Origin: a virus
IMG/VR virus record: IMGVR_UViG_3300033183_000299
Location: 107,508 to 171,507 of that record
DNA: 64,000 nt
Strand: one strand, 5' to 3'
Part shown: positions 1 to 64,000 of the stretch, piece after piece
Layout of the letters: every line of letters begins with the position of its first letter
Position numbering within the stretch: position 1 is the stretch's first letter
Program-made: the position numbers and the translations under genes
Notes under the pieces: generated by a model
The model's database searches: none
What the model was told of the DNA's origin: nothing
What the model saw: the letters and a program-made list of their open reading frames with translations, nothing else

Positions 1-1198
1 CAGACTCAACACGTCCAATTTCAGCTAAGAAGTCAGTTTCCATAGAAGCAAAGTCAGCAGCTACAGCACCAGACAATGCGTCGATGTTGCCTTGCAAAGT
101 AGCATCTGCAGCAGAACGTGCAGTTGCTTCAGCAGTTTCACGAGCATCAGTGTAAGCTTTAGCGTCAGCCAATGCTTGAACATCACCAGCGGCACGGTCA
201 AGAAGTTCTTGAGCCAAGTCAGCAGCTAATGCATCATCACCTGCGATACGTGCAGTTTCTTCAGCATCGATGTTTCCTTGAAGAACACCGTCAGCAGCGA
301 TACGAGCAGTTTCTTCAGCAGAAACAGCGTTTGCACGAGCAGTAGCTTCGTTGTTGATAGCAGTTTGCAAGTTAGCATCAGCAGATTGACGAGCAGTTGC
401 TTCGTTGTTGATGTTAGTTTGCAATACAGCCTCAGCAGCCAAAGCGCGAGTTTCTTCTGCATTAACATCAGCGATGCGGTCAGCAATCTCAGTATCAACT
501 TTTCCGTCCAAAGTAACGATAGAAGTTACGATGTCGGTATCAGCCAATTGGTAAGCGTCAACAATTTCTTTCAAAGTGTCGAAGTCAACAGTAGAACCAG
601 ACAACATTGCATCGATACGACCTTTTTCAGTGTCGATTGCAGATTGCAATGCAGAGTCACCAGAGATGCGAGCAGACTCTTCAGCACCCAAAGCAGCTAC
701 AAAGTCAGTTTCCATTTGAGAGAAGTCAGCAGCTACAGCACCAGACAAAGCATCAATGTTGCCTTGAAGAGTAGTGTCGCCATCAATACGATTTTGAACT
801 TCAGCAGCAAGAGCAGCATTGTTAGAAGTAACGTAAGCGTCGTGCTTACCTTCGATGCGTGCTTCTTCACCAGTTGCGCGAGCGATTTCGCCATCAACTT
901 TTCCTTCAATACGAGCTTCTTCACCAGTTGCACGGGTTACTTCAGAAGCAAGATCGCCTTCAACAACAGAGATTGCAGCTTCAGCAGCAGCTTCAACAGC
1001 TTTCAAGTGCTTTTCTTGAACAAGTTTTTCACCACCAGCTTGTGGTTCCAAAGCGCCTACCTTAACAGCATCAGAAATTTCTGAGATGTTCTTAACAGCG
1101 CCAGTAGGAAGGGTAAGTTTTCCTTCCGCCAATTCCGACATATCAAATTCTGAAACCTGATCGTCAACCTTGACTTTTCCAATAAATAATTTAGCCAT
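1..1198 (-). CDS. Ala-rich coiled-coil repeat virion/fibre protein (3' end runs off window; absent from ORF track)
   Basis: ATG at 1198 with GGAGG SD. Translates MAKLFIGKVKVDDQVSEFDMSELAEGKLTLP... with repeated E..AR..AD..LQ.NID units and stays open to position 1. Confidence 0.8.
   Translation of the reverse strand, partial: MAKLFIGKVKVDDQVSEFDMSELAEGKLTLPTGAVKNISEISDAVKVGALEPQAGGEKLVQEKHLKAVEAAAEAAISVVEGDLASEVTRATGEEARIEGKVDGEIARATGEEARIEGKHDAYVTSNNAALAAEVQNRIDGDTTLQGNIDALSGAVAADFSQMETDFVAALGAEESARISGDSALQSAIDTEKGRIDAMLSGSTVDFDTLKEIVDAYQLADTDIVTSIVTLDGKVDTEIADRIADVNAEETRALAAEAVLQTNINNEATARQSADANLQTAINNEATARANAVSAEETARIAADGVLQGNIDAEETARIAGDDALAADLAQELLDRAAGDVQALADAKAYTDARETAEATARSAADATLQGNIDALSGAVAADFASMETDFLAEIGRVES
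31..772. repeat. Intragenic duplication (~31-100 and ~703-772) encoding LQGNIDALSGAVAADF..METDF; a tandem RATGEEARIEGK repeat lies nearby at ~847-936
   Basis: Near-identical DNA and peptide in both copies. Confidence 0.85.
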
Positions 1199-1227
1199 TA
1201 TTATATTCCTCCAAATAATGATCATAA

Positions 1228-1254
1228 GGCCCAGATACAGCGGTATCTCGGGCT
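1228..1254 (-). promoter_or_regulatory. Stem-loop in the 5' leader of the fibre gene
   Basis: On the + strand GCCC-AGATAC/agcg/GTATCT-c-GGGC, ~30 nt upstream of the ATG at 1198, with no adjacent U-tract on the minus strand. Confidence 0.4.
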
Positions 1255-1379
1255 ACACATAACTACTACGTTTTCAGGCCAAAGGAATATTTTTTTTCGG
1301 CACTTGCGGAATGAGTTTTTTAAACGGTGAAAAAAAAATTATTTTTCTATAATGTCGGTAGCTACGGAAGAGTAGAGGA

Positions 1380-3686
1380 TTACATTATAAAGAATTTCGA
1401 TTGCCCATCGGTGTAAATGTTGACTGACGTTCCCGCAGAGGCGAGAGTTAGACTGTTTCTATTTTCAATGAGTTGGTTCGGTTGAGCGACAACTTGGATT
1501 AGGTGCTGGTCAGCGGTCTCGGATTCATCCTTGAGAACCATGATTTGACCATTGAATAGTGTTGATGCATCTGGCAGTGTGATGACAATGTCTGACTGCG
1601 CTTGGATACCAATAAAGTAGTCAGTAGTGGAAACTCGATAATCTTCAGAGACAACGACCCTGTTCCTCACTTCTATGCCTGATTGCACTGCTGGTGAGAG
1701 GATAACGTTTCCATTTGCATCAATAGATAGGAAATTACTTGATGATCCCTGAGGGACATTTGATAGATTTAAACTAGGAACCTTGACTATACCCGAGGAT
1801 GGTATCAGATGTAGGTCTCCATCATCTTCAACATGTATATCGGCATATGTATGAGATGATATTCCGAACACCTCTTCTGTATTTGTTAGTCTTAATTGTG
1901 GATTAGAATCTTTTATCTCGACCTTCCTATTAGCATTTGAAGTCCCAACCGCCAAGGAAGATCCAACATTAAGATTGTTCGCAATCCCAGCGTCACCGCT
2001 TACATTAAGAAAGTCTAAGGAGCCAACTTGAGTTATATTTGGCTGCTGAGGTGTCTGAACTTGCCCTGTTATTGTTGAAGCATTAACGCTAGAAGCATTT
2101 AGGGTCGGTGTAGTCACGCTGCTGGACGCTATGACTGTATCTCCATTGGTAATCGTGTTTGTCTCAAGATTATTGAAGATACCCAGATCTGAGGAAACGG
2201 ACACCGAAGATGAGATAGTACCAACGTCAGACAATATAATATCGTCACTAGGGCCTACACGAAGGTCTCCAAAGACTTTTGTTGAGTTTGCTATGTCTAT
2301 GGTGCCTACATTGGTAGAGAGCGTTGTGGAGCTATTTGAGACGTTTATAGATAGCTTATTTGTTTGAGTTCCAACCTTGAATTGATTTGAGGGAGACTCA
2401 ACCATCAATTTGGCTTCCGGACTGGTTGCCCCAATACCAACTGTATCTTCATTAATAAATATCTCATTCGCAATTGCTAGGCCATTTGGGGCCGTTATTG
2501 TTGATGCGTTTATAGTAACGGTATCTGTAGCTGCGTCTCCAAGAGTCATTGTGTCCGCAGATACAACAAAGTCCGTTGTTCTTGCGTGAAGCGTGCCTGT
2601 AATATAGAGGTCTCCAGATATCCCAACGTCTCCTTGGACATCTAGGGAGTAGCTTGGACTAGTTGTATTGATACCAACTCGATTGTTTGTTGGAAGTATG
2701 TGGAAGTTACCATCAGAATCAGTTCCTATATCGGTATGTCTTTCTGAGAAGGCCGGAAGAAATGTGCCCGGTTGAATTGTGGCGGCGGATGAAAGCCTAA
2801 GTTGCGATCCTAAGCCATCAAAAACTTCTAATCTTCTTGAAGGGACACCGGTTCCAATACCAACTCGATCGTTTTTTACAACGAGATCTCTTATTCCAAC
2901 TTCCAACCCTTCTTCAACAACCATATATTCAAAACCAGCGATTGAAGAATTTTCCGTGGTCGCAAAGGATGTTGGAGAAATGGAAGTGGTACCTCCGGCC
3001 TGTGTAGTTGAGATGTTTGTTTGAGTCTCCCCTGTACCAGCGTCTAGAATCACTTTTCCGTTTACATCAACAATTCTACCGGTGAGGATGATATCTCCAG
3101 CTCTCATATTTGAAGACGTTAAGTAAGTTGAAGTTGTTTGAGCTGATGTGAGTTCTTCCGTCTCGGCTATGTCAAAATATGCAAGAGAAGAGCTAAGTTC
3201 ATCTGTCTGTATGGTTCCAGTAACATATAGAGTGTCGTTCTCGTAACTAAGGTTTGACTCTGTCTTGATTGCTTTTTGGCCACCTCCGAGAACAAGATGG
3301 TTTACCTCTTGGGTCTCGTATGTATTTACGGCAACGCCAATTAGATTGGCTCCGTTACCATAAAGGTTTGTCGCCGTTATATCCCCAGAAGCATCTAAAT
3401 CGCCAGTTAAAGATATGGATCCTGTGAATTGATGCTCGTCATCTAGAGTGTCTCCGAACTTTGAGGAACCAGTAACATCAAGGTGAACAACGGTCGTTGT
3501 TTGAGATTGGATCTCAAAGTTTTTTGCTATGATGTTCCCAGAGACAACAAGCGCTTCGTCATCTTCTGACCATACAAGTTTGCTGTCATGGTCTAAGTTG
3601 GTATCAGATCCTGCTATCTGAATAGAACCCTTAGGTCCAGAAGCCTCCGAACCAACAACATATGCCCAACCTTGTTCCAAAGCCAT
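1380..3686 (-). CDS. Tail fibre-like virion protein
   Basis: 768 aa. Repeated VGIGT..P...L.V beta motifs, GSTKFGD-like motif (GSSKFGDTLDDEHQFTGS), C-terminal ITLPDA...LKDE domain. Confidence 0.7.
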   Translation of the reverse strand: MALEQGWAYVVGSEASGPKGSIQIAGSDTNLDHDSKLVWSEDDEALVVSGNIIAKNFEIQSQTTTVVHLDVTGSSKFGDTLDDEHQFTGSISLTGDLDASGDITATNLYGNGANLIGVAVNTYETQEVNHLVLGGGQKAIKTESNLSYENDTLYVTGTIQTDELSSSLAYFDIAETEELTSAQTTSTYLTSSNMRAGDIILTGRIVDVNGKVILDAGTGETQTNISTTQAGGTTSISPTSFATTENSSIAGFEYMVVEEGLEVGIRDLVVKNDRVGIGTGVPSRRLEVFDGLGSQLRLSSAATIQPGTFLPAFSERHTDIGTDSDGNFHILPTNNRVGINTTSPSYSLDVQGDVGISGDLYITGTLHARTTDFVVSADTMTLGDAATDTVTINASTITAPNGLAIANEIFINEDTVGIGATSPEAKLMVESPSNQFKVGTQTNKLSINVSNSSTTLSTNVGTIDIANSTKVFGDLRVGPSDDIILSDVGTISSSVSVSSDLGIFNNLETNTITNGDTVIASSSVTTPTLNASSVNASTITGQVQTPQQPNITQVGSLDFLNVSGDAGIANNLNVGSSLAVGTSNANRKVEIKDSNPQLRLTNTEEVFGISSHTYADIHVEDDGDLHLIPSSGIVKVPSLNLSNVPQGSSSNFLSIDANGNVILSPAVQSGIEVRNRVVVSEDYRVSTTDYFIGIQAQSDIVITLPDASTLFNGQIMVLKDESETADQHLIQVVAQPNQLIENRNSLTLASAGTSVNIYTDGQSKFFIM

Positions 3687-4756
3687 TACTCATCGATTCC
3701 TGGTCCGGTTAGCTCATACATGTTATCTGCAGGGATGCTCGTAAGGGAAGCGAGAATATCAATTTGAACATCCGCCCCATCAGCATAGATGTGAAGTTTT
3801 TTGAATTTTCCGTTAAATTCAAAAACATCTTTGCCCACTAATGAGATAGTATTGTTGAAGGTTGCGGAGTTGGATTGAACGAACCATCCTTCCTTGGAAT
3901 CGACAAAAGATGCGTCTGTTGAGCCGTTATTGTTCAAAGTCAAGTTTGCTATCCCAACTCTGTCTTGAATGGTGGTTATTGTATCCACCCCATTTGAATC
4001 TATAAAGTCTCCAACACCAACTCCGTCTTCAATTGCCCACCAATGTAGAAGATTCGCCAAAGCAGAGTGGCTTCTTGGATCAAGATAATTTCCTTCATTT
4101 AGTAATTCTATGACCTCTTGTTCGCTCAAGCTTTTATTCCAAAAAGAAATGGAATCATATGGGCCATCAAAGACACCTGCACTAACATTTGAAAAACGTA
4201 GCTCTCTGATACCATTAGACCTACTATTTGCTTGATTTACGACAGCTACACCGTCAACAAAAATTTTAAAAATTCCGGATGAGTTATCGTATTGATATGT
4301 AAAGTGATGCCACTCATCAAAAGAGAAGTTTTCCACACTAGCGCTTATCGAAGTTCCACCAGTATTAGATTGGTTTATTTCCAAAGAGTCTCCATTCTTG
4401 TTTAAGTATAGAAAATCGTTCGCATACCCACACTGCAATACAGATACTTGACTAGTTGTAAGATTACCCGTATACATCCAAAAGGATACGGTAAATGTTG
4501 TATGAGTCACACCTACATTTGTACGATACCAATCATCTGGTTCAATATCTATTGCCCTAGAGCGTTGCATAAACATATCTCTAAAGCCAAGATAAGCCGT
4601 ACCACTTGTTGACTGTTTTTTAATCCTAATTCCCTTTGAAACGTTGGGAAGCTCAATGATTGCTTGAGTTCCACTTGAGACCGTTAAGGTCTTCACCCAG
4701 GGTCGACCAGATACCTGATATGAGCCAACATTTTGTAAACCAACTGAATAAGCCAT
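3686..4756 (-). CDS. Virion protein of the GL..VGxYQVSGRPW family with an inserted LamG/ConA-like domain
   Basis: N- and C-termini are paralogous to 4756..5166. Central FTVSFW...WHHF...KIFVDG...D.ISFWNKSLS LamG motifs. Confidence 0.7.
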   Translation of the reverse strand: MAYSVGLQNVGSYQVSGRPWVKTLTVSSGTQAIIELPNVSKGIRIKKQSTSGTAYLGFRDMFMQRSRAIDIEPDDWYRTNVGVTHTTFTVSFWMYTGNLTTSQVSVLQCGYANDFLYLNKNGDSLEINQSNTGGTSISASVENFSFDEWHHFTYQYDNSSGIFKIFVDGVAVVNQANSRSNGIRELRFSNVSAGVFDGPYDSISFWNKSLSEQEVIELLNEGNYLDPRSHSALANLLHWWAIEDGVGVGDFIDSNGVDTITTIQDRVGIANLTLNNNGSTDASFVDSKEGWFVQSNSATFNNTISLVGKDVFEFNGKFKKLHIYADGADVQIDILASLTSIPADNMYELTGPGIDE

Positions 4757-5166
4757 TAGCTAATCCCCTCTAAACCATCTACATCAAACATTCTAGATGA
4801 GGGAATATTTGTTAGTTCAGCGTATATCTCAACAGCTTCAGTCCCAGAAGCATTTGGAGAGGAAATGAAAACTTCTTTGCACTTTACGTCAATTTCTATT
4901 TGACCAGAGCCAGACAGGACAATAAAGTTGTTATCAGTTGAGGCACCATCTGAATATCCAAAGCTAGCAGTATATGGAGCAAAATGCACTCTTATGTCTA
5001 CAGTATCGTTTGTGCGAACACTGATGGACTTGGTCACAGATTCAAATTGGAACCTTAGTGACTCATTGGTATCGGTAGGCAATACAGAGCCACTGATCCA
5101 TGGTCGACCAGATACTTGATATGCTCCAACATGATTTAGTCCAACTGAATAGAAATTTGAGCTCAT
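4756..5166 (-). CDS. Small virion protein (GL..VGxYQVSGRPW family)
   Basis: 136 aa, SD and late motif upstream, paralogs at 3686 and 22489. Confidence 0.65.
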   Translation of the reverse strand: MSSNFYSVGLNHVGAYQVSGRPWISGSVLPTDTNESLRFQFESVTKSISVRTNDTVDIRVHFAPYTASFGYSDGASTDNNFIVLSGSGQIEIDVKCKEVFISSPNASGTEAVEIYAELTNIPSSRMFDVDGLEGIS

Positions 5167-5187
5167 AATTATTCCTCTCTTTTTGAA

Positions 5188-5391
5188 CTAAATAGTTATT
5201 TTTTTGTTCTTCTTAAGTCTTGCTCTCCACTTTTTACGAGCAAGCCGCTTTTTCTCAGAGTCGGAAGTAAAGTGTTTTCTATCTCTAGTTTCTTGGATGA
5301 TCCCAAGTTTCTTACATTTTTTTGTAAATCTTTTGATGAATCTCTCCATCGTTTCGCCCTTGCGAGGTTTTGCTTTGTAGTTTGTAGACAT
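5188..5391 (-). CDS. rpsU: Ribosomal protein bS21
   Basis: MSTNYKAKPRKGETMERFIKRFTKKCKKLGIIQETRDRKHFTSDSEKKR matches the S21 pattern (E..E..lkRF.kk....Gi..e.r.R..f.kps.kr). ATG at 5391. Confidence 0.85.
   Translation of the reverse strand: MSTNYKAKPRKGETMERFIKRFTKKCKKLGIIQETRDRKHFTSDSEKKRLARKKWRARLKKNKKITI
5189..5196 (-). promoter_or_regulatory. Putative late promoter ACTATTTA
   Basis: Member of the recurring ACTAnTTA motif, 22 nt upstream of the gene starting at 5166. Confidence 0.6.
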
Positions 5392-5393
5392 TG

Positions 5394-5819
5394 TTATCCC
5401 TTTGCTAGTTTGGACCAAATAGCGGAAGACATTCCGAAAGCAGACAGGTCAACACCGGGATCGTTTGGAGCAACACCATCAAGGGCTTTTGAACCATGAG
5501 GTGAGCTACCAGACTTACCGCTGTCTCTATTTGTGAGAGGCTGGGTTCCTTCAAAGAGGTCAACACCATTGTAAGCGTCTCGACCAACTGAGTCCAGCAT
5601 CCTTCTTCGTCTTTCTTTCATCTTTCGCTCTTGAGCTTCATAATCGACTTGAGGCGCTTGATAGGCAGCAGGTCTTTGTGTCTCGACAATACGTTGAGAT
5701 CCCGTGCCTTTGACAACCTCAGAAATGATTCCAGAGAGAACTCCGTCTTCAAAAATAACTTCTTTGATACACTCTTTAATGAGTGGCTTAAGTGTTTTTT
5801 TTAATTGTTCTTTGTTCAT
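5394..5819 (-). CDS. Hypothetical head-associated protein
   Basis: 141 aa, directly downstream of the prohead protease. N-terminal LIKECIKEVIFE motif. Confidence 0.6.
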   Translation of the reverse strand: MNKEQLKKTLKPLIKECIKEVIFEDGVLSGIISEVVKGTGSQRIVETQRPAAYQAPQVDYEAQERKMKERRRRMLDSVGRDAYNGVDLFEGTQPLTNRDSGKSGSSPHGSKALDGVAPNDPGVDLSAFGMSSAIWSKLAKG

Positions 5820-6446
5820 TTAGTCTCCAAGAATCTTCTTAAATAGATTGTCTATATTATTTTCTCTTTGTTCTCGCAATCTCATGTTGAATGATGAATG
5901 GGAACTTTTAGATTTTTGACCGGGATAGACATAGGCATCCGGTGTGGACGGCTCAGATACAATATCAAAGCAAATCAATTGAAAATCTTCTTCCACCACT
6001 GTGCTGCCCATCGACTCTTTCACCGATCCAAGTCCTCGAGATGAAATCCCAAGTTTCACTCCGGCATTGATGAGGTCTTTTAAGATACGTCCACTAGGAG
6101 TGTCTAAGACCTTGATCTTGCCCATTACATCATTGCCTTCCCACCAACACTCTACAACCATGTGAGAAACGTTTTTAAGGTTGATTACGGAGTCGTCAGG
6201 GTGGTCCAACTCACCTGTTGCTCGATTGTCTTTTACAATCTTCATGTAGTTGTCGATTTCTCGTTTTAAAACTTTTGACGGATAAACTCGTCCGTTTCCA
6301 TTTTTCTTATCTGCTGTTTGAATTCTTCCTGTGAGATACACTGCGCCTTCTTGAACGACTTCTTTCTTTTCTCGTTCGGTCAACAGATCAAGGCACATGC
6401 CGTCTGGACATAAGGCGTGGAATTCTCTCAATAATTGTTTTGACAT
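5820..6446 (-). CDS. Prohead core protease (T4 gp21-like)
   Basis: NGNGRVYP, GELDHP, VSH, DTPSGRI, GISSRGLGS, FDIVSEPSTPDA motifs. Confidence 0.95.
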   Translation of the reverse strand: MSKQLLREFHALCPDGMCLDLLTEREKKEVVQEGAVYLTGRIQTADKKNGNGRVYPSKVLKREIDNYMKIVKDNRATGELDHPDDSVINLKNVSHMVVECWWEGNDVMGKIKVLDTPSGRILKDLINAGVKLGISSRGLGSVKESMGSTVVEEDFQLICFDIVSEPSTPDAYVYPGQKSKSSHSSFNMRLREQRENNIDNLFKKILGD

Positions 6447-6462
6447 TAGTTGCTCCTAAAAT

Positions 6463-7035
6463 TTATTGACCCGGGAAGAGATCACCCAAATCAAAACCAC
6501 CAGATTCGTCGTCGATGTCTCCATCCTTAATTGCACCAGCATCAATAGCGGCGTTCATTGCAGATTGAAATTCCATTCCTCCATCATAGTAGGGTTCGAA
6601 TGCATACTCCCCATTGTTGTAACCCCACATATACACGTAAGGTAATTCGCCATCCTCATCTACGCCCAATGCCTCAATGGCTTTGTGCTTTGCTCGTAGC
6701 AAATCATCTAGTGCTTGACGAATCCTGCTATCGGATGGCCACCGTTCCTCGGGGTCGAATCCCCGATATCCACCAGACGGCTGTTCTGGTTCAGCTAGTG
6801 GGGTGCTTGATGTTTTTTTAAATGCATCCAATCTTCCTTGCGTTCTGGCTCTCTCGTACTCTCTCTTTCTTCGTTCTTCCTCTTCGGCTTTAGCTTTCTT
6901 AGACGCTGCCGCCGCTCTTTTGTGCTTGGCCGCGGCTGCAATCCCGAGACCGTAGATTAAAGGATTGGATTCCATAACAACTTCCAATTCTTCTTTGATA
7001 ATTCTTTTTAATACTTCTTTTGTGATTTTCACCAT
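6463..7035 (-). CDS. Hypothetical protein with KITKEVLKRIIKEELE leader (putative internal head protein)
   Basis: Leader shared with 26540..26923 and 27530..27787. Confidence 0.6.
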   Translation of the reverse strand: MVKITKEVLKRIIKEELEVVMESNPLIYGLGIAAAAKHKRAAAASKKAKAEEEERRKREYERARTQGRLDAFKKTSSTPLAEPEQPSGGYRGFDPEERWPSDSRIRQALDDLLRAKHKAIEALGVDEDGELPYVYMWGYNNGEYAFEPYYDGGMEFQSAMNAAIDAGAIKDGDIDDESGGFDLGDLFPGQ

Positions 7036-7057
7036 TTTTCTCCATTATTTAGAATAT

Positions 7058-7095
7058 GGGTGGAGACTTGCCCCACCCCTGCGGGCGCTACCCGC
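7058..7095 (-). other. Tandem GC-rich hairpins
   Basis: On the minus strand GCGGG-TAGCG-CCCGC followed by GGGTGGGG-CAAGT-CTCCACCC, no U-tract. Confidence 0.55.
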
Positions 7096-7100
7096 GTGAT

Positions 7101-7160
7101 CTAGGATCCGCTGCAACAGCGACGGACAGGTTGTAAAACCCAGCGCTTAATCATCGACAT
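7101..7160 (-). CDS. Small 19-aa peptide MSMIKRWVLQPVRRCCSGS
   Basis: ATG at 7160 preceded by a GGGGGTG SD-like sequence, overlapping the stop of the upstream gene. TAG at 7101-7103. Confidence 0.45.
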   Translation of the reverse strand: MSMIKRWVLQPVRRCCSGS

Positions 7161-7476
7161 GCTCACCCCCTGGTCTCGATGATAGTCTTAAGCCGAAATC
7201 ATCGACCAAGACCGAAATTAAATAAGATGTTCCGGCTGAAATACAACCAAGAACAATAGCGTTAATCAAAGAACGCTCATAGCTAAATAGTTCAGTAAAT
7301 GGAGAAAGCATCACTAAGACCACCCCAGCCCAAAAACCAGTGCACAAAGGACAATTCCAAAGTGTGTTCCATTTTTTTGTGTAATCTTTTTTTGGTCTTA
7401 TGTCCTCAAAGATTTTCCCATAAACAATTATAAAGGTCATGCCGTAAGAGGCAAGAATAAAGTGCATTAAATCCAA
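7147..7476 (-). CDS. Membrane protein with CxxC (DUF1360-like)
   Basis: Three hydrophobic segments and a CPLCTGFW motif. Confidence 0.65.
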   Translation of the reverse strand: MDLMHFILASYGMTFIIVYGKIFEDIRPKKDYTKKWNTLWNCPLCTGFWAGVVLVMLSPFTELFSYERSLINAIVLGCISAGTSYLISVLVDDFGLRLSSRPGGEHVDD

Positions 7477-7484
7477 TGTTTCTC

Positions 7485-8228
7485 CTACAAGTGGTCCTTG
7501 AAGCTTTCGTTATCTTTTTCTAATAGCTCAGCTACAAACTCTCTTTCTGTTACCCATTGCGTTGGTAATAGCTCTTCCATAAACCTCATATGGTTTTCTT
7601 CATACATAGCCATGGGTGCTTCATAGATCTCTGGGTTCTTATGCATGAAGGCATGGTTCGTTGCATTCTCTTCATCTTCATCGTCAAGATATGTAGCACA
7701 ATCATCGTTGGGATCTGGGGTTACACCTTTGTAGTCAAACTCTGTGCTGTTGTAGGGAGCATCTGTTTGGGCCATGCTATACACTTGACTGCTGGCTTTG
7801 AATTGATCCCACTTCTCGATAGCTTCTGGCTGCGTTCCAGCATGCTTGTCTGATGTGAGAGCTGCATTATTTTGCTTAGCAATCAAGAAAGCAAAACCGT
7901 ATAGCAACGCTCCATATCCAACTCGTCTATGGTCATCGGAGGTATGAATAGCCTTAACATGCCATGCTGGACCTCGACCATTACCCGAAAGGCAAGGGCC
8001 TTCTTCGCTTAGCTTTTCGATCCAAATAGAACCTATTATTTCCATGTTATCAAATTGGTCTTCAACCTTTTCTCCTACCCCTCTTTTATAAAGGATGAGT
8101 GCGGCCTCTTCACCTGGGGCGATCATTGCTTTTAAGCATACTTGATCTTCTGGGAGCCTTACTCCCCTCTCCTCTTGTTCTCGTAGAAAGCGTCTCCATC
8201 CTTCCACGATAAGCTTGTGTCTATTCAT
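7485..8228 (-). CDS. GNAT-like acetyltransferase with LIVEGWRRFLRE leader
   Basis: Start reassigned to ATG 8228 (MNRHKL). HVKAIHTSDDHRRVGYGALLY resembles GNAT acetyl-CoA-binding motif A. Confidence 0.55.
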   Translation of the reverse strand: MNRHKLIVEGWRRFLREQEERGVRLPEDQVCLKAMIAPGEEAALILYKRGVGEKVEDQFDNMEIIGSIWIEKLSEEGPCLSGNGRGPAWHVKAIHTSDDHRRVGYGALLYGFAFLIAKQNNAALTSDKHAGTQPEAIEKWDQFKASSQVYSMAQTDAPYNSTEFDYKGVTPDPNDDCATYLDDEDEENATNHAFMHKNPEIYEAPMAMYEENHMRFMEELLPTQWVTEREFVAELLEKDNESFKDHL

Positions 8229-8805
8229 AAGTGTATCTTCCATATAGGTAGGGACTGAAGAGGTTATGCTGTCTAATTGAGCCCTTCTCTTCTTCGTGTG
8301 GTACTTCTCCAAGCTCTGTTGAATATTCTCCATCTGGTGACAATAGATGATCATCCATCATATCTTCATATCCAGTCCTTCCCGACATCATTGGCTGTTC
8401 TTTTTCCATCCATTCTGATATCTTCATTAAGGTTATCTCAACAGACTTATCACTTTCCATTAGCTTTCCCTCTAGAGACCCATAGATATTCCCACCTTGG
8501 ATAGAATCGTAATTCAAAACTCCACTCTTTCTAAGGTACTCAAGCAATCGAGACTCAGCACCATATACAAGATCAGACATTGTTTCTTTAGCGAAAGCTA
8601 CAATCTTTTTTTCATTCTGCTTTATTACAATATCAATATCCTTATGATCCATAATCATCAAGTCGCCATTTAAAGCGGATCTAAGTTTAAGCTTACCTTC
8701 TAGCCTATCTTTCTCAACAATTTCAATTTTAACTCCCTCAGGCTCTTGAGGTACTTCTTCTACTTCTGGTTCTTCTTGATTTGTAATTTTAATATTAATC
8801 GGCAT
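8221..8805 (-). CDS. Hypothetical protein (head module)
   Basis: 194-aa ORF with SD, overlapping both neighbours. Confidence 0.65.
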   Translation of the reverse strand: MPINIKITNQEEPEVEEVPQEPEGVKIEIVEKDRLEGKLKLRSALNGDLMIMDHKDIDIVIKQNEKKIVAFAKETMSDLVYGAESRLLEYLRKSGVLNYDSIQGGNIYGSLEGKLMESDKSVEITLMKISEWMEKEQPMMSGRTGYEDMMDDHLLSPDGEYSTELGEVPHEEEKGSIRQHNLFSPYLYGRYTYE

Positions 8806-9610
8806 TTCGTTTTACCTCCGCTAAAAGATCTTGAATGTAAAACACTTCCTCAACGATGTTGGAATTTAAAGGCTTTGTTGCATAACTGCCTAGCTTAGAC
8901 TTAACTTTTTTAAAATTTTCTTTTAATGATTCGTTTTGTGCTCTCGCTATTTCGGCCTCAACGGCTTCTTTGAGGCGACCAATTTCATCATTTAAGTAAG
9001 ACTTCAGCCCCAAGCCATTATCTGAGAATGATGTGATGAAGTTGGTCAAAAGATCCTTTTGTTCTTTGAGCAATGAATTCTCATAAGTCTCATTGAACCT
9101 CTTGACGAACATGTTGAATTCAAGATTATCGATATGCTTCATTTCATTCAAAGTCTCTTCTTTTCTTGATAAAAAGTTGACCATTTTGTTTTCAAGCATG
9201 ATTCTTTTTTTCGCATTTAGGTTGTCGTTTTGAAAGAACAGCCCGAGAGTCGCAAGATCCTTATAGTTCGGAACAAAATTTGCAAATGTTTGAGGTCCAA
9301 GAGCTTTGTTTATTTTGTTAATCAACGCTGTTTGTTCGTTGAAGATGCTCTTGCGATCTAACTTGTCAAAGTCAATTTTGCTTTCCTGCAAGAGTCGTCT
9401 CGAGAAATCTTCTTTGGCTTCTTTTGTCTCCATCAAACTACGGTAGATACTAAGCTCTTCCTTAAGAACCTTTCCTTTTGAAAAAAATTCTTTTAAAAGA
9501 CCCTTGACTTTTGTTTGTCTTGTTTTGTCTTCTTTGATGACTGCTTTCGTTAATTCACGAATCAAACATTCGTAAAGAAAAGCGGTATTTCTTTTCTTAT
9601 TGTGCTTCAT
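8795..9610 (-). CDS. Hypothetical head protein adjacent to portal
   Basis: 271 aa, starts MKHNKKRNTAFLYE, ATGA-coupled to the portal gene. Confidence 0.7.
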   Translation of the reverse strand: MKHNKKRNTAFLYECLIRELTKAVIKEDKTRQTKVKGLLKEFFSKGKVLKEELSIYRSLMETKEAKEDFSRRLLQESKIDFDKLDRKSIFNEQTALINKINKALGPQTFANFVPNYKDLATLGLFFQNDNLNAKKRIMLENKMVNFLSRKEETLNEMKHIDNLEFNMFVKRFNETYENSLLKEQKDLLTNFITSFSDNGLGLKSYLNDEIGRLKEAVEAEIARAQNESLKENFKKVKSKLGSYATKPLNSNIVEEVFYIQDLLAEVKRNAD

Positions 9611-11535
9611 GCTTTGTCTTCCTTTTTCGTTAATGATTCAATTAGCGTTTTAAGTTCGCTGCTTGTGTTAAATAGTTTCTCTTCTTCAATTTCATTTGAC
9701 TCGTAAATACCGCGGGCAAGAGAGTCCATTCCCCCAAAGCCAACTTTACCAGGAAATGTTGTTCTTGAAGTTGACCCTCGTACTTCTCCACTAAATGCTT
9801 GGTTCTTCATTTGCTTTGAAAAGCCGCCTTTGCGATATGAAGATTTGTGTCTTTTATATGGTCCTCGAGGCTTTGCGTCATCATCACGCTTTGCTGGTGG
9901 TTCTGCTAAAAGATCTCCCTCTTCTCCTCCGGCATCTCCTCCGGTATCTCCGCCAAGGTCGTCACCTAGGTCACCGCCTAAGTCATCTCCGCCTCCGAGG
10001 TCATCTCCCAAATCTCCTCCAAGGTCTCCACCACCGCCAAAGTCTCCGAGACCACCACCGGCATCACCACCGCCTTCTTCTGGTGGTTGACCTGCAGCCT
10101 CTAGTGAAGCCATGAATTTCTTGTCTGAGAACATTTCACGTTGCATACGAAGGTATTCATCCTGAGATAAGCCAAGTAGATTTTCAGAAATCCAACGACG
10201 AGAGAAGTATCCTTCGGTTGCAGCACCAGCAATATCGAATTTGGTCTTCCAGTGCTCTAGCTCTTGCATCTCAGCAATCTTCGATGGGTTATTGAGCGAC
10301 AGTTTGAAGTTCAAAAGGTCATCACCGCGATAGCCTAATGTGTATAGATGGACAATTCCGATCTTCTCAAGTTCAGATATCAATACACGTTGTAATCTTT
10401 GAATGGTTCTTGCAAACCTGATATCTTTTTGTGCGAGAGTTGTCTTATCTTCGGTAGCGCCTTCGCCCATTGAGAGATAAGACTGTGGAACTTTCAGCGC
10501 TGAAAATAGTTTGTCTCGAAGATACTTAACGTCTTCGATCTGTGCTGTAAATTGCCCTCCAGGAAGGTTAACGATGTCTGTGGAGCTTTGTCCGCCTTTA
10601 ATAGGGATAAAGTAGTCCTCTTCGATGGAAAGTGGATTGTAACGCAAATCTACGCGTCCTGTGGTTGGGTCTACAACTTGGTGACGTTTCATCTGAGTCA
10701 TTACTTTCTGCATGTATTGCTCAACGTCTTGAGGAGCAATGCCTCCAACGTCAATCTTGAACACACGTCGCTCTGGAGACCTTGTAATACGATAGGCCAT
10801 CATTGCGTCTTCCAAGAGCGTAAGCTGTCTCCAAATGCGTCTGGAGGGCTCTAAAACGGATGTTCCATAGGGGGCATGCTTATCATTTCCGAGAACTCTG
10901 AAGTGGGCTATTTGCCAATTCTCCAAAGTTAAGCCGGCGTTATTCCATTGAAACTGAACGTAATTAGGATTTGTTGGGTCTTCACCTTCAAGTCTCTCGA
11001 CCTCCTGTGGAGGCAATCCGATGCAATTTTGAATTCCTTTGTTTTCATCTAAATCTAAATACAGAAACATGTCTCCATATTTGCACATGGTTCTAGCCCA
11101 ACCGAATAGGTTGTGCTCAATATTCATTACATTGAAGTACAAAGAATGAAGAAGATATTTGATTTCATCATTAGGGCAATTAATATGCAACATTGGAGTT
11201 AGCGCAGAGTGCGTGGTCATCTCGTCTGCATAGATATCGAGAGATGAGGCAATCTCTGGTGTGAATTCCATCTGATCAAAATCAACATATCTCTCGGAAC
11301 GATTTCTATTTGAAATCATATTGAGAGTCATAATGTTCATTGGATTATATTCAGTCTTTTTGAACTGCTTTCCAGATGCTGACTTGAAACGCTTTGCGTA
11401 TATGTCCAAGTGTCTGCGTCTTAACTGACGACCAGACTGAGTTCTCCTTTGAGTAAGAGGTCCGGAGAACATTCTCGTCAAAGATTTGAATAAGTCATTT
11501 TGATTGTTGTTTGGGTTTCTATCGTTGCGAGCCAT
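9607..11535 (-). CDS. Portal protein (T4 gp20-like)
   Basis: LEDAMMAYRITRSPERRVFKIDVG, EDYFIP, LPGG, DVKYLRDKLFSALKVP, DIRFARTIQRLQ motifs. Confidence 0.95.
   Translation of the reverse strand: MARNDRNPNNNQNDLFKSLTRMFSGPLTQRRTQSGRQLRRRHLDIYAKRFKSASGKQFKKTEYNPMNIMTLNMISNRNRSERYVDFDQMEFTPEIASSLDIYADEMTTHSALTPMLHINCPNDEIKYLLHSLYFNVMNIEHNLFGWARTMCKYGDMFLYLDLDENKGIQNCIGLPPQEVERLEGEDPTNPNYVQFQWNNAGLTLENWQIAHFRVLGNDKHAPYGTSVLEPSRRIWRQLTLLEDAMMAYRITRSPERRVFKIDVGGIAPQDVEQYMQKVMTQMKRHQVVDPTTGRVDLRYNPLSIEEDYFIPIKGGQSSTDIVNLPGGQFTAQIEDVKYLRDKLFSALKVPQSYLSMGEGATEDKTTLAQKDIRFARTIQRLQRVLISELEKIGIVHLYTLGYRGDDLLNFKLSLNNPSKIAEMQELEHWKTKFDIAGAATEGYFSRRWISENLLGLSQDEYLRMQREMFSDKKFMASLEAAGQPPEEGGGDAGGGLGDFGGGGDLGGDLGDDLGGGDDLGGDLGDDLGGDTGGDAGGEEGDLLAEPPAKRDDDAKPRGPYKRHKSSYRKGGFSKQMKNQAFSGEVRGSTSRTTFPGKVGFGGMDSLARGIYESNEIEEEKLFNTSSELKTLIESLTKKEDKA
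9900..10090 (-). repeat. Gly/Asp low-complexity repeat (GGDLGDDLG) in the portal C-terminal tail
   Basis: Tandem degenerate repeats in DNA and protein. Confidence 0.8.
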
Positions 11536-11538
11536 TTT

Positions 11539-13116
11539 TTATCCTTTGTATATCCACAAAAAATCTTTTGTGCTTTTTATTTCCTCCTCGTATTTTTGCT
11601 CGAACGTTTCATTGTAAATTTTCTGGCCTTTGATTTGAGTGTTCATCGTTGTTGTCGATTTCATCAAACCACCTAGCATCGCCTTTTTGTAGGCCATCTC
11701 TCTTTCATTTTCTGATAGTGCCGTATCTCTAACCCAGCAGGCTATTGCGAGAGACATCACCAAATCATCATTGTAAGATCGCATGGCTTGAGGTTTACCG
11801 TTGTGCCAAATAAAAGTTTTTAGTTCGTGAAAAACACGATTTGAGTGTATATTAATTAGTTTGTTTCTAACGTACTCTTCTAATTTGGCCACAATAAGCG
11901 GTCTTGTCTTTGTTGATGTCGTAAAACCCAGTACTGCTCTAGAGTCACCTTCTGCTAGATATGACTCGACATACTCATGAGTTGATTTAATAGAGTAATA
12001 AAGTTTTTTATACTCCATGTCTTTTAGCTTTTCTAGAATTGCTATACCAATACCATTGTTCTCGACAACAAGTAGGCACGAGCCATACTCATTACCAGCA
12101 CTGTAAAGTATCCCAGCATACATATCTAAATCTGGCTTGCCCTGATATTCAGCTACCACAGTCATGGTATCTACTCTCAAAATGTGAAAACATGAAAAGT
12201 CAGCACCATCACCCCTAGCCACATCAGCAACCAGAAGATAGGGAACTCCTTCTTGGTACTTTTCCCAAATCCAAAAATTTCTATCATAGCCAGTTTTGTA
12301 TTGCGGCTCGGTGATTTCTCCATGAATTCTTTCAAGATCCTCTGGATTAATGACTGTCTCCCCGGAAGCATTGAAGGAGCACTCAAGCTCTTGTGCGATT
12401 TGTCTCTTAGACATGTTGCGAGTTTCTTTTTCAAACCATGCTTGGTCTCTATCTGGATGTACATCCCAATTTAAAGTTGTAGGATAGAAATCATTCATTT
12501 CTGTTTCAGCTTCGGTAAACGTTTTGTGAAACCAATTTCCAACCCCGTTAGGAGTGCTCAGAGCGATACAGCGGCCCCCTGTAGACAAAGTAGGGTAAAG
12601 ACCCGTCCAAAGCTCTTCGAGGCCGTCAACGAACGCTGCCTCGTCTATAATGAGCAAGGACAATGCTTCCGAACGACCAGCATCTCCAGATGTGGTTCCG
12701 GCTTTTACCTGAGATCCATTTGTAAGCTCAAATGACTGTTTGTTGTCGGTTTGGATTTTCGCGATCATCATCCACGATGGGAGATTTCTGAAGATCATTT
12801 TTACCTTTTTTACAAGGTTTGTTGCTGTGGAAAGTTTCGTTGCGATAACGAGAACATTCTTTTCTCGATGAAACAGCATGAACCAAGCAACATAGGCAGC
12901 TGAGATTGTCGAGATCCCAAGCTGCCTTGCTTTTAAAATAACGTTGAAACGATAATCATTAAAGGACTTAAGCATGTCTCTCTGGTAGTCGTAAGTCTTA
13001 AATGGAATTTGACCTTTGAGAGGATGAGAGATCTTACAATAATTGTCGATGAAGTATTGAGGATCTTTTCCGCACCTTACAAGTTCTTTAACGATTTCAT
13101 TTTTGGTGAGTTTCAT
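11539..13116 (-). CDS. Terminase large subunit (T4 gp17-like)
   Basis: LKARQLGIST Walker A, LLIIDEAAF Walker B, LSTPNG, ADVARGDGADFS and NDDLVMSLA nuclease motifs. Confidence 0.95.
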   Translation of the reverse strand: MKLTKNEIVKELVRCGKDPQYFIDNYCKISHPLKGQIPFKTYDYQRDMLKSFNDYRFNVILKARQLGISTISAAYVAWFMLFHREKNVLVIATKLSTATNLVKKVKMIFRNLPSWMMIAKIQTDNKQSFELTNGSQVKAGTTSGDAGRSEALSLLIIDEAAFVDGLEELWTGLYPTLSTGGRCIALSTPNGVGNWFHKTFTEAETEMNDFYPTTLNWDVHPDRDQAWFEKETRNMSKRQIAQELECSFNASGETVINPEDLERIHGEITEPQYKTGYDRNFWIWEKYQEGVPYLLVADVARGDGADFSCFHILRVDTMTVVAEYQGKPDLDMYAGILYSAGNEYGSCLLVVENNGIGIAILEKLKDMEYKKLYYSIKSTHEYVESYLAEGDSRAVLGFTTSTKTRPLIVAKLEEYVRNKLINIHSNRVFHELKTFIWHNGKPQAMRSYNDDLVMSLAIACWVRDTALSENEREMAYKKAMLGGLMKSTTTMNTQIKGQKIYNETFEQKYEEEIKSTKDFLWIYKG

Positions 13117-13126
13117 TTACTCTCCA

Positions 13127-13684
13127 TTACTTCTTTTGATTATCGGAAGCCTTAATCTTTTCATTTTGAGGGCGCTTTGCTTTTGCGAACTCTAAAAACT
13201 TTTTAGTAATGTCGCGAGTTGTATCTTCCGAAGGAGATTGAATCTCATCCATTTGTAAGCCGCCAATCTTGTAATGTTGGTAAGCCTGAACAAATGTGCG
13301 AACGTTTGAGGTCGTTTGAACAATAACTTGCGGATCACCTTTCGCAGTTAAAGAAACAGAGTTTCCAGTGATTGCTTTATATTCTTTTTGTAAGAACTTT
13401 TTTACTTCATTGATTGTGCGAGTGATTTCATTCTCAAAACCATTCTCCTTAAGGTCTTTCATCATCACATCAGATTGATAATTGATGATCATGGAGTCGC
13501 CATAGAACTTAACCTTGAAGCCGTCGATACAACGCTTATCAAGAAGAGGAATGCCTTCCTCTCGCATTAGGCCAACTTTGCGTGCCTTGCCGTCGTGTGA
13601 ATAGTTTTCCATGTGAGCGCCGTCATAAGCATTTGCTGCTGCTTGGGCGAGCCCTTGGACAATTTCTAAAATTTCTTTACTCAT
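13127..13684 (-). CDS. Hypothetical protein
   Basis: Start at ATG 13684 (MSKEILE), ATGA overlap with the upstream gene. Confidence 0.65.
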   Translation of the reverse strand: MSKEILEIVQGLAQAAANAYDGAHMENYSHDGKARKVGLMREEGIPLLDKRCIDGFKVKFYGDSMIINYQSDVMMKDLKENGFENEITRTINEVKKFLQKEYKAITGNSVSLTAKGDPQVIVQTTSNVRTFVQAYQHYKIGGLQMDEIQSPSEDTTRDITKKFLEFAKAKRPQNEKIKASDNQKK

Positions 13685-14049
13685 TTGTTTGGCCTCCAAC
13701 CTGATTTCCATCTTTCTTCACGCCCTTCAACCCATTGAATATAGCACTTAAGACAGCAATCAAATTTTGTCATGTAAAGGTCATCAACGGATTTGAAAGA
13801 ATAAGTATTGCAAATTGGGCATGAACGCTTTGATTCTCTATTAAGTAGTTCTTTTGAGATTAAAACACCGTTCAAGTCTCTCATTGGAGACTCTTGTTTT
13901 TCTTGTCTGTAATTTGACTTAAGTTGTTCGAGATATTCTTTTTCCTTTTCATTATCCCATTGAGACTTTGGATTGACTATGGCTTCTTCGCCATATTTTT
14001 CAGCGATTGCTTTTTCAACTTTTGCAGCATAATTTGGATCTTTGCTCAT
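13681..14049 (-). CDS. Hypothetical zinc-finger protein
   Basis: CPIC...CCLKC motif. Confidence 0.65.
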   Translation of the reverse strand: MSKDPNYAAKVEKAIAEKYGEEAIVNPKSQWDNEKEKEYLEQLKSNYRQEKQESPMRDLNGVLISKELLNRESKRSCPICNTYSFKSVDDLYMTKFDCCLKCYIQWVEGREERWKSGWRPNK

Positions 14050-14453
14050 TAATTCTCCACGATTTGATTAACAGAATAGTAAGTCAATAGAGATGCTGCC
14101 GTACCAGTTAGAAATCCTCCAAAAAAGATCCATGATGCTCTTTTTGGGTTCACATGCTTTCTCAACATCTCGATTTCATTATCTTTGATCTCCATGAGAA
14201 GCTCATGTCTCTTTGTCAAAGTTTCCTTTTCAGCCTCTAAATAGTCAATGTGGAGGTCTTTTTCTGCTAACTTGAGAGAATAGTCGAGGGTCTTTTGGAT
14301 GTCGCACTGTTCCTCGGTGAACTCCCTCATGGTCAAAATTGAGGCAACTGCTTCATCGTTGAACAATCTACCATTAAAAGGAGCCGTCTCGCCCTCGGAG
14401 AGTGGGGTCATCAACGGCTCTGCAAATGACAATGAAACTAATAGCCAAATCAT
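14049..14453 (-). CDS. Exported membrane-anchored coiled-coil protein (lysis cassette candidate)
   Basis: Short signal MIWLLVSLSFA|EP, coiled coil, C-terminal TM (WIFFGGFLTGTAASLL). Confidence 0.55.
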   Translation of the reverse strand: MIWLLVSLSFAEPLMTPLSEGETAPFNGRLFNDEAVASILTMREFTEEQCDIQKTLDYSLKLAEKDLHIDYLEAEKETLTKRHELLMEIKDNEIEMLRKHVNPKRASWIFFGGFLTGTAASLLTYYSVNQIVEN

Positions 14454-14821
14454 TTTAATTTCGCAATATTAAATTCTTCCAACAACAATCGATCGATTGC
14501 TTCAGGGTCCTCTTTGGCAAGCTCAAGCAACTCAAGCTTTCTATTTAGAGTTTCTTTCTCGAGTTCCGTCTTCGCAACTCTTGCTTCTTTTCTAAGTTTG
14601 ATCCGTGTATTCACATACTTCTGATGTGCTTTTGCTATGGACAACTTTTCTTCAGCAGATAGTTCTTTCTCTATTTCAATTTCTTTTTCTTTGCTCTCGG
14701 TAACTTCGAGAACTAGTTTATCGGATGCTCGCTTTCCACTGCGTCCAATAGCAAAGGCCAATAGTGCAACACCAGCAGCAGCGAACCATTCCCACTTTTC
14801 TTTAATGTATTCCCAAATCAT
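14450..14821 (-). CDS. N-terminal TM plus coiled-coil protein (i-spanin-like topology)
   Basis: WFAAAGVALLAFAIG followed by a charged helical region. Confidence 0.55.
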   Translation of the reverse strand: MIWEYIKEKWEWFAAAGVALLAFAIGRSGKRASDKLVLEVTESKEKEIEIEKELSAEEKLSIAKAHQKYVNTRIKLRKEARVAKTELEKETLNRKLELLELAKEDPEAIDRLLLEEFNIAKLK

Positions 14822-15033
14822 CCGTGTCTCCAAGTTCTTGCGAAGTCAATCGCAGTTTGGCCACCGATGTAGGTCATGGCGATCATCCCCCATGTGTCGG
14901 CATCTAATCCAACGCCCAAATACAAAAGGGCAGTAGCGACAGCGAATACAAGGAGCTTTCTTGAGATTGCTCTTTCCATTACGCTATCGATAATGCCCTT
15001 CTTTTCTTCTTTTGATTGTTTAGAGTCTTCCAT
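14818..15033 (-). CDS. Holin-like small membrane protein
   Basis: 71 aa, two TM segments (SRKLLVFAVATALLYLG; WGMIAMTYIGGQ), late motif upstream. Confidence 0.55.
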   Translation of the reverse strand: MEDSKQSKEEKKGIIDSVMERAISRKLLVFAVATALLYLGVGLDADTWGMIAMTYIGGQTAIDFARTWRHG

Positions 15034-15057
15034 AATAAGTTCTCCTATGGTTGACCC

Positions 15058-15065
15058 TAAGTAGT
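15058..15065 (-). promoter_or_regulatory. Putative late promoter ACTACTTA
   Basis: Intergenic, heads the holin-terminase-portal run. Confidence 0.6.
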
Positions 15066-15073
15066 TTCAGAGT

Positions 15074-17683
15074 TTACAATTTGACTTGTGCATACCCGTC
15101 AGTCTTATCGATCTCAATTGTTGTATCAACAATGTCCTTGAGACTTTCTAAATGAGTGATCAGCAATACTGTTTTGAATTGAGTTTTGATCATCTGAAGT
15201 AATTGAACAAAACCTTCCATATGCTCAGCATCTAATGCCGTTGCCGGTTCATCAAGAATGAATAGTTGGCTCTTTGGTAGAGACGATACTGAGATTAGGG
15301 CAAGTCGAACAGCCATAGAAGCAATTGTCTTTTCAGCACCAGACCCCATGGACAATGGTCGAGCATCATATTTCGGATGCTTTAGGTAGACCTCCAACTT
15401 ATCTCCATCCTCAGCAAAGAACACTTGAAAATCAACGATGGAAGAAAGAACTTTTTGGATCTCATCGTTGATGATTGGAAGCATTGATTTGATAACTTCG
15501 TATGAAATTCCATTCGCATGAGTTGCTTTTACAAAGATGTCATAAGCAATGTAATCACGCTCAGCTTCTTTGATTTGTTCAATTCTCTCATTGGCTTCCT
15601 GAATCATACGTTCAGCAGAACCTTTTTCAGACATGTACCCAAGAACCTTTTCATCGCATCGTTTGATATCGGCAATCTTCAAATCAACAGTCTTATTGAT
15701 TGCTAATAAGTCTCTCTTAAGGGAGGAAAGGTTTTCATACGCTTCAATGTTTTCGTTGTAGTATGCGATATCTGAATTGAGCTTCTCGATACGATGCTCA
15801 GCTAAAGATGCTTTACCTTCAAAGTTTTCCCACTGAATACTCATGTTTCTGATTTCATCAGTTAGTTTCTTATGAGATGTTTTGCTATCTGAATATCGAT
15901 TGATAATGTTGTTCAGCGCTTCTTCATCAAACAAAGAACCTTTCATTTTAAGATCCAAAAGCTTTGACTTGATGTCTTCAATCTCAATATTCATTGGAGG
16001 TACTTTGCTTTTTGCTGCTTCCGCTTCCTTTACAAACTCATTATCGCAACAATATTTACAATCCGGATCGTACTCATGACCTTTGAGCATATCTATCTTT
16101 GATTGTAAGTTATCTCTCTTACGAGTTTTGCTTTGGAGGTCTTTGGTCAACTCTTTTAATTCTGACTTGATGGTCTCTAGGTCTTTGAGTTCAAGTTCAG
16201 CCTTATTGGAAGCTTCAAGCATGCTTGGAAGAGAAGAGGTCAAATCTTCAATCTGAGAGCGTTTTGACTTAATCTTGGTAGACAATGCCTCCATTTGATT
16301 GCGAGAACTTGAGAGTGTCTTTTCGGCCTCTTTAAGAAGTGATTTGACTGAATCAATATCTATCTCTTTTTGGGATGCTGCCTCTACTTGTTCTTTGATC
16401 ATCGTTTGTTCTTGTTTAAGGGTATCTAAACGGATATTGTGTCGATCGCATAAGTCTTTTTGAACCTCGATATCTTCAAGGATCTCGGACAACTCCTCTT
16501 TCGCTCGAGACAATTTCTTATCCCAATCAGCAGATTGAAGATGTTTGATTACGCCACGCATTTCGGCAGAGTCTTGCTTTGCTAGTTTGTGCATTTGATC
16601 AAATATTTGAAGATCCAAAAACTTAGCCAGAATTTCTTTGCGTTTCGTTGATCCTTCGCTGATAAATCCAAAAGAATCGTTCTGTGCTGCTAGAGAGGTC
16701 ATCATAAAGTCCTCTAATGACCCAAAAGTATCCTTGATGTTATCATCAGTTTTGTTTCGGGTATCTCCATTTTTGGACTCCGGAGTTGTTCCAAAGTTAT
16801 ACTTTGTAAAGTCTAGCTCTGTTTTAGCCGAGATGACTTCTCGACCTTTAGACTTTCCGGTTGTTTTTTCGAGGCTTCGAGCAATTTTATAAACATCATC
16901 GCCGACAGCGATCTCGAGCTTACAAGAAGCTCTTTCTTGGTTTTGATTGATGATATGGACATTCTTTCTTTCTCCCTTAGATGTAGTATTAAATAGGCCA
17001 AACAAAGCAGCGTCAATAATTGAAGACTTGCCTGAATAGTTTTTACCGAAGATGCCCACAAGCCCATTTAACTTGCTGAAATCTAGAGTATTGCCTTTTC
17101 CGTAATTAAATAGGTAGTCCCACTTCATTTTCTTAATATCCCAAACAACATTTCGAGATACGCCGTTCGATGAATCAACTTTCTTTAAATACTCTTGCGA
17201 AAGCTCAACTACGCGATCTTTGACTGAGTCTTCAACTTCATTTGTCTCCATAAATTCACGAAGAAACTTTTCTTGATTCTTTGGGTCTCGCATGTTGATT
17301 GCCTTACCGCCATTGGCTGAAGACACCGAAGCTGATGACTGAGAATTGTTTACAAAAGAAACCGAATGAGTCGACCACTTAACTTGGGCGTAATCGCAGG
17401 CTCTCTTTAATTTTGCTGTGGGTAAGTTATAATTACAAACCAATCGTAAACGAGCATTCTTGGGTACATCTACATTGGGTAGTGTACCATCTTGATTTAG
17501 ATGCACTGTAATAAATGGTCGAGGAGATTGGAATAATCTTTTCTCGATTGAATGCTTGTCTTTGGAGTGAATATTCCAAATCAAATAACCTTTTAGGCGA
17601 GACTCTCCAAAGTTCTGTTGCACAGTGCTGCCTGCATAAATGCAGATGCACTTCTTTTTTCTTAATTTAATTTTTTTAGCCAT
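15074..17683 (-). CDS. SbcD/Mre11 C-terminal fragment fused to SbcC/Rad50 (gp46-like) ATPase
   Basis: Begins MAKKIKLRKKKCICIYAGSTVQQNFGE (the YxGS strand of SbcD). GKNYSGKSS Walker A, CKYC zinc hook, SMGSGAEK signature, FILDEP Walker B. Confidence 0.9.
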   Translation of the reverse strand: MAKKIKLRKKKCICIYAGSTVQQNFGESRLKGYLIWNIHSKDKHSIEKRLFQSPRPFITVHLNQDGTLPNVDVPKNARLRLVCNYNLPTAKLKRACDYAQVKWSTHSVSFVNNSQSSASVSSANGGKAINMRDPKNQEKFLREFMETNEVEDSVKDRVVELSQEYLKKVDSSNGVSRNVVWDIKKMKWDYLFNYGKGNTLDFSKLNGLVGIFGKNYSGKSSIIDAALFGLFNTTSKGERKNVHIINQNQERASCKLEIAVGDDVYKIARSLEKTTGKSKGREVISAKTELDFTKYNFGTTPESKNGDTRNKTDDNIKDTFGSLEDFMMTSLAAQNDSFGFISEGSTKRKEILAKFLDLQIFDQMHKLAKQDSAEMRGVIKHLQSADWDKKLSRAKEELSEILEDIEVQKDLCDRHNIRLDTLKQEQTMIKEQVEAASQKEIDIDSVKSLLKEAEKTLSSSRNQMEALSTKIKSKRSQIEDLTSSLPSMLEASNKAELELKDLETIKSELKELTKDLQSKTRKRDNLQSKIDMLKGHEYDPDCKYCCDNEFVKEAEAAKSKVPPMNIEIEDIKSKLLDLKMKGSLFDEEALNNIINRYSDSKTSHKKLTDEIRNMSIQWENFEGKASLAEHRIEKLNSDIAYYNENIEAYENLSSLKRDLLAINKTVDLKIADIKRCDEKVLGYMSEKGSAERMIQEANERIEQIKEAERDYIAYDIFVKATHANGISYEVIKSMLPIINDEIQKVLSSIVDFQVFFAEDGDKLEVYLKHPKYDARPLSMGSGAEKTIASMAVRLALISVSSLPKSQLFILDEPATALDAEHMEGFVQLLQMIKTQFKTVLLITHLESLKDIVDTTIEIDKTDGYAQVKL

Positions 17684-18471
17684 TTGTCCTCCATTTTATT
17701 TGACTTTTTTAAATTTTCTTTCCATGGAATGAATTGCAAGTTTGATATATCACCTATGATATCTGGGGATATATCGTTTAACCATCCATAGGAAATTGGT
17801 ATGATATGGTCCAAATGATAACAATCTTCATTCAAATCAGATCTCCCCCTTTTATCATAATGAGGCAAGGTAGATAAATCTTGAGATTCTGTTATTCTCT
17901 TTACTTGTTTATAATATCTTTCTTTATTGCTCAATTTGGCCTCATATTCTTCAAATGGAATTCCAACCATCGTCTCTATTAATGTTTTGCGTCGGCGCTC
18001 TATGACATCTGCATCAATCATAGAGGCTGCGAGTTCAAGCGAGCCGGAGCCATACATCTCTATGCATGTTTGTTCACATTTTTCTCGGCATTCTTTATTG
18101 GACCAATTGTGTCGAGAGCCATATTTTTCTAAATAAGTCTGTTTTCTCCTTTGAATAGATTCTGGTGACCATCCAAAATTATAGCCTGTTTCTTCAAAAA
18201 ATTTTTCTCTTGCTTCTTCTCGAGAAGACAAAACTTTGTCGACATAGTCTTCGTCTTTCCAAAATTCAATCATTGCTTTAGATTTCAAGAGTTTTGATTT
18301 CTCAGACTGCTCTTTCCCATACATATGGTTTCCTTCACCTTTCATTATTTTCTTTTTATGTTCATCGACGCAGTTTCTAGAGCAATAGTGTCTTTTCGAT
18401 CTCTTGAGTCTAGATGTTGCTTTTTCAAATTCAACACAGCAATTATCGCACTTTATTTTAGTCATTTTCAT
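17662..18471 (-). mobile_element. Free-standing HNH homing endonuclease inserted in sbcD
   Basis: N-terminal CxxC...YCSRNC, NUMOD3-like GEGNHMYGK, KQTYLEKYG repeats, C-terminal HLDHIIP...NLQFIPWKENLKK. Has its own SD and late motif. Confidence 0.85.
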
Positions 18472-18506
18472 TTTTTACTCCTCCCTTATGTTTTGTTGGA
18501 TAGTAG

Positions 18507-18514
18507 TAAATAGT
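18507..18514 (-). promoter_or_regulatory. Putative late promoter ACTATTTA of the HNH gene
   Basis: Motif match between the sbcD-N stop and the HNH start. Confidence 0.6.
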
Positions 18515-18523
18515 TTTGCTGAA

Positions 18524-19210
18524 CTATTCTTCTACAATTTCCCAACCATTCTTGAGAAATTTATCTAATTCAGATTCATCAATCTCTATTTCTTCATATT
18601 CATTTTTATTGAAATCTGAAGTTCCGAGTCTTTGAGTCTTGTGAATATCTCCAAGCATGGCGTAATCAAAGTCTTCGAAAATTGAAACATCGTCTTCTCC
18701 ATGGTCCAATGAGAACCCACTTCCAACCATTGAGCCACGAACAGCTCCATGATACAAGGCTATGTTGATAGCGTTTTCATTAGATGGGGCTTGCCAATTA
18801 TCTCTATCGAACACAGAGAGAACATTGAAAGTCAGACCTGGCTCTGGAGAGTATTCGCCTGAGTTTTTCAGCAAAGTGAAATTTGGATGATTCATTGCCT
18901 CAACAATTGGAGTCACCGCATCTTGACGATCTCCATTTTTAAGATTTCCATCATGATTTCCAAGAATCATAATTGTTGGTGCGATATCTGCGAGAGACTT
19001 CAAAAAGTTAGAAGCCATCTCAAAATATTCTGGTGATAATTGTGTTTTTGTGTGAGCAAGGTCACCAGTATGTACAATGTAGTCTGGTTGCTCTTGCTTT
19101 AATGAGTCATATATTTGATTAAACACGTGACGATATTCGTCATGATATTTAAGGTTTCGGATGTGTGTGTCACTAATGTGGCTAATTCTAAACATTTTTT
19201 TCTTAGTCAT
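18524..19210 (-). CDS. SbcD/Mre11 (gp47-like) nuclease N-terminal fragment with an acidic C-terminal tag
   Basis: HISDTH, HTGDL, LGNHD, YHG, LGDIH metallophosphoesterase motifs, followed by a non-homologous acidic tail. Confidence 0.9.
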   Translation of the reverse strand: MTKKKMFRISHISDTHIRNLKYHDEYRHVFNQIYDSLKQEQPDYIVHTGDLAHTKTQLSPEYFEMASNFLKSLADIAPTIMILGNHDGNLKNGDRQDAVTPIVEAMNHPNFTLLKNSGEYSPEPGLTFNVLSVFDRDNWQAPSNENAINIALYHGAVRGSMVGSGFSLDHGEDDVSIFEDFDYAMLGDIHKTQRLGTSDFNKNEYEEIEIDESELDKFLKNGWEIVEE

Positions 19211-19527
19211 TTGTCCTCCATGATCTTGTTGCGTATTTCTAATGTAACACGATTTGATTGATGTGTCAAGTAAAAATCTTCACTTTCTTCAAAAAAAAGT
19301 GGACCACCCTTCATATGCGTTAGGTCCAAGGTGTTATATTCAAAAAATGTTATGGCCGTTCCATATTCCCAATGATTATACTTCCTCATACAATCCATGA
19401 GCATTTCTGTGTGATACACAAGTCTACCCCTATCAAAAGCTACAATTGCCTCATTGTAATGCTCTTGTGGCTCAATAATAATGAACTCGTGCCCTAACTC
19501 TAATCCTTCTTGGATAAATTTATTCAT
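19207..19527 (-). CDS. Hypothetical protein
   Basis: ATG 19527 with AGGAGGT SD and an early promoter upstream. Confidence 0.65.
   Translation of the reverse strand: MNKFIQEGLELGHEFIIIEPQEHYNEAIVAFDRGRLVYHTEMLMDCMRKYNHWEYGTAITFFEYNTLDLTHMKGGPLFFEESEDFYLTHQSNRVTLEIRNKIMEDK
19241..19269 (-). promoter_or_regulatory. Early sigma70-type promoter (sbcD)
   Basis: TTGACA-17 nt-TACATT with CGTGT extended -10. Confidence 0.75.
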
Positions 19528-19550
19528 GATAACCTCCTGTGGTGTTAGAT

Positions 19551-19579
19551 AATGTAACACGTTCAAAAGAAGTTGTCAA
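19551..19579 (-). promoter_or_regulatory. Early sigma70-type promoter
   Basis: TTGACA-17 nt-TACATT with CGTGT. Confidence 0.75.
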
Positions 19580-19580
19580 G

Positions 19581-19787
19581 TTAATTAAGTAAAATAATCA
19601 TCTCTGATGAGACCACCATATCTACATCTCCAAATAAAACCGAATACCATGTGATGCCTCGTCCAAATTCTTCGCCAAGAAGCTCATCAAAAGAGATGAC
19701 TTCCAAGACAACCCCTACGTTTGGTATAGTCTGACTTTGATATTCTTCTAGAAACTCTACTAAGCTGCCTATTTCGATTTGTCCCAC
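19581..19787 (-). CDS. Small hypothetical protein
   Basis: 68 aa, GGAGG SD, late motif at 19805-19812. Confidence 0.6.
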   Translation of the reverse strand: MGQIEIGSLVEFLEEYQSQTIPNVGVVLEVISFDELLGEEFGRGITWYSVLFGDVDMVVSSEMIILLN

Positions 19788-19830
19788 ATAAGACCCTCCA
19801 CTATTAAATAGTGTCGGAACTGCGGGAGTC

Positions 19831-20739
19831 CTACTCGATGTGACCTGTTCCTACTACCGACCATTCAAGTTGGGCATCCACATAGCCATTGAGGCCTTCA
19901 TACGGAACTCTTTGGCGAGAAAATCTTGTCATGTGGATTGCGGTCAACGCCCACGTTGGATAGCTTTGAAAATAAGATCCGTCAAAAAAATAAAATCCAT
20001 CATCCGTAGTTGAACATGATACTACGCCAAGCAACTGACTCCCGTCTGGTGAGTATGTGGCGATTGTAATGTTAAATAAATCTGGTCCTCCGGATGGTCC
20101 CCAGGAGAACTGCGTTCCAAACTTGGATACTACAGCTGCGAAAGCATATGAGATGTCTACATAACGCATCTCATAAGGTTCAACAAAGTCAAATCCGTGG
20201 ATAGAGCGAAACTGAAATGAAGTTCCATCTTGTGCCTGAACATTAAGCATGGTGTCTCGATCATATTGGCTCTCGGAGATAAAGCCGCTGTATACGTTTG
20301 TTCCATTGTTATAGGCCGTGAATGAGTTGGGATTACCGTAGATGTTAAGTGACTGTCCGATATTGATCGGAGAAACTCCAATGGCCACAGGATTGACCGA
20401 GTTGACGCATTGACCAGCAGGAGGGAACCATGTTGGATGTGTCTCATTGATCTTGTTGTGGAACTTTGCTGAGAAGTTAATTGTGATTTCTTGATAAACT
20501 CCCATGCAGGCTTGGCAAGCCACTTGTTCGAGAGTGTAGTTTACAAGCCCTACGGTGCCCTCTAATGGCTCCGATGAAGGCTCTCCACTTGGCTCACTAG
20601 TGGGAGACGAAGATGGCTCAGAAGAAGGCTGAGAGACTGCTGTGTCGACAATTGAGATTGATGTATCTTGTGATTTAATTTCTGTGTATCCATAAATTCC
20701 AACGTCCATACCGCAAGCTAGCAAAAAACCTAATAACAT
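19831..20739 (-). CDS. Lipoprotein with PSSE-repeat linker
   Basis: MLLGFLLA|C lipobox and QPSSEPSSSPTSEPSGEPSSEP linker. Confidence 0.7.
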   Translation of the reverse strand: MLLGFLLACGMDVGIYGYTEIKSQDTSISIVDTAVSQPSSEPSSSPTSEPSGEPSSEPLEGTVGLVNYTLEQVACQACMGVYQEITINFSAKFHNKINETHPTWFPPAGQCVNSVNPVAIGVSPINIGQSLNIYGNPNSFTAYNNGTNVYSGFISESQYDRDTMLNVQAQDGTSFQFRSIHGFDFVEPYEMRYVDISYAFAAVVSKFGTQFSWGPSGGPDLFNITIATYSPDGSQLLGVVSCSTTDDGFYFFDGSYFQSYPTWALTAIHMTRFSRQRVPYEGLNGYVDAQLEWSVVGTGHIE

Positions 20740-20748
20740 ATCAATCTC

Positions 20749-20958
20749 CTAATGTTCTTTAATGATTATGTAACCCCACAAATCACTTCTAATATAATCC
20801 AGATTGTATTCTCGAATTACTTCGCAAGCAATATTTTTCATGGCCTCTGAGTTGCCTGTTATAATTTTTATACAGTCGCCCCAGTTATCATTAATAAATA
20901 GTTCGACTTGACCTTTGGCTTCCTCATGCCTAAATCCATGAAGATCGATGACTTTCAT
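20749..20958 (-). CDS. Stand-alone Smr (MutS2 C-terminal-like) domain protein
   Basis: IDLHG...EA and IITG motifs. Confidence 0.7.
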   Translation of the reverse strand: MKVIDLHGFRHEEAKGQVELFINDNWGDCIKIITGNSEAMKNIACEVIREYNLDYIRSDLWGYIIIKEH

Positions 20959-20959
20959 T

Positions 20960-22489
20960 TTATTGTTGTTCGAACCAATTTATTGAGACGGTTCCATCCA
21001 TCGCGGCCGTTGATTTTATTCCTATTACTACTTGCGTCCCAGGTCCAAAAACAAAATCCATTAACGTTAAATCGATTGTTTTTGAAGAAGCCGATCCTAC
21101 CACCAGCTCATAAAATGGCTGTCTGAGTGGTACTTTGAATGTTTGCGTTGACGGCGCCAAATTAGCATATGATACAATGCTGCTTTGCTCGTTTACATAT
21201 TGGAAATTAACATCACCAGTAACTTCACTATTCAAGAATAGTCCAATAGTCAAAGTCTTATTATTCACCTCATTTGAGGCTCCCAATTGTAATAAATCAA
21301 ACTCCCCAAAAGATGATTGCCCATTATACACCCTGTTTGCCTTAAGTATAGCTAGTGGCTTATATGTTGATGAGTTAAAACTAGAGAATGAAAAAGATAG
21401 GGCAAACTTTGGATCAAGCTTAGTCACCTTGCCTTCTGTGAACGCTGCCATTGAAACTGTTCTCAAGTCAACATTTGTTGTTCCTCCAATGTTTGCCGAT
21501 GTTGCTAAAATTGATGCATTAGGATTCTTCAAAACGGGAGTTGTTCTATTGTTGGCATTTTTAATTTGATGAAACTCGGTCATCAATCCCGTCTCCGGAT
21601 TCTCAACGGCAAACTTCGCATTCCCAAAGCCCAAATATTGAAACCCAATTTGGTAGATGTTTCCAAGTTGTGGATTTAAAACCATCTCAGATGGTCCTGA
21701 TCCGTCCAATCTATCCACATTAAAAGAAGCAGAAGGAATAAAAGTATTAAATTGTGCAACACCCTCTCTTGTTCTACTAAATGTTCCTGAGATTCCAGAT
21801 CCAGCTACTGAATATGAACCAGTTAGTGGCCCTGATCTTGCCGACAAGAAGTATACAGAATCACCCACAGCATCAGCCAGCCATCCTCCATCAGAAAGGT
21901 TTGAATAGTCCCCTAGGGATAATTGATAGGCCGTCTGTGTTACATCTGTTGCGCCGGTTACCGGTATTAAGATTGAATTTCCATTTAGAGTAACAGTAAC
22001 GTTTCCGGTACCAGCACCGGTTATAACTTGAAGCTTTCTTATTTCTCTCGAACCATCTTCAGAATGTAACACGCCAAAGAAGCCGCCAAAATATCCAACA
22101 AAGTAGCCACATTCAGAATTACCAAGTCCAATAAATTGTGCATTTCCAACATCAGGGGTTCCGAATAGCGCAGTTGCTCTCATCATTGATCCTTGACCAG
22201 ACTTGTACTTAAGCCCTCTTCTGAGTTGGATAACAGCAGATCCAGTTGGTGATGTACCAGAAGATAAAACAGCCATTCCATCTTCTGCGGTGACAGTAGC
22301 GCCAGCATATTCACCTAAATTGAATATTTGATCATTAACAATGTTATAAACAAAATCACCTTGAGCAACAGGTGTTAGTTGAGATACGGAAACTTCCCCA
22401 AATGTCGTTAAAGGCCCATCAAAGGATCCTGGGTTACCAGTTCCAGATGAAGGAAAGGACTTCTTTTTTCTTAAATCATTAAATCCCAT
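20960..22489 (-). CDS. Putative virion structural protein
   Basis: Start ATG 22489 (TAATG coupling). Gly/Ser/Thr-rich beta protein. Confidence 0.6.
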   Translation of the reverse strand: MGFNDLRKKKSFPSSGTGNPGSFDGPLTTFGEVSVSQLTPVAQGDFVYNIVNDQIFNLGEYAGATVTAEDGMAVLSSGTSPTGSAVIQLRRGLKYKSGQGSMMRATALFGTPDVGNAQFIGLGNSECGYFVGYFGGFFGVLHSEDGSREIRKLQVITGAGTGNVTVTLNGNSILIPVTGATDVTQTAYQLSLGDYSNLSDGGWLADAVGDSVYFLSARSGPLTGSYSVAGSGISGTFSRTREGVAQFNTFIPSASFNVDRLDGSGPSEMVLNPQLGNIYQIGFQYLGFGNAKFAVENPETGLMTEFHQIKNANNRTTPVLKNPNASILATSANIGGTTNVDLRTVSMAAFTEGKVTKLDPKFALSFSFSSFNSSTYKPLAILKANRVYNGQSSFGEFDLLQLGASNEVNNKTLTIGLFLNSEVTGDVNFQYVNEQSSIVSYANLAPSTQTFKVPLRQPFYELVVGSASSKTIDLTLMDFVFGPGTQVVIGIKSTAAMDGTVSINWFEQQ

Positions 22490-22902
22490 TAGCCAACTCC
22501 TGCCGATCCTGACCAATTATTAACAAGATGCCCAGAGCTAATCCCTGTAAGTCCAGCAACAACAGATCCTGATGTTTCATATTCCGTGTCTGAGATTAAA
22601 AACACTTTAGATACTTTAAATTCTGCTTCGAACGTTTCTCCATTTTCTAAAACAACATAATTGTTGTCTTGAACCCCTTGGACCCCATTTGCAGAAAACC
22701 CAAAACGCAATGGCCTATCTGGATCTGATGGTAACATTGAATTTGTTACGATAATAAATCTAGTAACCGTATCGAATGAAATCTCCAAAGGCTCAGAAGA
22801 ATTATCTGGGATGTTCAGAGAAGAAGACAAAAAAGGTTTTGCCGAGGTTTGGAAAGATGGAACGTGTCCCAATCCATAATGATATTTAAAATCTTGACTC
22901 AT
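22489..22902 (-). CDS. Small virion protein, third paralog of 4756..5166
   Basis: GLGHVPSFQTSAKPF...VT..I.V...R..F...NN..VL...VAGLTGI. Confidence 0.65.
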   Translation of the reverse strand: MSQDFKYHYGLGHVPSFQTSAKPFLSSSLNIPDNSSEPLEISFDTVTRFIIVTNSMLPSDPDRPLRFGFSANGVQGVQDNNYVVLENGETFEAEFKVSKVFLISDTEYETSGSVVAGLTGISSGHLVNNWSGSAGVG

Positions 22903-22909
22903 AGTATCT

Positions 22910-22917
22910 TAAATAGT
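22910..22917 (-). promoter_or_regulatory. Putative late promoter ACTATTTA
   Basis: 7 nt upstream of ATG 22902, no SD. Confidence 0.6.
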
Positions 22918-22937
22918 CTAGGTTTAAGTAAAGAAAT

Positions 22938-22963
22938 AAAAAAGCCTCTCCGAAGAAAGGCTT
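22938..22963 (-). terminator. Intrinsic terminator
   Basis: AAGCCTTTC-TTCG-GAGAGGCTT followed by a U-tract. cUUCGg tetraloop. Confidence 0.85.
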
Positions 22964-23002
22964 GAGGAAACGTGAGAGCTCCAAAAGAACCAAGGTTCAA
23001 AG

Positions 23003-23536
23003 TTAAGTAGTTTCTCCCCATTTCTTCTTTAGGTATTCCTCTATCTTTTCTTCAACCAAATATTTGTAAGAGCTATGGACGTACAAATGATGAGTCGGAC
23101 ACAATGGTACAAGATTCTTAGGATCATCATTATCGTGATTTTCATCATAATGATGGACGGCGACAATCTTATCTTCTCCGCACACTACGCACACTTTTTC
23201 GTGATGAGCCCAGCAGATGCTTCTGTAAGAATTGCCGGTGCCATAATGGTTTGGCATTATCTCTTTTATTCCCCCAATTTTTTGAGCAGCGTCTTTGCAT
23301 GATCTAGAACAGAAAAACAAGCCAGATTTCGATTGTTTCTTTTTGCTGTTGTTTTTGTAAAATTCCTTCCCGCATTTTGCGCACTCAACATTTGGTTTCT
23401 TAGGCTTTATTTTTGATACCCTATGTGCTGCTGAACATTTTCTTGTACAAAATTTTCCATTTCCCCTCTTCACTTCTCTCAATAATGCTTCAAACTCTTT
23501 GCCGCATTGTAGACATGGTTTTTTAATTGTAGTCAT
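23003..23536 (-). mobile_element. Free-standing HNH endonuclease downstream of the tRNA
   Basis: Two CxxC...FC.R.C zinc modules and C-terminal CVVCG...VHH.DENH.N....NLVPLCPTHH. Own late motif at 23558-23565. Confidence 0.85.
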
Positions 23537-23617
23537 TTCTACCTCCTATTTTATTAATAAGTAGTGTTGTGTAGTAAAAAAGCTTTGCGCAAAAAGATAG
23601 TTCTCCACGATTGATGC

Positions 23618-23649
23618 AAAAAAAACCTTCCATCAATTATAACGGAAGG
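23618..23649 (-). terminator. Intrinsic terminator after the tRNA
   Basis: CCTTCC-12 nt-GGAAGG followed by T8. Confidence 0.7.
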
Positions 23650-23652
23650 ATA

Positions 23653-23724
23653 TGGAGGTGGGGAGGCTCGAACTCCCAAGAAGGCCTTGCAAGGGCCCCA
23701 GTTTCCCAGTTAGCTTACACCCCC
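23653..23724 (-). tRNA. tRNA-Ala (anticodon TGC), CCA not encoded
   Basis: Acceptor GGGGGTG/CACCTCC with G3:U70, anticodon arm GGGCC-CTTGCAA-GGCCT, T-arm GGGAG-TTCGAGC-CTCCC, A73 followed by TA. Late motif at 23736-23743. Confidence 0.9.
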
Positions 23725-23734
23725 ACATGTAACC

Positions 23735-24568
23735 TTAAATAGTGTGCGTCAATACATTTGGTATTTCTTGCTTTTGATTTCTCAAGATTTCTCGATAACG
23801 CGAGATGACCTTAAAATAAAGCCCTGAATTCGTCTGAAGAAGCCAAGAATGGAGCTGGGCGAACGTTTGAGTTTGGCTATATGTTACCATTCCGTAGTGC
23901 TCAGAAAGCAGCTGTAGGGCATCCTCGGGGCTCGTTATTGTCCATTCTGATGTATTTTTCTCTTTGATACCCGAGAAATGATTAAATGTGTAGCCAATCT
24001 CCGAGAATAAAGCCACAAGAAACTGTGTTCTGTGGAGTCCTTTTAGGCCATGTTCGCCATGAGAATAGTAGGACCAAGTAAGCCAATCGATGTCTCCAAC
24101 CATCCAATCGATCTGTACATGATCCCCTGTTGGGCCATTCTCGTCATGTTGCGGAAAGCATGTAAAGATGTTTCCAGCAGTTACTTGACCTCCGACATCA
24201 ATGTTATTCTCTGCAATTTTTTCTGAGATTAGAGTTAGTAAAGCACGCATCTTGCTCATTTGGTAAGTTGCTGTTCGTGCTCTCTTGTGGATTTTTGTGT
24301 AAAGATTATTCCAATCGTCATAGTCAACACCCCACTTCTCCAATTCATCCCCAGTAAATGAGCGAACGATGTGAGTCCAGTCGATTGCTAGATCCAAGTC
24401 TCCCGATGTTTCTTTCTTGCCCGCTGATCCAACTGGCTTGAAGAAAGTTAAAGAGTGAGCCTTCATCGGGAAGATTTCTCCGAGAGCTTTTTTGTAAGCC
24501 TCGATTGTTGGTCTCACTCTGTCTTTTGAAATTGTTGTTGCTTTGTCTTTAAAGATGTTACCACCCAT
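23735..24568 (-). CDS. Pol-beta-superfamily nucleotidyltransferase
   Basis: GSAGKKETSGDLDLAI (GS...DxD) and third Asp in VQIDWM. Start ATG 24568 with GGAGGA SD. Confidence 0.75.
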   Translation of the reverse strand: MGGNIFKDKATTISKDRVRPTIEAYKKALGEIFPMKAHSLTFFKPVGSAGKKETSGDLDLAIDWTHIVRSFTGDELEKWGVDYDDWNNLYTKIHKRARTATYQMSKMRALLTLISEKIAENNIDVGGQVTAGNIFTCFPQHDENGPTGDHVQIDWMVGDIDWLTWSYYSHGEHGLKGLHRTQFLVALFSEIGYTFNHFSGIKEKNTSEWTITSPEDALQLLSEHYGMVTYSQTQTFAQLHSWLLQTNSGLYFKVISRYREILRNQKQEIPNVLTHTI

Positions 24569-24590
24569 AGTGTCCTCCATTGTTTTAAAC

Positions 24591-24619
24591 AATATAACAC
24601 GTTTGGATTGACTTGTCAA
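24591..24619 (-). promoter_or_regulatory. Early sigma70-type promoter
   Basis: TTGACA-17 nt-TATATT with CGTGT. Confidence 0.75.
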
Positions 24620-25551
24620 ATATTTTCTAAAAGTTTTTCAAAGAAATACATTTCATTCTTAATTGGTCTGGCTTCTTCAAGTCTTTCCTTAAACTCTTCG
24701 CTACCCATTTCTCCAACATCTGCGTCATCAATTGGGATCTTGAAAACTTCGAGATCGTATTTTAAAAGCGACTTGATGATCCATTCGGCTTTCTTCTCGG
24801 CATCTTTGTCGAGAGCCATGTAGACCGGTGTGTCGTGGATCGCGATTGCTTGGAACAAACGTGACTTTTCTCGAAGCGTTGAGCCAAGGATTGGGATTGC
24901 GTTCTCTCCAGCTGCGATTGCGTCAAAGACACCTTCGACAAGAATGATTGGTTCGTCCCAATCAATGTTTAGTTCGTTAAAAACGATATCACGATCTGTT
25001 GGAGGGTTGAGGTACCTACGCTGATGCCCAACATAGCTGCGAGCAATGAAATAGTTACAGTCTCCATCAGAGTCAATGGACGGGATAATGATTCGTCCTC
25101 CATAGCGGCCCTCCTTGCAATAGCCAATTTTCCATTTTAAAATCTCTCGACGACCAATACCACGAGACGATAGATAACGGAAAGCGTCCGTTGAGTCCAT
25201 CGGCAGGTCTTTGTTGCATAAAGAGATAAATTCGTCGGGAAGATCGATCTTTTGTTTCTCTTCCACATTGTTTAGTTCTTTAAAAAGATCCTCGAACTCA
25301 TTAAGGTCAAGGCGACCTTGTAGTTCAAGATACTTTTGTCGTTGCTGGTATGTTCCGAACTTTCTTACAATTCGGTAAATGTTTTTATGTCGTGAATCGC
25401 AGTGCCAGCAATGTGCGCCTTTCTTAAAGTTTACTGCGAATTTTTTATTTCTGTGATTGCAATAAGGGCAAGTGAAATAATATTCATCTTGCCCTTGTCT
25501 TTTTGGATAACCCAAAATTTGAGTTAGAATTTTTAATTTATCTGCTTCCAT
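24616..25551 (-). CDS. DNA primase (zinc finger + TOPRIM)
   Basis: CPYC...HCWHC zinc finger, YL..RGI, RIIIP, LVEGVFDAI, ALDKDA. Confidence 0.9.
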   Translation of the reverse strand: MEADKLKILTQILGYPKRQGQDEYYFTCPYCNHRNKKFAVNFKKGAHCWHCDSRHKNIYRIVRKFGTYQQRQKYLELQGRLDLNEFEDLFKELNNVEEKQKIDLPDEFISLCNKDLPMDSTDAFRYLSSRGIGRREILKWKIGYCKEGRYGGRIIIPSIDSDGDCNYFIARSYVGHQRRYLNPPTDRDIVFNELNIDWDEPIILVEGVFDAIAAGENAIPILGSTLREKSRLFQAIAIHDTPVYMALDKDAEKKAEWIIKSLLKYDLEVFKIPIDDADVGEMGSEEFKERLEEARPIKNEMYFFEKLLENI

Positions 25552-25569
25552 AGTTGTCCTCCTTTAAAT

Positions 25570-25598
25570 AACTTAACACGAAAAGAAAGACTTGTCAA
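25570..25598 (-). promoter_or_regulatory. Early promoter supplied by the inserted cassette
   Basis: TTGACA-17 nt-TAAGTT with CGTGT. Confidence 0.7.
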
Positions 25599-25605
25599 GA
25601 AGAAA

Positions 25606-26169
25606 TTAATAATTAAATCTTTCCGCTCTTTCAATCGCCCTTGTAATCGTTGTTGTGTGAACTCCAATTTCTTTCGCAATTGATCCTTTTGTTTCTCCGG
25701 AAAGCCATCTTTCTCTGAACGATGCTTCTTGTTCGTCCGTAAATCTTTTATTTGATTTACTTATCTTTCTTCGCCACTCTTCACTCACAGGCTTTCCGTA
25801 ATGTGGGTGGTTTTCATCGGATAGTTTTTCAGATAGAAGTTGCTTTACTTCTTCTGTGTGGTTCAGTCCAGCCATAGGAGAGCCGGCTACCCTGCTAATG
25901 TTGTAGATTTCTTGACCGCCGCCAAAGGCTTCGTCAAGATATTCTTGCTCTTTCGCAAGCAAATTTGCTCTTCTTACTTCTTCAATCAATACGAACTCAA
26001 ATTGATCTTCGCCGTGCTTGTCGTAAGAATTTTGAAGGTGGAAGTTGGTGTGAGTTCCGCTTCTCAAGTTTGACTTGTGATGTCTCCACCTTCTCTTGAT
26101 ATTGTTTGAAGATCCAATGTAAAATTTTCCATTGACCTTATTTGTTATTTTGTAAATTCCCGAGTTCAT
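25606..26169 (-). mobile_element. GIY-YIG homing endonuclease (NUMOD3 + HTH)
   Basis: SGIYKITNKVNGKFYIGSS, KRR...H, EQEYLD, YN, HTEEVK/NHPHYGK NUMOD3-like, C-terminal HTH (IAKEIGVHTTTITR). Confidence 0.9.
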
Positions 26170-26305
26170 TTTGACTATCCTCCGCTAACTTGGAGTTAAT
26201 CAAATTCTCAACAAACTTTCCAACCTTCAAACCCTTTTCTTTACAATAGTTCTTTAACTTCTCGTGGGTCTCTTCGTTGATTTTGAGATTTTTTAAATTA
26301 GACAT
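26138..26305 (-). CDS. Ribbon-helix-helix-like DNA-binding protein (55 aa, not in ORF track)
   Basis: MSNLKNLKINEETHEKLKNYCKEKGLKVGKFVENLINSKLAEDSQNELGNLQNNK. AAGGAG SD, late motif at 26323-26330. Confidence 0.7.
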   Translation of the reverse strand: MSNLKNLKINEETHEKLKNYCKEKGLKVGKFVENLINSKLAEDSQNELGNLQNNK

Positions 26306-26321
26306 GATAACTCCTTTTACT

Positions 26322-26483
26322 CTAAATAGTCTCTAAAAGATAAAAAAGGATAAAAAAAGATAAGTTCACCGACATCTTCTTTTTGTGGTGATTGCAATAA
26401 GGGCAATGATACAAATGCTCATCGCCCTTTTGATAATAAGACCCAAGTATTTGGGTTACAATTTTTCTTTTGTCCTCGATCAT
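26322..26483 (-). pseudogene. Truncated original 5' end of the primase gene
   Basis: MIEDKRKIVTQILGSYYQKGDEHLYHCPYCNHHKKKMSVN aligns with primase residues 1-41, then runs into AT-rich insert sequence. Confidence 0.85.
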
Positions 26484-26500
26484 AATGTCCTCCTGTTTAT

Positions 26501-26529
26501 AAGATAACACGTCACAGAAGGTTTGTCAA
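26501..26529 (-). promoter_or_regulatory. Early promoter of the original primase gene
   Basis: TTGACA-17 nt-TATCTT with CGTGT. Confidence 0.75.
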
Positions 26530-26539
26530 GTAAAAAGTT

Positions 26540-26923
26540 TTATTTGTTTATCTCCATCATAATCTTCTCGGCTATATCTGAGACCTGAGCAGCTGGGATT
26601 CCGAGTGTGTTAGTTAAATAACCTGTAAGATCGAATCCTTCATCTTGTAGATTTTTAGCGATCTCCTTTGCTGCGAATCCGGCCCGTGAAATGGACGATA
26701 TCCCAGCGTCATCTCTTAAAATTTTGGCAATTTCCATTTTCATTTGCATGTCTGGAGTGGAAAAATCTGGTGTTTCTCGTCTATCGGATGGGTGAAGATT
26801 CGGAGAGGTGTAGTCCCTTGGGTTTATATCATATTTACTTCTAAAGCGACGGTCGCCTTCGTTTATTACAGCTTCAAGCTCTTCTTTGATAATTCTTTTT
26901 AGGGCTTCTTTTGTGAGCTTCAT
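26540..26923 (-). CDS. Hypothetical protein with MKLTKEALKRIIKEELE leader
   Basis: Shared leader, late motif at 26957-26964. Confidence 0.65.
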   Translation of the reverse strand: MKLTKEALKRIIKEELEAVINEGDRRFRSKYDINPRDYTSPNLHPSDRRETPDFSTPDMQMKMEIAKILRDDAGISSISRAGFAAKEIAKNLQDEGFDLTGYLTNTLGIPAAQVSDIAEKIMMEINK

Positions 26924-26948
26924 TTTGATGTCTCCGCTAAATGAATGA

Positions 26949-27467
26949 TTATGCTTTAAATAGTTGCATAAATTGTTCTTCGCTTACACCATCTGGGAGA
27001 AACTTAGCGATCGACTCTCCGTTTCGTAATGCTTCTCGGAACTGCGTGGCGGATAGTTCATCCTTCATTTCAAACATCGGAACTTCGATTGTGTTGAAGC
27101 GAGTTGTCTTAAAGTATTTCATGAAACGCTCTTGATAGACGGCATCCTTTGAAGAGCACCCAAGACCCATCGGCTCATTCACTCTTGTCTCGGCATAGTC
27201 ATAGCAATCGCTCAAAGGATTGGTGTAAGGGCCTTTCTTGCCTTCTCTAAGGGTTGCCCTGCGGTATGTTAGTTTTGGGTGCTCAAGCAAGCCGTAGAGG
27301 TCAAGGATCGCCTCCGTTGTCTCGAGACAGAATTCGTCTCGCTCTTTTGATCCAATGTAAAGACGAACTTCTTTAACGTCGGGATTGTCGAGATAAAACT
27401 TAATGTAGTCATAGTGACCTTTGTGAGGTGGCTTAAAGCCGCCTGGGATTAAAACTGTGTATTGCAT
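26949..27467 (-). CDS. HIGH-family (cytidyltransferase-like) nucleotidyltransferase
   Basis: PGGFKPPHKGH and SATQFREAL motifs. Confidence 0.8.
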   Translation of the reverse strand: MQYTVLIPGGFKPPHKGHYDYIKFYLDNPDVKEVRLYIGSKERDEFCLETTEAILDLYGLLEHPKLTYRRATLREGKKGPYTNPLSDCYDYAETRVNEPMGLGCSSKDAVYQERFMKYFKTTRFNTIEVPMFEMKDELSATQFREALRNGESIAKFLPDGVSEEQFMQLFKA

Positions 27468-27486
27468 ATGTCCTCCGTGTTTTAGT

Positions 27487-27515
27487 AATGTAACACGTTT
27501 GGATCATCTTGTCAA
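27487..27515 (-). promoter_or_regulatory. Early sigma70-type promoter
   Basis: TTGACA-17 nt-TACATT with CGTGT. Confidence 0.75.
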
Positions 27516-27529
27516 GTAAAAAGTTTAAA

Positions 27530-27787
27530 TTAATAATCACCTAAGGCATCAGCCAGGGCTTCTGCTTGGTTATAATCTCTGACTTCTTGTTCGCGAGTCT
27601 TCGGTGTTCCATCGGGTTTAGTTCTAGATGCAAGTTCTCTAATTTTAGGATGTGGATGATCGAGTAGTCGCTTTCTCTTTTCTAATGCCGCTTGTATGTC
27701 TGGGCTGATATAAGTTTTAGAGCCTTCTAAGACAGCTTCAAGCTCTTCTTTAATGATTCTTTTCAAAGATTGTTTTGTAAGTTTCAT
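27530..27787 (-). CDS. Hypothetical protein with MKLTKQSLKRIIKEELE leader
   Basis: Shared leader, late motif ACTAGTTA at 27810-27817. Confidence 0.65.
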   Translation of the reverse strand: MKLTKQSLKRIIKEELEAVLEGSKTYISPDIQAALEKRKRLLDHPHPKIRELASRTKPDGTPKTREQEVRDYNQAEALADALGDY

Positions 27788-27812
27788 GATTTAATCTCCT
27801 GTGTATTCTTAA

Positions 27813-28328
27813 CTAGTCTCGAACATCAAAATGAGACATCGCAACAACAATAGCATCAGCTTCGTCATCGAGTCCTGGTTTTGGATTTCCATGATTGGTA
27901 TATTCCATAATGAAGCCGTCAATGTTTTCATTTACCCATTCCAATACGACAACCTTTGCCTTTGTTCCTCTTGGGACTTTAATGCCGCATCTGGATCGTG
28001 CTGTGGTGGCTCCAACGAGCGTTGGTGGTTTACCTAGGTGTTGATAGGCTAAGAGGCTTACCATGCCGTTAAACCGCTGTAGAGAGCTCATAGTCTTTGC
28101 TGTGGTCTTACCTCCGGAGAACATTGAGAATGGCTCTTCAATTCTAACCTCGGAGATCTGATACTTGGCGAACAGAGGTTCGAGAACCTTTTGCTCTAGA
28201 GCCTCTGCTCTTTCTTCTAAAGGTGTCTTTGGTTTGGTCTTGAAGAAGTCTGAGTCAACATACTTTCCATCTTCGTCAATAATAGCCCAACCAATCCTTG
28301 AGGTTGAGACGTCAAGTCCCATAATCAT
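27813..28328 (-). CDS. RuvC-like Holliday junction resolvase
   Basis: IMGLDVSTSRIGWA, IEEP, DEADAIVVA acidic catalytic motifs. ATG 28328 with GGAG SD. Confidence 0.8.
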   Translation of the reverse strand: MIMGLDVSTSRIGWAIIDEDGKYVDSDFFKTKPKTPLEERAEALEQKVLEPLFAKYQISEVRIEEPFSMFSGGKTTAKTMSSLQRFNGMVSLLAYQHLGKPPTLVGATTARSRCGIKVPRGTKAKVVVLEWVNENIDGFIMEYTNHGNPKPGLDDEADAIVVAMSHFDVRD

Positions 28329-28383
28329 TTTAGCTCCAAATGCTTTGTTTCTAAACTTTTTAGTCAAAAAGTAATAGTTTTTG

Positions 28384-28412
28384 TTGACATATTTAAAATA
28401 ATATGTTATAAT
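28384..28412 (+). promoter_or_regulatory. Perfect-consensus sigma70 promoter on the non-coding strand
   Basis: TTGACA-17 nt-TATAAT with TG extension. Confidence 0.6.
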
Positions 28413-28438
28413 ACATTAATAATAAGAAGTATAATAAT

Positions 28439-28467
28439 AGTATAACATATAGAAGGGAGTATGTCAA
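28439..28467 (-). promoter_or_regulatory. Early promoter for the ruvC-like gene
   Basis: TTGACA-17 nt-TATACT with TG extension. Confidence 0.7.
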
Positions 28468-28472
28468 GTAAA

Positions 28473-29735
28473 TTATAAATCTATTTTCATTTTAAATGTA
28501 AACTCATCATTAATAGTTTTCTTAACTGGTTTCGCCATTGATGTTATAGCGATCAAATTACCATCTTCATCATAGATGTTTACTTTAGATATATATGTTG
28601 TCTTCTCAAATGAAGCAGATGCGTAAGATGCAGAAACTACATTTGCTATATTTGTTGAGCCTTCTACAAATCTATAACCAGAACCTGTTACATTAACCTT
28701 ATCTTCTTCTAAGTTTCTATAGGTTGGATTGTTTGAATGATTAAGGTGTCCCTTTTTAGCATGGGCAAACATAGTCATTGTGTTAACATAGTTTGTCCCC
28801 TCGAAGTTAAGATCAAACGAGGCAGACGCTAGAGAGTTTGACGACCCAGTTGTATCATTTAAGGTTGTAGCAAAGTTGGTCCATCTTAAACTGTCTTGAC
28901 CAAACGGAGGAAAGAATATTAATTCCTCTGTTGGATTTAAAGCTGCCGAACTAGTAAGCATGACTATGCCTTCATCATACATCACAAGCCCAACTACAGA
29001 TCCAGAGGTTGAACCATATGTGCCTATCAACTCTCCATTGTGATTAACATCCGCACAGGTAGCAGCTTTAGAACCAGTGAGATAATATGAAAGCTCAACC
29101 GAGCCTTTTTTGATGGATGATCCATAATACATGCTAGGGATATTTATCAAATTTACAGTTGACTCTAGCAAGTTTCTTTGAAGAATAGATGAAGAAAATT
29201 CAAAGTGATTAGAAAGTGTTGTATACTTCTTCGCAACGTTTTGTAGAGCCGATGCTGTTAAATTTATTGGGTTGTCAAAATTAACTACTTGAGAGTAGGT
29301 TCTTTGTCTGGATGCATCCCAATAGTCAACCGTAGTTGATGAAACTGCGTAAGTCAAGTTCCTGGTTATTGGAGACTCAAAAGAGTACTCACTCTCCAAT
29401 TCTTGAAATGGGGGATAGACGCGCATCTTATCTGTTGCTGCATACTTCCTCTTATAGAAGTGAGCACCTGGTCCTGCATCTACTGTCTTGACTAATGGTT
29501 GAAAAACTTTTGATTTAAAAACTGGCTTCTCGGAACTAGTTTCAACAAATGGAGTTGCTGCATTTGAACCAGTCAAGTTTCTGTTTATGTCGTAGACTGG
29601 TAAACCACCGGAGCCACTTATTCTAGACTCCGAGTTGATATAGACTTGCCCCTGATAGATTAAGACATTGTATTTCGGATAAGTCTTTAGTCTGTTGATA
29701 AAGAGGTCGTCTGGTTCGAATTTAAATCTATGCAT
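28473..29735 (-). CDS. Tail/baseplate-associated structural protein
   Basis: IKKGS and C-terminal YISKVNIYDEDGNLIA...KPVKK...FKMKIDL, paralogous to the next gene. Confidence 0.65.
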   Translation of the reverse strand: MHRFKFEPDDLFINRLKTYPKYNVLIYQGQVYINSESRISGSGGLPVYDINRNLTGSNAATPFVETSSEKPVFKSKVFQPLVKTVDAGPGAHFYKRKYAATDKMRVYPPFQELESEYSFESPITRNLTYAVSSTTVDYWDASRQRTYSQVVNFDNPINLTASALQNVAKKYTTLSNHFEFSSSILQRNLLESTVNLINIPSMYYGSSIKKGSVELSYYLTGSKAATCADVNHNGELIGTYGSTSGSVVGLVMYDEGIVMLTSSAALNPTEELIFFPPFGQDSLRWTNFATTLNDTTGSSNSLASASFDLNFEGTNYVNTMTMFAHAKKGHLNHSNNPTYRNLEEDKVNVTGSGYRFVEGSTNIANVVSASYASASFEKTTYISKVNIYDEDGNLIAITSMAKPVKKTINDEFTFKMKIDL

Positions 29736-29741
29736 AGCATC

Positions 29742-30875
29742 CTAGTAGTCCAAACGTGCTCTAAATGTTAATTCAATATTTGAATCTTTACGGATTGGCT
29801 CAGAAAATTTACCAACAGCTAACAACTGATTATCTGCCGAGTATAATCCGATCGACGTGATATAAGAAACTGGTGTGTCGGTTCCTTGATTCTTAACTCT
29901 AATTTGAGATCCACTAAGGTATGTTGGGTTTGCACTGTAATTAAATTCGTTATGTTTCGCACGACAGAAATAAACAGTTGAATTCAGCTCGATTGTGTTG
30001 TTGAACTGGACATTGTACATTCTAGTTCTAAATCCATTTGCTGAGCCTGAGATTTCTTCATTTACAACAGATCCTGTAAATGAGTTAGATCCTGCATCCC
30101 AAATTGCGTTACCGTTGAGCAAGAAGCCACCATCGGCATCGCCCATAAATACAGATGAAGTTAAGACTGCTACACCTGCTTGATAGTAAATCAATCCAGC
30201 TTTCCAGTAGGTGTTTCCATCTGAAAGTGTTGCTGTGTGAGTGCTGGATGTATCAAGGATACCAGTTCCTGCGGAAGCTGTGGCGTAAAGTATTCCATAT
30301 TCTCCAGCTGGAGAGTTGACTTTAAATGAGTTTTCTGCTCCAAAATCTAAGATCTTAATTCTTTCACTGAAGACACTACCGTCTGTAGCGTAGGAAGCAT
30401 TGGTCCCCACTTCTAATTCAAATGACCCCTTTTTGATTTCATCTTTCGTAAGTAAGCGAGAAAATGAGACAAATGCTGCTTCATTGATCTTATCTGCTGT
30501 TGTGGAGAGGTTTCCATCTTCATCAAACTTTTGAATATTACCATCTTGATCATAGCCCATTAAAACTTGAGCCATTTGATTATAGATGTTGTTCTTCTTT
30601 GCTGCTTGCACATCTGCAGATACAATATCTGGGTATAATGCGGAGTCTTCACTAGCTCCAAAAGTTAGATCAAAAATATGGTTAGCTGAGGAGCTCAAAT
30701 ACGGATAGTCATAGACTGACTGAAACATTCCGTGAGTAAAGTCCTGAACATTTGAGGGTTCACCGGCATCAACATATGTTCCACTAACAATCGTACCAGT
30801 GATGGGGATCGCTTCGTGTAATAAAGTTTTAGTTGAAATTCTGTCGTCTGCTGCTAATGGTTTGAAGATAGTCAT
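29742..30875 (-). CDS. Tail/baseplate-associated structural protein
   Basis: IKKGS, FNYSANPT, YITSIGLY...LLAVGKFSEPIRK...RLDY. Confidence 0.65.
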   Translation of the reverse strand: MTIFKPLAADDRISTKTLLHEAIPITGTIVSGTYVDAGEPSNVQDFTHGMFQSVYDYPYLSSSANHIFDLTFGASEDSALYPDIVSADVQAAKKNNIYNQMAQVLMGYDQDGNIQKFDEDGNLSTTADKINEAAFVSFSRLLTKDEIKKGSFELEVGTNASYATDGSVFSERIKILDFGAENSFKVNSPAGEYGILYATASAGTGILDTSSTHTATLSDGNTYWKAGLIYYQAGVAVLTSSVFMGDADGGFLLNGNAIWDAGSNSFTGSVVNEEISGSANGFRTRMYNVQFNNTIELNSTVYFCRAKHNEFNYSANPTYLSGSQIRVKNQGTDTPVSYITSIGLYSADNQLLAVGKFSEPIRKDSNIELTFRARLDY

Positions 30876-30885
30876 TTTTTATTCC

Positions 30886-31821
30886 TTATACTTTTGCGAA
30901 TCTTACTGGGATATCTAAAGAGTAGCCAGTTGTCATTCCCGTAACTCTTACGATTGAGTCAATATAGCTTACTTCCTGAGGGTCTCCACCGATATCAGTA
31001 AAAGTTGTGGAGTCAGTTGATCCAATTCTATTAAACAAAAAGTCTGATACTCGTAAGTCTTGCGAAGATCTGATTTTAAATTCTAAAGTAGATGCAATTG
31101 GTCCGTCGATAGGAGTTGATGAGTCATTTGGATTTTCTTGGCTTGGAGTTCGAACAAACGCATCACCTGGCTGCTTTGTAAAGATATAGGTAGCAATGTA
31201 GTCATCATCTCTTGAAGCAAAGCCTGGGAAACTCTTTCCGTCTTTAGAGACAATTTGACCAAGACGATCATCAATCTCTACCATGAATTGTGTTTCAATT
31301 AAAGATTCGTCAATCTCAGTAACATCTGTTGAGTCAATACCTGCGTCGACACGAATGTATCCACCAAGAGTATCAGTATCTCTACCATACAAAAATCCGT
31401 CTCTAACTCCATTAGAGTCATATCCAATTGCTGTGGTGGTTCCAAGTTCTCTATCGTCGAACGTTCTCTTATCAACACACACAACGTAATTGTTGTCTGT
31501 GGTTTGACGAGCTTGTGGAGGAACGGTGTTTAGCCTCAATACTGGTAAGTAAAGGAGGTTTTGATTCGCTAGAGAAAGCAGCTTAGATTTCATCATGGAA
31601 CCATTGTTTGTGAATGCTTCTAAAATTGGTGTTTGAAGAATTGATAGATCCTGCAAAGCGGTCGTTTGATTTAAATCAAATAAGCCGTAGTTAATCTCAT
31701 CGTCTCCAAGAGCGAATTTTACAATTGAAAAGCTATTGTTGCCTTGGGCCAATCTTCGTCGCCCTTCATCGGTTAAGACGACATCTAAAATGATATCGCC
31801 ACTATTATTTTGAAAAGCCAT
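30886..31821 (-). CDS. Tail/baseplate-associated structural protein
   Basis: LTDEGRRRLAQG...KFALGDDEINY N-terminus. Late-motif variant at 31845-31852. Confidence 0.65.
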   Translation of the reverse strand: MAFQNNSGDIILDVVLTDEGRRRLAQGNNSFSIVKFALGDDEINYGLFDLNQTTALQDLSILQTPILEAFTNNGSMMKSKLLSLANQNLLYLPVLRLNTVPPQARQTTDNNYVVCVDKRTFDDRELGTTTAIGYDSNGVRDGFLYGRDTDTLGGYIRVDAGIDSTDVTEIDESLIETQFMVEIDDRLGQIVSKDGKSFPGFASRDDDYIATYIFTKQPGDAFVRTPSQENPNDSSTPIDGPIASTLEFKIRSSQDLRVSDFLFNRIGSTDSTTFTDIGGDPQEVSYIDSIVRVTGMTTGYSLDIPVRFAKV

Positions 31822-31876
31822 GTGTTCTTTCTCCTATTCTCCAATAAATAGCTTATTTTAAAGTTTATTTCTTTTT

Positions 31877-34126
31877 CTACTCAAAACTATCGTCTTTTGA
31901 TAGCTTGAAACGGATGTTCAAGTCTACCTTCTTCCCTGTGTGTTTCGAGGTCACTCTTATTTTAAACAGTCTCTCTGATTCTAAAGAGAGAAGACTGCCT
32001 TCATCAAGGGTGAAACTATTTTTGTCTTCTTCGCTAAATATGAGCCTGTTGAAATTAGGAGTGATTTTCATTATCCTCTTCATCATTTTTTGATAATTAT
32101 AGTTCTTATCTTTGGGGTACCTATATTGCTTAACGTTTATTTTATACTCATCCGAGTCTCTCAAGAGTTCAACTTCATAGGGAATAGTCAAGTTTGATGG
32201 CGTACCGTGATAGGTTAAGGCTCGAAAAGCATAATAGTACTTTTCATTCACCATAATGTTGTCTGAAAAGAAACCATTCATATTATCTAATTCTGAGATT
32301 GGGAAACTTGTATTGTTGCCTAGGAAAACGAGAGAGGATTTATCATCAACTGTTGTCAAAAAAGCATCTTCAAAATCAACCTCCGAAGCTGGCGGTTGTC
32401 GGGTCCTATAAACTTCATAAATACCTGTGAAGTAATCTGGGCTCACCTTGTTACCTTTTGATATAGACAGTAGGTCGACAAGTCTCCTATCCCTTTCAGT
32501 TAGAGGCAAAAGGTCTCTCATGACTTCTTCATTGCCCATTGAAGATACGCTTTCTACAGTAAAGAAGTTTGGACTAAATGTAAAATTTATAGACGGCTCT
32601 GTTTTTGAGTTATAAAAATTAACTTGAGGAGGTAACGTTGGAGAGTCTACAAAAGCAACCTCATCGTAGTCCACTTCGTACTCTAAAACTTGAAAAGATG
32701 GCGAGATGTCAACGTCAACATAGGCTCTATATTCCTCATCTATAATTGAAGAGTATTCCGATGGAGAAAACGATGGGCTTTCACCTTCTGGAGATTGAAG
32801 TGTTATATCGTCAATATTGTAGAAGAGGTTTGAATAGCTATACGAACTACCCAGTATTCCAAGTAAAACCTTTGTCTTGTAGATATATCTTCGTCCATAC
32901 TTTAGTTGAGTATCGATGAAGTCCTTGTCGTTTGTATAGTATGTTTGGATTGGTCCAGTTGCATCATTGTCTAGGTACTTCTCTATCTTATATCCCAAAA
33001 AGAATGTTTTCGATGAACTAGAGTTAAGTATGTTTCTTAGGTCTCTAGATTCCGAGTTTATAAATTGTCTCATCTCGGATAGAAATCTAACAGCAGATAC
33101 TTGGTTAGCAAAACGCATTGAATCGTGAGAGTGGCGAATTTGATCCTCAGGCAAAAGAAAGACTTCGTCCGACATTTCTGTCATATTAATTATTCTTGTA
33201 GAGGTCATCATTTGTATTAAATCATAAAGCCTGACTGTTTGGGACTCTCCCATTATTCTAAAGCTAAGCTGTTGAAAGGTCAAATTTTGCTTAATTGATT
33301 GAAACAAGTTCTTGGTCTTTCCGTGCTTGTCTAAAATATCTTTAAATTGCGAGTACCTCACATTTGATCCCAACAAGGGCAATGTCTTCTTATAATGAAA
33401 TGGGAAAGCCGTTGGGCCCATTAGCGGTTGGGTCCCTAAAACAACTGTCGATACGGCGAGAGGGTGATCTGCTCGCTGAGTTGTTTGAAGGTCAAAAATG
33501 TTTCTCTGCTTTGTAGATATTTCATTAACAATTCCATCATATGAGGATACTCTATTCGGAAATTGATTCATGGCGGTCATAAGTGTTGACTTGTTCGTAA
33601 TCATGAAACCAGATGCGTCATCAAATGTAGTCTTGATGTCTGCTAGTTTCCGAACTGCTTCTGACTTTTCTTTATAAGGATAAGATACAAGATTCCAATT
33701 AAGAAGGGAATTGGAGTTATATCTTTTCGTAGAATCCTCATATGATGCGTTGTGATAGTTCTTGTGAAAAGAGTTTTCGATGTCTGGTGTGTAGAAGTCG
33801 AATTGATGATCAACAAAAGATGATCCATTCGATACAATAGAATTAACATACTCTTCCCATTGAAGATAGTCTCTGAAGGTTCGAGGCTCTCCGGTGAAAT
33901 AAATTCTAGCCTTCTTTGTTGGAATAAGAGTTTGAGTATTCGTCTCTAGTGTCTCAATGTGATGCTTCTTTATTCGTGTCTTAAAATTTACAAATTGAGT
34001 TGGCATGCTAGTTGTGGAGGGTCTCTCCTGCTCCGGAGAGAAGTATGATCCTATCTCGGCTCTAAGCTTGTCTGGGGCATCTTCTAGAGATGTGACTACA
34101 TTCTGCGTGTCTACTATAATAGGCAT
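31877..34126 (-). CDS. Hypothetical structural protein
   Basis: ~749-aa ORF in the tail block. Confidence 0.6.
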   Translation of the reverse strand: MPIIVDTQNVVTSLEDAPDKLRAEIGSYFSPEQERPSTTSMPTQFVNFKTRIKKHHIETLETNTQTLIPTKKARIYFTGEPRTFRDYLQWEEYVNSIVSNGSSFVDHQFDFYTPDIENSFHKNYHNASYEDSTKRYNSNSLLNWNLVSYPYKEKSEAVRKLADIKTTFDDASGFMITNKSTLMTAMNQFPNRVSSYDGIVNEISTKQRNIFDLQTTQRADHPLAVSTVVLGTQPLMGPTAFPFHYKKTLPLLGSNVRYSQFKDILDKHGKTKNLFQSIKQNLTFQQLSFRIMGESQTVRLYDLIQMMTSTRIINMTEMSDEVFLLPEDQIRHSHDSMRFANQVSAVRFLSEMRQFINSESRDLRNILNSSSSKTFFLGYKIEKYLDNDATGPIQTYYTNDKDFIDTQLKYGRRYIYKTKVLLGILGSSYSYSNLFYNIDDITLQSPEGESPSFSPSEYSSIIDEEYRAYVDVDISPSFQVLEYEVDYDEVAFVDSPTLPPQVNFYNSKTEPSINFTFSPNFFTVESVSSMGNEEVMRDLLPLTERDRRLVDLLSISKGNKVSPDYFTGIYEVYRTRQPPASEVDFEDAFLTTVDDKSSLVFLGNNTSFPISELDNMNGFFSDNIMVNEKYYYAFRALTYHGTPSNLTIPYEVELLRDSDEYKINVKQYRYPKDKNYNYQKMMKRIMKITPNFNRLIFSEEDKNSFTLDEGSLLSLESERLFKIRVTSKHTGKKVDLNIRFKLSKDDSFE

Positions 34127-34341
34127 CAATATCCACCTTGTCTTCTTGGTCTCATGGTTTTAGGAGCCTTCCTAACTGGAGGTTGTGGCTCTCCTTCTTC
34201 AACTTTTTCCAAGAGAGATAGTATCCCGGATTTGTTTGGGTCTTGTTTCACTATGATTGAAGTTTGAAATTTTCTAGTTGAAGCTGAAACATCGAGTTGC
34301 TCATCAAAGCCCTCGGTTTCAAAAAAGTCTTGCGCTGCCAT
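34126..34341 (-). CDS. Small hypothetical protein
   Basis: 71 aa, GAGG SD, late motif at 34372-34379. Confidence 0.5.
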   Translation of the reverse strand: MAAQDFFETEGFDEQLDVSASTRKFQTSIIVKQDPNKSGILSLLEKVEEGEPQPPVRKAPKTMRPRRQGGY

Positions 34342-34343
34342 AT

Positions 34344-36443
34344 CTAACCTCGTATATAAATAAGATTACTATAAATAGTAGCAGCGAATTTATCTTTTAC
34401 AATTCCCAATTCTGGTATCTCATAGTCATAAGCCTTCGCCAAGATTGGCCTTCCTGAGTTTAGCACATCTCCCCTTAAGTCTTTATAGATAGGCTTATAA
34501 ACGTCTAGGAAACCTTCTGCGTCCTTTTCAAAGCCAACAAGGGCTCTTATAAGGAAGATGTTTTTCTGTGTCTCCTCAATGATCTCACGAGACTCTGCGT
34601 TCTTGAGAGGATCGGATTGCGGGTTTGGACTAAACTCCGGAGTCATCATATATTTAATTTGTGGAGGAATATCTTCTAGTTGTATTTCCTTTTTCATTAT
34701 CATAGCTCTAGAGTTTGATTTTGGATTCGTTAATTGTATCTCTCTTATGGATCCGATGGCCTTTTCTTTTCTTAAGAACCTTCTTGGTACAATATCCGAT
34801 ACAATAGATAGGATCCTCTTATCTTCACGCTTCATAACTCTTCTAAGGCTTGAAATCAAACTGGTCGTACTAATTGTTGAAAATTGTGACGCATCTCCAA
34901 GCAATTCTTTTGCATCAACGTAGGGGTCGATCTCTTGTTCTGTCGCTCTACCCAAGAGAGTCTTCTTTGGTGGCCCAACCTGTATGTTAAAGCTAGACAT
35001 GATATCTCCAGACATCCTACCTTTAGACAGACTATTTGGAAACACTTGAGAGTTCATTTGTTGCGCTCTTGCTGATTTTGCTAGCCTAAACTGCCTAACT
35101 TCATTAATGGGCATATTAAACATCCCACGATTTGTCGAGATGCTTTTATCTCCGAGAACCAGTTTGGATGGCGTAAGACACGATGGCGCGTTGTCTAATC
35201 TAGAGAAAGAGCTTTTCTCTTGACCGGTCAAAAACTTATTATCTATACTTAGGGAAGGGTAATACTTAGCTTTCTCTTCCATGTATCTACCTGTGTAGTC
35301 TCCGACTGTAAATTTGTTTAATCCCTTTTGGTCATTTGAGAAGACGGAATATCCAAGCTTCTCTTTCTCTATGTCTAGCGACTCTAGAGCATAGACTTCT
35401 AACTTATTAGATTGTGTTTGTGAAGAGTTGATTCTTGAATATTTATTATCTGTTTTAGAGTTCTTATCTTCCGATAGGTACTCTTGTCTTATCCTGTTTG
35501 ATAAAAGTGCTATCTTGTTCAAGCTAGATAATATTGATGATGGGCTGCTTTTTGGAGTTGGAAGAAGAGACTTTAGTATTTCGCCATAGACACCTTTATC
35601 TACATTTTGACTGATTAGCAAAGAGGCGTTGTAGTAATTAAGAGCAGCTTTTCCAAAATCGGAATCTTTAATTCTCTGAGATCCTAGGTTTGTCGAGACA
35701 CTTTCTGAATCAATACCTAATTGACCGAGCACCGACTTTGAGTATTCTTCTTTGAATTTTAAATTTTCGTTATCGTAGTACATTCCTGTTTCGATATTGT
35801 TAAGGTATTTAGTTATAAATTTGGATGACTCGTCCAGTCTTTCGAGTATCAGATTTATATATTCCATAAAATTTGTATCTACTTGCAACTCAATTCGATA
35901 GGAAACTTTGATTAGAGACTTTCTTTCTTTCAAATCATCCGTGATCATGAGCGTCTTAACTCCCATATCTTGAAATAGGGATATCTCTTCAATCGAACAG
36001 ATGATCTTCATATCGTTCAAGTCATCTACGGTTATATTGTTGGCATCAAAAAATGAGTTTTGAGATGAGTCCTTGAGCATTTCCGGATCAAAATCTACTT
36101 TTACTCCGTTTTTTGTCTCGCCTCTTTGTTGCTTCTTTAGAATATTGTTTTCGAAAAACAATTGCGATATTTCCTTTTCGTTTGTTTCAAACTTATCATC
36201 AACCCTAACCATTAAGCTATTCATGTTTGCTTTTTGCTTTATGATCTCTTGGCGATATAGAGATCCGCCAAGCATTTTTGTTGAGCCGTTTATTCTATCA
36301 AATAAAGGCCTATTGAGCTTGAACATTCTTCTGGCTACTTCCGATGTTTCTAGGGCTAATGTGTTCTCGTTGATGTGACATAAGGAGATTATTTGGCCAT
36401 CTTCTGTCTGTGTTTCTATGTTGAACAAAATTGATTTAGGCAT
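34344..36443 (-). CDS. Hypothetical structural protein
   Basis: 699-aa ORF in the tail block. Confidence 0.6.
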   Translation of the reverse strand: MPKSILFNIETQTEDGQIISLCHINENTLALETSEVARRMFKLNRPLFDRINGSTKMLGGSLYRQEIIKQKANMNSLMVRVDDKFETNEKEISQLFFENNILKKQQRGETKNGVKVDFDPEMLKDSSQNSFFDANNITVDDLNDMKIICSIEEISLFQDMGVKTLMITDDLKERKSLIKVSYRIELQVDTNFMEYINLILERLDESSKFITKYLNNIETGMYYDNENLKFKEEYSKSVLGQLGIDSESVSTNLGSQRIKDSDFGKAALNYYNASLLISQNVDKGVYGEILKSLLPTPKSSPSSILSSLNKIALLSNRIRQEYLSEDKNSKTDNKYSRINSSQTQSNKLEVYALESLDIEKEKLGYSVFSNDQKGLNKFTVGDYTGRYMEEKAKYYPSLSIDNKFLTGQEKSSFSRLDNAPSCLTPSKLVLGDKSISTNRGMFNMPINEVRQFRLAKSARAQQMNSQVFPNSLSKGRMSGDIMSSFNIQVGPPKKTLLGRATEQEIDPYVDAKELLGDASQFSTISTTSLISSLRRVMKREDKRILSIVSDIVPRRFLRKEKAIGSIREIQLTNPKSNSRAMIMKKEIQLEDIPPQIKYMMTPEFSPNPQSDPLKNAESREIIEETQKNIFLIRALVGFEKDAEGFLDVYKPIYKDLRGDVLNSGRPILAKAYDYEIPELGIVKDKFAATIYSNLIYIRG

Positions 36444-36444
36444 A

Positions 36445-37281
36445 TTAGTAAATCTCCGTTAGTGGGTCGTTTGGAATATTTGGATCCTCAATGGTTACCA
36501 CTGGCTCTCCTTCTCTGCGTGGACCACCGGGAGTCATTTCCCTGTTTCCAAGTAAGTCTTGCTCTATTATTGGCCCTTCATATGTTGCATAAACATCATC
36601 AGATAAGCCAACCGAGAGACCTACATCTGAAGCTTGAACTATTTTAAAATTTTCTTCCGCCACATACCTAAGGTCCTTGTGGGGGTCGTCAGAGTGTTCC
36701 GAACCCTCCATGTAAGTGCCGTTTTGCACATGGACTGGTCCACCATATTCCTCATTTGTATCTGGATAATAAAAATACCCAGACTCCGTATTCAACTGTC
36801 CTCCGACAAATATCTTTTCTGCAGACATAGGTCCATAGAATTTGTTAAAGACATCTGATGAAAAGTTTAAATCATCAATAAAACAGGCAACATAAACATT
36901 TAAATTTCCTGGAGGTTGCAAAGTATTTAGATTAAAGACTGTTGTATATGACTTGTATTCTCCCTCAGATTTGTACATATTGAATGTATCGCAAGATTTA
37001 GCAGTAGCTCGATGTATTGCCCCCATCGGTATATCGTAAAGACTGATTAATCCATTGTCCAGCTGTGTGGCTCTATCATCCGATATAAATGCGCATTTAA
37101 CTTTTAGACCAGGTATTACATTTCTCCACGAATGCATGTCTTTGTGTTCGTACATCTTTACCAATACTTTAATTTGATATTGGATTTTCAAAGGTGTTCG
37201 AGATATAACTTTCGGATCTACCGTTATTCTCTCAATATAGACATTTGGGAGATTCTCCATTCCTACAAGTTCTTTAGTCAT
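36445..37281 (-). CDS. Hypothetical structural protein
   Basis: ATG 37281 (TAATG coupling). Confidence 0.6.
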   Translation of the reverse strand: MTKELVGMENLPNVYIERITVDPKVISRTPLKIQYQIKVLVKMYEHKDMHSWRNVIPGLKVKCAFISDDRATQLDNGLISLYDIPMGAIHRATAKSCDTFNMYKSEGEYKSYTTVFNLNTLQPPGNLNVYVACFIDDLNFSSDVFNKFYGPMSAEKIFVGGQLNTESGYFYYPDTNEEYGGPVHVQNGTYMEGSEHSDDPHKDLRYVAEENFKIVQASDVGLSVGLSDDVYATYEGPIIEQDLLGNREMTPGGPRREGEPVVTIEDPNIPNDPLTEIY

Positions 37282-38234
37282 TAGTCGCAATCCTCTAAGT
37301 CTTCTGGTCCTACCCTTGTAGCATAAATATCAAACCTATCAGTTCTTACATCTGGACATATCAATTCTTCATCCAAAAACTGACTGTTTATTTCTAGTTT
37401 CTCGACAGCTTCACACAAGACTTCTGGTTCTATTTCATTATCCACTTCAATTGAAAAGTAGTATTCAACAAAATCAGGTCGCTCTCTTTCTTCTTCGAAT
37501 AAGTCACCAACAGTTGGTTGAGCGTTTATATAATCTTCTTCATCCATCAATAACCCGTTCACGATAGCAGAAAACTTCTTGGAGAACTTCAAGGGCTTCA
37601 TTTGTCCACTATCAGTCATCTCGAACACTTCTAATTCAAAATTTTCTTTTTCATAGAATGAGTTGAACTCTTTCATATGGACGATGGGATCGGTCTTATT
37701 GATTTGTACAAACGTTCCATCCTCAAATGTCTCTGTTCTTATGTCTTCGGGATCACTTAAGAATGTTGTAAGTTCATTTTTCAAAGATGCTATGAAATTG
37801 AAATCAATATCAACTTGTGGTATATTGACTTGATCATCAAACATTTGCGATCCACTTATTTCTCCTTGAAGCATGGTTGCTTGAAAAGATGGGGTTCTAT
37901 CGCTTGAATACGATGACTTACCTAAGACATAAATGTCTGACTGACGAAGATCATTTTTCTTCGTCATAATTCTTTTCTTATCCATTACCGGTGGAGACTC
38001 TACTTGTGGAGCTTCATCTTGGAAAGCACGATTGATTTTTAATTTTGGAGTTTCGGAAATGATTCTGGTGTGGGAATCTTCTTGCGCTTCATCCGTGTTT
38101 GGCAAGCGGTATATAATATCATCGTCAACAAACTCGTATGAGTGTGGTTTAAATTTACCAATAGAATAAAGGTAGCGACCGTAAGGAGTCATTTCGATTT
38201 GCATTACTTCTGTTTTTTTGTTAAAGAAAGTCAT
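37281..38234 (-). CDS. Tail/baseplate-associated structural protein
   Basis: MTPYGRYLYSIG...FVDDDIIY N-terminus resembles that of 30886..31821. Confidence 0.6.
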   Translation of the reverse strand: MTFFNKKTEVMQIEMTPYGRYLYSIGKFKPHSYEFVDDDIIYRLPNTDEAQEDSHTRIISETPKLKINRAFQDEAPQVESPPVMDKKRIMTKKNDLRQSDIYVLGKSSYSSDRTPSFQATMLQGEISGSQMFDDQVNIPQVDIDFNFIASLKNELTTFLSDPEDIRTETFEDGTFVQINKTDPIVHMKEFNSFYEKENFELEVFEMTDSGQMKPLKFSKKFSAIVNGLLMDEEDYINAQPTVGDLFEEERERPDFVEYYFSIEVDNEIEPEVLCEAVEKLEINSQFLDEELICPDVRTDRFDIYATRVGPEDLEDCD

Positions 38235-41200
38235 AATAGCTGAACTCCTCCAGTTAAGTCCGCAGCGTCTGAATTATCAAAAGATTGAATATAAGGAAAT
38301 AGTGAATCATAATCCGGATTTGAGAAGTATCCTAGTGAGTCAAAGTATCTTATAGTTCTTCTGTTAGCTCTACGCTTTATTCTTTTTTGGCGACCACTGC
38401 TTAAGTCCTTAAGTTTTTTCCCATTAGGCAACTGATCTTGCACCCTATTTCTCCAATAATCTCTTGCTCTCTTTCTAACCTCTTCTTCACTGTCTGGTTC
38501 ATTTATTTGAGCCGCGATTGTTGAGGCCATACCTAGACCAGAGGGGGCATTAGTTGATTGATTTAAGGTTAAGGTTGGTTCATCAATATCTTGTCCTGCG
38601 AATACGGAGGTAGACACCTCTATTCCTTCTCGGACATTTCTTGTTGTGGTATCTTCCGGAACTTGAACCTCAGGGATCGGTTCGTCTTCAAGTCCACCAA
38701 CAATATGCTCGATCTTATCTCTATCTGCTGAGACCCCAGCCCAAGATGGGAGATTGTCCGTGTAGTTATTAATAGCATCGTCATCAAAATTACCCATCTC
38801 AACCTCGGCATCAATCTTTACAAGTTCAACGAGTGAAAAGAAGTCGTAGGGCCAGTTATATTGAATAGCGCTAGTCTCTCCAAATTCGTCTTTGGTGACG
38901 TTTGAACTTGCTACCGCGGTATTGACCTCGGGGTTTCTTAAAACGGTCTTCTTGAAGTAATTAGAGGCCGCTCTTTGCTTAACCTTGAATACCATCCACT
39001 TCAATTTTTCAGGCATATCAATTCTTTGATTTCCTTCCTCTCCGCCTTGACCAAGAAGTTCTTTCTGAAGAAGAGGGTGAGTAATCGCAACTTCTGAGAC
39101 TTCCATTTCTGTTCCGATGTCCGGTGGTAAGTTTTGCCAAATGTCCGAAAGGTCTTGTTGACTCAACGTGTGCGAGAACTCGAAAACATACATCGCAACT
39201 CTTTTAGCATTTTCAAAATTCAAGAAGTCAAATGATGGAGGGAAAATAAATTTGCTCATTTTATCCATTTGAAGCAAAACTGAGCGTCCAATCTGCGATT
39301 GTGCTGGTCCTGTTACTAGAGCTTCGCGATCTCCGTCTTTATAAGATTGTAGTTGAGCATCGGTGAGTGGAAGCCTAAAGAACTTCTGTCTTCCTTCGGT
39401 CTCAATGAATGGAACCGCGACAACTGCTTCTGATATTATTTTGCTTTCAGCAATTCTCCCAATCTTTGTTGGTGCACCATTAAAGCCCAATACTTCAGAT
39501 AGATCTTCCAACTCAACTGTTTCACCTCTTGCTTGAGTCCAATAGTTTCTTTCGATTGGTCCAACTTCCAAGAATACTCCTTCGTTTTCTTCAGGAATTC
39601 TTCCGTGTTGATGCCACATTCCTCGAGGAACAGATCCGGATCCATAAGCAGGAAGAGTTAGGTGATCGCTTCCCGAGACATGCGAGAAGTTCAACATTGG
39701 AGTTTCAAATTTTGTTTGAATAATCCAACGATTATCTTCATCAAGTCCGCTGTCAACAACGAGACGTTGGTCTTGAGATCTTCGAATTGCATCTTTTGCT
39801 CGGCCGATTCCTTTAATGTTTAAAGAAGCAGATAGTTGAACGGCATTTTTATTGATACGATCTTCAAATAAAGACTGAGCACCCGGAGCCAATACAGCAT
39901 CTGATATCGTGTAATCAATGGAGCCACTTTGAACTCTATAGAAGGAACTATCGAATCTCGTATAATTATATATAGCAGATTCTTGAATCTCCTCGATAGT
40001 CATTTTGTTTGAAGATGCAGTTAAAATAATGTCGCACCAAGCCTCACCATGGTAATAGGGCGGCGTGAATGGAAAATTAAACCCATTATTTGAATCCTTA
40101 TAGATCCATGCCGATGTTGAATCTGCCCCTGTTGTCTCATGCTCTAGATCAAACGAGAAAACTGTTGATGAGATTCCTTCTTGATTTATATCCCCCCAAC
40201 CTTGAACTCCTATGGTTGGCGGTCCAAATGCTGACGGTCTAGAGTACATCGTAAAGCTTTCTCTATTGTCTCCAACATCTTGTGGCGGATAATAGGGCAA
40301 ACTACTCGACCCAGAATGATAAACAGAGCCTCTGGTTTCTCGCATGCTTCTTTTCATTTTAATTCGCATACCGTATATGCTACCAGATTTTAAAGTTATG
40401 TCCGCTTGTCTTTTTGATGTTACAGATGTAAATTCTCCATTCGGCAAGAAGAACTCCGGTACTTCTGCTAAAAAGTTATTAGTCATTAAGCCATAAAGTT
40501 CGTCTCCGTTACCATCCCAGTTTGCAGAAGCACTTAGATTCCCGCTTGGGTGAGGCTCGTTTGATGTTAAGTTGTATCCAGCCAAATATCTATGAGGCTC
40601 AACTAATGATTCAAATGGGATTCGTTTATCAAAATAATTATTATAAATAAAATATTGCCCGCCATCGCCAAGTGGTTGAGAATCCAAAATAGAAGTTATA
40701 ATCGGATAATCAACGGCAACTCCGGATTTAATTGTGTTAAATAGAACCCCCGGAGCAAACAAAGGGGACATCACCGTTTGTCTTCCGTAGTTGAAGTTGT
40801 TTAATTCAACATTGTTTCCGTCATAAAGCTTAATATTATCTTTAAACGAATCGTAAAATCTTTTAGCTAGATCAACCGTTCTTTGTGCCGGATAGAATCC
40901 TTCGTAAGGCAAGAACTTCTTAACAGCTTTGCATCGAAGAGACAAAACCTTTCCATTTGTAAAATCCTTGTGGTCTTCATCTAAAACCTCGAAACTTTTC
41001 ATGAAATCAGAGTTTGAGTAGATGGTATAAAAGTTTTCTTTTGAAGAGTTTTCGGAACCAAAAATTCCACCGGTTACCTCGAACATATCTAACTCAATTC
41101 CGCCATCCGTTCTTTTGTAATCTTCGAGCTGCTCGCTCATTCTGAATTCAGGAACAATAGCATAGTTTTTGCCATGTTTTTTCGCCTCTTCGATGTAATG

Positions 41201-42475
41201 CTCGTATGTATCATAGAATGGAGTTTTCGGAGCATGAACATAATTTCCGCTTTCATCTTTTGCATAGCGATTTGCTCCGGCTTCCCAAAGAGCCCCTCCT
41301 TGAAATAGTGACTCGGTGCTTGATGTTCCATAGATCTCCATTCCAAATGGATTGGAAACAGAGGTGGAACTTGAAAGAGAAATCCTTCTAGAGTAAAGCG
41401 GCCCAGGAGACATAGACCATTCCATTTGAGCCCTATTGCTGATGGATGTGCCGGCATTCTCCATCCTGTCGGAAAATTGACTCGTTGTTTGCATTAATGC
41501 GCCTTCTCCGTATCTTAAAATATTTGACGAACTAAAGAGTGGAACAGATTCATTAGGGTGATACCATTTAACACTAACTGCTTCGGCAGTATTAGATGTA
41601 TCAGCATAGTATGCTCTTGTTAAGAAATTCTGATGTTCATCAAGAGGCCAGCTACTTTGAGAAAGAAGGTCAAACTCTTCATTGGTGTTATCGTATGGAC
41701 TGAATCCAAATGAACTTGTCGCTAAAAGCTTTGTTCTGTCCTCTCGATTATGCCTAAAGAATGATTCAAATTGTGGACGACCTCTTGTTTCTCCCCTGAA
41801 TTGATTTGATGGGATTGGAAAAACTGTTTCTCTGTATTGCAAGAATTCCCAATAAGTTAAAGGCGAGTCTTGTTTATTCAAGCCGTTCTCAAGATACATT
41901 GATGAAATCGCACCATATTCTGTTTCGTCATCATCAATTCTGAATTGCAATAGTTTGTTGACTTCTTCGTTTGCGAATCCAAGAAGTTGGTTTCCATAAG
42001 AAGATATGATTGAAAACTTTTGAGGTTCGGGTGCTAAGTTACCGTCCTCGTCTTTAAAGTGCCTCCCAACATTCCAAACTAAAGGATAAGTCTTTTGAGT
42101 GATGGCAGGCTCTTTATAGCTGTAAATGGAAGAATATCTGCTTCTGACTCTCAATTCTCCATTCTGTCCGAGATTTAAGATTGGGCCCGGCTGAGTCACG
42201 AATGTAAGCGTGCTGTTTTTGTTGTGATATCTCGTAAGAGGATTTTCCGACACTCGGAGTTGCTTCCATGATGAATATCCATAAGGTCCATTAGAATGAG
42301 TGTTTAAAGCGGCCAAAAACTCTCTAGCCACAAGAGGTCTAAAATTCGGGTCGGTGTTGGCGCTAGGTAATAGCGCTATCTCTCTGTTTTCTCCATAGGT
42401 TATAGTACTGCTTGTTAAGTCTAAAGAGCTTGAAACAATTGTGTTTAAGCCTACTGAGTCTACAAAAATTGACAT
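38231..42475 (-). CDS. Large structural (baseplate/tail) protein
   Basis: 1414 aa, YNWPYDFFSLVE near the C-terminus, followed by a low-complexity/basic tail. Confidence 0.65.
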   Translation of the reverse strand: MSIFVDSVGLNTIVSSSLDLTSSTITYGENREIALLPSANTDPNFRPLVAREFLAALNTHSNGPYGYSSWKQLRVSENPLTRYHNKNSTLTFVTQPGPILNLGQNGELRVRSRYSSIYSYKEPAITQKTYPLVWNVGRHFKDEDGNLAPEPQKFSIISSYGNQLLGFANEEVNKLLQFRIDDDETEYGAISSMYLENGLNKQDSPLTYWEFLQYRETVFPIPSNQFRGETRGRPQFESFFRHNREDRTKLLATSSFGFSPYDNTNEEFDLLSQSSWPLDEHQNFLTRAYYADTSNTAEAVSVKWYHPNESVPLFSSSNILRYGEGALMQTTSQFSDRMENAGTSISNRAQMEWSMSPGPLYSRRISLSSSTSVSNPFGMEIYGTSSTESLFQGGALWEAGANRYAKDESGNYVHAPKTPFYDTYEHYIEEAKKHGKNYAIVPEFRMSEQLEDYKRTDGGIELDMFEVTGGIFGSENSSKENFYTIYSNSDFMKSFEVLDEDHKDFTNGKVLSLRCKAVKKFLPYEGFYPAQRTVDLAKRFYDSFKDNIKLYDGNNVELNNFNYGRQTVMSPLFAPGVLFNTIKSGVAVDYPIITSILDSQPLGDGGQYFIYNNYFDKRIPFESLVEPHRYLAGYNLTSNEPHPSGNLSASANWDGNGDELYGLMTNNFLAEVPEFFLPNGEFTSVTSKRQADITLKSGSIYGMRIKMKRSMRETRGSVYHSGSSSLPYYPPQDVGDNRESFTMYSRPSAFGPPTIGVQGWGDINQEGISSTVFSFDLEHETTGADSTSAWIYKDSNNGFNFPFTPPYYHGEAWCDIILTASSNKMTIEEIQESAIYNYTRFDSSFYRVQSGSIDYTISDAVLAPGAQSLFEDRINKNAVQLSASLNIKGIGRAKDAIRRSQDQRLVVDSGLDEDNRWIIQTKFETPMLNFSHVSGSDHLTLPAYGSGSVPRGMWHQHGRIPEENEGVFLEVGPIERNYWTQARGETVELEDLSEVLGFNGAPTKIGRIAESKIISEAVVAVPFIETEGRQKFFRLPLTDAQLQSYKDGDREALVTGPAQSQIGRSVLLQMDKMSKFIFPPSFDFLNFENAKRVAMYVFEFSHTLSQQDLSDIWQNLPPDIGTEMEVSEVAITHPLLQKELLGQGGEEGNQRIDMPEKLKWMVFKVKQRAASNYFKKTVLRNPEVNTAVASSNVTKDEFGETSAIQYNWPYDFFSLVELVKIDAEVEMGNFDDDAINNYTDNLPSWAGVSADRDKIEHIVGGLEDEPIPEVQVPEDTTTRNVREGIEVSTSVFAGQDIDEPTLTLNQSTNAPSGLGMASTIAAQINEPDSEEEVRKRARDYWRNRVQDQLPNGKKLKDLSSGRQKRIKRRANRRTIRYFDSLGYFSNPDYDSLFPYIQSFDNSDAADLTGGVQLL

Positions 42476-42489
42476 TAAGAACCTCTATA

Positions 42490-45400
42490 TTACGGTGGTG
42501 GGACATAGACGTCCGCTGTTATACTTGATGCGCTTGGAAAGACAATTGCATCAACAAATCCAACCGAAGAAGATACGATCCCATCTCTTGGGGCATACCC
42601 AAGAATGTTTTGCTCTGGAGCGTCCGAACCTGATATTGCAGAGTTGATCCATGAGTATTGCAATTCACTTCTTGGGATTGTGGTATTGATAAATGCATTG
42701 TCATAAGCACTACCAGTAATTAGTTCTATTCCTGATAATCCTACATCAGGTGAGCCGTTCCATTCCATTCTATGACTTGTATTGCGATGTTGCTTGTTAA
42801 AGGAGCCGCTTGATGGATAATTATTTGAAGTGATCTCGCCATAATCAGAGTCGATTCCAAACTTGCCCATATGAAGGCCTCTAAGGGTCTTTAAACCCCT
42901 TCTAAGTCCAAGGTGGTCTTCTACCCTTATTGTTCCTTCTTCGCCGCTTCCAGACCCCAATACGGAGCTGTTACGCCACGGCAAAGCATTGTGAACAGAG
43001 TATGTTTGAGAATATGCGTCAAGATAGCTTGTTGTTTGAACCTCAATACCGCCGGGTGCCGAGAACCTTGTGTTGATATTTCTTTGAGAAACATATTGTG
43101 AGCTGGTCGATGGTGTCTCGATGACATTATTTAAATCGGGATTTAATATTATTGGATCTTTCTTTCGAGTCTCAGTATCTGTACCGGCAGAGAAAACTAG
43201 GGAGGATTTAGCACTTAGGTGATTAGAGGCTGAACCGTACTCTGAGTTAAATTGTAAACCATCTGGAGTGACGTTATCTCCAATAGAAAATCCAGTTTTA
43301 TCATTCCCCAACTTCCAATAATCGATTAAGCTCGTTGTATAGCCAGGAGCATTGTCAAACGCGACGCCACCATTATATAATATTCCTACTTGTGATGAAT
43401 TTAAGGCGACTGACCATATACCAAAGTTCATCAAAGACCCTTGCAGTTCATATGCGTTGCTATTTTGTTTACTATCGAACAAATACAGTTCTGCGAGAGT
43501 AGAAACAGAAGTTCCGCTAGCTGTCCCTGCTGCATATGACATGAGGCTACCACTGCCCCCATTGATATGGATTTTAGGCTGCTTCGTGAAATCTATCGGC
43601 CATATAATTGTAAAGTTAGTCCAGGTGTTCACGTAATCAGATAAAGTTAAAATATAACTCCAATACTTAATAGCACTTCCGGAACCTGCTTGAAAATATA
43701 TATCTCCTCCGGTGAAATATATTTTATATGTGGTATTGTTACTGGAATCTACTGAGTCGAGTACGTATCTCGTAGTAGTAGAATCATTGTCTAAGTTTAC
43801 CCAGAAATTAAAGGATACCTCTCCTGTTGTATTATATCCGGAAGCAGAAGAATCACTAGCATACATGTATGCCTCAGATGATTCAGTGGCTCTAAGTGCA
43901 AGAGATTGAATTTCGCTTTCTGAGGAATCAAATTGTCTATTATTGTTAAATTGTCCAAAAACATTTCCAATATCTAGAGCAGCTCTACTAATCAAGGTTT
44001 GATAATGTGTAGAGTCAGGTAAAGCATCGGCTACATACGGAGGTAGGATATCAATAGTTTCATCGCTATAGGCTTCAATTGCCCATGTTTTTTGATGCTC
44101 TGGGGCGACAGAAAATATCTCAATCTCTGATTTGTAGTTCCCAACCTTCTGAGTGTCCGAGTCTGTCTTGATATTTTTTACATTGATAGGTCTTTTTGCA
44201 TACTCTTCACGATACCTTGTTGCCTTTGCATAATAAGGATAGGGGTAGGGAGTACCATAATCGGCACCAACGAAACCAAAGGCTCCATCTTCATCATCAA
44301 TTCTAGGGTGAGTTTTAAATAGGAGACCCCAACCTTCTGGTCTCAAGCCTCGATGGTCTAAGTTTCTTTCTACCGGTATTAGCGTCCTTGCTACACCACC
44401 AGAGAACCCAGAAGCTGTTATGAAGTTGTTAGAGTCTGTTATTATTGTGTTGTTATAGAAAGAACCTGATGAGCTCTGCGTAAGTTCAAGGATTGATTCG
44501 CTTTGCTTGTTAGCATAGACATCTAACTTATGATTAAGCAAATAAGATAACTCATCAATCGATGACCATTGATTATCAACAAAGTCAAAATATGGAGCAT
44601 AGTAAGCCGTAATCCTTGTACCATCAGCATCTCTAACTCTGACCCAAGAGCCCGTGCCTTCGTTGTACTTCTCTTCTAATACAGATACATCAAACTCCAA
44701 AAGCCCTGTAGGTAGCTGACTTATTGCTTCTACATTTACTGTGAAGGATTTGCTTTCATCGAACTTATTGATGTCTACATGTCTATATTGTAGACCTCCG
44801 ATATGAGCGTTAGTAAATGGACCTTGCATAGAGATGTCGTTTGTTAGGCCAACTGAATCATGGTGAAGGTTTGAGAAGATAACATCAGATTGAAACATCT
44901 CTTTGATCTTCTTGTTATATCCTGTATGTACAGTGCCGGACATTAAATTCATTGGGAGGACAAAGTTTGACTTTAGGTTCTCCGCATATTCACTTCCCAT
45001 GAACTTTTGAACATTTGCGATTGCTTCAAACTTCTTCTTTCTTGGCGGATTGTCTTCATTTCTAGTTTCTGAGATGATTCCGACACCGTCTTCCAAGCCA
45101 ACCGTGATGATGTTCATCGGCTCTCCAAACGGCTGATTTTCTGCACCTGCTGGTGAAACAGCTTCGTGGAATAAGTGGAGATTCTTGTTCCTGGAGAAGT
45201 TGACTCCTCCATGAATTGTTTGTTGCGTTTGCATACCCAATTCGTGAGTTTTGGAAAATCTTCTAACAGAGTAAGCGTCACTAATGTAGGTTGAACCACC
45301 GATATCAACTCTAGATAGTCCCGAAGACTGCAAAGAGTGATTGTTCCGGCTTTGTCTCAAGATTTCTCTCAAGCCATCCTTCTCCTTTCTTTCTCTTTGC

Positions 45401-48400
45401 CACAAAACATTGTTCTGTTCTTCCTCTGGATTTTCAGGTGCATGACCGTGCTTCCAGTCATATCTCATCTCCGAAATGCCCTTAATGGACCCCTCTGTTG
45501 ATTCAAAGGTTGTTAAGATTGGTAGCTGGTGTACATATTTGCTTCTCTCGAGAACGTGAGATTCAACTATGTTATTGATTTTGCTTGAGAACCTAGCAGA
45601 AGCTGGTACTAATTGCTGCAAGGCTATCGAGATGGAATCATCAATCCATTTATAGAATGATGTAAACTTCTCAAGATCAGGTTCATTCTCGACATCATCA
45701 AAAAACCTATCTCTTAAAAAATCAGCCATATTGTATCTGTGGTGATACTTTTGGTTTGGTTGGCCGATTAGGTTATTCATATCCAAAGCTGTTGCGAACA
45801 TGTTTAACATTTCATCCGATACAGCGCCCCACATTGATTTCTCAAAAGAGTAGAAGTTATCGGAAACATCGTCATCAACAAAAAATTGCTCAGTTTCTTC
45901 AGTCTTTATGATGGTTAAATCTGAGGACATCAAGTCATCAGGTCTTCTCTTTCTAGCCACGTGAAGAAAGTCTTTATCTAAGGCTTTGGAGTCGCTTGCA
46001 TTAAATCCAATACCTTTAGCTTCATTCGTCTGTCCTATTGTACTTGCTAAAGATCCGTAGGAAGTTGGAGCTACCGATCCAGACGATAAATCGGGAATAA
46101 TCATTTCTCCAGAAGAATCAGAGCCAGTTAAGGAGCTAAATCCCCAGTGTAGGGCGAGCGTCTTTTCTCTTGGTATCTCGACTGGATATGTGTCCACTAG
46201 GTCGCTTTGGAATGGCTTATCGGCTCCAAATGTCTCAGGATCAAACGCATGCTGCTTAATGGCTTCATTTGATAAGTAACTGTGCCAATAGCGAATTGAG
46301 CCCAAGCGTACATCTGTGTTGTTGAGGATTGATCCTGAATAGTTTGTTCTTTCGGCACCACCGAAGAATATCTTGTCGGACCTAAAGTAATCTGATGTTA
46401 TGGAGGTTGATGTAATGAATGAGTTTCTCTCGGTATTACCGTCAGCCTCTACTCCGTAAAATTCTAAAACATAGTCATCTGCGACATTTCCGGTAACATT
46501 AGCATACGGATAATTCGCATGTCTCATTCGAACTGCGAGGTTCCACTTATTATTATCGTATTGATAAGATATGTTTGATGAAGTGAGCTCGCCGAAGGCA
46601 CCAGTCAACATAAACTTGATTGTTTGCGTATCTTCGGTTATGTTTCTTTCATAATCATCTTTGATGACTTGAATTTGCATACCAAAGTCAGTTGTCGGAT
46701 AGTCAAAGGCAGAGCCTGTGGAGTGGAATCCTCCAACTGAAGATATTAGATAAGGGAACTCGAGATATCCAACATCTCCCCTTTTAGGTTTTCTTGGGAG
46801 AACCAATTCTGATTCGAAAGTAAATGAGCCAAGATAGTCTTTGTCGCCTGGGATATAGTAATCTCCATTTGATGATGACTGGTAAATTGTAGCTCCAAAG
46901 TGACCTTCCCTATTGAAGTTCAAAAAATTCTTTTCCAAAGATTTGAATTCGTAATTGTCTCTCAAGACAAATGTAGAATCATCAGCATAAAGATTTAACT
47001 TTACAAGGTCTTGTCCGATACCAACGGATCTGAAGAAGTTGCGGAACGACTTCTCAGTACCCTTTGACTTATATATTGTCTCAAGGTTGTTATAAATGTT
47101 ATGGTAGATTGTATTGCGTACTTCGCTAACTTGTTTTTCATAAACTTCGTTGTCGTCTTTGGCTAGCAAGTTTTCGGTTATCGTAGCATCAACGAACAAA
47201 TCAGGTATCACAAATCCTCGATCATACAGGAGCTTCTTGGAGAATGGGAGCGCCTTTCTTGAGTCATCAATGTAGTGACTATCATGAATTTTATCAACAA
47301 AGTTGATCTGATGCCATAGTGTATCAAAGTAAGATCCAAGAACTTGAGATAGGTACTTTAATTGCTGACCTTGTTGTTCGTCCTCTTCTTGCATCCAGCC
47401 TGGGAAGTAACTAATAAATTGAGATGTGCTACTAAGGTCAGCCAAAGACCCAGTTTGCTTATATTCTGCTTTGGTGGAGATTACATCTGGGTGGGATGAA
47501 TATATGATTGGATCTAAAAATTCTGGTTCTCCAAGTGCTTCCGTGATAGCAGAACCAGTGCTTCTAAAGGCCGTATTATAGCCTGTGACGCGTCCATTTG
47601 TTATGCGGCCGGAATAGTCCAAGATGATTGAATCAAGAGCAGCATTCCCTGTTATACCCTCGTTAAACTTATAATATAGTCCGAGGTCAAGATTCGCGTC
47701 GTGCTTATTTGTACCTCCACCGACTTGAGTAAACCAAGAGTTAAAAATTTGCTCCGGAGATCTTTCGGTCTTCCAAAAACGAAACTCATCTATGGAGCCT
47801 ACAAATGGAAAATCGTGCTTAGAAGCGAAAAAGGACGGAGCCATTTGACCACCGATGGTTGCATTTAAACCAAATCCGTTATCAGAGATTTCTTCTACGT
47901 ATTCTGGGATTTCTCTTTGCTCTACCAATTGCGCGTTCTTATAGCATTTTAAGGTTGATCCATTTGCTTGAGAGCTTCTTATGCTTAAGGCATAGTGGTT
48001 CCAACCATCTCCAACGCTAGTTCCTACCGCTCCAGTAAACTCTATGTAGTCCCCTGTTGCACCTGCGAAATCCAATGATATTTCTTGAGCATCATTGAGG
48101 TATAAATAAATAATTCCGTAAGACGCGGTTGGGATCACGTCTCTTTGTCTATTGCTGACTTCAAATAAGACCTCTTGCTCTGTTGCTGGTACAGGGTCAT
48201 CCTTCTTCATCCAAAATTCAATAGTGAATCCTTCTTCTGAGTCAAAGCTGAAAGCAGACTCTCTTACATTCTCTTCATAAACCATCGAGTCATCAAAGGT
48301 TGAATCCAAAGGTTTTCCATCCATCCCTAGCGAGGCTGTGTGTGGACCTCCGTCGATGTCTATAAATGTTGTTCCATCGAAATTTACATAGCCATTAGTT

Positions 48401-48720
48401 CGAGGGTATAAGTTATCGAATACATACTTGTCAAGATAAGAGGAGGAGTTTTCAAATTCTACTTTCTCAGCCAACGTACCATCGTATGGATACTCGTTGT
48501 GAATTCTCTCAAATGCCTTTTCGTAGTAAAGCTCGGCAGATCCAAACTTTGCAAAGTTCGCAGGATCAGAAAAATCAATGGGAGGTATAAATTGATCAAA
48601 CTCTTTTCGTTTAGCCTCGACAAACTCAGAAGACTCTACTGTCTCAACCAATTCATCTGATGTGACCGTCTTCTGTATTTTTGGTGTTCCAGGATTGTTA
48701 AATAAATCTTTGATGCTCAT
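42490..48720 (-). CDS. Large baseplate protein with multiple LamG/ConA-like domains
   Basis: 2076 aa. FTIEFW..., WNHYAL, GSIDEFRFWK, IYKSKGT (wedge-like), FNFWVN. Confidence 0.75.
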   Translation of the reverse strand: MSIKDLFNNPGTPKIQKTVTSDELVETVESSEFVEAKRKEFDQFIPPIDFSDPANFAKFGSAELYYEKAFERIHNEYPYDGTLAEKVEFENSSSYLDKYVFDNLYPRTNGYVNFDGTTFIDIDGGPHTASLGMDGKPLDSTFDDSMVYEENVRESAFSFDSEEGFTIEFWMKKDDPVPATEQEVLFEVSNRQRDVIPTASYGIIYLYLNDAQEISLDFAGATGDYIEFTGAVGTSVGDGWNHYALSIRSSQANGSTLKCYKNAQLVEQREIPEYVEEISDNGFGLNATIGGQMAPSFFASKHDFPFVGSIDEFRFWKTERSPEQIFNSWFTQVGGGTNKHDANLDLGLYYKFNEGITGNAALDSIILDYSGRITNGRVTGYNTAFRSTGSAITEALGEPEFLDPIIYSSHPDVISTKAEYKQTGSLADLSSTSQFISYFPGWMQEEDEQQGQQLKYLSQVLGSYFDTLWHQINFVDKIHDSHYIDDSRKALPFSKKLLYDRGFVIPDLFVDATITENLLAKDDNEVYEKQVSEVRNTIYHNIYNNLETIYKSKGTEKSFRNFFRSVGIGQDLVKLNLYADDSTFVLRDNYEFKSLEKNFLNFNREGHFGATIYQSSSNGDYYIPGDKDYLGSFTFESELVLPRKPKRGDVGYLEFPYLISSVGGFHSTGSAFDYPTTDFGMQIQVIKDDYERNITEDTQTIKFMLTGAFGELTSSNISYQYDNNKWNLAVRMRHANYPYANVTGNVADDYVLEFYGVEADGNTERNSFITSTSITSDYFRSDKIFFGGAERTNYSGSILNNTDVRLGSIRYWHSYLSNEAIKQHAFDPETFGADKPFQSDLVDTYPVEIPREKTLALHWGFSSLTGSDSSGEMIIPDLSSGSVAPTSYGSLASTIGQTNEAKGIGFNASDSKALDKDFLHVARKRRPDDLMSSDLTIIKTEETEQFFVDDDVSDNFYSFEKSMWGAVSDEMLNMFATALDMNNLIGQPNQKYHHRYNMADFLRDRFFDDVENEPDLEKFTSFYKWIDDSISIALQQLVPASARFSSKINNIVESHVLERSKYVHQLPILTTFESTEGSIKGISEMRYDWKHGHAPENPEEEQNNVLWQRERKEKDGLREILRQSRNNHSLQSSGLSRVDIGGSTYISDAYSVRRFSKTHELGMQTQQTIHGGVNFSRNKNLHLFHEAVSPAGAENQPFGEPMNIITVGLEDGVGIISETRNEDNPPRKKKFEAIANVQKFMGSEYAENLKSNFVLPMNLMSGTVHTGYNKKIKEMFQSDVIFSNLHHDSVGLTNDISMQGPFTNAHIGGLQYRHVDINKFDESKSFTVNVEAISQLPTGLLEFDVSVLEEKYNEGTGSWVRVRDADGTRITAYYAPYFDFVDNQWSSIDELSYLLNHKLDVYANKQSESILELTQSSSGSFYNNTIITDSNNFITASGFSGGVARTLIPVERNLDHRGLRPEGWGLLFKTHPRIDDEDGAFGFVGADYGTPYPYPYYAKATRYREEYAKRPINVKNIKTDSDTQKVGNYKSEIEIFSVAPEHQKTWAIEAYSDETIDILPPYVADALPDSTHYQTLISRAALDIGNVFGQFNNNRQFDSSESEIQSLALRATESSEAYMYASDSSASGYNTTGEVSFNFWVNLDNDSTTTRYVLDSVDSSNNTTYKIYFTGGDIYFQAGSGSAIKYWSYILTLSDYVNTWTNFTIIWPIDFTKQPKIHINGGSGSLMSYAAGTASGTSVSTLAELYLFDSKQNSNAYELQGSLMNFGIWSVALNSSQVGILYNGGVAFDNAPGYTTSLIDYWKLGNDKTGFSIGDNVTPDGLQFNSEYGSASNHLSAKSSLVFSAGTDTETRKKDPIILNPDLNNVIETPSTSSQYVSQRNINTRFSAPGGIEVQTTSYLDAYSQTYSVHNALPWRNSSVLGSGSGEEGTIRVEDHLGLRRGLKTLRGLHMGKFGIDSDYGEITSNNYPSSGSFNKQHRNTSHRMEWNGSPDVGLSGIELITGSAYDNAFINTTIPRSELQYSWINSAISGSDAPEQNILGYAPRDGIVSSSVGFVDAIVFPSASSITADVYVPPP

Positions 48721-50117
48721 TAATCTACCACTCTAAACTTAAATCTATAAGGTTGCTCTTCCCATCCATTTTCTTCATCGTAAAAGCAATATTGTACGTC
48801 ATATAAATATCCTGATTCTAGATAACTTGTATCTAAGTTAAAGTAGTTCCCAGAAACATCATAAGACAACCCAGTGTGCATTGTAGAGCCTGTTCCGTAA
48901 GGAACAACGATATGGTCATCTATTGATCTTCTGATCTGATAAGATGAGCTTTCGAAGACTAACGATGGAATATTCTTTTGAGTAGCAACCGTGTAAATGT
49001 TTGGAGACCAGTTTTTTTCTCGTACATATAGATTAAGTCTGTGTGTTTGATTTTTCTTATATTCTTTTTTGAGTCTCGGCATAGAGAGGACGTATGATCC
49101 TTCATTACTATATCCTTGCGAGGAAAAGCTTTTCACTTCAATTGTACCTGTGTGAAACTGCGTTGAGCCTGAGAACCACACATCGTAAACTGTCGAACCT
49201 GTTGTGTCTACTTCAACATCACATTTGTAGATTCCTGTACCGACAGCTGAGCCAGTAAACGAGCCAGTCAATTTTGTTCCACCGATTGAATCATATATAT
49301 CAACATATATATCGTTTGAACCAAGCGCAGGGATGTCCCTCAGGCGGCCTCTGATGCTGTTGTAGAGGTATAAAGTGTTTAGGTTATCCGATGGTGGTGC
49401 AAGGGGTGAAGATGCGTAGAAATTGCCCCTATCGTCCTTTCTGGAGCTATCCCAACGAGCTTCCAATACTGGTCTCGCAAAAAAGAACTCAGAGTCTCTG
49501 CCGAAGAATTTCTTTCTGAAGAAAGATCGTGCTTCACTCTCGAGGGCATCAGGAAGCTTAATTCCGAATCCATAATTATCCTTTGATGAATTAAGCCACT
49601 CTTCAACAAGCAAAGACACATCAACTTCCAAGTCTTCAAGACCAGTTTCAAATTCAGCCACGAAAGATGGAGAAACATGATAGTCCCCACCGGGGGTTGT
49701 CCATGCTGAAGCTGAAGCATTGTTGATCCAGTTTGAACCAATACCATCTCTCGTTTCATCTTCATAAAAATCCATGTCTAAACCATAGCCCTCCTCCCAA
49801 GATGAAGATACGGCAAGAACATCTAAGTTAAAATTAGAAGGTGTTGTTTGTGAATGTGGTGCATTGTACATCTTGAGGTACCAAGAAACGCCTGATGATG
49901 GGATGGTGTTTCCAATTTCGCTAGATATCTCATTCATATCAAATTGGATTAAGATCCTCGCAGACTCGGTTGATGCCGATGAAGCTTGTCCGTAAATGGT
50001 AAAGACCTCCAATATATCTGAGGCTCCCATGTTGGAGCCGGTACCTCGAGTAACCAAGTTTTCTTCAAATGCATTTGTGATTGTATTATCTTTTGTCGCA
50101 TAAAATCTTTTGATCAT
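48720..50117 (-). CDS. Virion structural protein (DNRLRE-like beta domain)
   Basis: KDNTI, ARILIQFD, WEEG.G, WTTPGGD, NYGF, RP.LE motifs. Confidence 0.6.
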   Translation of the reverse strand: MIKRFYATKDNTITNAFEENLVTRGTGSNMGASDILEVFTIYGQASSASTESARILIQFDMNEISSEIGNTIPSSGVSWYLKMYNAPHSQTTPSNFNLDVLAVSSSWEEGYGLDMDFYEDETRDGIGSNWINNASASAWTTPGGDYHVSPSFVAEFETGLEDLEVDVSLLVEEWLNSSKDNYGFGIKLPDALESEARSFFRKKFFGRDSEFFFARPVLEARWDSSRKDDRGNFYASSPLAPPSDNLNTLYLYNSIRGRLRDIPALGSNDIYVDIYDSIGGTKLTGSFTGSAVGTGIYKCDVEVDTTGSTVYDVWFSGSTQFHTGTIEVKSFSSQGYSNEGSYVLSMPRLKKEYKKNQTHRLNLYVREKNWSPNIYTVATQKNIPSLVFESSSYQIRRSIDDHIVVPYGTGSTMHTGLSYDVSGNYFNLDTSYLESGYLYDVQYCFYDEENGWEEQPYRFKFRVVD

Positions 50118-51910
50118 ACCGCAGCTCCTCTGATGTCTGTTCTAAAGTTTTTGATTTCAAAAATAACATTCCTAGGGGTCATCAGGTATGTTCCATCTTT
50201 TGACTTCATCTCATCGATTGATACTGGTGCTGAACTATACCCCAAACCAGTTTTTAATACTGGTGTGACCTTTGAAGTGTCCACTACGCCATCAACCTTA
50301 TTGATGATGTTATATATGTTGGTTAAATAGAAAGGTTCGCCAATGTACATCTTGTTGGACATCTCTTCTCTAAGCCTTCTATTAACTGAATTCAACACTT
50401 CTGCCTTGTCTCTTGTTGGGTGAACAATAATTTCATAATCAAATCCGATATTTAAAACTTTAGCATCGTAGATGTCGATGTTGTCGTTCAGCATCTTGTT
50501 TTTGTTTAACCATGTCTTGACATTCTCTTTTAATGTAGAGTTGGCTGCGGTTAAGTTGCCAGAAGAATTTTCTGATATCACATAAACGGACAACCTTCTG
50601 TTTGAAGAAGAAGGATCGTTTATAACAGATGCTCTCTTAATTGATCCAAAAGCAGGCGGCATCATATAGATATAGGCCTCATAGTCATTGCGGGTCACAG
50701 AGCGTTGCTGAGCAGCTTTTGCTGCGTATGAGCGGTAACGTATCTCTTCTGATGTTGGAAGGCTTGTATTGCCCACTATGGCTTCGTCATTGGACACTTC
50801 CAGAGAACTTCTGACCGATGATTGCAAAGCGTCTCTGGTGCCATCTGCGTTTGGAAAGGTCATCGATGAGATTGAAATTTGATTTAAGTTTCCTTGTGCA
50901 ACATTGACTGAGTCTGAGTCGTTCTGATAGAACAATACAGTCAATGTCGTATTTGATGGAGATACTCCAAGTGTATTTGAATCCAAAAGTCTCGTTGGAT
51001 CAAACGCAGTATCCGTGATGTAAGGTTTGCCGGTCATCTTCAAGGCAATTTGTGAAGGGTCTGCGATATCTGTTGTACTATTTTCTTCATCTGTGCCATA
51101 TCCAAATTGTAAATATGTCCCAGTACTATCTTGTTCGACAACAAATCTTCTTGGTACAACTTTCGGCTTTATTATCTGCGGGACCCCATCAGCTGCAGCA
51201 TTAGGATTTGTAGTGTTGATATAAACTACATCTTGAGACAAGTGTTCTACTTGGTAATACTCGTGCCCTTCGCTATCGACAACAGATTTAATTTCTGCTA
51301 TTGACTGCGATCCTACTCTAACCCTTTGGAATCTTTGAAACTCTCCAATTTCAACAGATGTTCTGAATAGGACAGTTGATTTAACTTGGCCATGTGCTCT
51401 AATTGCATAGGATGTTGGCTTCCCAGTTGCATCGCTAAATCTCGCAGCAACCACTTCGTTTTTTGGATTATTGAAGTCTACATCTTCAGTCAAAACAAAG
51501 GTTGTCCCAGTTGTCGCTCTAACTTCTGATCCCGTTTTCAAGATTGGAATTAACGTTCTATCCGGCCCGAGACCACTCATAGCAGCTGGGACAACAATGT
51601 AGAATGTGGCCATTCCGAAGGCTGCCGGTCTCCCGGTGAATCTATAGCCAGTGTTTTTCGCTAACCTTCTCACATTGTCGTATTCAATAGCTGTTTCTAA
51701 AAACGATTCATTGACTTGATAGTCGAGATAGAAAGACAGCATGTCCCCAACATAAGCAACTGTATCAAGAACATAGGATCCAAAAGAGTTCTCCGAGAAG
51801 TCCTTATATGTATCCGGATAATATCTCTTTGCGTGTTCCTCCAGGTCCCTCTTGATTGATTCGAAGTCGCGGTTAGTGTAATTCACTAATATTTTTTTAT
51901 TATTAGACAT
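50114..51910 (-). CDS. Baseplate wedge subunit (T4 gp6-like)
   Basis: YT.RDFESIK, YKDF, AYVGDMLSFYLD...ESFL.TA, LQFG.G, QQRSVTRNDY. Confidence 0.85.
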   Translation of the reverse strand: MSNNKKILVNYTNRDFESIKRDLEEHAKRYYPDTYKDFSENSFGSYVLDTVAYVGDMLSFYLDYQVNESFLETAIEYDNVRRLAKNTGYRFTGRPAAFGMATFYIVVPAAMSGLGPDRTLIPILKTGSEVRATTGTTFVLTEDVDFNNPKNEVVAARFSDATGKPTSYAIRAHGQVKSTVLFRTSVEIGEFQRFQRVRVGSQSIAEIKSVVDSEGHEYYQVEHLSQDVVYINTTNPNAAADGVPQIIKPKVVPRRFVVEQDSTGTYLQFGYGTDEENSTTDIADPSQIALKMTGKPYITDTAFDPTRLLDSNTLGVSPSNTTLTVLFYQNDSDSVNVAQGNLNQISISSMTFPNADGTRDALQSSVRSSLEVSNDEAIVGNTSLPTSEEIRYRSYAAKAAQQRSVTRNDYEAYIYMMPPAFGSIKRASVINDPSSSNRRLSVYVISENSSGNLTAANSTLKENVKTWLNKNKMLNDNIDIYDAKVLNIGFDYEIIVHPTRDKAEVLNSVNRRLREEMSNKMYIGEPFYLTNIYNIINKVDGVVDTSKVTPVLKTGLGYSSAPVSIDEMKSKDGTYLMTPRNVIFEIKNFRTDIRGAAV

Positions 51911-52311
51911 TAATAGAACCCTATGTTGTTTTCTGGTTTGGCATCCAGCTCAAATAATTGTTGAGTTGCATCCCCAGGTATCGTATATGTAATTTGCACT
52001 CTCATAAGTCCCATGTCCACATCGTCTGGGTCTGCGTTAATTTGAATATCTTGCACAGTTAAGTATGGAAGATATATTGAAATTTGAGAGGAGATTCTGC
52101 TTGCAATAGAGGATCTAACCGATGGGACGTTTTGCTCAAAAATAAACCTTCTGATTCCAACACCATAATCCATATCGCTCAAGTTTTCACCCGGAGATGT
52201 TAGCAATAGGTTCTTTAGGTAGAATGATATCTGTTGATTGATATCATCGTAAAGTTCAAACGTATCGTGATTACCCGACTTAAGTGGGAATTTAGGTCCA
52301 TAGAGAGGCAT
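51910..52311 (-). CDS. Baseplate wedge protein gp25/GPW
   Basis: LKNLLLTSPGE...DYGVGIRRFIFE...YLPY. Late motif at 52334-52341. Confidence 0.85.
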   Translation of the reverse strand: MPLYGPKFPLKSGNHDTFELYDDINQQISFYLKNLLLTSPGENLSDMDYGVGIRRFIFEQNVPSVRSSIASRISSQISIYLPYLTVQDIQINADPDDVDMGLMRVQITYTIPGDATQQLFELDAKPENNIGFY

Positions 52312-52343
52312 AGTCAGTTTCCTTTTTATACCTTAATTAGTTA

Positions 52344-55300
52344 TTATTGCAAATCTTTCTCAGGGTCTGCGCACTCTTGTCCATTAGCATCATATATCTT
52401 TGTTTGCATCCTTCGCTTCATCCACCAAGGCAACTTAACTGCCGGTAGAGCAAAAGAATCAAATGGATTATTTAGCTTTATAAGGCTCATGAAATCAGAA
52501 TCATCATCATCCTCATCTGGGCTTAGGCCATCAGCGGTATTAGAAAGATATAGGGATTTAAATTCTCGCCTTAAAAAGTTCTTTCCAAACTTGTTAATTG
52601 TTCCGTCAAACTCTGGGATATCTGGGTCCTCTTCGACTCTTTCACCTTCACCTCTACCGAATGAAGCAGGCAGTGTTTCCATGCAATATATGGCCAACAT
52701 TGATGATGCCTGTCTGAAGTTTAAGATCTTATCAAACATCACGGTGAATCCTGGTTGGTCCACGATTTTATTTATCAAGCACTCTAAATCATATCTCTCA
52801 ATTCCACTATATGGATCAAATTGCTCAAATGTGCTATCAACCACATCTATCTCTGCTGAGGATAGTGGTATCATGATTCCGCCGTCATCAAATAAAAACG
52901 ATTTTTCTCTTTTAGAAAGTTGCATAAAAGCACTATCGGATCTAAGCTGCTCCATCTCCTCTTCGCTAAAGTAATCTTCCGGCACAACAATGGACAGCCT
53001 TAAGCCGTATTTAACCCCAGTAGATCCAATCACTCCAGTAGGTTGCGGGGTCTCCCCATCAAGAAGAAAAGACTCATCATATGAAACTTGAAAATCTTCA
53101 AAATCACGAGAGGCCAAATAGGAGCTCAGCCCTCCAGCAAAAACACCATATTCGATTTCTGAGTTTAATTCAGATAGCCTCAATATACTATTGTTAGTTG
53201 CAAAACCTTTGTCCATTAGTTTCTTGAAAGATCCAGTGTATGTAAATGATAAATCACCGAAGCAATCAGAAAGCATTACGTCGTCTAAATCATTTAAGTT
53301 CAGACTTACAAACTCAGACATGTTCTTGAGGGATATGGCTCCTCTATATTTGTTATCTCGAAATGATATAGCATCGGGAACATCTCCAGACTCCTTATCC
53401 TCAAGTCTAACATAGCTTTGGAGTATAAATTGAATCTCATCAGATTTCTCTATTGGGAGATTGATGTTGTTATCACTAAGTTCTGGGATCTTACCAACTT
53501 TTACATTTCCAGTTTGCTTACCAAGATAGTAAGAATTCAATCCAACCTTGGAGGTTGAATCTGGGAAGAACGACTTCATTCCAAAAAATGATTTATACAA
53601 ATCAAAATAGTAAGGCTTGTCTGTCGGACCATCGATAACATTTTGGGATAACCTATCTAGTTCGCTTCGTATCAACTCTTTCATTACATTTATCGCTTCT
53701 CTCTCGAACAATTTAATGAAATAGATTTTTTGAAAGAACTGCAGCTTCTTTACATTTGCATACCTTATTGTACTTGCTTTCACTTTGACATTAGCTGAGG
53801 ATCCGTCGAAAAATGTTTCTCTCTCATCTTCCTTGGCTAGTCTAAAATCCACAGCCATTGCAACATGATATAGCATACCCTTATTGATTTCCTCAATCGG
53901 ATCGTAAGATGATGGAGGTCTAGCAAGATTTATATTCTCTATTTCTTTTCTCAACCTCTTCTTCATTTCTTTATCTACGACCCTGTACTTATCGAGACCA
54001 AGTTGTATTCTATTAAGGGAATTCATTACGCTCTCTGGTGCTTCAATCCCGTCAACATCAATCATTCTCTGGTATGCCTCGACGCATTGCTCCAAAAATG
54101 TATACCAGTATCTTTCTCGAACAATTCTCACTTTCTTATTTGAAGTGCGAACTCCCAAATCACTCATCTCAGTTTGCATCTTTTTTACAATATAGAACAT
54201 CATTGAGTCATCAAAATTTTCTCCCCTTATTTGCAAATTTGAGAATAGACCATAGCCCTTCATAAAGAACTCTGCTAAGTAAGTTCTTATGGTTGTTCGT
54301 ATAACCCCATCTAACTTAGCTTTATTTTTTGCATCCAAAAGTAGGTGGAATGGCTTAACGGATACGCAATCTGGTGATTTTGATAACCTGGGATCATTTC
54401 TTAGAGATGCATCAAGATTTTTAACCCTGTCTTTGATGTCTTTGAAAGATAGCATTGGAGGAGTCTTTGGCTCACAACCTTCTTGAGAATCAAAGGCGTT
54501 TGTGGCTAACTCAAGCCAACCAAAAAACTTTCTTGGCTCAACGTAATATGGAGGATTGTTATAGTTCCCTCCGTAAATTGCTGGGTCTAGAGGAATTATT
54601 CTCTCGCTTGCGAAGGTTCCAAGTTCACCTTCGTTTTCCGATGGAGTATATTCAAATGAATCTCTCGTTAGATCATCGGTAACATATCCAAACTTGTATC
54701 CTGTTGGTAGTCCATCCTCAGACTCATAGTTGGTCAGTAGGGCTTCAATCATTTTTTTATTTGAGGTCTCGAACAAGTCTTCATAAATCTCTGAGAAGTC
54801 TTTGTTCAGAGGGATTTTGTTTTTCATAATCCTATTGAAGGCTGCTTTTCGTATATCTTGCTTTTGATTACCCCTATACATGAAGCCATTATCTTGGAGA
54901 TACTTTTCTTCCCCCTCAAGTATGTCAACTGGGGTGTTTATATTTACTTCTAGTACATCCTCAGTGTCGTTGATGTTTTCTAATACTTGCAAGTTATAGC
55001 CAAATGTTTTCTTCGGCGCTCTGAGATTTGAAACAGAGACGATCTGCTTATACGAGAAGCCGTCTTGTTCATCAACGTATCGATAAACTATATTCTTTGA
55101 AGTTTTTCTCCCTCTCTTTACTCTAGAGAAATTATACACTGTACCAGAGTCGCTCAGAATCTCTTCTCTCTGCTTTAATCCAACAGTTTCTGGATATAAG
55201 CCTGGTGCACCATCGGCATCGTCATAGCCAATATTCATCAATATCTGTTTGAACTTACCTGAGGTATTGAATTTCAAATCTCGCTCTTCTTGAGTGTTTG

Positions 55301-58300
55301 AATAATTTATTCTAAATATTTTTTGAAAAGATCTTGCGAACTCTCGTCTACCAGTGGTGTCCCTCATGGCCTCAGCTAAAAGACCCCCTCGGGTAAAAAA
55401 CCCAATAGTTAAAGATCTAGATATGTTGTCAAAAAATCCTTCAACCAACTCATCACTTTGATCCCTGTCGACTTGCGAGGTTGAGACATCATTGAATAAA
55501 TTATTTGGATTACAAACATCTTTCAACACCTCATTGGTGGCCGATCCATAAAAAGGGCCATCAGTTTGCAAGTTTCCAACATCATCCATCAGTGTCTCTA
55601 GAGCATCCAAGGTGGCATCGTTTAGTTTCTTAACGTAATCTTCAGCTGGTCTGAATCCCATATCACCTAACAGACCTTCTCTTAAGTTATTCCACTCGTT
55701 TAACTGATCACTCGTTAAGCAGATGGCTTGGGATATGGGCAGGTTTGGAACACCCGCATCCAACATATCCCTAATTCTATTTCTTTCTTCTGAGGGCAGA
55801 AATGACCCAAGACTCTTGAAAAAGAAAGCTACTTGATTTGGGTCTCCGAGTAATACGTTCATTTCTGGGGCTAGAGCGTTGACGGCATTAGAAATCCTCT
55901 TATTAAATTGAGAATTTTCCTCGCCATCTCTTGCGACCATAGCTTCCAAAAACTCCTCAGTCGAAGCAACAGATGAGATAATATTTGCAACTTTCGAACC
56001 AGCATTTTCATAATCAGCTCCCTCATCAAAAGAAAGCGGTGCAAAGAGTGCCTCAGCTAACTGTTCAGCCTTAGACCTACTGGTGGCTAGGTCTTCACCA
56101 TCGTTGCAGAACGCCTCATTCAATGCCCTATAAAAGCTGCCTTTCAAATTTCCACGAAGTCCGTCAGCAACGATACCCCCCGCTGCCTCTACTAAATTAC
56201 AAAGAGAGCTTTCCAAAGTAAACATTAGCCTCTTCAATAAAGATATCGCTAATTCCGATACCAGCTTTATTATTGCTTCTCTGAATATTTCGTTGAATTG
56301 GTATTCAATTTTAAATCTAAAATTTATGTTTGGAACAATTAGTTTTGGAAACGCCAAAGACACTGTCGGGTCACACACATCAACAGATAGGGACTTCATA
56401 AAATCACCTGCTGGTGGGTAAATGACTGGTGCGATAGGACAAGGACTTAGGAGTAGCTGCTCAACCTTATCTAAGGCGAAGTCTACTGCTGGATATGACC
56501 TAAGTCTCTCAAAAAGATCATCTATTGAAAAGTAATCCAAGATTGACTCAATTGCAAAATCAAAAATAACATCAAATACTGCATCAACCTTTACGCCCAA
56601 TGCCGTTTCCTTAAATGATTCAGCTACTCTCTCAAAGTCATTAAGTTCTTCTCCTGTTATTACAGAAGAGTCCAGAGCTTGGGAGAAATTTTCAGTAGTT
56701 GTTTCGGCTAAGTCCCTAGAGAACTCTCCGATGGGCTCCAAGGCTTGCACTACTGATTGTAGGGAAGTCTCTAGGGACTTTTGATATAATTCATCTATTG
56801 ATCTCAAAATCTCAGATGCTGATTGTGTGACTTCTTGTTTTCCTTGCTCTATCAATGACTTGAATCTTTCTTCTAGTTCGGCAATTTCCCTATCTACACC
56901 TTTTTCGATGTATCCGTCTAATTGAGATTCCAAATCTTCCTTCAGCCTTTTGTAATCTACAATTCTTTCAGCTGACTTTCTTGTTAGTTCAAGCTTCTCT
57001 CTCTTGTTTAATGCAAAATCAGATATTGTACCATCTTCATTGAACGTTGTATCTCTAAAGACATCATCTAGCAGCTTCCGCTCAGCTTCAATCAATGCAT
57101 TGAGGTTATCTACTTGGTCTTGTATCTCTCTCTTCTCTTCAAATACACCTCTAACTCCCGATATGGTCTCCGTTATTATCGAACTCGTAACTCTATCTAA
57201 GGCTTGGCGAAATGAACTTTGAGACTTTTTGTACTCTCTAGCATAATATTTTATACTTTGCAACATGTATTTTTTAGGCTTAATCTTTTTAAGCTCAGCA
57301 TCTTTGGAGCCTATTTTTTTACGATAAACATTTCCCTCTCCATCATCGTCAAGCAAGAAGGTCGCTGTTTGCTTATCCCAACCTAAAGAAGTCATTAGTT
57401 TATATATCTTTGCCCAAGCACTTTCAGTCAAGGCTCCCGAAGAGTGAGGTCCAATCACTCCTGCTACATATTGCTCCTCCTCTTCCGTTAGTGAATCGAT
57501 GAAACTCTCCAAACCAAAGTCAGTCCATTTTTGAGTAAAGATGTCCAGTACTCTATAGGCTTTGCTTTTTGATTTGACGAAATCTTTCATCGTTTGGCCG
57601 CTACCTTCAGCCAACTTAATCCCTATCAGGGATGTTATATCGACACCATTCCCAAACTGCTCTTCGATTGTCTTGTTTAGTTCCTCTCTAAATGATGCTG
57701 GTAGACCATTTAAAAATAGTCCGAAAGTATTAACCTCCATAAAATCAAAAGTCTTCTCAATTAAAATGTCTAAAAAATCATCAAACGATACTCCGTTCGC
57801 AATGCAATTCAGGGCCTTTCCTGCGATCTTAGACATACCGCAAATTCCAATTGCTGGTATAACATCAATTATATCAAGCTCTGATCTGTTTTCGATAGCA
57901 TCTTTGACCACTTTGACGTATGTATCTTCAAAGTTTTCAATGACCTCATTCGCAGCGTCCATTGCTTCTTGAAAGTGCGGAGAGTTTTGAATTTGATTAG
58001 AGAAAGACCCGCCCTCCAATAAGCCAAATTTGTCTACGGCAAATTGTGTTTTATTTCTCTCTATGTCTTCATTTGACTCTAAAGGGTCGGATTTTATATA
58101 TGTCTTCTTTTCACCTTCAATATTGGTATAATCAAACTTTATAAGAAAGACATTATCGACATAAACTTCTTCCAAGTACTTGAAAACATTATCTCTATTG
58201 ACTTTTTTTATGCCTTCATTGGGGGCGTATTCTTCATAATATCTGGTTACACTATCTATCAAATAATTGTAAGCCTTGTTCTCATATTCTTTTTTGTATC

Positions 58301-59552
58301 TCGAGATCATCGCCTCTCGCCTTTCTTCTGCAGGAGACTTCTCTCGAGACTTCTGATCAGCTAGGGCAGTTGCGCCAAAAGTAGACTGTTGAGCCAAGGA
58401 CCTACAGGCCTGTTCTGAGATTTGCTTCTCGATTGAATCAAAGGCAGACATTATCTCGCTTGCTAGAGAATCAATAACTTGACTGTTCCCTGACCCTAAT
58501 TGCGACTCCAATAGGCACTCAAGACCAGCTTTCGTCTCATCAAAGTCACCAAGATCTCCATAATCTACAATATATTTTGGATAAAACCTCTCTAGTGTAA
58601 AGTCTAGCCAAGGCTTGGTTTCTTTGGCTGTAATGTCATTGATGACTAAATCTAGATTTTTCATGAAGTTGTACACAACTCTCATGGATGGCTTGCGTAA
58701 AATACTTCCCCTAGGGACAGGTAGCTTTACATACTTATCGCAACCATCATCGGAAAGTACCATGATTTTTTTTAAATCAAAATCTCTTCCACTTGACTTA
58801 AAAATGAACTTTAGCTTCACAGCGCGCTTAGCCTTGAATACGCCTGTGTTTCCAATTTTCTGATATCCTTTATTTTTCAACAAGTCAGATAGTTCGTCCT
58901 GAAATTGCTTGATCTTCTTCTTTGCTGACTTGTAGTTGATTCTAAGTGTCTCATTATTTTGCTGTCGTATCACAAAACCAGCGCCCGTCTTGACTGCGGA
59001 TGAGTAGTATAAGCCATAAGTCCCCAAGGCCACTCTTAATTGCCTTAGCTTTCTTTTCAGACCTTGGACTTCTAATAATATTTCTCCACCAGAATCAAAT
59101 GTTTCTGAATCGTCATTGGATGCATCTTCACTATCGTTTCCTGGGATTTGATCAAAATTGAACGCTGGTACTCCCACAAGGTATGCTGGTCCCAATACCC
59201 TAGACTCAAGATTAACGTATTTATCGACAACAAAAGCAGCATTTAAAAGTTGTTGACGAGTTCCATTATTCAAAGGCTTATCTAAGTCGACCAAGATTCT
59301 CTCGACAGCCAAATTTAGAATATCAACTTCCTCACCTGTGTCAACTTCACTTTCATAAACTCTAACGTGATATTCGCAAACACTCTTGTTTAAGTAGGCC
59401 TCTTCGATGTCCGACCAATGTGGAGCAGGTAGTTTCCAATTTGGATCAACCTGGCATGTCGGGCATAACCTCTCGTCTATCGGCTTGATGACCTCTTGAG
59501 TATCACACTCGCTATTTTGAAAGTCTGAATATTTCTTTTCTATCTCAGCCAT
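52344..59552 (-). CDS. Very large (2402 aa) hypothetical virion protein
   Basis: Long ORF between the spike candidate and gp25. Helical, central coiled coil, scattered Cys. Confidence 0.7.
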   Translation of the reverse strand: MAEIEKKYSDFQNSECDTQEVIKPIDERLCPTCQVDPNWKLPAPHWSDIEEAYLNKSVCEYHVRVYESEVDTGEEVDILNLAVERILVDLDKPLNNGTRQQLLNAAFVVDKYVNLESRVLGPAYLVGVPAFNFDQIPGNDSEDASNDDSETFDSGGEILLEVQGLKRKLRQLRVALGTYGLYYSSAVKTGAGFVIRQQNNETLRINYKSAKKKIKQFQDELSDLLKNKGYQKIGNTGVFKAKRAVKLKFIFKSSGRDFDLKKIMVLSDDGCDKYVKLPVPRGSILRKPSMRVVYNFMKNLDLVINDITAKETKPWLDFTLERFYPKYIVDYGDLGDFDETKAGLECLLESQLGSGNSQVIDSLASEIMSAFDSIEKQISEQACRSLAQQSTFGATALADQKSREKSPAEERREAMISRYKKEYENKAYNYLIDSVTRYYEEYAPNEGIKKVNRDNVFKYLEEVYVDNVFLIKFDYTNIEGEKKTYIKSDPLESNEDIERNKTQFAVDKFGLLEGGSFSNQIQNSPHFQEAMDAANEVIENFEDTYVKVVKDAIENRSELDIIDVIPAIGICGMSKIAGKALNCIANGVSFDDFLDILIEKTFDFMEVNTFGLFLNGLPASFREELNKTIEEQFGNGVDITSLIGIKLAEGSGQTMKDFVKSKSKAYRVLDIFTQKWTDFGLESFIDSLTEEEEQYVAGVIGPHSSGALTESAWAKIYKLMTSLGWDKQTATFLLDDDGEGNVYRKKIGSKDAELKKIKPKKYMLQSIKYYAREYKKSQSSFRQALDRVTSSIITETISGVRGVFEEKREIQDQVDNLNALIEAERKLLDDVFRDTTFNEDGTISDFALNKREKLELTRKSAERIVDYKRLKEDLESQLDGYIEKGVDREIAELEERFKSLIEQGKQEVTQSASEILRSIDELYQKSLETSLQSVVQALEPIGEFSRDLAETTTENFSQALDSSVITGEELNDFERVAESFKETALGVKVDAVFDVIFDFAIESILDYFSIDDLFERLRSYPAVDFALDKVEQLLLSPCPIAPVIYPPAGDFMKSLSVDVCDPTVSLAFPKLIVPNINFRFKIEYQFNEIFREAIIKLVSELAISLLKRLMFTLESSLCNLVEAAGGIVADGLRGNLKGSFYRALNEAFCNDGEDLATSRSKAEQLAEALFAPLSFDEGADYENAGSKVANIISSVASTEEFLEAMVARDGEENSQFNKRISNAVNALAPEMNVLLGDPNQVAFFFKSLGSFLPSEERNRIRDMLDAGVPNLPISQAICLTSDQLNEWNNLREGLLGDMGFRPAEDYVKKLNDATLDALETLMDDVGNLQTDGPFYGSATNEVLKDVCNPNNLFNDVSTSQVDRDQSDELVEGFFDNISRSLTIGFFTRGGLLAEAMRDTTGRREFARSFQKIFRINYSNTQEERDLKFNTSGKFKQILMNIGYDDADGAPGLYPETVGLKQREEILSDSGTVYNFSRVKRGRKTSKNIVYRYVDEQDGFSYKQIVSVSNLRAPKKTFGYNLQVLENINDTEDVLEVNINTPVDILEGEEKYLQDNGFMYRGNQKQDIRKAAFNRIMKNKIPLNKDFSEIYEDLFETSNKKMIEALLTNYESEDGLPTGYKFGYVTDDLTRDSFEYTPSENEGELGTFASERIIPLDPAIYGGNYNNPPYYVEPRKFFGWLELATNAFDSQEGCEPKTPPMLSFKDIKDRVKNLDASLRNDPRLSKSPDCVSVKPFHLLLDAKNKAKLDGVIRTTIRTYLAEFFMKGYGLFSNLQIRGENFDDSMMFYIVKKMQTEMSDLGVRTSNKKVRIVRERYWYTFLEQCVEAYQRMIDVDGIEAPESVMNSLNRIQLGLDKYRVVDKEMKKRLRKEIENINLARPPSSYDPIEEINKGMLYHVAMAVDFRLAKEDERETFFDGSSANVKVKASTIRYANVKKLQFFQKIYFIKLFEREAINVMKELIRSELDRLSQNVIDGPTDKPYYFDLYKSFFGMKSFFPDSTSKVGLNSYYLGKQTGNVKVGKIPELSDNNINLPIEKSDEIQFILQSYVRLEDKESGDVPDAISFRDNKYRGAISLKNMSEFVSLNLNDLDDVMLSDCFGDLSFTYTGSFKKLMDKGFATNNSILRLSELNSEIEYGVFAGGLSSYLASRDFEDFQVSYDESFLLDGETPQPTGVIGSTGVKYGLRLSIVVPEDYFSEEEMEQLRSDSAFMQLSKREKSFLFDDGGIMIPLSSAEIDVVDSTFEQFDPYSGIERYDLECLINKIVDQPGFTVMFDKILNFRQASSMLAIYCMETLPASFGRGEGERVEEDPDIPEFDGTINKFGKNFLRREFKSLYLSNTADGLSPDEDDDDSDFMSLIKLNNPFDSFALPAVKLPWWMKRRMQTKIYDANGQECADPEKDLQ

Positions 59553-59561
59553 TGCGTACCT

Positions 59562-60593
59562 CTATGTTGTGAAAACGTATTTACTGTTTATGTAGTCTGA
59601 TCCAAAGTTCTCGTTTAGATAGTTTATCTTGATTGATTCAAGATTCTTATTGAAAAGTTGTCGTGAAGCTATTGATAGCCCAGTTTTTGTCTGAATGAAG
59701 CCAGTGGTTGGAGTATATGTGGAAGGTGCCGCAGCGACTGGAATATGTGGAGGCACTGGTAGTGGAGCTACCAGGTGAGTGTGAGCAGCCAAAGCTAAAT
59801 CCATCTTTTGTATCATGGAGGTATTATCTCCAACTAGTGCTGAGAGCTCCTGTATGGCTCTTACAATGTCTCCAAGACATTCCGATAGGTTATCCCCCTT
59901 TGGAATTGGTTGAAGCTTTCTACGGGTATTTTTGGCCTTATTAAAGGGGTTTAAAATATTGAATGAAAGCCTCTGTTCTTCTTCCGTATAATTTCCTGCG
60001 ATTAAAGAGATTGTTCCGACCGTCTCATTACGACCTCCGTTGGAAAGCTTTTCCCCATCTTTCCCAACACCTTCAAATCTTGCGCGACCTGTAACAATCT
60101 TGATGTCGTTTCTTGAGTGTATACGGATAGTATCAGCCTTTAAGCCAATGGCTGATCTTCCGGGTGATGCTTGATTTGGAACCTCTGCTAGTCCCATATA
60201 TTTATCAATATCTGCTTTTTGAGAAATGTACACTCTTGCAGCATCCATAGCAAAATTTGGGTTAACAATCGTTTCTTCATTGGGCGGGCCGTAAGAGCCA
60301 TCCTTGTGTCTGTAGGATGATCCGGCACCGACTATTAAATCGATACGACCAGCTTGAGTCGCTCCTCTCCCGCCATATCCAGAATATAGGTTTCCAGGGC
60401 GGTCACGACCTAAAATAATAAAGGAATTGTTATCTCCAGATATTGTCTTTTCAGTTGACCCTCTTTCCAATGTTGGAATTGCTTCATCAATTGGCTTTTG
60501 AGCTATACCTTGGCGTTTACCAGCTTTTTTATTTTTGGCTACCTGTGCTTTATTTAAAACCTTTGTCTGGTCTTGTATTGGTTTTGAGGTCAT
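59562..60593 (-). CDS. Putative baseplate hub/central spike protein
   Basis: Beta-rich (ILGRDRP, ARVYISQ, IGLKADTIRI) with a C-terminal AHTH (HxH) motif. Confidence 0.55.
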   Translation of the reverse strand: MTSKPIQDQTKVLNKAQVAKNKKAGKRQGIAQKPIDEAIPTLERGSTEKTISGDNNSFIILGRDRPGNLYSGYGGRGATQAGRIDLIVGAGSSYRHKDGSYGPPNEETIVNPNFAMDAARVYISQKADIDKYMGLAEVPNQASPGRSAIGLKADTIRIHSRNDIKIVTGRARFEGVGKDGEKLSNGGRNETVGTISLIAGNYTEEEQRLSFNILNPFNKAKNTRRKLQPIPKGDNLSECLGDIVRAIQELSALVGDNTSMIQKMDLALAAHTHLVAPLPVPPHIPVAAAPSTYTPTTGFIQTKTGLSIASRQLFNKNLESIKINYLNENFGSDYINSKYVFTT

Positions 60594-60602
60594 GGCTATC
60601 TC

Positions 60603-61724
60603 TTAAAGTTTTTTTGCTACTCTTTCTCTAAAGGCTTTCATATCAAAAGCAGGTCCAGGATCACTTTTATCGGACTGGATGTCGCTATGTCCTACGATTG
60701 CATTTTGATCTAGACTATATTTTTTTAATAATTCAGCGCATATGTCGGCACATTTAGACAATGAAGTTTCCTCGTAAGGTTCCCACTTCTTGGTGCTAGA
60801 TCCATTAGGTGTTTTTCCAGATATCCAATTTGACTTTGCTGTGACTCCATCTCGCTCAAAGCCCGCGTTCATAATACATATCCCAATGCTATTTGAATTA
60901 TTCACTTTTGAATTTCCTTTAGCATGCCACACTATTTTTTCAGGATCTGCACTATTGAAGAAGGTCCCATTTCTACCTATCATATAGTGGTATCCATAAT
61001 CTGTATTTCTATTTTCATATTTCAATACAGATTCTTTGCCTCCAAATGCTGCGCTGTAGTGTATAACTATGTACTTCACATCTTTTGATCGATCACCCTT
61101 TATGTTTGAAGATTTTCCATTAGCTGTTGCAGCATCTGCAGCGGTGTTGTCCCCTAGCAATGTTGCATTTGCCCAATCAGCAGACAATATGGTTTCAACT
61201 CCGTCTATTGTGGCTAAATCAAGAAAGCTAATCTCTATCTGTGTTCCTTGAGGTTTCATGAATCTGAGGCCTTTGAAGTCTGAATTCTGTATAGATCCCT
61301 GTTCAAAGTAGCAGTCCAAAATTTGACCAAATTGAATGGGGTCCGTATCTTTGAATTCAAAATCTGATCTCGCCATAAACGTTGAGGCATGAAGAGATAT
61401 TATTTTATTTATTGTGTCTGGGTCATTGGATGCTCTAGGGTCTGGTAGAATATTTCCAAAATCAGCGAGGGGCCTAACGACAACGCTCAAGAATTGATTT
61501 GAATTAATAGCATCCTCAGAATCTGTACCGGCTCCGGAGCCATCTTCTGTTCTAATTCCGGATAGACAAACAGCTTTGAAAATACCGTCAGTTGCGGTAC
61601 TCATAGCGTTATCATAAAAGCTATCCATTATATTCGACATTGTATAGTCGAACATTTCGGACGAATTATTAACCATTTGCTTGTATAGATATGGGTTGTT
61701 GAATGACTTCTTAAACTTAGCCAC
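60603..61724 (-). CDS. N-acetylmuramoyl-L-alanine amidase (Amidase_2) with N-terminal extension
   Basis: YIVIHYS, YHYMIG, VWHA.G, NSIGI, VGHSD, K.DPG motifs. Confidence 0.85.
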   Translation of the reverse strand: MAKFKKSFNNPYLYKQMVNNSSEMFDYTMSNIMDSFYDNAMSTATDGIFKAVCLSGIRTEDGSGAGTDSEDAINSNQFLSVVVRPLADFGNILPDPRASNDPDTINKIISLHASTFMARSDFEFKDTDPIQFGQILDCYFEQGSIQNSDFKGLRFMKPQGTQIEISFLDLATIDGVETILSADWANATLLGDNTAADAATANGKSSNIKGDRSKDVKYIVIHYSAAFGGKESVLKYENRNTDYGYHYMIGRNGTFFNSADPEKIVWHAKGNSKVNNSNSIGICIMNAGFERDGVTAKSNWISGKTPNGSSTKKWEPYEETSLSKCADICAELLKKYSLDQNAIVGHSDIQSDKSDPGPAFDMKAFRERVAKKL

Positions 61725-62008
61725 TATTTGTCCTCCGAATCTTGGATTTGATCAAAGATTTGAGCAAAGTCCGCGTCGGTCAACTCCTCTGTCTTTTCAT
61801 TCTTGGATAACAATCCGCAAAGCTTGACAAGCTGTTCATTTGATCGCTGCAAGGTTTCAACGTACTTCGCAAGTGTTTGACCTATGTCTCTATGTCGAGA
61901 TTGATCGACAGCCAAATAGCGCATAGCATCATCGAGAAGTTCACGAGTTGTTTCGCGATCTTCTCGAATGTTCTCTATTGCTTCATCTATAATTTTCTTA
62001 CTGCTCAT
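61724..62008 (-). CDS. Hypothetical helical protein
   Basis: 94 aa, late motif 5 nt upstream. Confidence 0.6.
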   Translation of the reverse strand: MSSKKIIDEAIENIREDRETTRELLDDAMRYLAVDQSRHRDIGQTLAKYVETLQRSNEQLVKLCGLLSKNEKTEELTDADFAQIFDQIQDSEDK

Positions 62009-62013
62009 GCTAA

Positions 62014-62021
62014 TAATTAGT
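62014..62021 (-). promoter_or_regulatory. Putative late promoter ACTAATTA heading the tail block
   Basis: Motif directly after the sigma factor stop codon. Confidence 0.6.
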
Positions 62022-62025
62022 TAAA

Positions 62026-62718
62026 TTAAATATTTCCATTGTCCCAATCTTTTCTAAAGTCTCTATATCGGGATCTCATTTTATTAAGCTGAACGACGAT
62101 TTGTTTTGTATTCATTCCTGTTAATTCTCGAAGATAGAGGTAGATGGCTTTCTTGTTAAATATTTCAATTTGATCTGCTGATTCGAACAGGACCATGACT
62201 GCATCGTATACTTTCTTTTCAGACTCTTTTGAAAAGTCGGGCTCCCAAGATTCCATTTCCTTTTTTAGGTTGGCCATCAGTTCTTTCCGAACAGTTTGAT
62301 CTTGAAAGCTTTCCGCTTTGTCGAGAAGGTCTCTTTCAAGATCATAATCGACGGCCTCAAAAGATACTTCTCTCTCAAGACGCTTTTTGTTCTTCTTGAC
62401 TTTGTGAATAAACCAGTTCTTTGTGACGACTGAGAAGTAAGAAAAAGCCTTGTGTCCCTTGTTGGGGTCAAACTTCGCCAAAATAGTAACGAGCCAACCT
62501 TTACACTCTTCTCTCAGATCATCAATATCAGGTAAGGTTGTAAAGCGATAAGTGAACACAATTTTGTCCACCATTTGTGAAAATGCTGGTTGAATGAGTG
62601 TTTCATAAAGCTCTTCCTTTTTCCTGAAATTATCTGTGTTGCAATATTCAATTATTGCGTTTTCGTGTACCTGCGTAAAGTACATGTTTTTCTTTTTCGC
62701 TTTCCTCTTCCTCGGCAT
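62026..62718 (-). CDS. Phage RNA polymerase sigma factor (probable late sigma)
   Basis: DDL..E.....LAKFDPNKGHKAFSYFSVVTKNW resembles sigma region 2 and gp55-like proteins. Confidence 0.75.
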   Translation of the reverse strand: MPRKRKAKKKNMYFTQVHENAIIEYCNTDNFRKKEELYETLIQPAFSQMVDKIVFTYRFTTLPDIDDLREECKGWLVTILAKFDPNKGHKAFSYFSVVTKNWFIHKVKKNKKRLEREVSFEAVDYDLERDLLDKAESFQDQTVRKELMANLKKEMESWEPDFSKESEKKVYDAVMVLFESADQIEIFNKKAIYLYLRELTGMNTKQIVVQLNKMRSRYRDFRKDWDNGNI

Positions 62719-63031
62719 CTTCTTCCTCTGCTATTTCATATTCGATAGGTTCTGTTATTGAAGAGACGCTTCCGTATTGCTCTTCAAGCATTACACTTAA
62801 TGCATTCGTATGATCCATTAAGAACTTTAAAGTCTCGTCTCCATAGAATGTATCAAGCTCATAAACCTTCTTTAAGTGCTTTTTATAGTTATCGATAATC
62901 TCGACCAAGTCACCAATGTTGTCTGAGACAACCGCCAAGTCTTTCGACTGCCATGAGGCAAGTCTAAATAAGACGACGTTTGCTACAACAGAAGTCGCAA
63001 GTCCGAGACCCAATAAAATATTAATCTCCAT
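62648..63031 (-). CDS. Membrane-anchored hypothetical protein
   Basis: N-terminal TM. Confidence 0.55.
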   Translation of the reverse strand: MEINILLGLGLATSVVANVVLFRLASWQSKDLAVVSDNIGDLVEIIDNYKKHLKKVYELDTFYGDETLKFLMDHTNALSVMLEEQYGSVSSITEPIEYEIAEEEDAEEEESEKEKHVLYAGTRKRNN

Positions 63032-63278
63032 CGGGCAACTCCACTCTCTTTTTTCGTTCTTCCTTTAGGAGGGCTCTATTTTCCTCTATGGCGCGTTTTA
63101 CTTCGTCACCTACCTTACCACCCTTTGAAGTTCTTTCACGGTGTATGTGAGGCATTTGAGGCACTCTATGGATAGAAGTGGAACAACAGAAGTTACACAT
63201 TCCATACTCTTCCGTCATTCCATGAACTACCTCAAAATACTCGAGACACTCTTTGCACTTGTATGCATATTTAGGCAT
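63021..63278 (-). CDS. FmdB-family zinc-ribbon protein
   Basis: MPKYAYKCKEC...FE...C.FC motif. Confidence 0.75.
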   Translation of the reverse strand: MPKYAYKCKECLEYFEVVHGMTEEYGMCNFCCSTSIHRVPQMPHIHRERTSKGGKVGDEVKRAIEENRALLKEERKKRVELPDGD

Positions 63279-63465
63279 CTTTATCAACCTTTACGCTTTC
63301 AGGTACTTCGAATGTTGGTGGGTTCATGACGACTAGTTGACCCGAGTCATCAACTTGAATTTTAAAGTCCTTAAGAACAGGGACAATATCTGTTTGTTCC
63401 AAGAGGGACTTTTGAAGCGCCATCATAACAGCGCCAATTGCTTGATCTGATAAATTGTGATCCAT
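63271..63465 (-). CDS. Small hypothetical protein
   Basis: 64 aa, AGGAG SD, first gene after an early promoter. Confidence 0.6.
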   Translation of the reverse strand: MDHNLSDQAIGAVMMALQKSLLEQTDIVPVLKDFKIQVDDSGQLVVMNPPTFEVPESVKVDKDA

Positions 63466-63498
63466 AATAAACTCCTATTAAAAAATATCAATAACTTT

Positions 63499-63527
63499 AT
63501 TATAGCACCCAGTTTTACTGTTGTCAA
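63499..63527 (-). promoter_or_regulatory. Early sigma70-type promoter for the sigma-factor operon
   Basis: TTGACA-17 nt-TATAAT with TG extension. Confidence 0.8.
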
Positions 63528-64000
63528 GTATTTTTTAAATTATTTTTCGAAAAACATCTCTCGAGACCTTCCTCAATTGAAACTTGAGGTTGAAAGCCTA
63601 AATCTTTTTCGATCTCACTGATGTCTGCGAGAGTATGTTTCACATCACCTTTTCGTTCTGGGGCGTTGTTCCATTCGACCTCATGACGTTCATTGATAAA
63701 GTTTCTAACATGGTTCATCGAGACTGATGTTCCAGAACCTACGTTGTAAGCTTTTCCTCCAAACCATTTGTTTGACTGCATTGCTAGAATATTTGCAAGA
63801 ACAATGTCATCAACATGAACGAGGTCTCGAGTTTGTTCTCCATCTCCATCCATTCTCAATGGTTTTCCTTGTCGAATCATTTCCATCCATGCACAGATTG
63901 CGGTTGAGTACGAGCCCCCGAAGGCTTGGTCCTCGGAGTAAGCATTGAAGTATCTAAGGCACACCGTATCAAGCCCATAGAGCTCCGAGAATAGCCTACA
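63524..64000 (-). CDS. NAD-dependent epimerase/dehydratase (extended SDR), 5' part outside the window
   Basis: YGLDTVCLRYFNAY, GDGEQTRD.VHV.D, YNVGSG, R.GD...T.AD motifs. Confidence 0.9.
   Translation of the reverse strand, partial: CRLFSELYGLDTVCLRYFNAYSEDQAFGGSYSTAICAWMEMIRQGKPLRMDGDGEQTRDLVHVDDIVLANILAMQSNKWFGGKAYNVGSGTSVSMNHVRNFINERHEVEWNNAPERKGDVKHTLADISEIEKDLGFQPQVSIEEGLERCFSKNNLKNT

Follow-up and report, generated by a model that had tools for sequence, protein, structure and literature searches.

How can a phage SbcD gene be cut in two by a free-standing homing endonuclease gene, with neither an intron nor an intein, and still yield an enzyme? The question was raised by a locus in the window, the whole stretch of 64,000 nucleotides analyzed here, which belongs to a phage of 184 kb. 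Three co-directional ORFs on the minus strand encode an N-half, an endonuclease and a C-half. The N-half protein ran 32 residues past the SbcD homology (the tail) and then stopped, and in the C-half, which has its own GGAGG and ATG, 11 residues (the head) came before that homology resumed; tail and head are together referred to as the tags. Pfam returned Metallophos for the N-half, NUMOD3/DUF7487 for the endonuclease ORF and AAA_23/SMC_N for the C-half, and the corresponding PHROGs matches were SbcD-like, homing/HNH endonuclease and SbcC-like. The layout and these matches bear out the first-pass annotation, which had read the locus as an SbcD gene split with an HNH gene between its halves. Its features are as follows:

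19241..19269, minus strand: promoter-like site upstream of the N-half (10/12 consensus matches, with TG; a consensus match only)
18524..19210, minus strand: SbcD/Mre11 N-half gene, 228 aa, with phosphoesterase motifs I–V and the 32-residue acidic tail at its end (ORF list, Pfam, PHROGs)
18524..18622, minus strand: acidic tail, residues 197–228 plus stop, made up of linker, strand of alternating acidic and hydrophobic residues, helix and G-W strand (tail alignment)
18472..18523, minus strand: spacer of 52 nt carrying the endonuclease RBS, the sole non-coding DNA of the cassette
17662..18471, minus strand: free-standing HNH homing-endonuclease gene, 269 aa, with a zinc-finger/NUMOD3/DUF7487 region toward the N terminus and the HNH motif toward the C terminus (Pfam, PHROGs)
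15074..17683, minus strand: C-half gene, 869 aa, covering the last nuclease-domain strands, the capping domain and an SbcC/Rad50 ATPase that includes the coiled coil and a CxxC hook
17651..17683, minus strand: basic head, C-half residues 1–11; the C-half start codon and RBS lie inside the final 22 nt of the endonuclease gene
17627..18632, minus strand: mobile cassette of 1006 nt replacing 40 nt, delimited by the points at which DNA homology with the empty allele L015 ends
17591..17626, minus strand: 3´ flank closer to the split than to the empty allele, a probable co-conversion tract

Counts of promoter-like sites did not exceed those in shuffles. The promoter search found no site within the cassette comparable to that at 19241..19269, which makes a single transcript for all three genes plausible. 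A DNA-level search of cultured phage genomes gave zero matches.

The N-half was identified as a Mre11/SbcD calcineurin-like phosphoesterase (Metallophos, E = 8e-15) that contains all five metal-binding motifs (DxH, GD, GNH[DE], H and GxxH), with D14, H16, G49, D50, G84, N85, H86, D87, H154, G187, D188 and H190 invariant in 43 split alleles. An AF2 model of a homologue matched the SbcD/Mre11 structures 7dog, 4tug, 3tho, 4lty and 6s6v with a Foldseek probability of 1.0. As judged by its AAA_23 and SMC_N matches, the C-half is a predicted SbcC/Rad50 SMC-type ATPase; its PHROG SbcC-like match had E = 6.5e-60, and a CxxC pair lies in the middle of its translation. The uninterrupted form in related phages is one chain of approximately 1050 aa in which the nuclease and ATPase subunits are joined. 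Like E. coli SbcCD, T4 gp47/gp46 and archaeal Mre11-Rad50, it combines the fold of nuclease and capping domain with all five phosphoesterase motifs and with an ATPase of the SMC type that bears a CxxC hook, but it differs from them in that the two subunits of the phage group are normally a single chain, which in the window was cut again at a non-canonical point within the nuclease domain. This break falls in a surface β-hairpin after phosphoesterase motif V. Both halves showed pN/pS values of about 0.10, a strong purifying selection which suggests that both are still functional. An apparent second split, in L009, turned out to be a frameshift in an otherwise uninterrupted allele with no cassette.

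The intervening ORF carries a catalytic H-x-D-H...N...N motif (H219, D221, H222, N244 and N253) that was invariant in six homologues, and matched the PHROGs for HNH endonuclease (E = 5.9e-5) and homing endonuclease (E = 2.3e-8), with no Pfam HNH model above threshold; its pN/pS against L003 was 0.17. Across alleles, the identical tag type flanked three nucleases, namely HNH, TnsA-like and Vsr-like, the latter carried by L020, and BLASTP of the window endonuclease with the intervening ORF of L002 gave only a weak zinc-finger similarity. A scan of IMG/VR with the endonuclease alignment returned four loci, three within SbcD and one (L021) between other genes, where no sign of the tag pair was seen. 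When the N-half alignment was used, the best 80 loci were all uninterrupted, with neither a new split locus nor a split locus devoid of an endonuclease among them.

The limits of the insert were set by comparison with an uninterrupted allele (P0272/L015) that is 95.3% (N part) and 96.5% (C part, residues 196–1051 of P0272) identical to the window in protein and lacks the block 17627–18632. In P0272 and in the uninterrupted protein of a Microcystis phage (P0001), a 9-residue hairpin stands in place of tail, endonuclease and head, and the closest relatives of the N-half (P0004, P0006 and P0007; 83–90% identical) were likewise uninterrupted. Because an allele 95–96% identical lacks approximately 1 kb that includes both tags, both are cassette-borne, in line with the earlier proposal that they are insert-derived. 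The insertion itself, previously placed at 17651–18622, was confirmed, but the bounds of DNA homology lie about 10–24 nt further out on each side. The G+C content of the cassette was 33.5% vs. about 39% in the flanks.

The flanks also bore signs of homing. Over the first 60 aligned nt of the 3´ flank, the window was 68% identical to the empty allele L015 and 88% to the split alleles L003/L016, whereas over the next 800 nt it was 93–100% identical to L015 and 66–95% to L003/L016. Thus, about 35–60 nt of the 3´ flank are donor-like, the mark of homing with co-conversion. Similarly, L003 and L016 were 97–100% identical in the cassette and 85–96% in the flanks. Presence or absence at one site among close relatives, combined with flanking co-conversion, is the pattern of a free-standing homing endonuclease, and this comparison of alleles shows that the cassette moves between them.

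With regard to the tags, the tail contains 12 acidic and 3 basic residues among its 32 and the head 7 basic residues out of 11, exactly as first counted. The opposite charges and alternating strand pattern ascribed to them at that stage were conserved in 33 tails, which follow one shared pattern (net charge −2 to −10), and in 8 heads, each with an alternating basic/hydrophobic strand (net charge +2 to +7). Tail and head recurred in dozens of independent metagenomic alleles, far beyond chance. Such oppositely charged terminal extensions, absent from uninterrupted homologues, are of the type described for the split NrdA of phage Aeh1, where element-derived, oppositely charged tails are essential (Crona et al. 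2011, PMC3045599). The alignments across alleles show that the tags are conserved and belong to the mobile unit. A search with the tail profile turned up no further copy, either in the window or, beyond the SbcD tails, in any fetched locus. As for selection, pN/pS was 0.46 for the tail, 0.29 for the head and 0.10 for the core; the tail value, four times that of the core, counts against a clasp function. Part of the A-rich, basic character of the head could stem from the overlap with the endonuclease frame and from a preference at translation starts.

We propose, with a probability of roughly 60%, that an HNH cassette split a single-chain SbcD-SbcC and that its tail and head help the halves to reassemble without splicing. 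A free-standing HNH cassette of about 1 kb has inserted into the hairpin after motif V of a T4 gp47-gp46-like gene and swapped out the 9-residue hairpin turn. It provides the N-half stop codon, the endonuclease gene and the RBS and start codon of the C-half, and adds the 32-residue acidic tail to the N-half and the 11-residue basic head to the C-half. After separate translation of the halves, the head strand would pair with the strand-helix-strand of the tail. The resulting small domain of four elements would prolong the native hairpin and aid reassembly of the nuclease domain, so that the insertion could be tolerated with neither RNA nor protein splicing. The acidic tail and basic head are therewith putative joining elements that probably hold the split halves together. 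Since the Aeh1 tails are not required for fragment association and are needed for a later dimerization step (PMC3045599), a simple clasp may be the wrong detail.

The structural part of this proposal, a strand-helix-strand plus a strand already drawn in the first-pass annotation, is predicted by AF2 with moderate confidence for two natural contiguous proteins (P0165 and P0202) that have a short linker between tail and head and no endonuclease. The model of P0165:1-340 had a mean pLDDT of 93, and its insert was predicted as a strand (193–198), a helix (200–208) and two further strands (212–216 and 226–232) at pLDDT 68–82, so that the mini-domain, being taken from a distant contiguous homologue, is a prediction of moderate confidence. 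In the window N-half modeled alone, AF2 gave a helix at 212–220 (pLDDT about 95), a linker at 193–204 (below 50) and no strands. Co-folding of the tags only, with alignments A4 (tail, 41 residues) and A5 (head, 32 residues), yielded an ipSAE of 0.20–0.21, the mark being 0.32.

The alternative that survives best, and which we still regard as unlikely, is that the tags are tolerated by-products of the junctions, arising from read-through at the 5´ side and from the start context at the 3´ side, and that the large native interface of the nuclease domain alone rejoins the halves. The position of the break would suit such a reading, with all metal-binding motifs in the N-half and a surface hairpin whose length in intact homologues ranges from 14 to 27 residues and which carries, at the identical site, an unrelated 33-residue insert in P0218; the dispensability of the Aeh1 tails for heterodimer formation and the tail pN/pS of 0.46 point the same way. 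However, tail pattern and charge were kept in 33 alleles whose N-halves are only 36–83% identical, the tag pattern persisted with three unrelated nuclease domains, and tail and head were kept as one loop once the endonuclease was gone. Moreover, the L, YL and GW residues and the alternating-strand pattern were retained despite a synonymous divergence of 0.6, which would be unexpected of junk.

Next in order, and distinctly doubtful, is a role of tail and head other than joining: SbcD dimerization, contact with Rad50 or DNA, or the shielding of the occupied allele from the endonuclease, with the tail possibly being a co-opted homing-endonuclease DNA-binding repeat. When the protein collection was searched with a 41-column tail profile, two GIY-YIG endonuclease-like proteins were matched (database-wide E of 4e-10 and 2e-8), both with four repeats of the 17-residue motif of the tail. 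With the tail-only profile, these repeats scored 11–22 bits each vs. at most 4 bits for shuffled controls, and an ESM Atlas look-up of the repeat region gave weak NUMOD3-type leads only (score ≤0.82). The dimerization role of the Aeh1 tails fits a non-joining function too; on the other hand, the likeness to the GIY-YIG repeats could be convergent, and so strongly acidic a tail does not resemble a DNA-binding module.

The contiguous proteins bear on a further reading, to which we assign a low probability, namely that the tags began as an ancient loop, encoded by the host in some SbcD lineages and later invaded by endonucleases. Homologues that lack an endonuclease and carry the tags as a single loop, named beforehand as evidence for a host origin, do exist in these two lineages, each found on 2–3 independent contigs; they are rare, accounting for 2 of about 150 representatives vs. 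about 14 split ones. In a tree of 240 N-parts, P0165 and P0202 were sisters neither of each other nor of split alleles, and their nearest neighbors were empty alleles, a placement that does not make the tags host-derived for the window. The tag-bearing state required 33 changes on the full tree, at least 18 when only branches with support of at least 95 were kept and at least 10 at 99 or above. A host-encoded loop is further opposed by the absence of the entire loop from alleles 83–96% identical to the window, by the co-conversion tract and by the loci read, in which tags and nuclease were always gained or lost together.

Finally, it is very improbable that a group I intron or split intein splices the interruption into one polypeptide. 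Introns and inteins often house endonuclease genes, and the related allele P0393 has a LAGLIDADG intein, but at motif III. In the cassette just 52 nt are non-coding, tail and head fall short of the length of a HINT fold, and all split alleles kept stop codon, RBS and ATG. As first judged from the sequence for group I introns and inteins, neither a permissive Rfam scan (E ≤10, both strands of 17000–19300) for group I or II introns nor Pfam for intein domains in the N-half or C-half gave a match, Pfam returning one elsewhere in the gene for P0393.

Returning to the reassembly of the halves through their tags, the first-pass statement that no dedicated tags were known was wrong in view of two studies. 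Dassa et al. 2009 (Dassa, London, Stoddard, Pietrokovski; Nucleic Acids Res 37:2560, PMC2677866) described an intein-less SbcD-like fractured gene in GOS data from Lake Gatun, split by a Vsr-like endonuclease and bearing additional residues, 25 C-terminal and 9 N-terminal, that intact SbcD lacks; they noted the inserted residues and proposed neither fold nor function. That locus shares with ours a free-standing endonuclease gene flanked by the two ORFs of the split gene, the extra residues at both new ends and the overlap of the endonuclease 3´ end with the start of the downstream half. It differs in its nuclease, Vsr-like as in L020 and not HNH as in the window, and was a single locus without analysis of empty alleles, co-conversion or distribution.

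The second precedent, nrdA-a/mobE/nrdA-b of Aeh1 (Friedrich et al. 2007; Crona et al. 2011, PMC3045599), resembles the window in that a free-standing endonuclease of the HNH family splits an essential enzyme gene between adjacent β-strands, with an AT-rich insert, an overlap of endonuclease and downstream gene, and oppositely charged tails that are absent from intact homologues, were ascribed to the insertion and act in Aeh1 as protein interaction domains. In contrast, the Aeh1 C-terminal tail is basic and the N-terminal one acidic, a polarity reversed in the window, and its active-site residues are divided between the fragments, whereas the window keeps all metal ligands in the N-half. Aeh1 is one locus with experimental proof; the window type is a large allele family with a conserved, apparently structured tag pair, known from sequence.

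Split-intein fractured genes show the same order of N-part with appended piece, endonuclease, and appended piece with C-part, and their appended pieces were likewise proposed to be electrostatically complementary (Dassa et al. 2009, PMC2677866). Unlike these, the window has no HINT domain and no identified splicing residues, and its halves cannot be ligated because the tags total only 43 residues. The T4 gp39/mobA/gp60 topoisomerase likewise combines an endonuclease-associated split with oppositely charged tail-like extensions, as speculated by Crona et al. (PMC3045599), but the enzyme is a different one, and T4 gene 60 relies on translational bypassing in addition.

What is new here is the HNH-bearing member, the SbcD split (2009) and the tail idea in another enzyme (2011) being known already; no new category is opened, since the SbcD arrangement and the tail concept have both been published. 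The locus gives a population-scale view of a selfish endonuclease in the interior of an essential gene, without intron or intein, whose insert would bring its own means of repair at the protein level. The tail hypothesis has so far rested on the single case of Aeh1 NrdA, and the many alleles, near-identical empty sites, three nuclease types and natural fused forms are material for testing it. More tentatively, at somewhat less than even odds, the tags may form a portable "cut-and-clasp" module, a conserved split mini-domain (strand-helix-strand plus strand), possibly derived from a homing-endonuclease DNA-binding repeat, that admits several kinds of endonuclease into a folded catalytic domain and stays as a loop domain after endonuclease loss. 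The tag pair could serve as a small natural split-protein tag and, if the module is real, would be one that evolved as such, a case of an essential enzyme that owes a structural domain to a mobile element.

The split SbcD gene considered here lies in an IMG/VR virus record of 183,930 bases, rated complete, and its two halves and the endonuclease ORF between them are co-directional:

18524-19210, minus strand: N-half, 228 aa, with a Metallophos/SbcD match over residues 2-196
17662-18471, minus strand: endonuclease ORF, 269 aa, matching NUMOD3 and DUF7487 and containing a conserved H-x-D-H...N...N motif
15074-17683, minus strand: C-half, 869 aa, comprising the rest of the SbcD nuclease and capping domains, then the SbcC/Rad50 ATPase

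In relatives, SbcD-SbcC is normally a single chain of approximately 1050 aa (most of the 150 best representatives, e.g. P0001 of Microcystis phage Mel-JY01), and an AF2 model of the first 340 residues of a homologue matched solved SbcD/Mre11 structures. All five metal-binding motifs (5/5) are retained in the N-half, and the split point is a beta-hairpin directly after motif V. ORF, domain and motif analysis of the window confirmed the first-pass annotation, which had described a split SbcD with an intervening HNH gene and two tags: an acidic tail of 32 extra residues on the N-half (12 acidic, 3 basic) and a basic head of 11 extra residues (7 basic) on the C-half, a gene with its own GGAGG and ATG. 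The C-half start sits within the final 22 nt of the endonuclease gene. Neither an intron at the split locus (permissive Rfam scan) nor an intein domain in the halves (Pfam) was found, in agreement with the earlier reading that no intein or group I intron signature was visible, and the insert is coding except for 52 nt.

An identical 14-mer spanning the RBS, spacer and ATG was observed at both translation starts, that of the N-half (19208-19221, minus strand) and that of the C-half (17681-17694, minus strand), with no other occurrence in the 64-kb window. Thirteen of its 14 bases are common to the split loci L003 and L016 (first A changed to T), and it is absent from the split loci L004, L006 and L007; it could reflect chance or a tuning for equal output of both halves.

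The boundaries of the insert were defined by comparison with P0272, an uninterrupted protein encoded at locus L015, whose identity to the window is 95.3% across 192 residues of the N part and 96.5% across 856 residues of the C part, and which carries a 9-residue hairpin where the window has tail, endonuclease and head. DNA homology between the window and L015 ends at 18633 and restarts at 17626, and therefore 40 nt were replaced by 1006 nt. The nearest relatives of the N-half (P0004, P0006 and P0007; 83-90% identity) are likewise uninterrupted, and the G+C content of the inserted block is 33.5% vs. approximately 39% in the flanks. Thus, the alignment check proposed in the first-pass annotation supported its claim that the tags are insert-derived, since a near-identical uninterrupted protein has none; at the sequence level, the tags belong to the insert. 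A contig of GCA_025933435.1 (L009:5700-5900) contains a further uninterrupted allele, with 83% identity to the N-half of the window. A frameshift about 70 codons past its hairpin, possibly a true lesion or an error of assembly, leads to the gene being called as two ORFs.

Several lines of evidence bear on the mobility of the cassette. Firstly, the first 60 aligned nt of the 3' flank showed 68% identity to the empty (cassette-free) allele vs. 88% to split L003/L016, while the next 800 nt showed 93-100% identity to the empty allele vs. 66-95% to split alleles; as far as sequence comparison goes, such a switch is expected when homing leaves a short co-conversion tract. L003 and L016 are 97-100% identical to each other in the cassette vs. 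85-96% in the flanking gene. On a FastTree of 240 N-parts, built without the tag columns, the tag-bearing state required 33 changes, with at least 18 when only branches with support of at least 95 were kept, and at least 10 at a support of at least 99. All of the best 80 IMG/VR loci (80/80) were empty. The endonuclease showed a pN/pS of 0.17, indicating purifying selection. Taken together, we put the probability that cassette and tags are mobile and conserved at about 95%. In L016, the called endonuclease ORF (783-1541) lacks 11 codons at the 5' end relative to its L003 counterpart (1084-1875; 97-100% identical), possibly because of a start-codon change.

The tags form a family of their own. 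A common tail pattern, consisting of an alternating strand, a helix with conserved L and Y-L, a G-W motif and an acidic strand, ends 33 split N-halves whose cores are 36-83% identical to that of the window, with tail net charges of -2 to -10. The heads (n = 8) share an alternating basic/hydrophobic strand with a net charge of +2 to +7. Between the window and L003, pN/pS was 0.46 for the tail, 0.29 for the head and 0.10 for the cores. Three nuclease types were found between the same tags: HNH (the window, L003, L004, L006, L007, L016 and L019), TnsA-like (L002) and Vsr-like (L020).

Other mobile elements were observed in or near related genes. P0393, a metagenomic SbcD N-half of 516 aa, carries a LAGLIDADG-type intein in phosphoesterase motif III (Pfam Intein_splicing 1.4e-7, under the curated cut-off) together with an acidic C-terminal tail, so that this gene can be invaded at two catalytic motifs, by an intein and by the endonuclease cassette. 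GIY-YIG endonuclease genes adjoin the primase gene, just upstream of SbcD-SbcC, in a split-allele phage (L006:3378-4016) and in Microcystis phage Mel-JY01 (L001:3226-3738); homing endonucleases seem to have a hot spot in this replication/repair block. The middle region of the window endonuclease has a distant relative between ORFs of 250 aa and 463 aa in IMGVR_UViG_3300035698_035310 (L021:3414-4307), where no tag pair was evident; the N-terminus of the 463-aa ORF resembles what we take to be a type II topoisomerase A-subunit motif.

Two proteins of 1089 aa each, P0165 and P0202, contain tail and head as a single loop of approximately 42 residues, joined by a short linker, and have no endonuclease; each was recovered from two or three independent contigs, which showed the phage context usual for the gene. 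Neither groups as sister to the other or to a split allele, and both have empty alleles as nearest neighbours; we consider them more likely scars of endonuclease loss than ancestors. In the AF2 model of P0165:1-340 (mean pLDDT 93), the loop was predicted as a strand (193-198), a helix (200-208) and two strands (212-216 and 226-232), with pLDDT of 68-82, which matches the strand-helix-strand plus strand arrangement proposed earlier. When the N-half was folded alone, the tail helix (212-220) was confident (approximately 95), the linker (193-204) was disordered (<50) and no tail strands were predicted. We consider it moderately probable that the tags form a putative joining mini-domain. The hairpin after motif V is a permissive loop: P0218 (668 aa), otherwise uninterrupted, carries an unrelated strand-rich insert of approximately 33 residues in it, and other intact forms have hairpins of 14 to 27 residues.

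Published precedents exist for both the split and the tags. In the locus of Dassa et al. 2009 (PMC2677866), an SbcD-like gene is split by a Vsr-like endonuclease; the halves are extended by 25 residues at the C-terminus and 9 at the N-terminus, without counterpart in other SbcD proteins, and the reading frames of the endonuclease and downstream half overlap. Crona et al. 2011 (PMC3045599) demonstrated that the mobE insertion created oppositely charged tails that are essential for split Aeh1 NrdA, and predicted similar tails in other fragmented genes. Consequently, the first-pass statement that no dedicated tags were known is wrong; the first-pass interpretation as a whole is partly supported. 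Since the Aeh1 tails are required for dimerisation and not for fragment association (PMC3045599), the exact role of the tags may differ from that of a simple clasp. To these precedents the window adds an HNH-bearing member of the split-SbcD kind, an empty allele at 95-96% identity together with a visible co-conversion tract, a patchy tag distribution across the tree, one tag pair behind three nuclease types, fused tail-head forms and a link of the tail to an endonuclease repeat.

Regarding this link, the tail profile matched the GIY-YIG endonuclease-like proteins P0392 and P0396 with E-values of 4e-10 and 2e-8, each of which has four C-terminal repeats composed of a basic strand followed by a tail-like helix and G-W motif. 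A tail-only profile scored 11-22 bits per repeat vs. at most 4 bits for shuffled sequences. No Pfam model spans these repeats, and a related one was found in Chryseobacterium phage MA9V-2, within a GIY-YIG protein (OR513085.1 109759-110301). The likeness between tail and repeat is possibly a case of convergence; alternatively, these profile matches suggest that the tail may descend from a homing-endonuclease DNA-binding repeat. Such a repeat-derived tail, if true, would fit a mobile-element origin.

What the first reader, a model, noticed from the sequence alone, without database searches (positions are those of the whole stretch)
25429..26483. GIY-YIG + RHH cassette that truncates primase and supplies a replacement promoter and N-terminus
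Seen: order is early promoter (26501-26529), 40 codons of primase, AT-rich junction with a late promoter, 55-aa RHH-like ORF, GIY-YIG gene, second early promoter of the same class (25570-25598), then a full primase. Its first ~41 residues are a diverged duplicate of the stub (KI.TQILG...CPYCNH..KK..VN; both copies share GATTGCAATAAGGGCAA on the + strand). Inference: the element inserts inside the zinc-finger coding sequence and rescues the gene with a recoded 5' end that is probably immune to its own cleavage. The RHH protein may autoregulate the nuclease. This is a second splicing-free way to occupy an essential gene.
Basis: partly seen in the sequence, partly recalled or inferred. Interest (0 to 1): 0.8.

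Follow-up and report, generated by a model that had tools for sequence, protein, structure and literature searches.

The report
Homing nuclease cassette re-heading phage primase
A selfish DNA-cutting gene sits inside the start of this marine phage's primase gene and keeps the gene working without splicing, by bringing its own promoter and a foreign first ~50 codons and leaving the original start as a dead stub; the trick is already known from yeast and fungal mitochondria, but here every stage of the element's life cycle can be seen in related phages.

Summary
On the minus strand the order is: early promoter, 41-codon primase stub, AT-rich leader with a late-promoter-like motif, 55-aa RHH-like ORF, GIY-YIG/NUMOD3 nuclease, second early promoter, complete primase.

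Seventeen cassette-free relatives have primase N-termini 90-97.5% identical to the stub and only 50-55% identical to the replacement. The same cassette occurs in seven other contigs. RHH is 93-100% and the nuclease 70-99% identical, although the primase bodies fall to 62%.

Two matched empty/occupied pairs bound the converted tract. They place the inferred cut in native primase nt 129-144 (codons 44-48).

Decay stages also exist: contigs with the nuclease deleted but the stub kept, and nuclease-free recombinants that keep the foreign N-terminus.

The mechanism is gene-end-replacement homing. The stub serves as the left homology arm and the foreign 5' end as the presumably resistant allele. This mirrors yeast WHO elements and fungal mitochondrial mORFs, so it is a new variant of a known kind, not a new principle. 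The RHH's regulatory role is untested.

This scan has noted the same design before on other DNA (phages, archaea) and elsewhere in this genome.

The parts
26501..26529 (-). Native early promoter of primase (TTGACA-17-TATCTT with extended -10 TG). It now drives the stub and can read into the cassette.
   Evidence: Near-identical to the promoter of cassette-free relatives.
26322..26483 (-). Primase stub ORF. Nt 1-122 (26483-26362) are native primase sequence holding the first Cys pair only. A 12-codon out-of-context tail and a stop follow.
26362..26366 (-). AACTT microhomology at the window's left junction. An L137-like ancestor has this pentamer both in the stub and just before the cassette leader.
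26306..26361 (-). Cassette leader. It holds three tandem 10-nt T-rich repeats (26335-26364), the late-promoter-like CTATTTA (26323-26329) and the SD of the RHH gene. It is the sharp left edge of the block shared by all cassette copies.
26138..26305 (-). 55-aa RHH-like (Arc/ParG-like) protein. It is 93-100% conserved in all cassette copies and overlaps the nuclease ORF by 32 nt.
26157..26214 (-). Predicted RNA hairpin that pairs the nuclease SD (GGAGG) just before its AUG, inside the RHH coding sequence.
   Evidence: z -3.05, 1 of 200 shuffles as good; conserved, but only one compensatory change
25606..26169 (-). Free-standing GIY-YIG homing endonuclease: GIY-YIG domain, NUMOD3 and a C-terminal stretch that looks like a helix-turn-helix (by eye; no profile match).
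25570..25598 (-). Cassette-borne early promoter (TTGACA-17-TAAGTT with TG) that now drives the functional primase.
25402..25563 (-). Foreign SD and primase 5' module (codons 1 to about 50), a discrete swapped unit. It is about 98% identical to L123 in a different context, yet diverged from close relative L137, which is about 99% identical on both sides.
24616..25551 (-). Complete, functional-looking DnaG-type primase with both Cys pairs and a TOPRIM region.

Best explanation
This is a free-standing GIY-YIG homing endonuclease element of the gene-end-replacement type.

The unit consists of the leader, the RHH gene, the nuclease gene, an early promoter with SD, and a heterologous primase 5' end of about 50 codons. 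The displaced native promoter and 41-47 native codons (the stub) lie on its left.

Proposed steps:
1. During co-infection the nuclease cuts nuclease-free primase alleles at about nt 129-144, between the two Cys pairs of the zinc ribbon (inferred).
2. The right end of the break recombines in the primase body.
3. The left end pairs with the near-identical stub of the donor.
4. Repair therefore copies in the whole cassette. The recipient's own 5' end becomes the new stub.
5. Primase is then expressed from the imported promoter with the imported N-terminus. That allele differs at many positions and by a one-codon deletion at the cut region, and is presumably not cleaved (inferred).

The founding insertion was probably a one-sided, microhomology-joined repair (inferred). 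Later the cassette decays or is lost by recombination between the two diverged repeats. This leaves nuclease-free alleles that keep the foreign N-terminus and are presumably resistant (the products are observed).

The RHH most likely represses the cassette's own late promoter, or otherwise limits nuclease expression. Nuclease translation may be coupled to RHH translation through the overlap and the SD hairpin (speculative).
For: SHOWN

Stub is native, replacement is foreign:
- 17 cassette-free loci match the stub at 90-97.5% and the replacement at 50-55%.
- For four other carrier or nuclease-deleted contigs (L006, L020, L127, L129), a cassette-free primase with a 92-99% identical body has the carrier's stub sequence at 98-100%. 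For the window the best native-type match is P0011 (94% body, 98% to the stub).

The cassette is mobile:
- RHH is 93-100% and the nuclease 86-99% identical across contigs whose primases are only 62-85% identical.
- Sliding identity shows a sharp left edge at about 26358-26363 and a gradual decay into the primase 5' end.

Matched empty and occupied sites:
- L134 versus L020: the stub copy is 100% identical to the empty allele from the promoter to nt 128. The functional copy is diverged to about nt 180, then 100% identical.
- L136 versus L129: the stub is identical to nt 128, and identity of the functional copy resumes at native nt 145.
- Under double-strand-break repair the converted tract must contain the cut, hence nt 129-144.

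Differences and self-targets:
- Replacement alleles differ from native ones across about nt 109-144 and lack one codon there.
- No native-type target-like 35-mer remains anywhere in this genome.

Junctions:
- The older junction, shared by L006, L084, L127, L129 and L137, joins native codon 47 to the late-promoter leader of an MKLTK-family gene at an ACTAT microhomology.
- The window's junction equals an L137-like arrangement minus the segment between two AACTT repeats.

Decay and loss:
- L127 and L128 keep the stub, the leader and the last ~8 nuclease codons, but have lost the RHH gene and the rest of the nuclease.
- L123/L124, L125 and L003 are nuclease-free, with crossovers at the SD, at the shared CPYCNH block and inside the promoter respectively.

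Other support:
- A 47%-identical nuclease sits directly upstream of a distant primase whose N-terminus resembles the replacement type (61% against 42% for the stub).
- No intron or other Rfam family is present.

ESTABLISHED KNOWLEDGE
- Intronless homing, co-conversion and one-sided illegitimate break repair in T4 (PMC2988022).
- The WHO model, in which the displaced gene fragment is the homology arm and the imported gene end confers resistance (PMC7282813).
Against: - No cleavage data exist. The target, the cut window and the immunity of the replacement allele all rest on applying the break-repair model to natural variants.
- Close relative L137 carries a cassette variant next to a third N-terminal type (KNVAKCW). 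That type resembles an allele, L134, that was invaded elsewhere. Which allele is immune to which nuclease variant is therefore unclear.
- The founding-event inference rests on 5-nt microhomologies, which can arise by chance. All junctions may descend from one event, so they are not independent pointers to the cut site.
- In the window the stub lacks nt 123-141, so its value as a homology arm is slightly reduced.
- RHH assignment is moderate: Pfam scores are below the gathering threshold, AF2 pLDDT is 71 and Foldseek E is 4.7.
- The RHH leader shows no significant RNA structure.
Confidence: 0.8

Rival explanations
1. The composite is a selected, self-contained design. On this view the promoter and immune N-terminus were recruited and kept because they let the nuclease occupy an essential gene, and the RHH is a dedicated regulator. 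It would not be an accidental scar of one-sided repair that merely happens to propagate.
For: - The same unit persists across primase backgrounds down to 62% identity, with the RHH 100% conserved.
- The stub stays open and near-identical to local native alleles.
- WHO elements are described as exactly such a functional unit (PMC7282813).
Against: - Variable extra genes lie between the stub and the leader.
- The element is readily lost or decayed.
- Stub intactness is already explained if each homing event renews it.
- Nothing distinguishes selection on the design from hitch-hiking.
Confidence: 0.3
2. An in-situ tandem duplication of the promoter and 5' end diverged in place, and an endonuclease gene later landed between the copies. 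The nuclease played no part in creating the duplication.
For: The two copies are direct repeats 931 nt apart.
Against: - The stub is 95-100% identical to native alleles of relatives, while the other copy belongs to a distinct allele class found in other phages and contexts.
- Empty-site relatives are identical to the stub copy right up to nt 128.
- In-place divergence cannot produce that pattern.
Confidence: 0.03
3. The stub is a functional small protein, for example a half zinc-ribbon peptide that modulates primase or helicase, and is kept for that reason.
For: It keeps a strong promoter, an SD and an open frame in all carriers.
Against: - Its C-terminal tails differ between carriers and are read from unrelated sequence.
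- It has only one of the two Cys pairs.
- Its length varies from 41 to 47 native codons.
- Renewal at each homing event explains why it is intact.
Confidence: 0.05
4. The arrangement is an assembly chimera of two co-occurring primase alleles.
For: None, beyond the metagenomic origin of the record.
Against: - The same architecture is present in eight contigs from independent samples and assemblers. Junctions are conserved and the stubs are lineage-specific.
Confidence: 0.01

Closest known systems
WHO elements at FBA1 in Torulaspora and Lachancea yeasts (Coughlan et al. 2020, PMC7282813)
   Same: - The homing element needs no splicing.
- It replaces one end of an essential gene with a diverged, resistance-conferring copy at each integration.
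- The displaced gene fragment stays next to the nuclease gene and serves as the homology arm.
- The replaced gene end evolves as a mosaic, discordant with the rest of the gene.
- Nuclease genes decay afterwards.
   Different: - Here the 5' end is replaced, so the element must also carry a promoter and SD.
- The nuclease is GIY-YIG, not an intein-like LAGLIDADG fused to a zinc finger.
- The host is a phage, so transfer happens in co-infection rather than meiosis.
- An RHH gene accompanies the nuclease.
- Cleavage is not demonstrated here.
Mobile endonuclease ORFs (mORFs) of fungal mitochondria that create gene hybrids: Allomyces macrogynus atp6; Glomus atp6, atp9, cox2, nad3 (PMC3630166). Also the partial cob and atp6 duplications flanked by endonuclease ORFs in PMC6279837.
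   Same: - An endonuclease ORF is inserted together with a foreign copy of the gene terminus.
- The native terminus is left behind and matches the close relative.
- The inserted terminus is diverged and was acquired horizontally.
   Different: - Those cases involve C-termini, often fused in frame with the endonuclease ORF, in organelle genomes.
- Here the element is a separate cistron at the N-terminus with its own promoters, in a phage.
Intronless homing by free-standing Seg and Mob endonucleases of T4-like phages, and one-sided illegitimate break repair (review PMC2988022, citing Belle 2002, Liu 2003, Parker 1999)
   Same: - A free-standing GIY-YIG nuclease lies next to its target gene.
- Flanking sequence is co-converted.
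- A promoter for the downstream essential gene travels with the nuclease gene.
- The nuclease gene has a late promoter.
- Microhomology junctions form when homology exists on one side only.
   Different: - The T4 examples in the review sit between genes or split genes into two working halves.
- None of them is described as leaving a promoter-bearing 5' stub beside an imported replacement N-terminus.
T4 MobA with the gene 60 bypass cassette (bioRxiv 10.1101/2022.08.31.505936)
   Same: A phage homing endonuclease occupies a conserved essential gene without an intron or intein. It carries sequence that both restores expression and alters the target.
   Different: Expression there is rescued by translational bypass and gene splitting, not by duplicating and replacing the gene's start.

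Membership tests
Free-standing GIY-YIG homing endonuclease (Seg-like) | GIY-YIG catalytic domain plus a DNA-binding extension | tested here: met
   PF01541 2.9e-13 and NUMOD3 3.7e-10; PHROG 314 homing endonuclease 2.3e-34.
Free-standing GIY-YIG homing endonuclease (Seg-like) | Not inside an intron or intein; has its own translation signals | tested here: met
   Separate ORF with a GGAGGA SD. No Rfam family in 24400-27000. The primase frame is not interrupted.
Free-standing GIY-YIG homing endonuclease (Seg-like) | Presence/absence polymorphism at one site among close relatives, with the nuclease more conserved than its flanks | tested here: met
Free-standing GIY-YIG homing endonuclease (Seg-like) | Site-specific cleavage of the nuclease-free allele, and biased inheritance | not testable with these tools
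   Only inferred from conversion-tract boundaries.
Gene-end-replacement homing element (WHO / mORF type) | Displaced native gene end beside the nuclease gene, matching the alleles of element-free relatives | tested here: met
Gene-end-replacement homing element (WHO / mORF type) | Imported, diverged gene end fused to the resident gene body, with a history discordant from the body | tested here: met
Gene-end-replacement homing element (WHO / mORF type) | The imported end confers resistance to the element's own nuclease | not testable with these tools
   Sequence differences and a one-codon deletion lie at the inferred cut region. No native-type site remains in the genome.
Ribbon-helix-helix (Arc/MetJ/CopG/ParG) DNA-binding protein | Profile match and strand-helix-helix fold | tested here: inconclusive
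   - PHROG Arc-like repressor 7.6e-6 and 3.3e-4.
- Pfam RepB-RCR_reg 20.9 bits against a cut-off of 21, and ParG 18.2 against 21.4.
- PDB ParG E 0.28.
- The AF2 monomer (pLDDT 71) has an extended N-terminus followed by two helices.
- The top two Foldseek matches are Arc and ParG, but at E 4.7.
Ribbon-helix-helix (Arc/MetJ/CopG/ParG) DNA-binding protein | Dimerises and binds repeated operator sites | not tested
   Three 10-nt tandem repeats lie upstream, but no binding data exist.
DnaG-type primase | Zinc ribbon with four ligands plus a TOPRIM catalytic core | tested here: met
   - PHROG 47 DNA primase 2.8e-41.
- Pfam Zn_ribbon_DnaG and DNAG_N score below their cut-offs.
- Both Cys pairs are present in the functional copy; only the first is in the stub.
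Group I intron or intein-borne homing endonuclease | Nuclease embedded in a self-splicing RNA or protein element | tested here: not met
   No Rfam hit. The stub and the functional gene overlap in content rather than being two halves.

The most novel reading that the evidence does not exclude
The primase 5' end of this phage group is a battleground between nuclease variants. Each variant would be linked to its own resistant N-terminal allele, as with WHO elements. The evidence is the window's nuclease with the 'GAHCW' allele, against L137's nuclease with a swapped catalytic core and the 'KNVAKCW' allele. Successive super-invasions would replace both the allele and the rival nuclease core. The RHH would be a dedicated timer that couples nuclease translation to its own. 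That would make this a phage gene-drive system with allele-specific, regulated cleavage.
Probability: 0.25. Interest if true: 0.7.

Novelty: new variant of a known kind. Interest (0 to 1): 0.5.

Why it matters
Homing endonucleases are usually said to need an intron or intein to live inside essential genes. This locus shows a splicing-free alternative, proven in yeast and seen in fungal mitochondria, operating in a marine phage at the 5' end of a replication gene, with a promoter carried along.

The natural series makes the locus unusually testable. It includes empty sites, occupied sites, a nuclease-deleted stage and nuclease-free recombinants that keep the foreign N-terminus. From sequence alone it narrows the predicted cut to a 16-nt stretch.

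The locus also explains why the first ~50 codons of this primase are hypervariable and phylogenetically discordant in metagenomes. That matters for anyone using primase as a marker or annotating such genomes.

Tried and rejected
- A nucleotide search of cultured phages found nothing. The closest named primase is 33% identical, in Flavobacterium phage immuto, so neither host nor taxon could be assigned.
- I tested for an SD-sequestering hairpin in the RHH leader, as for I-TevI. It is no better than shuffled sequence (z +0.9), so I rejected it.
- The hairpin at the nuclease SD is significant on one sequence. The cassette copies are too similar to test covariation, so I report it only as a possibility.
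- The RHH homologue search found only six clusters, all at least 89% identical. No deep alignment could be built, and the fold prediction stayed at moderate confidence.
- I first read the different left junctions as independent insertions that cluster at the cut site. After L137 the window's junction, and possibly L020's, look like deletion derivatives of one founding junction, so I dropped that argument.
- I first classed the 'KNVAKCW' alleles as simply native. L137 shows that one of them sits behind a cassette, so the three-way allele picture is unresolved.
Full report
**What is there.** The window is part of a 183,930-bp uncultured virus record judged complete. All genes around the finding are on the minus strand. 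Reading 5' to 3' on that strand:
- an early promoter, 26529-26501;
- an SD and ATG at 26483, opening 41 codons of primase that end in unrelated sequence and a stop at 26322;
- a 56-nt AT-rich leader;
- a 55-aa ORF, 26305-26138;
- a 187-aa ORF, 26169-25606, overlapping the previous one by 32 nt;
- a second early promoter, 25598-25570;
- a complete 311-aa primase, 25551-24616.

**Domain assignments.** The 187-aa protein is a GIY-YIG plus NUMOD3 endonuclease (PHROG homing endonuclease 2.3e-34). The 311-aa protein is a DnaG-type primase (PHROG 47, 2.8e-41). The 55-aa protein matches Arc-like repressor families (7.6e-6) and falls just below Pfam thresholds for RepB and ParG. A moderate-confidence model shows an extended N-terminus followed by two helices. 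Its two best structural matches are Arc and ParG, but these are not significant.

**The duplication and the promoters.** The stub and the primase N-terminus are 23/42 identical (E 4e-13), and the repeat includes the promoter and SD. Both promoters belong to a real class. TTGACA-N14-TGnTAnnnT occurs 9 times in the window against 0.09 expected, and 43 times in the genome by a slightly looser pattern (N13-16), nearly all before an SD and ATG. The leader carries CTATTTA. Of the 49 genomic copies of that motif, 27 lie just upstream of genes, including large structural-looking genes and other endonuclease genes. Control heptamers give 2/33 and 2/38.

**Which copy is native.** Primase relatives are abundant.
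- Seventeen cassette-free loci with 79-85% identical primases have N-termini 90-97.5% identical to the stub and 50-55% identical to the replacement.
- For each of four other cassette-bearing or nuclease-deleted contigs (L006, L020, L127, L129), a cassette-free primase with a 92-99% identical body carries an N-terminus 98-100% identical to that contig's own stub.
- For the window itself the closest bodies (96-97%, P0002/P0003/P0005) belong to cassette carriers of the L137 type. Its best native-type match, P0011, has a 94% body and 98% identity to the stub.

The stub is therefore the resident gene's original start, and the functional gene's first ~50 codons are imported.

**The cassette is mobile.** The same leader, RHH, nuclease, promoter and replacement N-terminus are present in seven other contigs: L006/L083, L020/L086, L084, L085, L129, L130 and L137. 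RHH is 93-100% and the nuclease 86-99% identical (70% in the L137 variant), while the primases are only 62-85% identical to the window's (89% in L137). Sliding identity shows a sharp shared left edge at about 26358-26363 and a gradual decay rightwards into the primase 5' end. That is the signature of a conversion tract. These independent assemblies also exclude a chimeric assembly.

**Where it cuts (inferred).** Two empty/occupied pairs are nearly identical outside the element.
- L134 (empty) versus L020: the stub copy is 100% identical to the empty allele from the promoter to primase nt 128. The functional copy is diverged to about nt 180, then 100% identical.
- L136 (empty) versus L129: the stub is identical to nt 128, and identity of the functional copy resumes at TGCTGG, native nt 145.

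Under the double-strand-break repair model of homing (PMC2988022), the converted tract must contain the break. The cut therefore lies in native nt 129-144 (codons 44-48), just 5' of the second Cys pair. Replacement alleles differ at many positions across nt ~109-144 and lack one codon there. No native-type site survives anywhere in the window's genome. Immunity of the replacement allele is plausible but untested.

**How the arrangement arose and spreads (inferred).**
- In L006, L084, L127, L129 and L137 the stub runs to codon 47. There it joins the leader of an 'MKLTK'-family gene at an ACTAT microhomology with that gene's CTATTTA motif. A variable MKLTK gene then precedes the cassette leader.
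- This looks like the 'one-sided' illegitimate repair at microhomologies shown experimentally for T4 intron homing when only one flank is homologous (Parker et al. 1999, as summarised in PMC2988022).
- The window's own junction is exactly what a deletion between two AACTT pentamers of an L137-like arrangement would give. L137 is a close 180-kb relative.
- After the founding event, the stub provides near-perfect homology for the left end of the break. Each stub matches the local native allele up to nt 128 and then carries the donor's last few stub bases. That is what is expected if the stub is the left homology arm and is renewed at every homing event.
- This is the mirror image of the model proposed and partly proven for yeast WHO elements. 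There the displaced FBA1 fragment is the recombination arm and the imported 3' end confers resistance (PMC7282813). Fungal mitochondrial mORFs carry foreign C-termini in the same way (PMC3630166; PMC6279837).

**Decay and loss.**
- L127 and L128 retain the stub, the MKLTK gene, the leader and the last ~8 nuclease codons. They have lost the RHH gene and the rest of the nuclease through a short-repeat deletion.
- Many primases carry the replacement-type N-terminus without any cassette. Crossovers fall at the SD (L123/L124), at the 19-nt identical CPYCNH block (L125/P0015) or inside the promoter (L003).
- These are the products expected from recombination between the two diverged direct repeats, or from repair that used the donor's functional copy on both sides.
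- By a simple N-terminal score, about 21 of the 120 closest primase clusters are replacement-type, several are mosaics, and most of the rest resemble the stub (native-like). That last group includes the 'KNVAKCW' type, one of which sits behind a cassette in L137.

**Regulation (speculative).**
- The native early promoter can read through the stub into the cassette, since no convincing terminator intervenes. The cassette also has its own late-type motif.
- Three 10-nt tandem repeats just upstream of that motif are candidate RHH operators. For comparison, I-TevI represses its own late promoter (PMC2988022).
- The nuclease SD lies in a hairpin inside the RHH ORF (z -3.05), which would couple nuclease translation to RHH translation. 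The copies are too similar to test covariation.
- A comparable hairpin at the RHH start is not supported.

**Verdict.** The mechanism is not new in principle, given WHO elements, mORFs and T4 intronless homing. What is new is the 5'-end version with a carried promoter, in a phage, with a GIY-YIG nuclease and an RHH companion. I found no phage report of this arrangement in the searchable literature, but the library is incomplete. This scan has flagged the same design repeatedly in other phages and archaea, and twice more in this genome. I verified one of those here: the RNR 3' end is duplicated around an HNH gene.

Noticed in passing
L137:3374-3946 versus window 25606-26169: A close 180-kb relative carries the same cassette, but nuclease residues ~22-105 (the catalytic core) are replaced by a ~45%-identical version. 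Residues 1-21 and 106-190, the RHH and the promoter are near-identical. It sits next to a third primase N-terminal type (KNVAKCWTCDSRH). This suggests competing nuclease variants linked to different alleles.
   Followed up: partly
window 26540-26923 and 27530-27787; also outside the window at genome 54165, 114539, 59110 and 68149: A family of otherwise unrelated genes shares a conserved leader (CTATTTA ... cattcatttagcggaga) and a first ~20 codons (MKLTKEALKRIIKEELE...). In relatives, different family members occupy the same slot between the stub and the cassette. The shared heads may therefore act as recombination linkers that shuffle the variable bodies.
   Followed up: partly
genome 59664-61484 (about 46 kb before the window start): Mirror case in the same genome. 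The last ~45 codons of the ribonucleotide reductase gene occur twice, on either side of a 185-aa HNH endonuclease gene.
   Followed up: partly
window 23003-23536: A 177-aa HNH endonuclease (PHROG 1271, 5.8e-22) lies two genes downstream of primase. Several other endonuclease genes in the genome are preceded by the CTATTTA motif, for example a LAGLIDADG-like 314-aa ORF at genome 47612-48556 and a 269-aa ORF at window ~17662-18471.
   Followed up: no
L087:423-1944: In a distant relative, a 47%-identical GIY-YIG nuclease lies directly between the RuvC-like gene and a 53%-identical primase, overlapping its start. It has no RHH and no stub. That primase's N-terminus resembles the replacement type (61%) more than the native type (42%). 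It is a possible ancestral, stub-less arrangement.
   Followed up: partly
L137:4936-6263: In the close relative, genes for a histidine-kinase-like ATPase and a response-regulator receiver follow primase directly. In the window a 294-aa protein of no known family occupies that position, and its homologue lies further downstream in L137.
   Followed up: no
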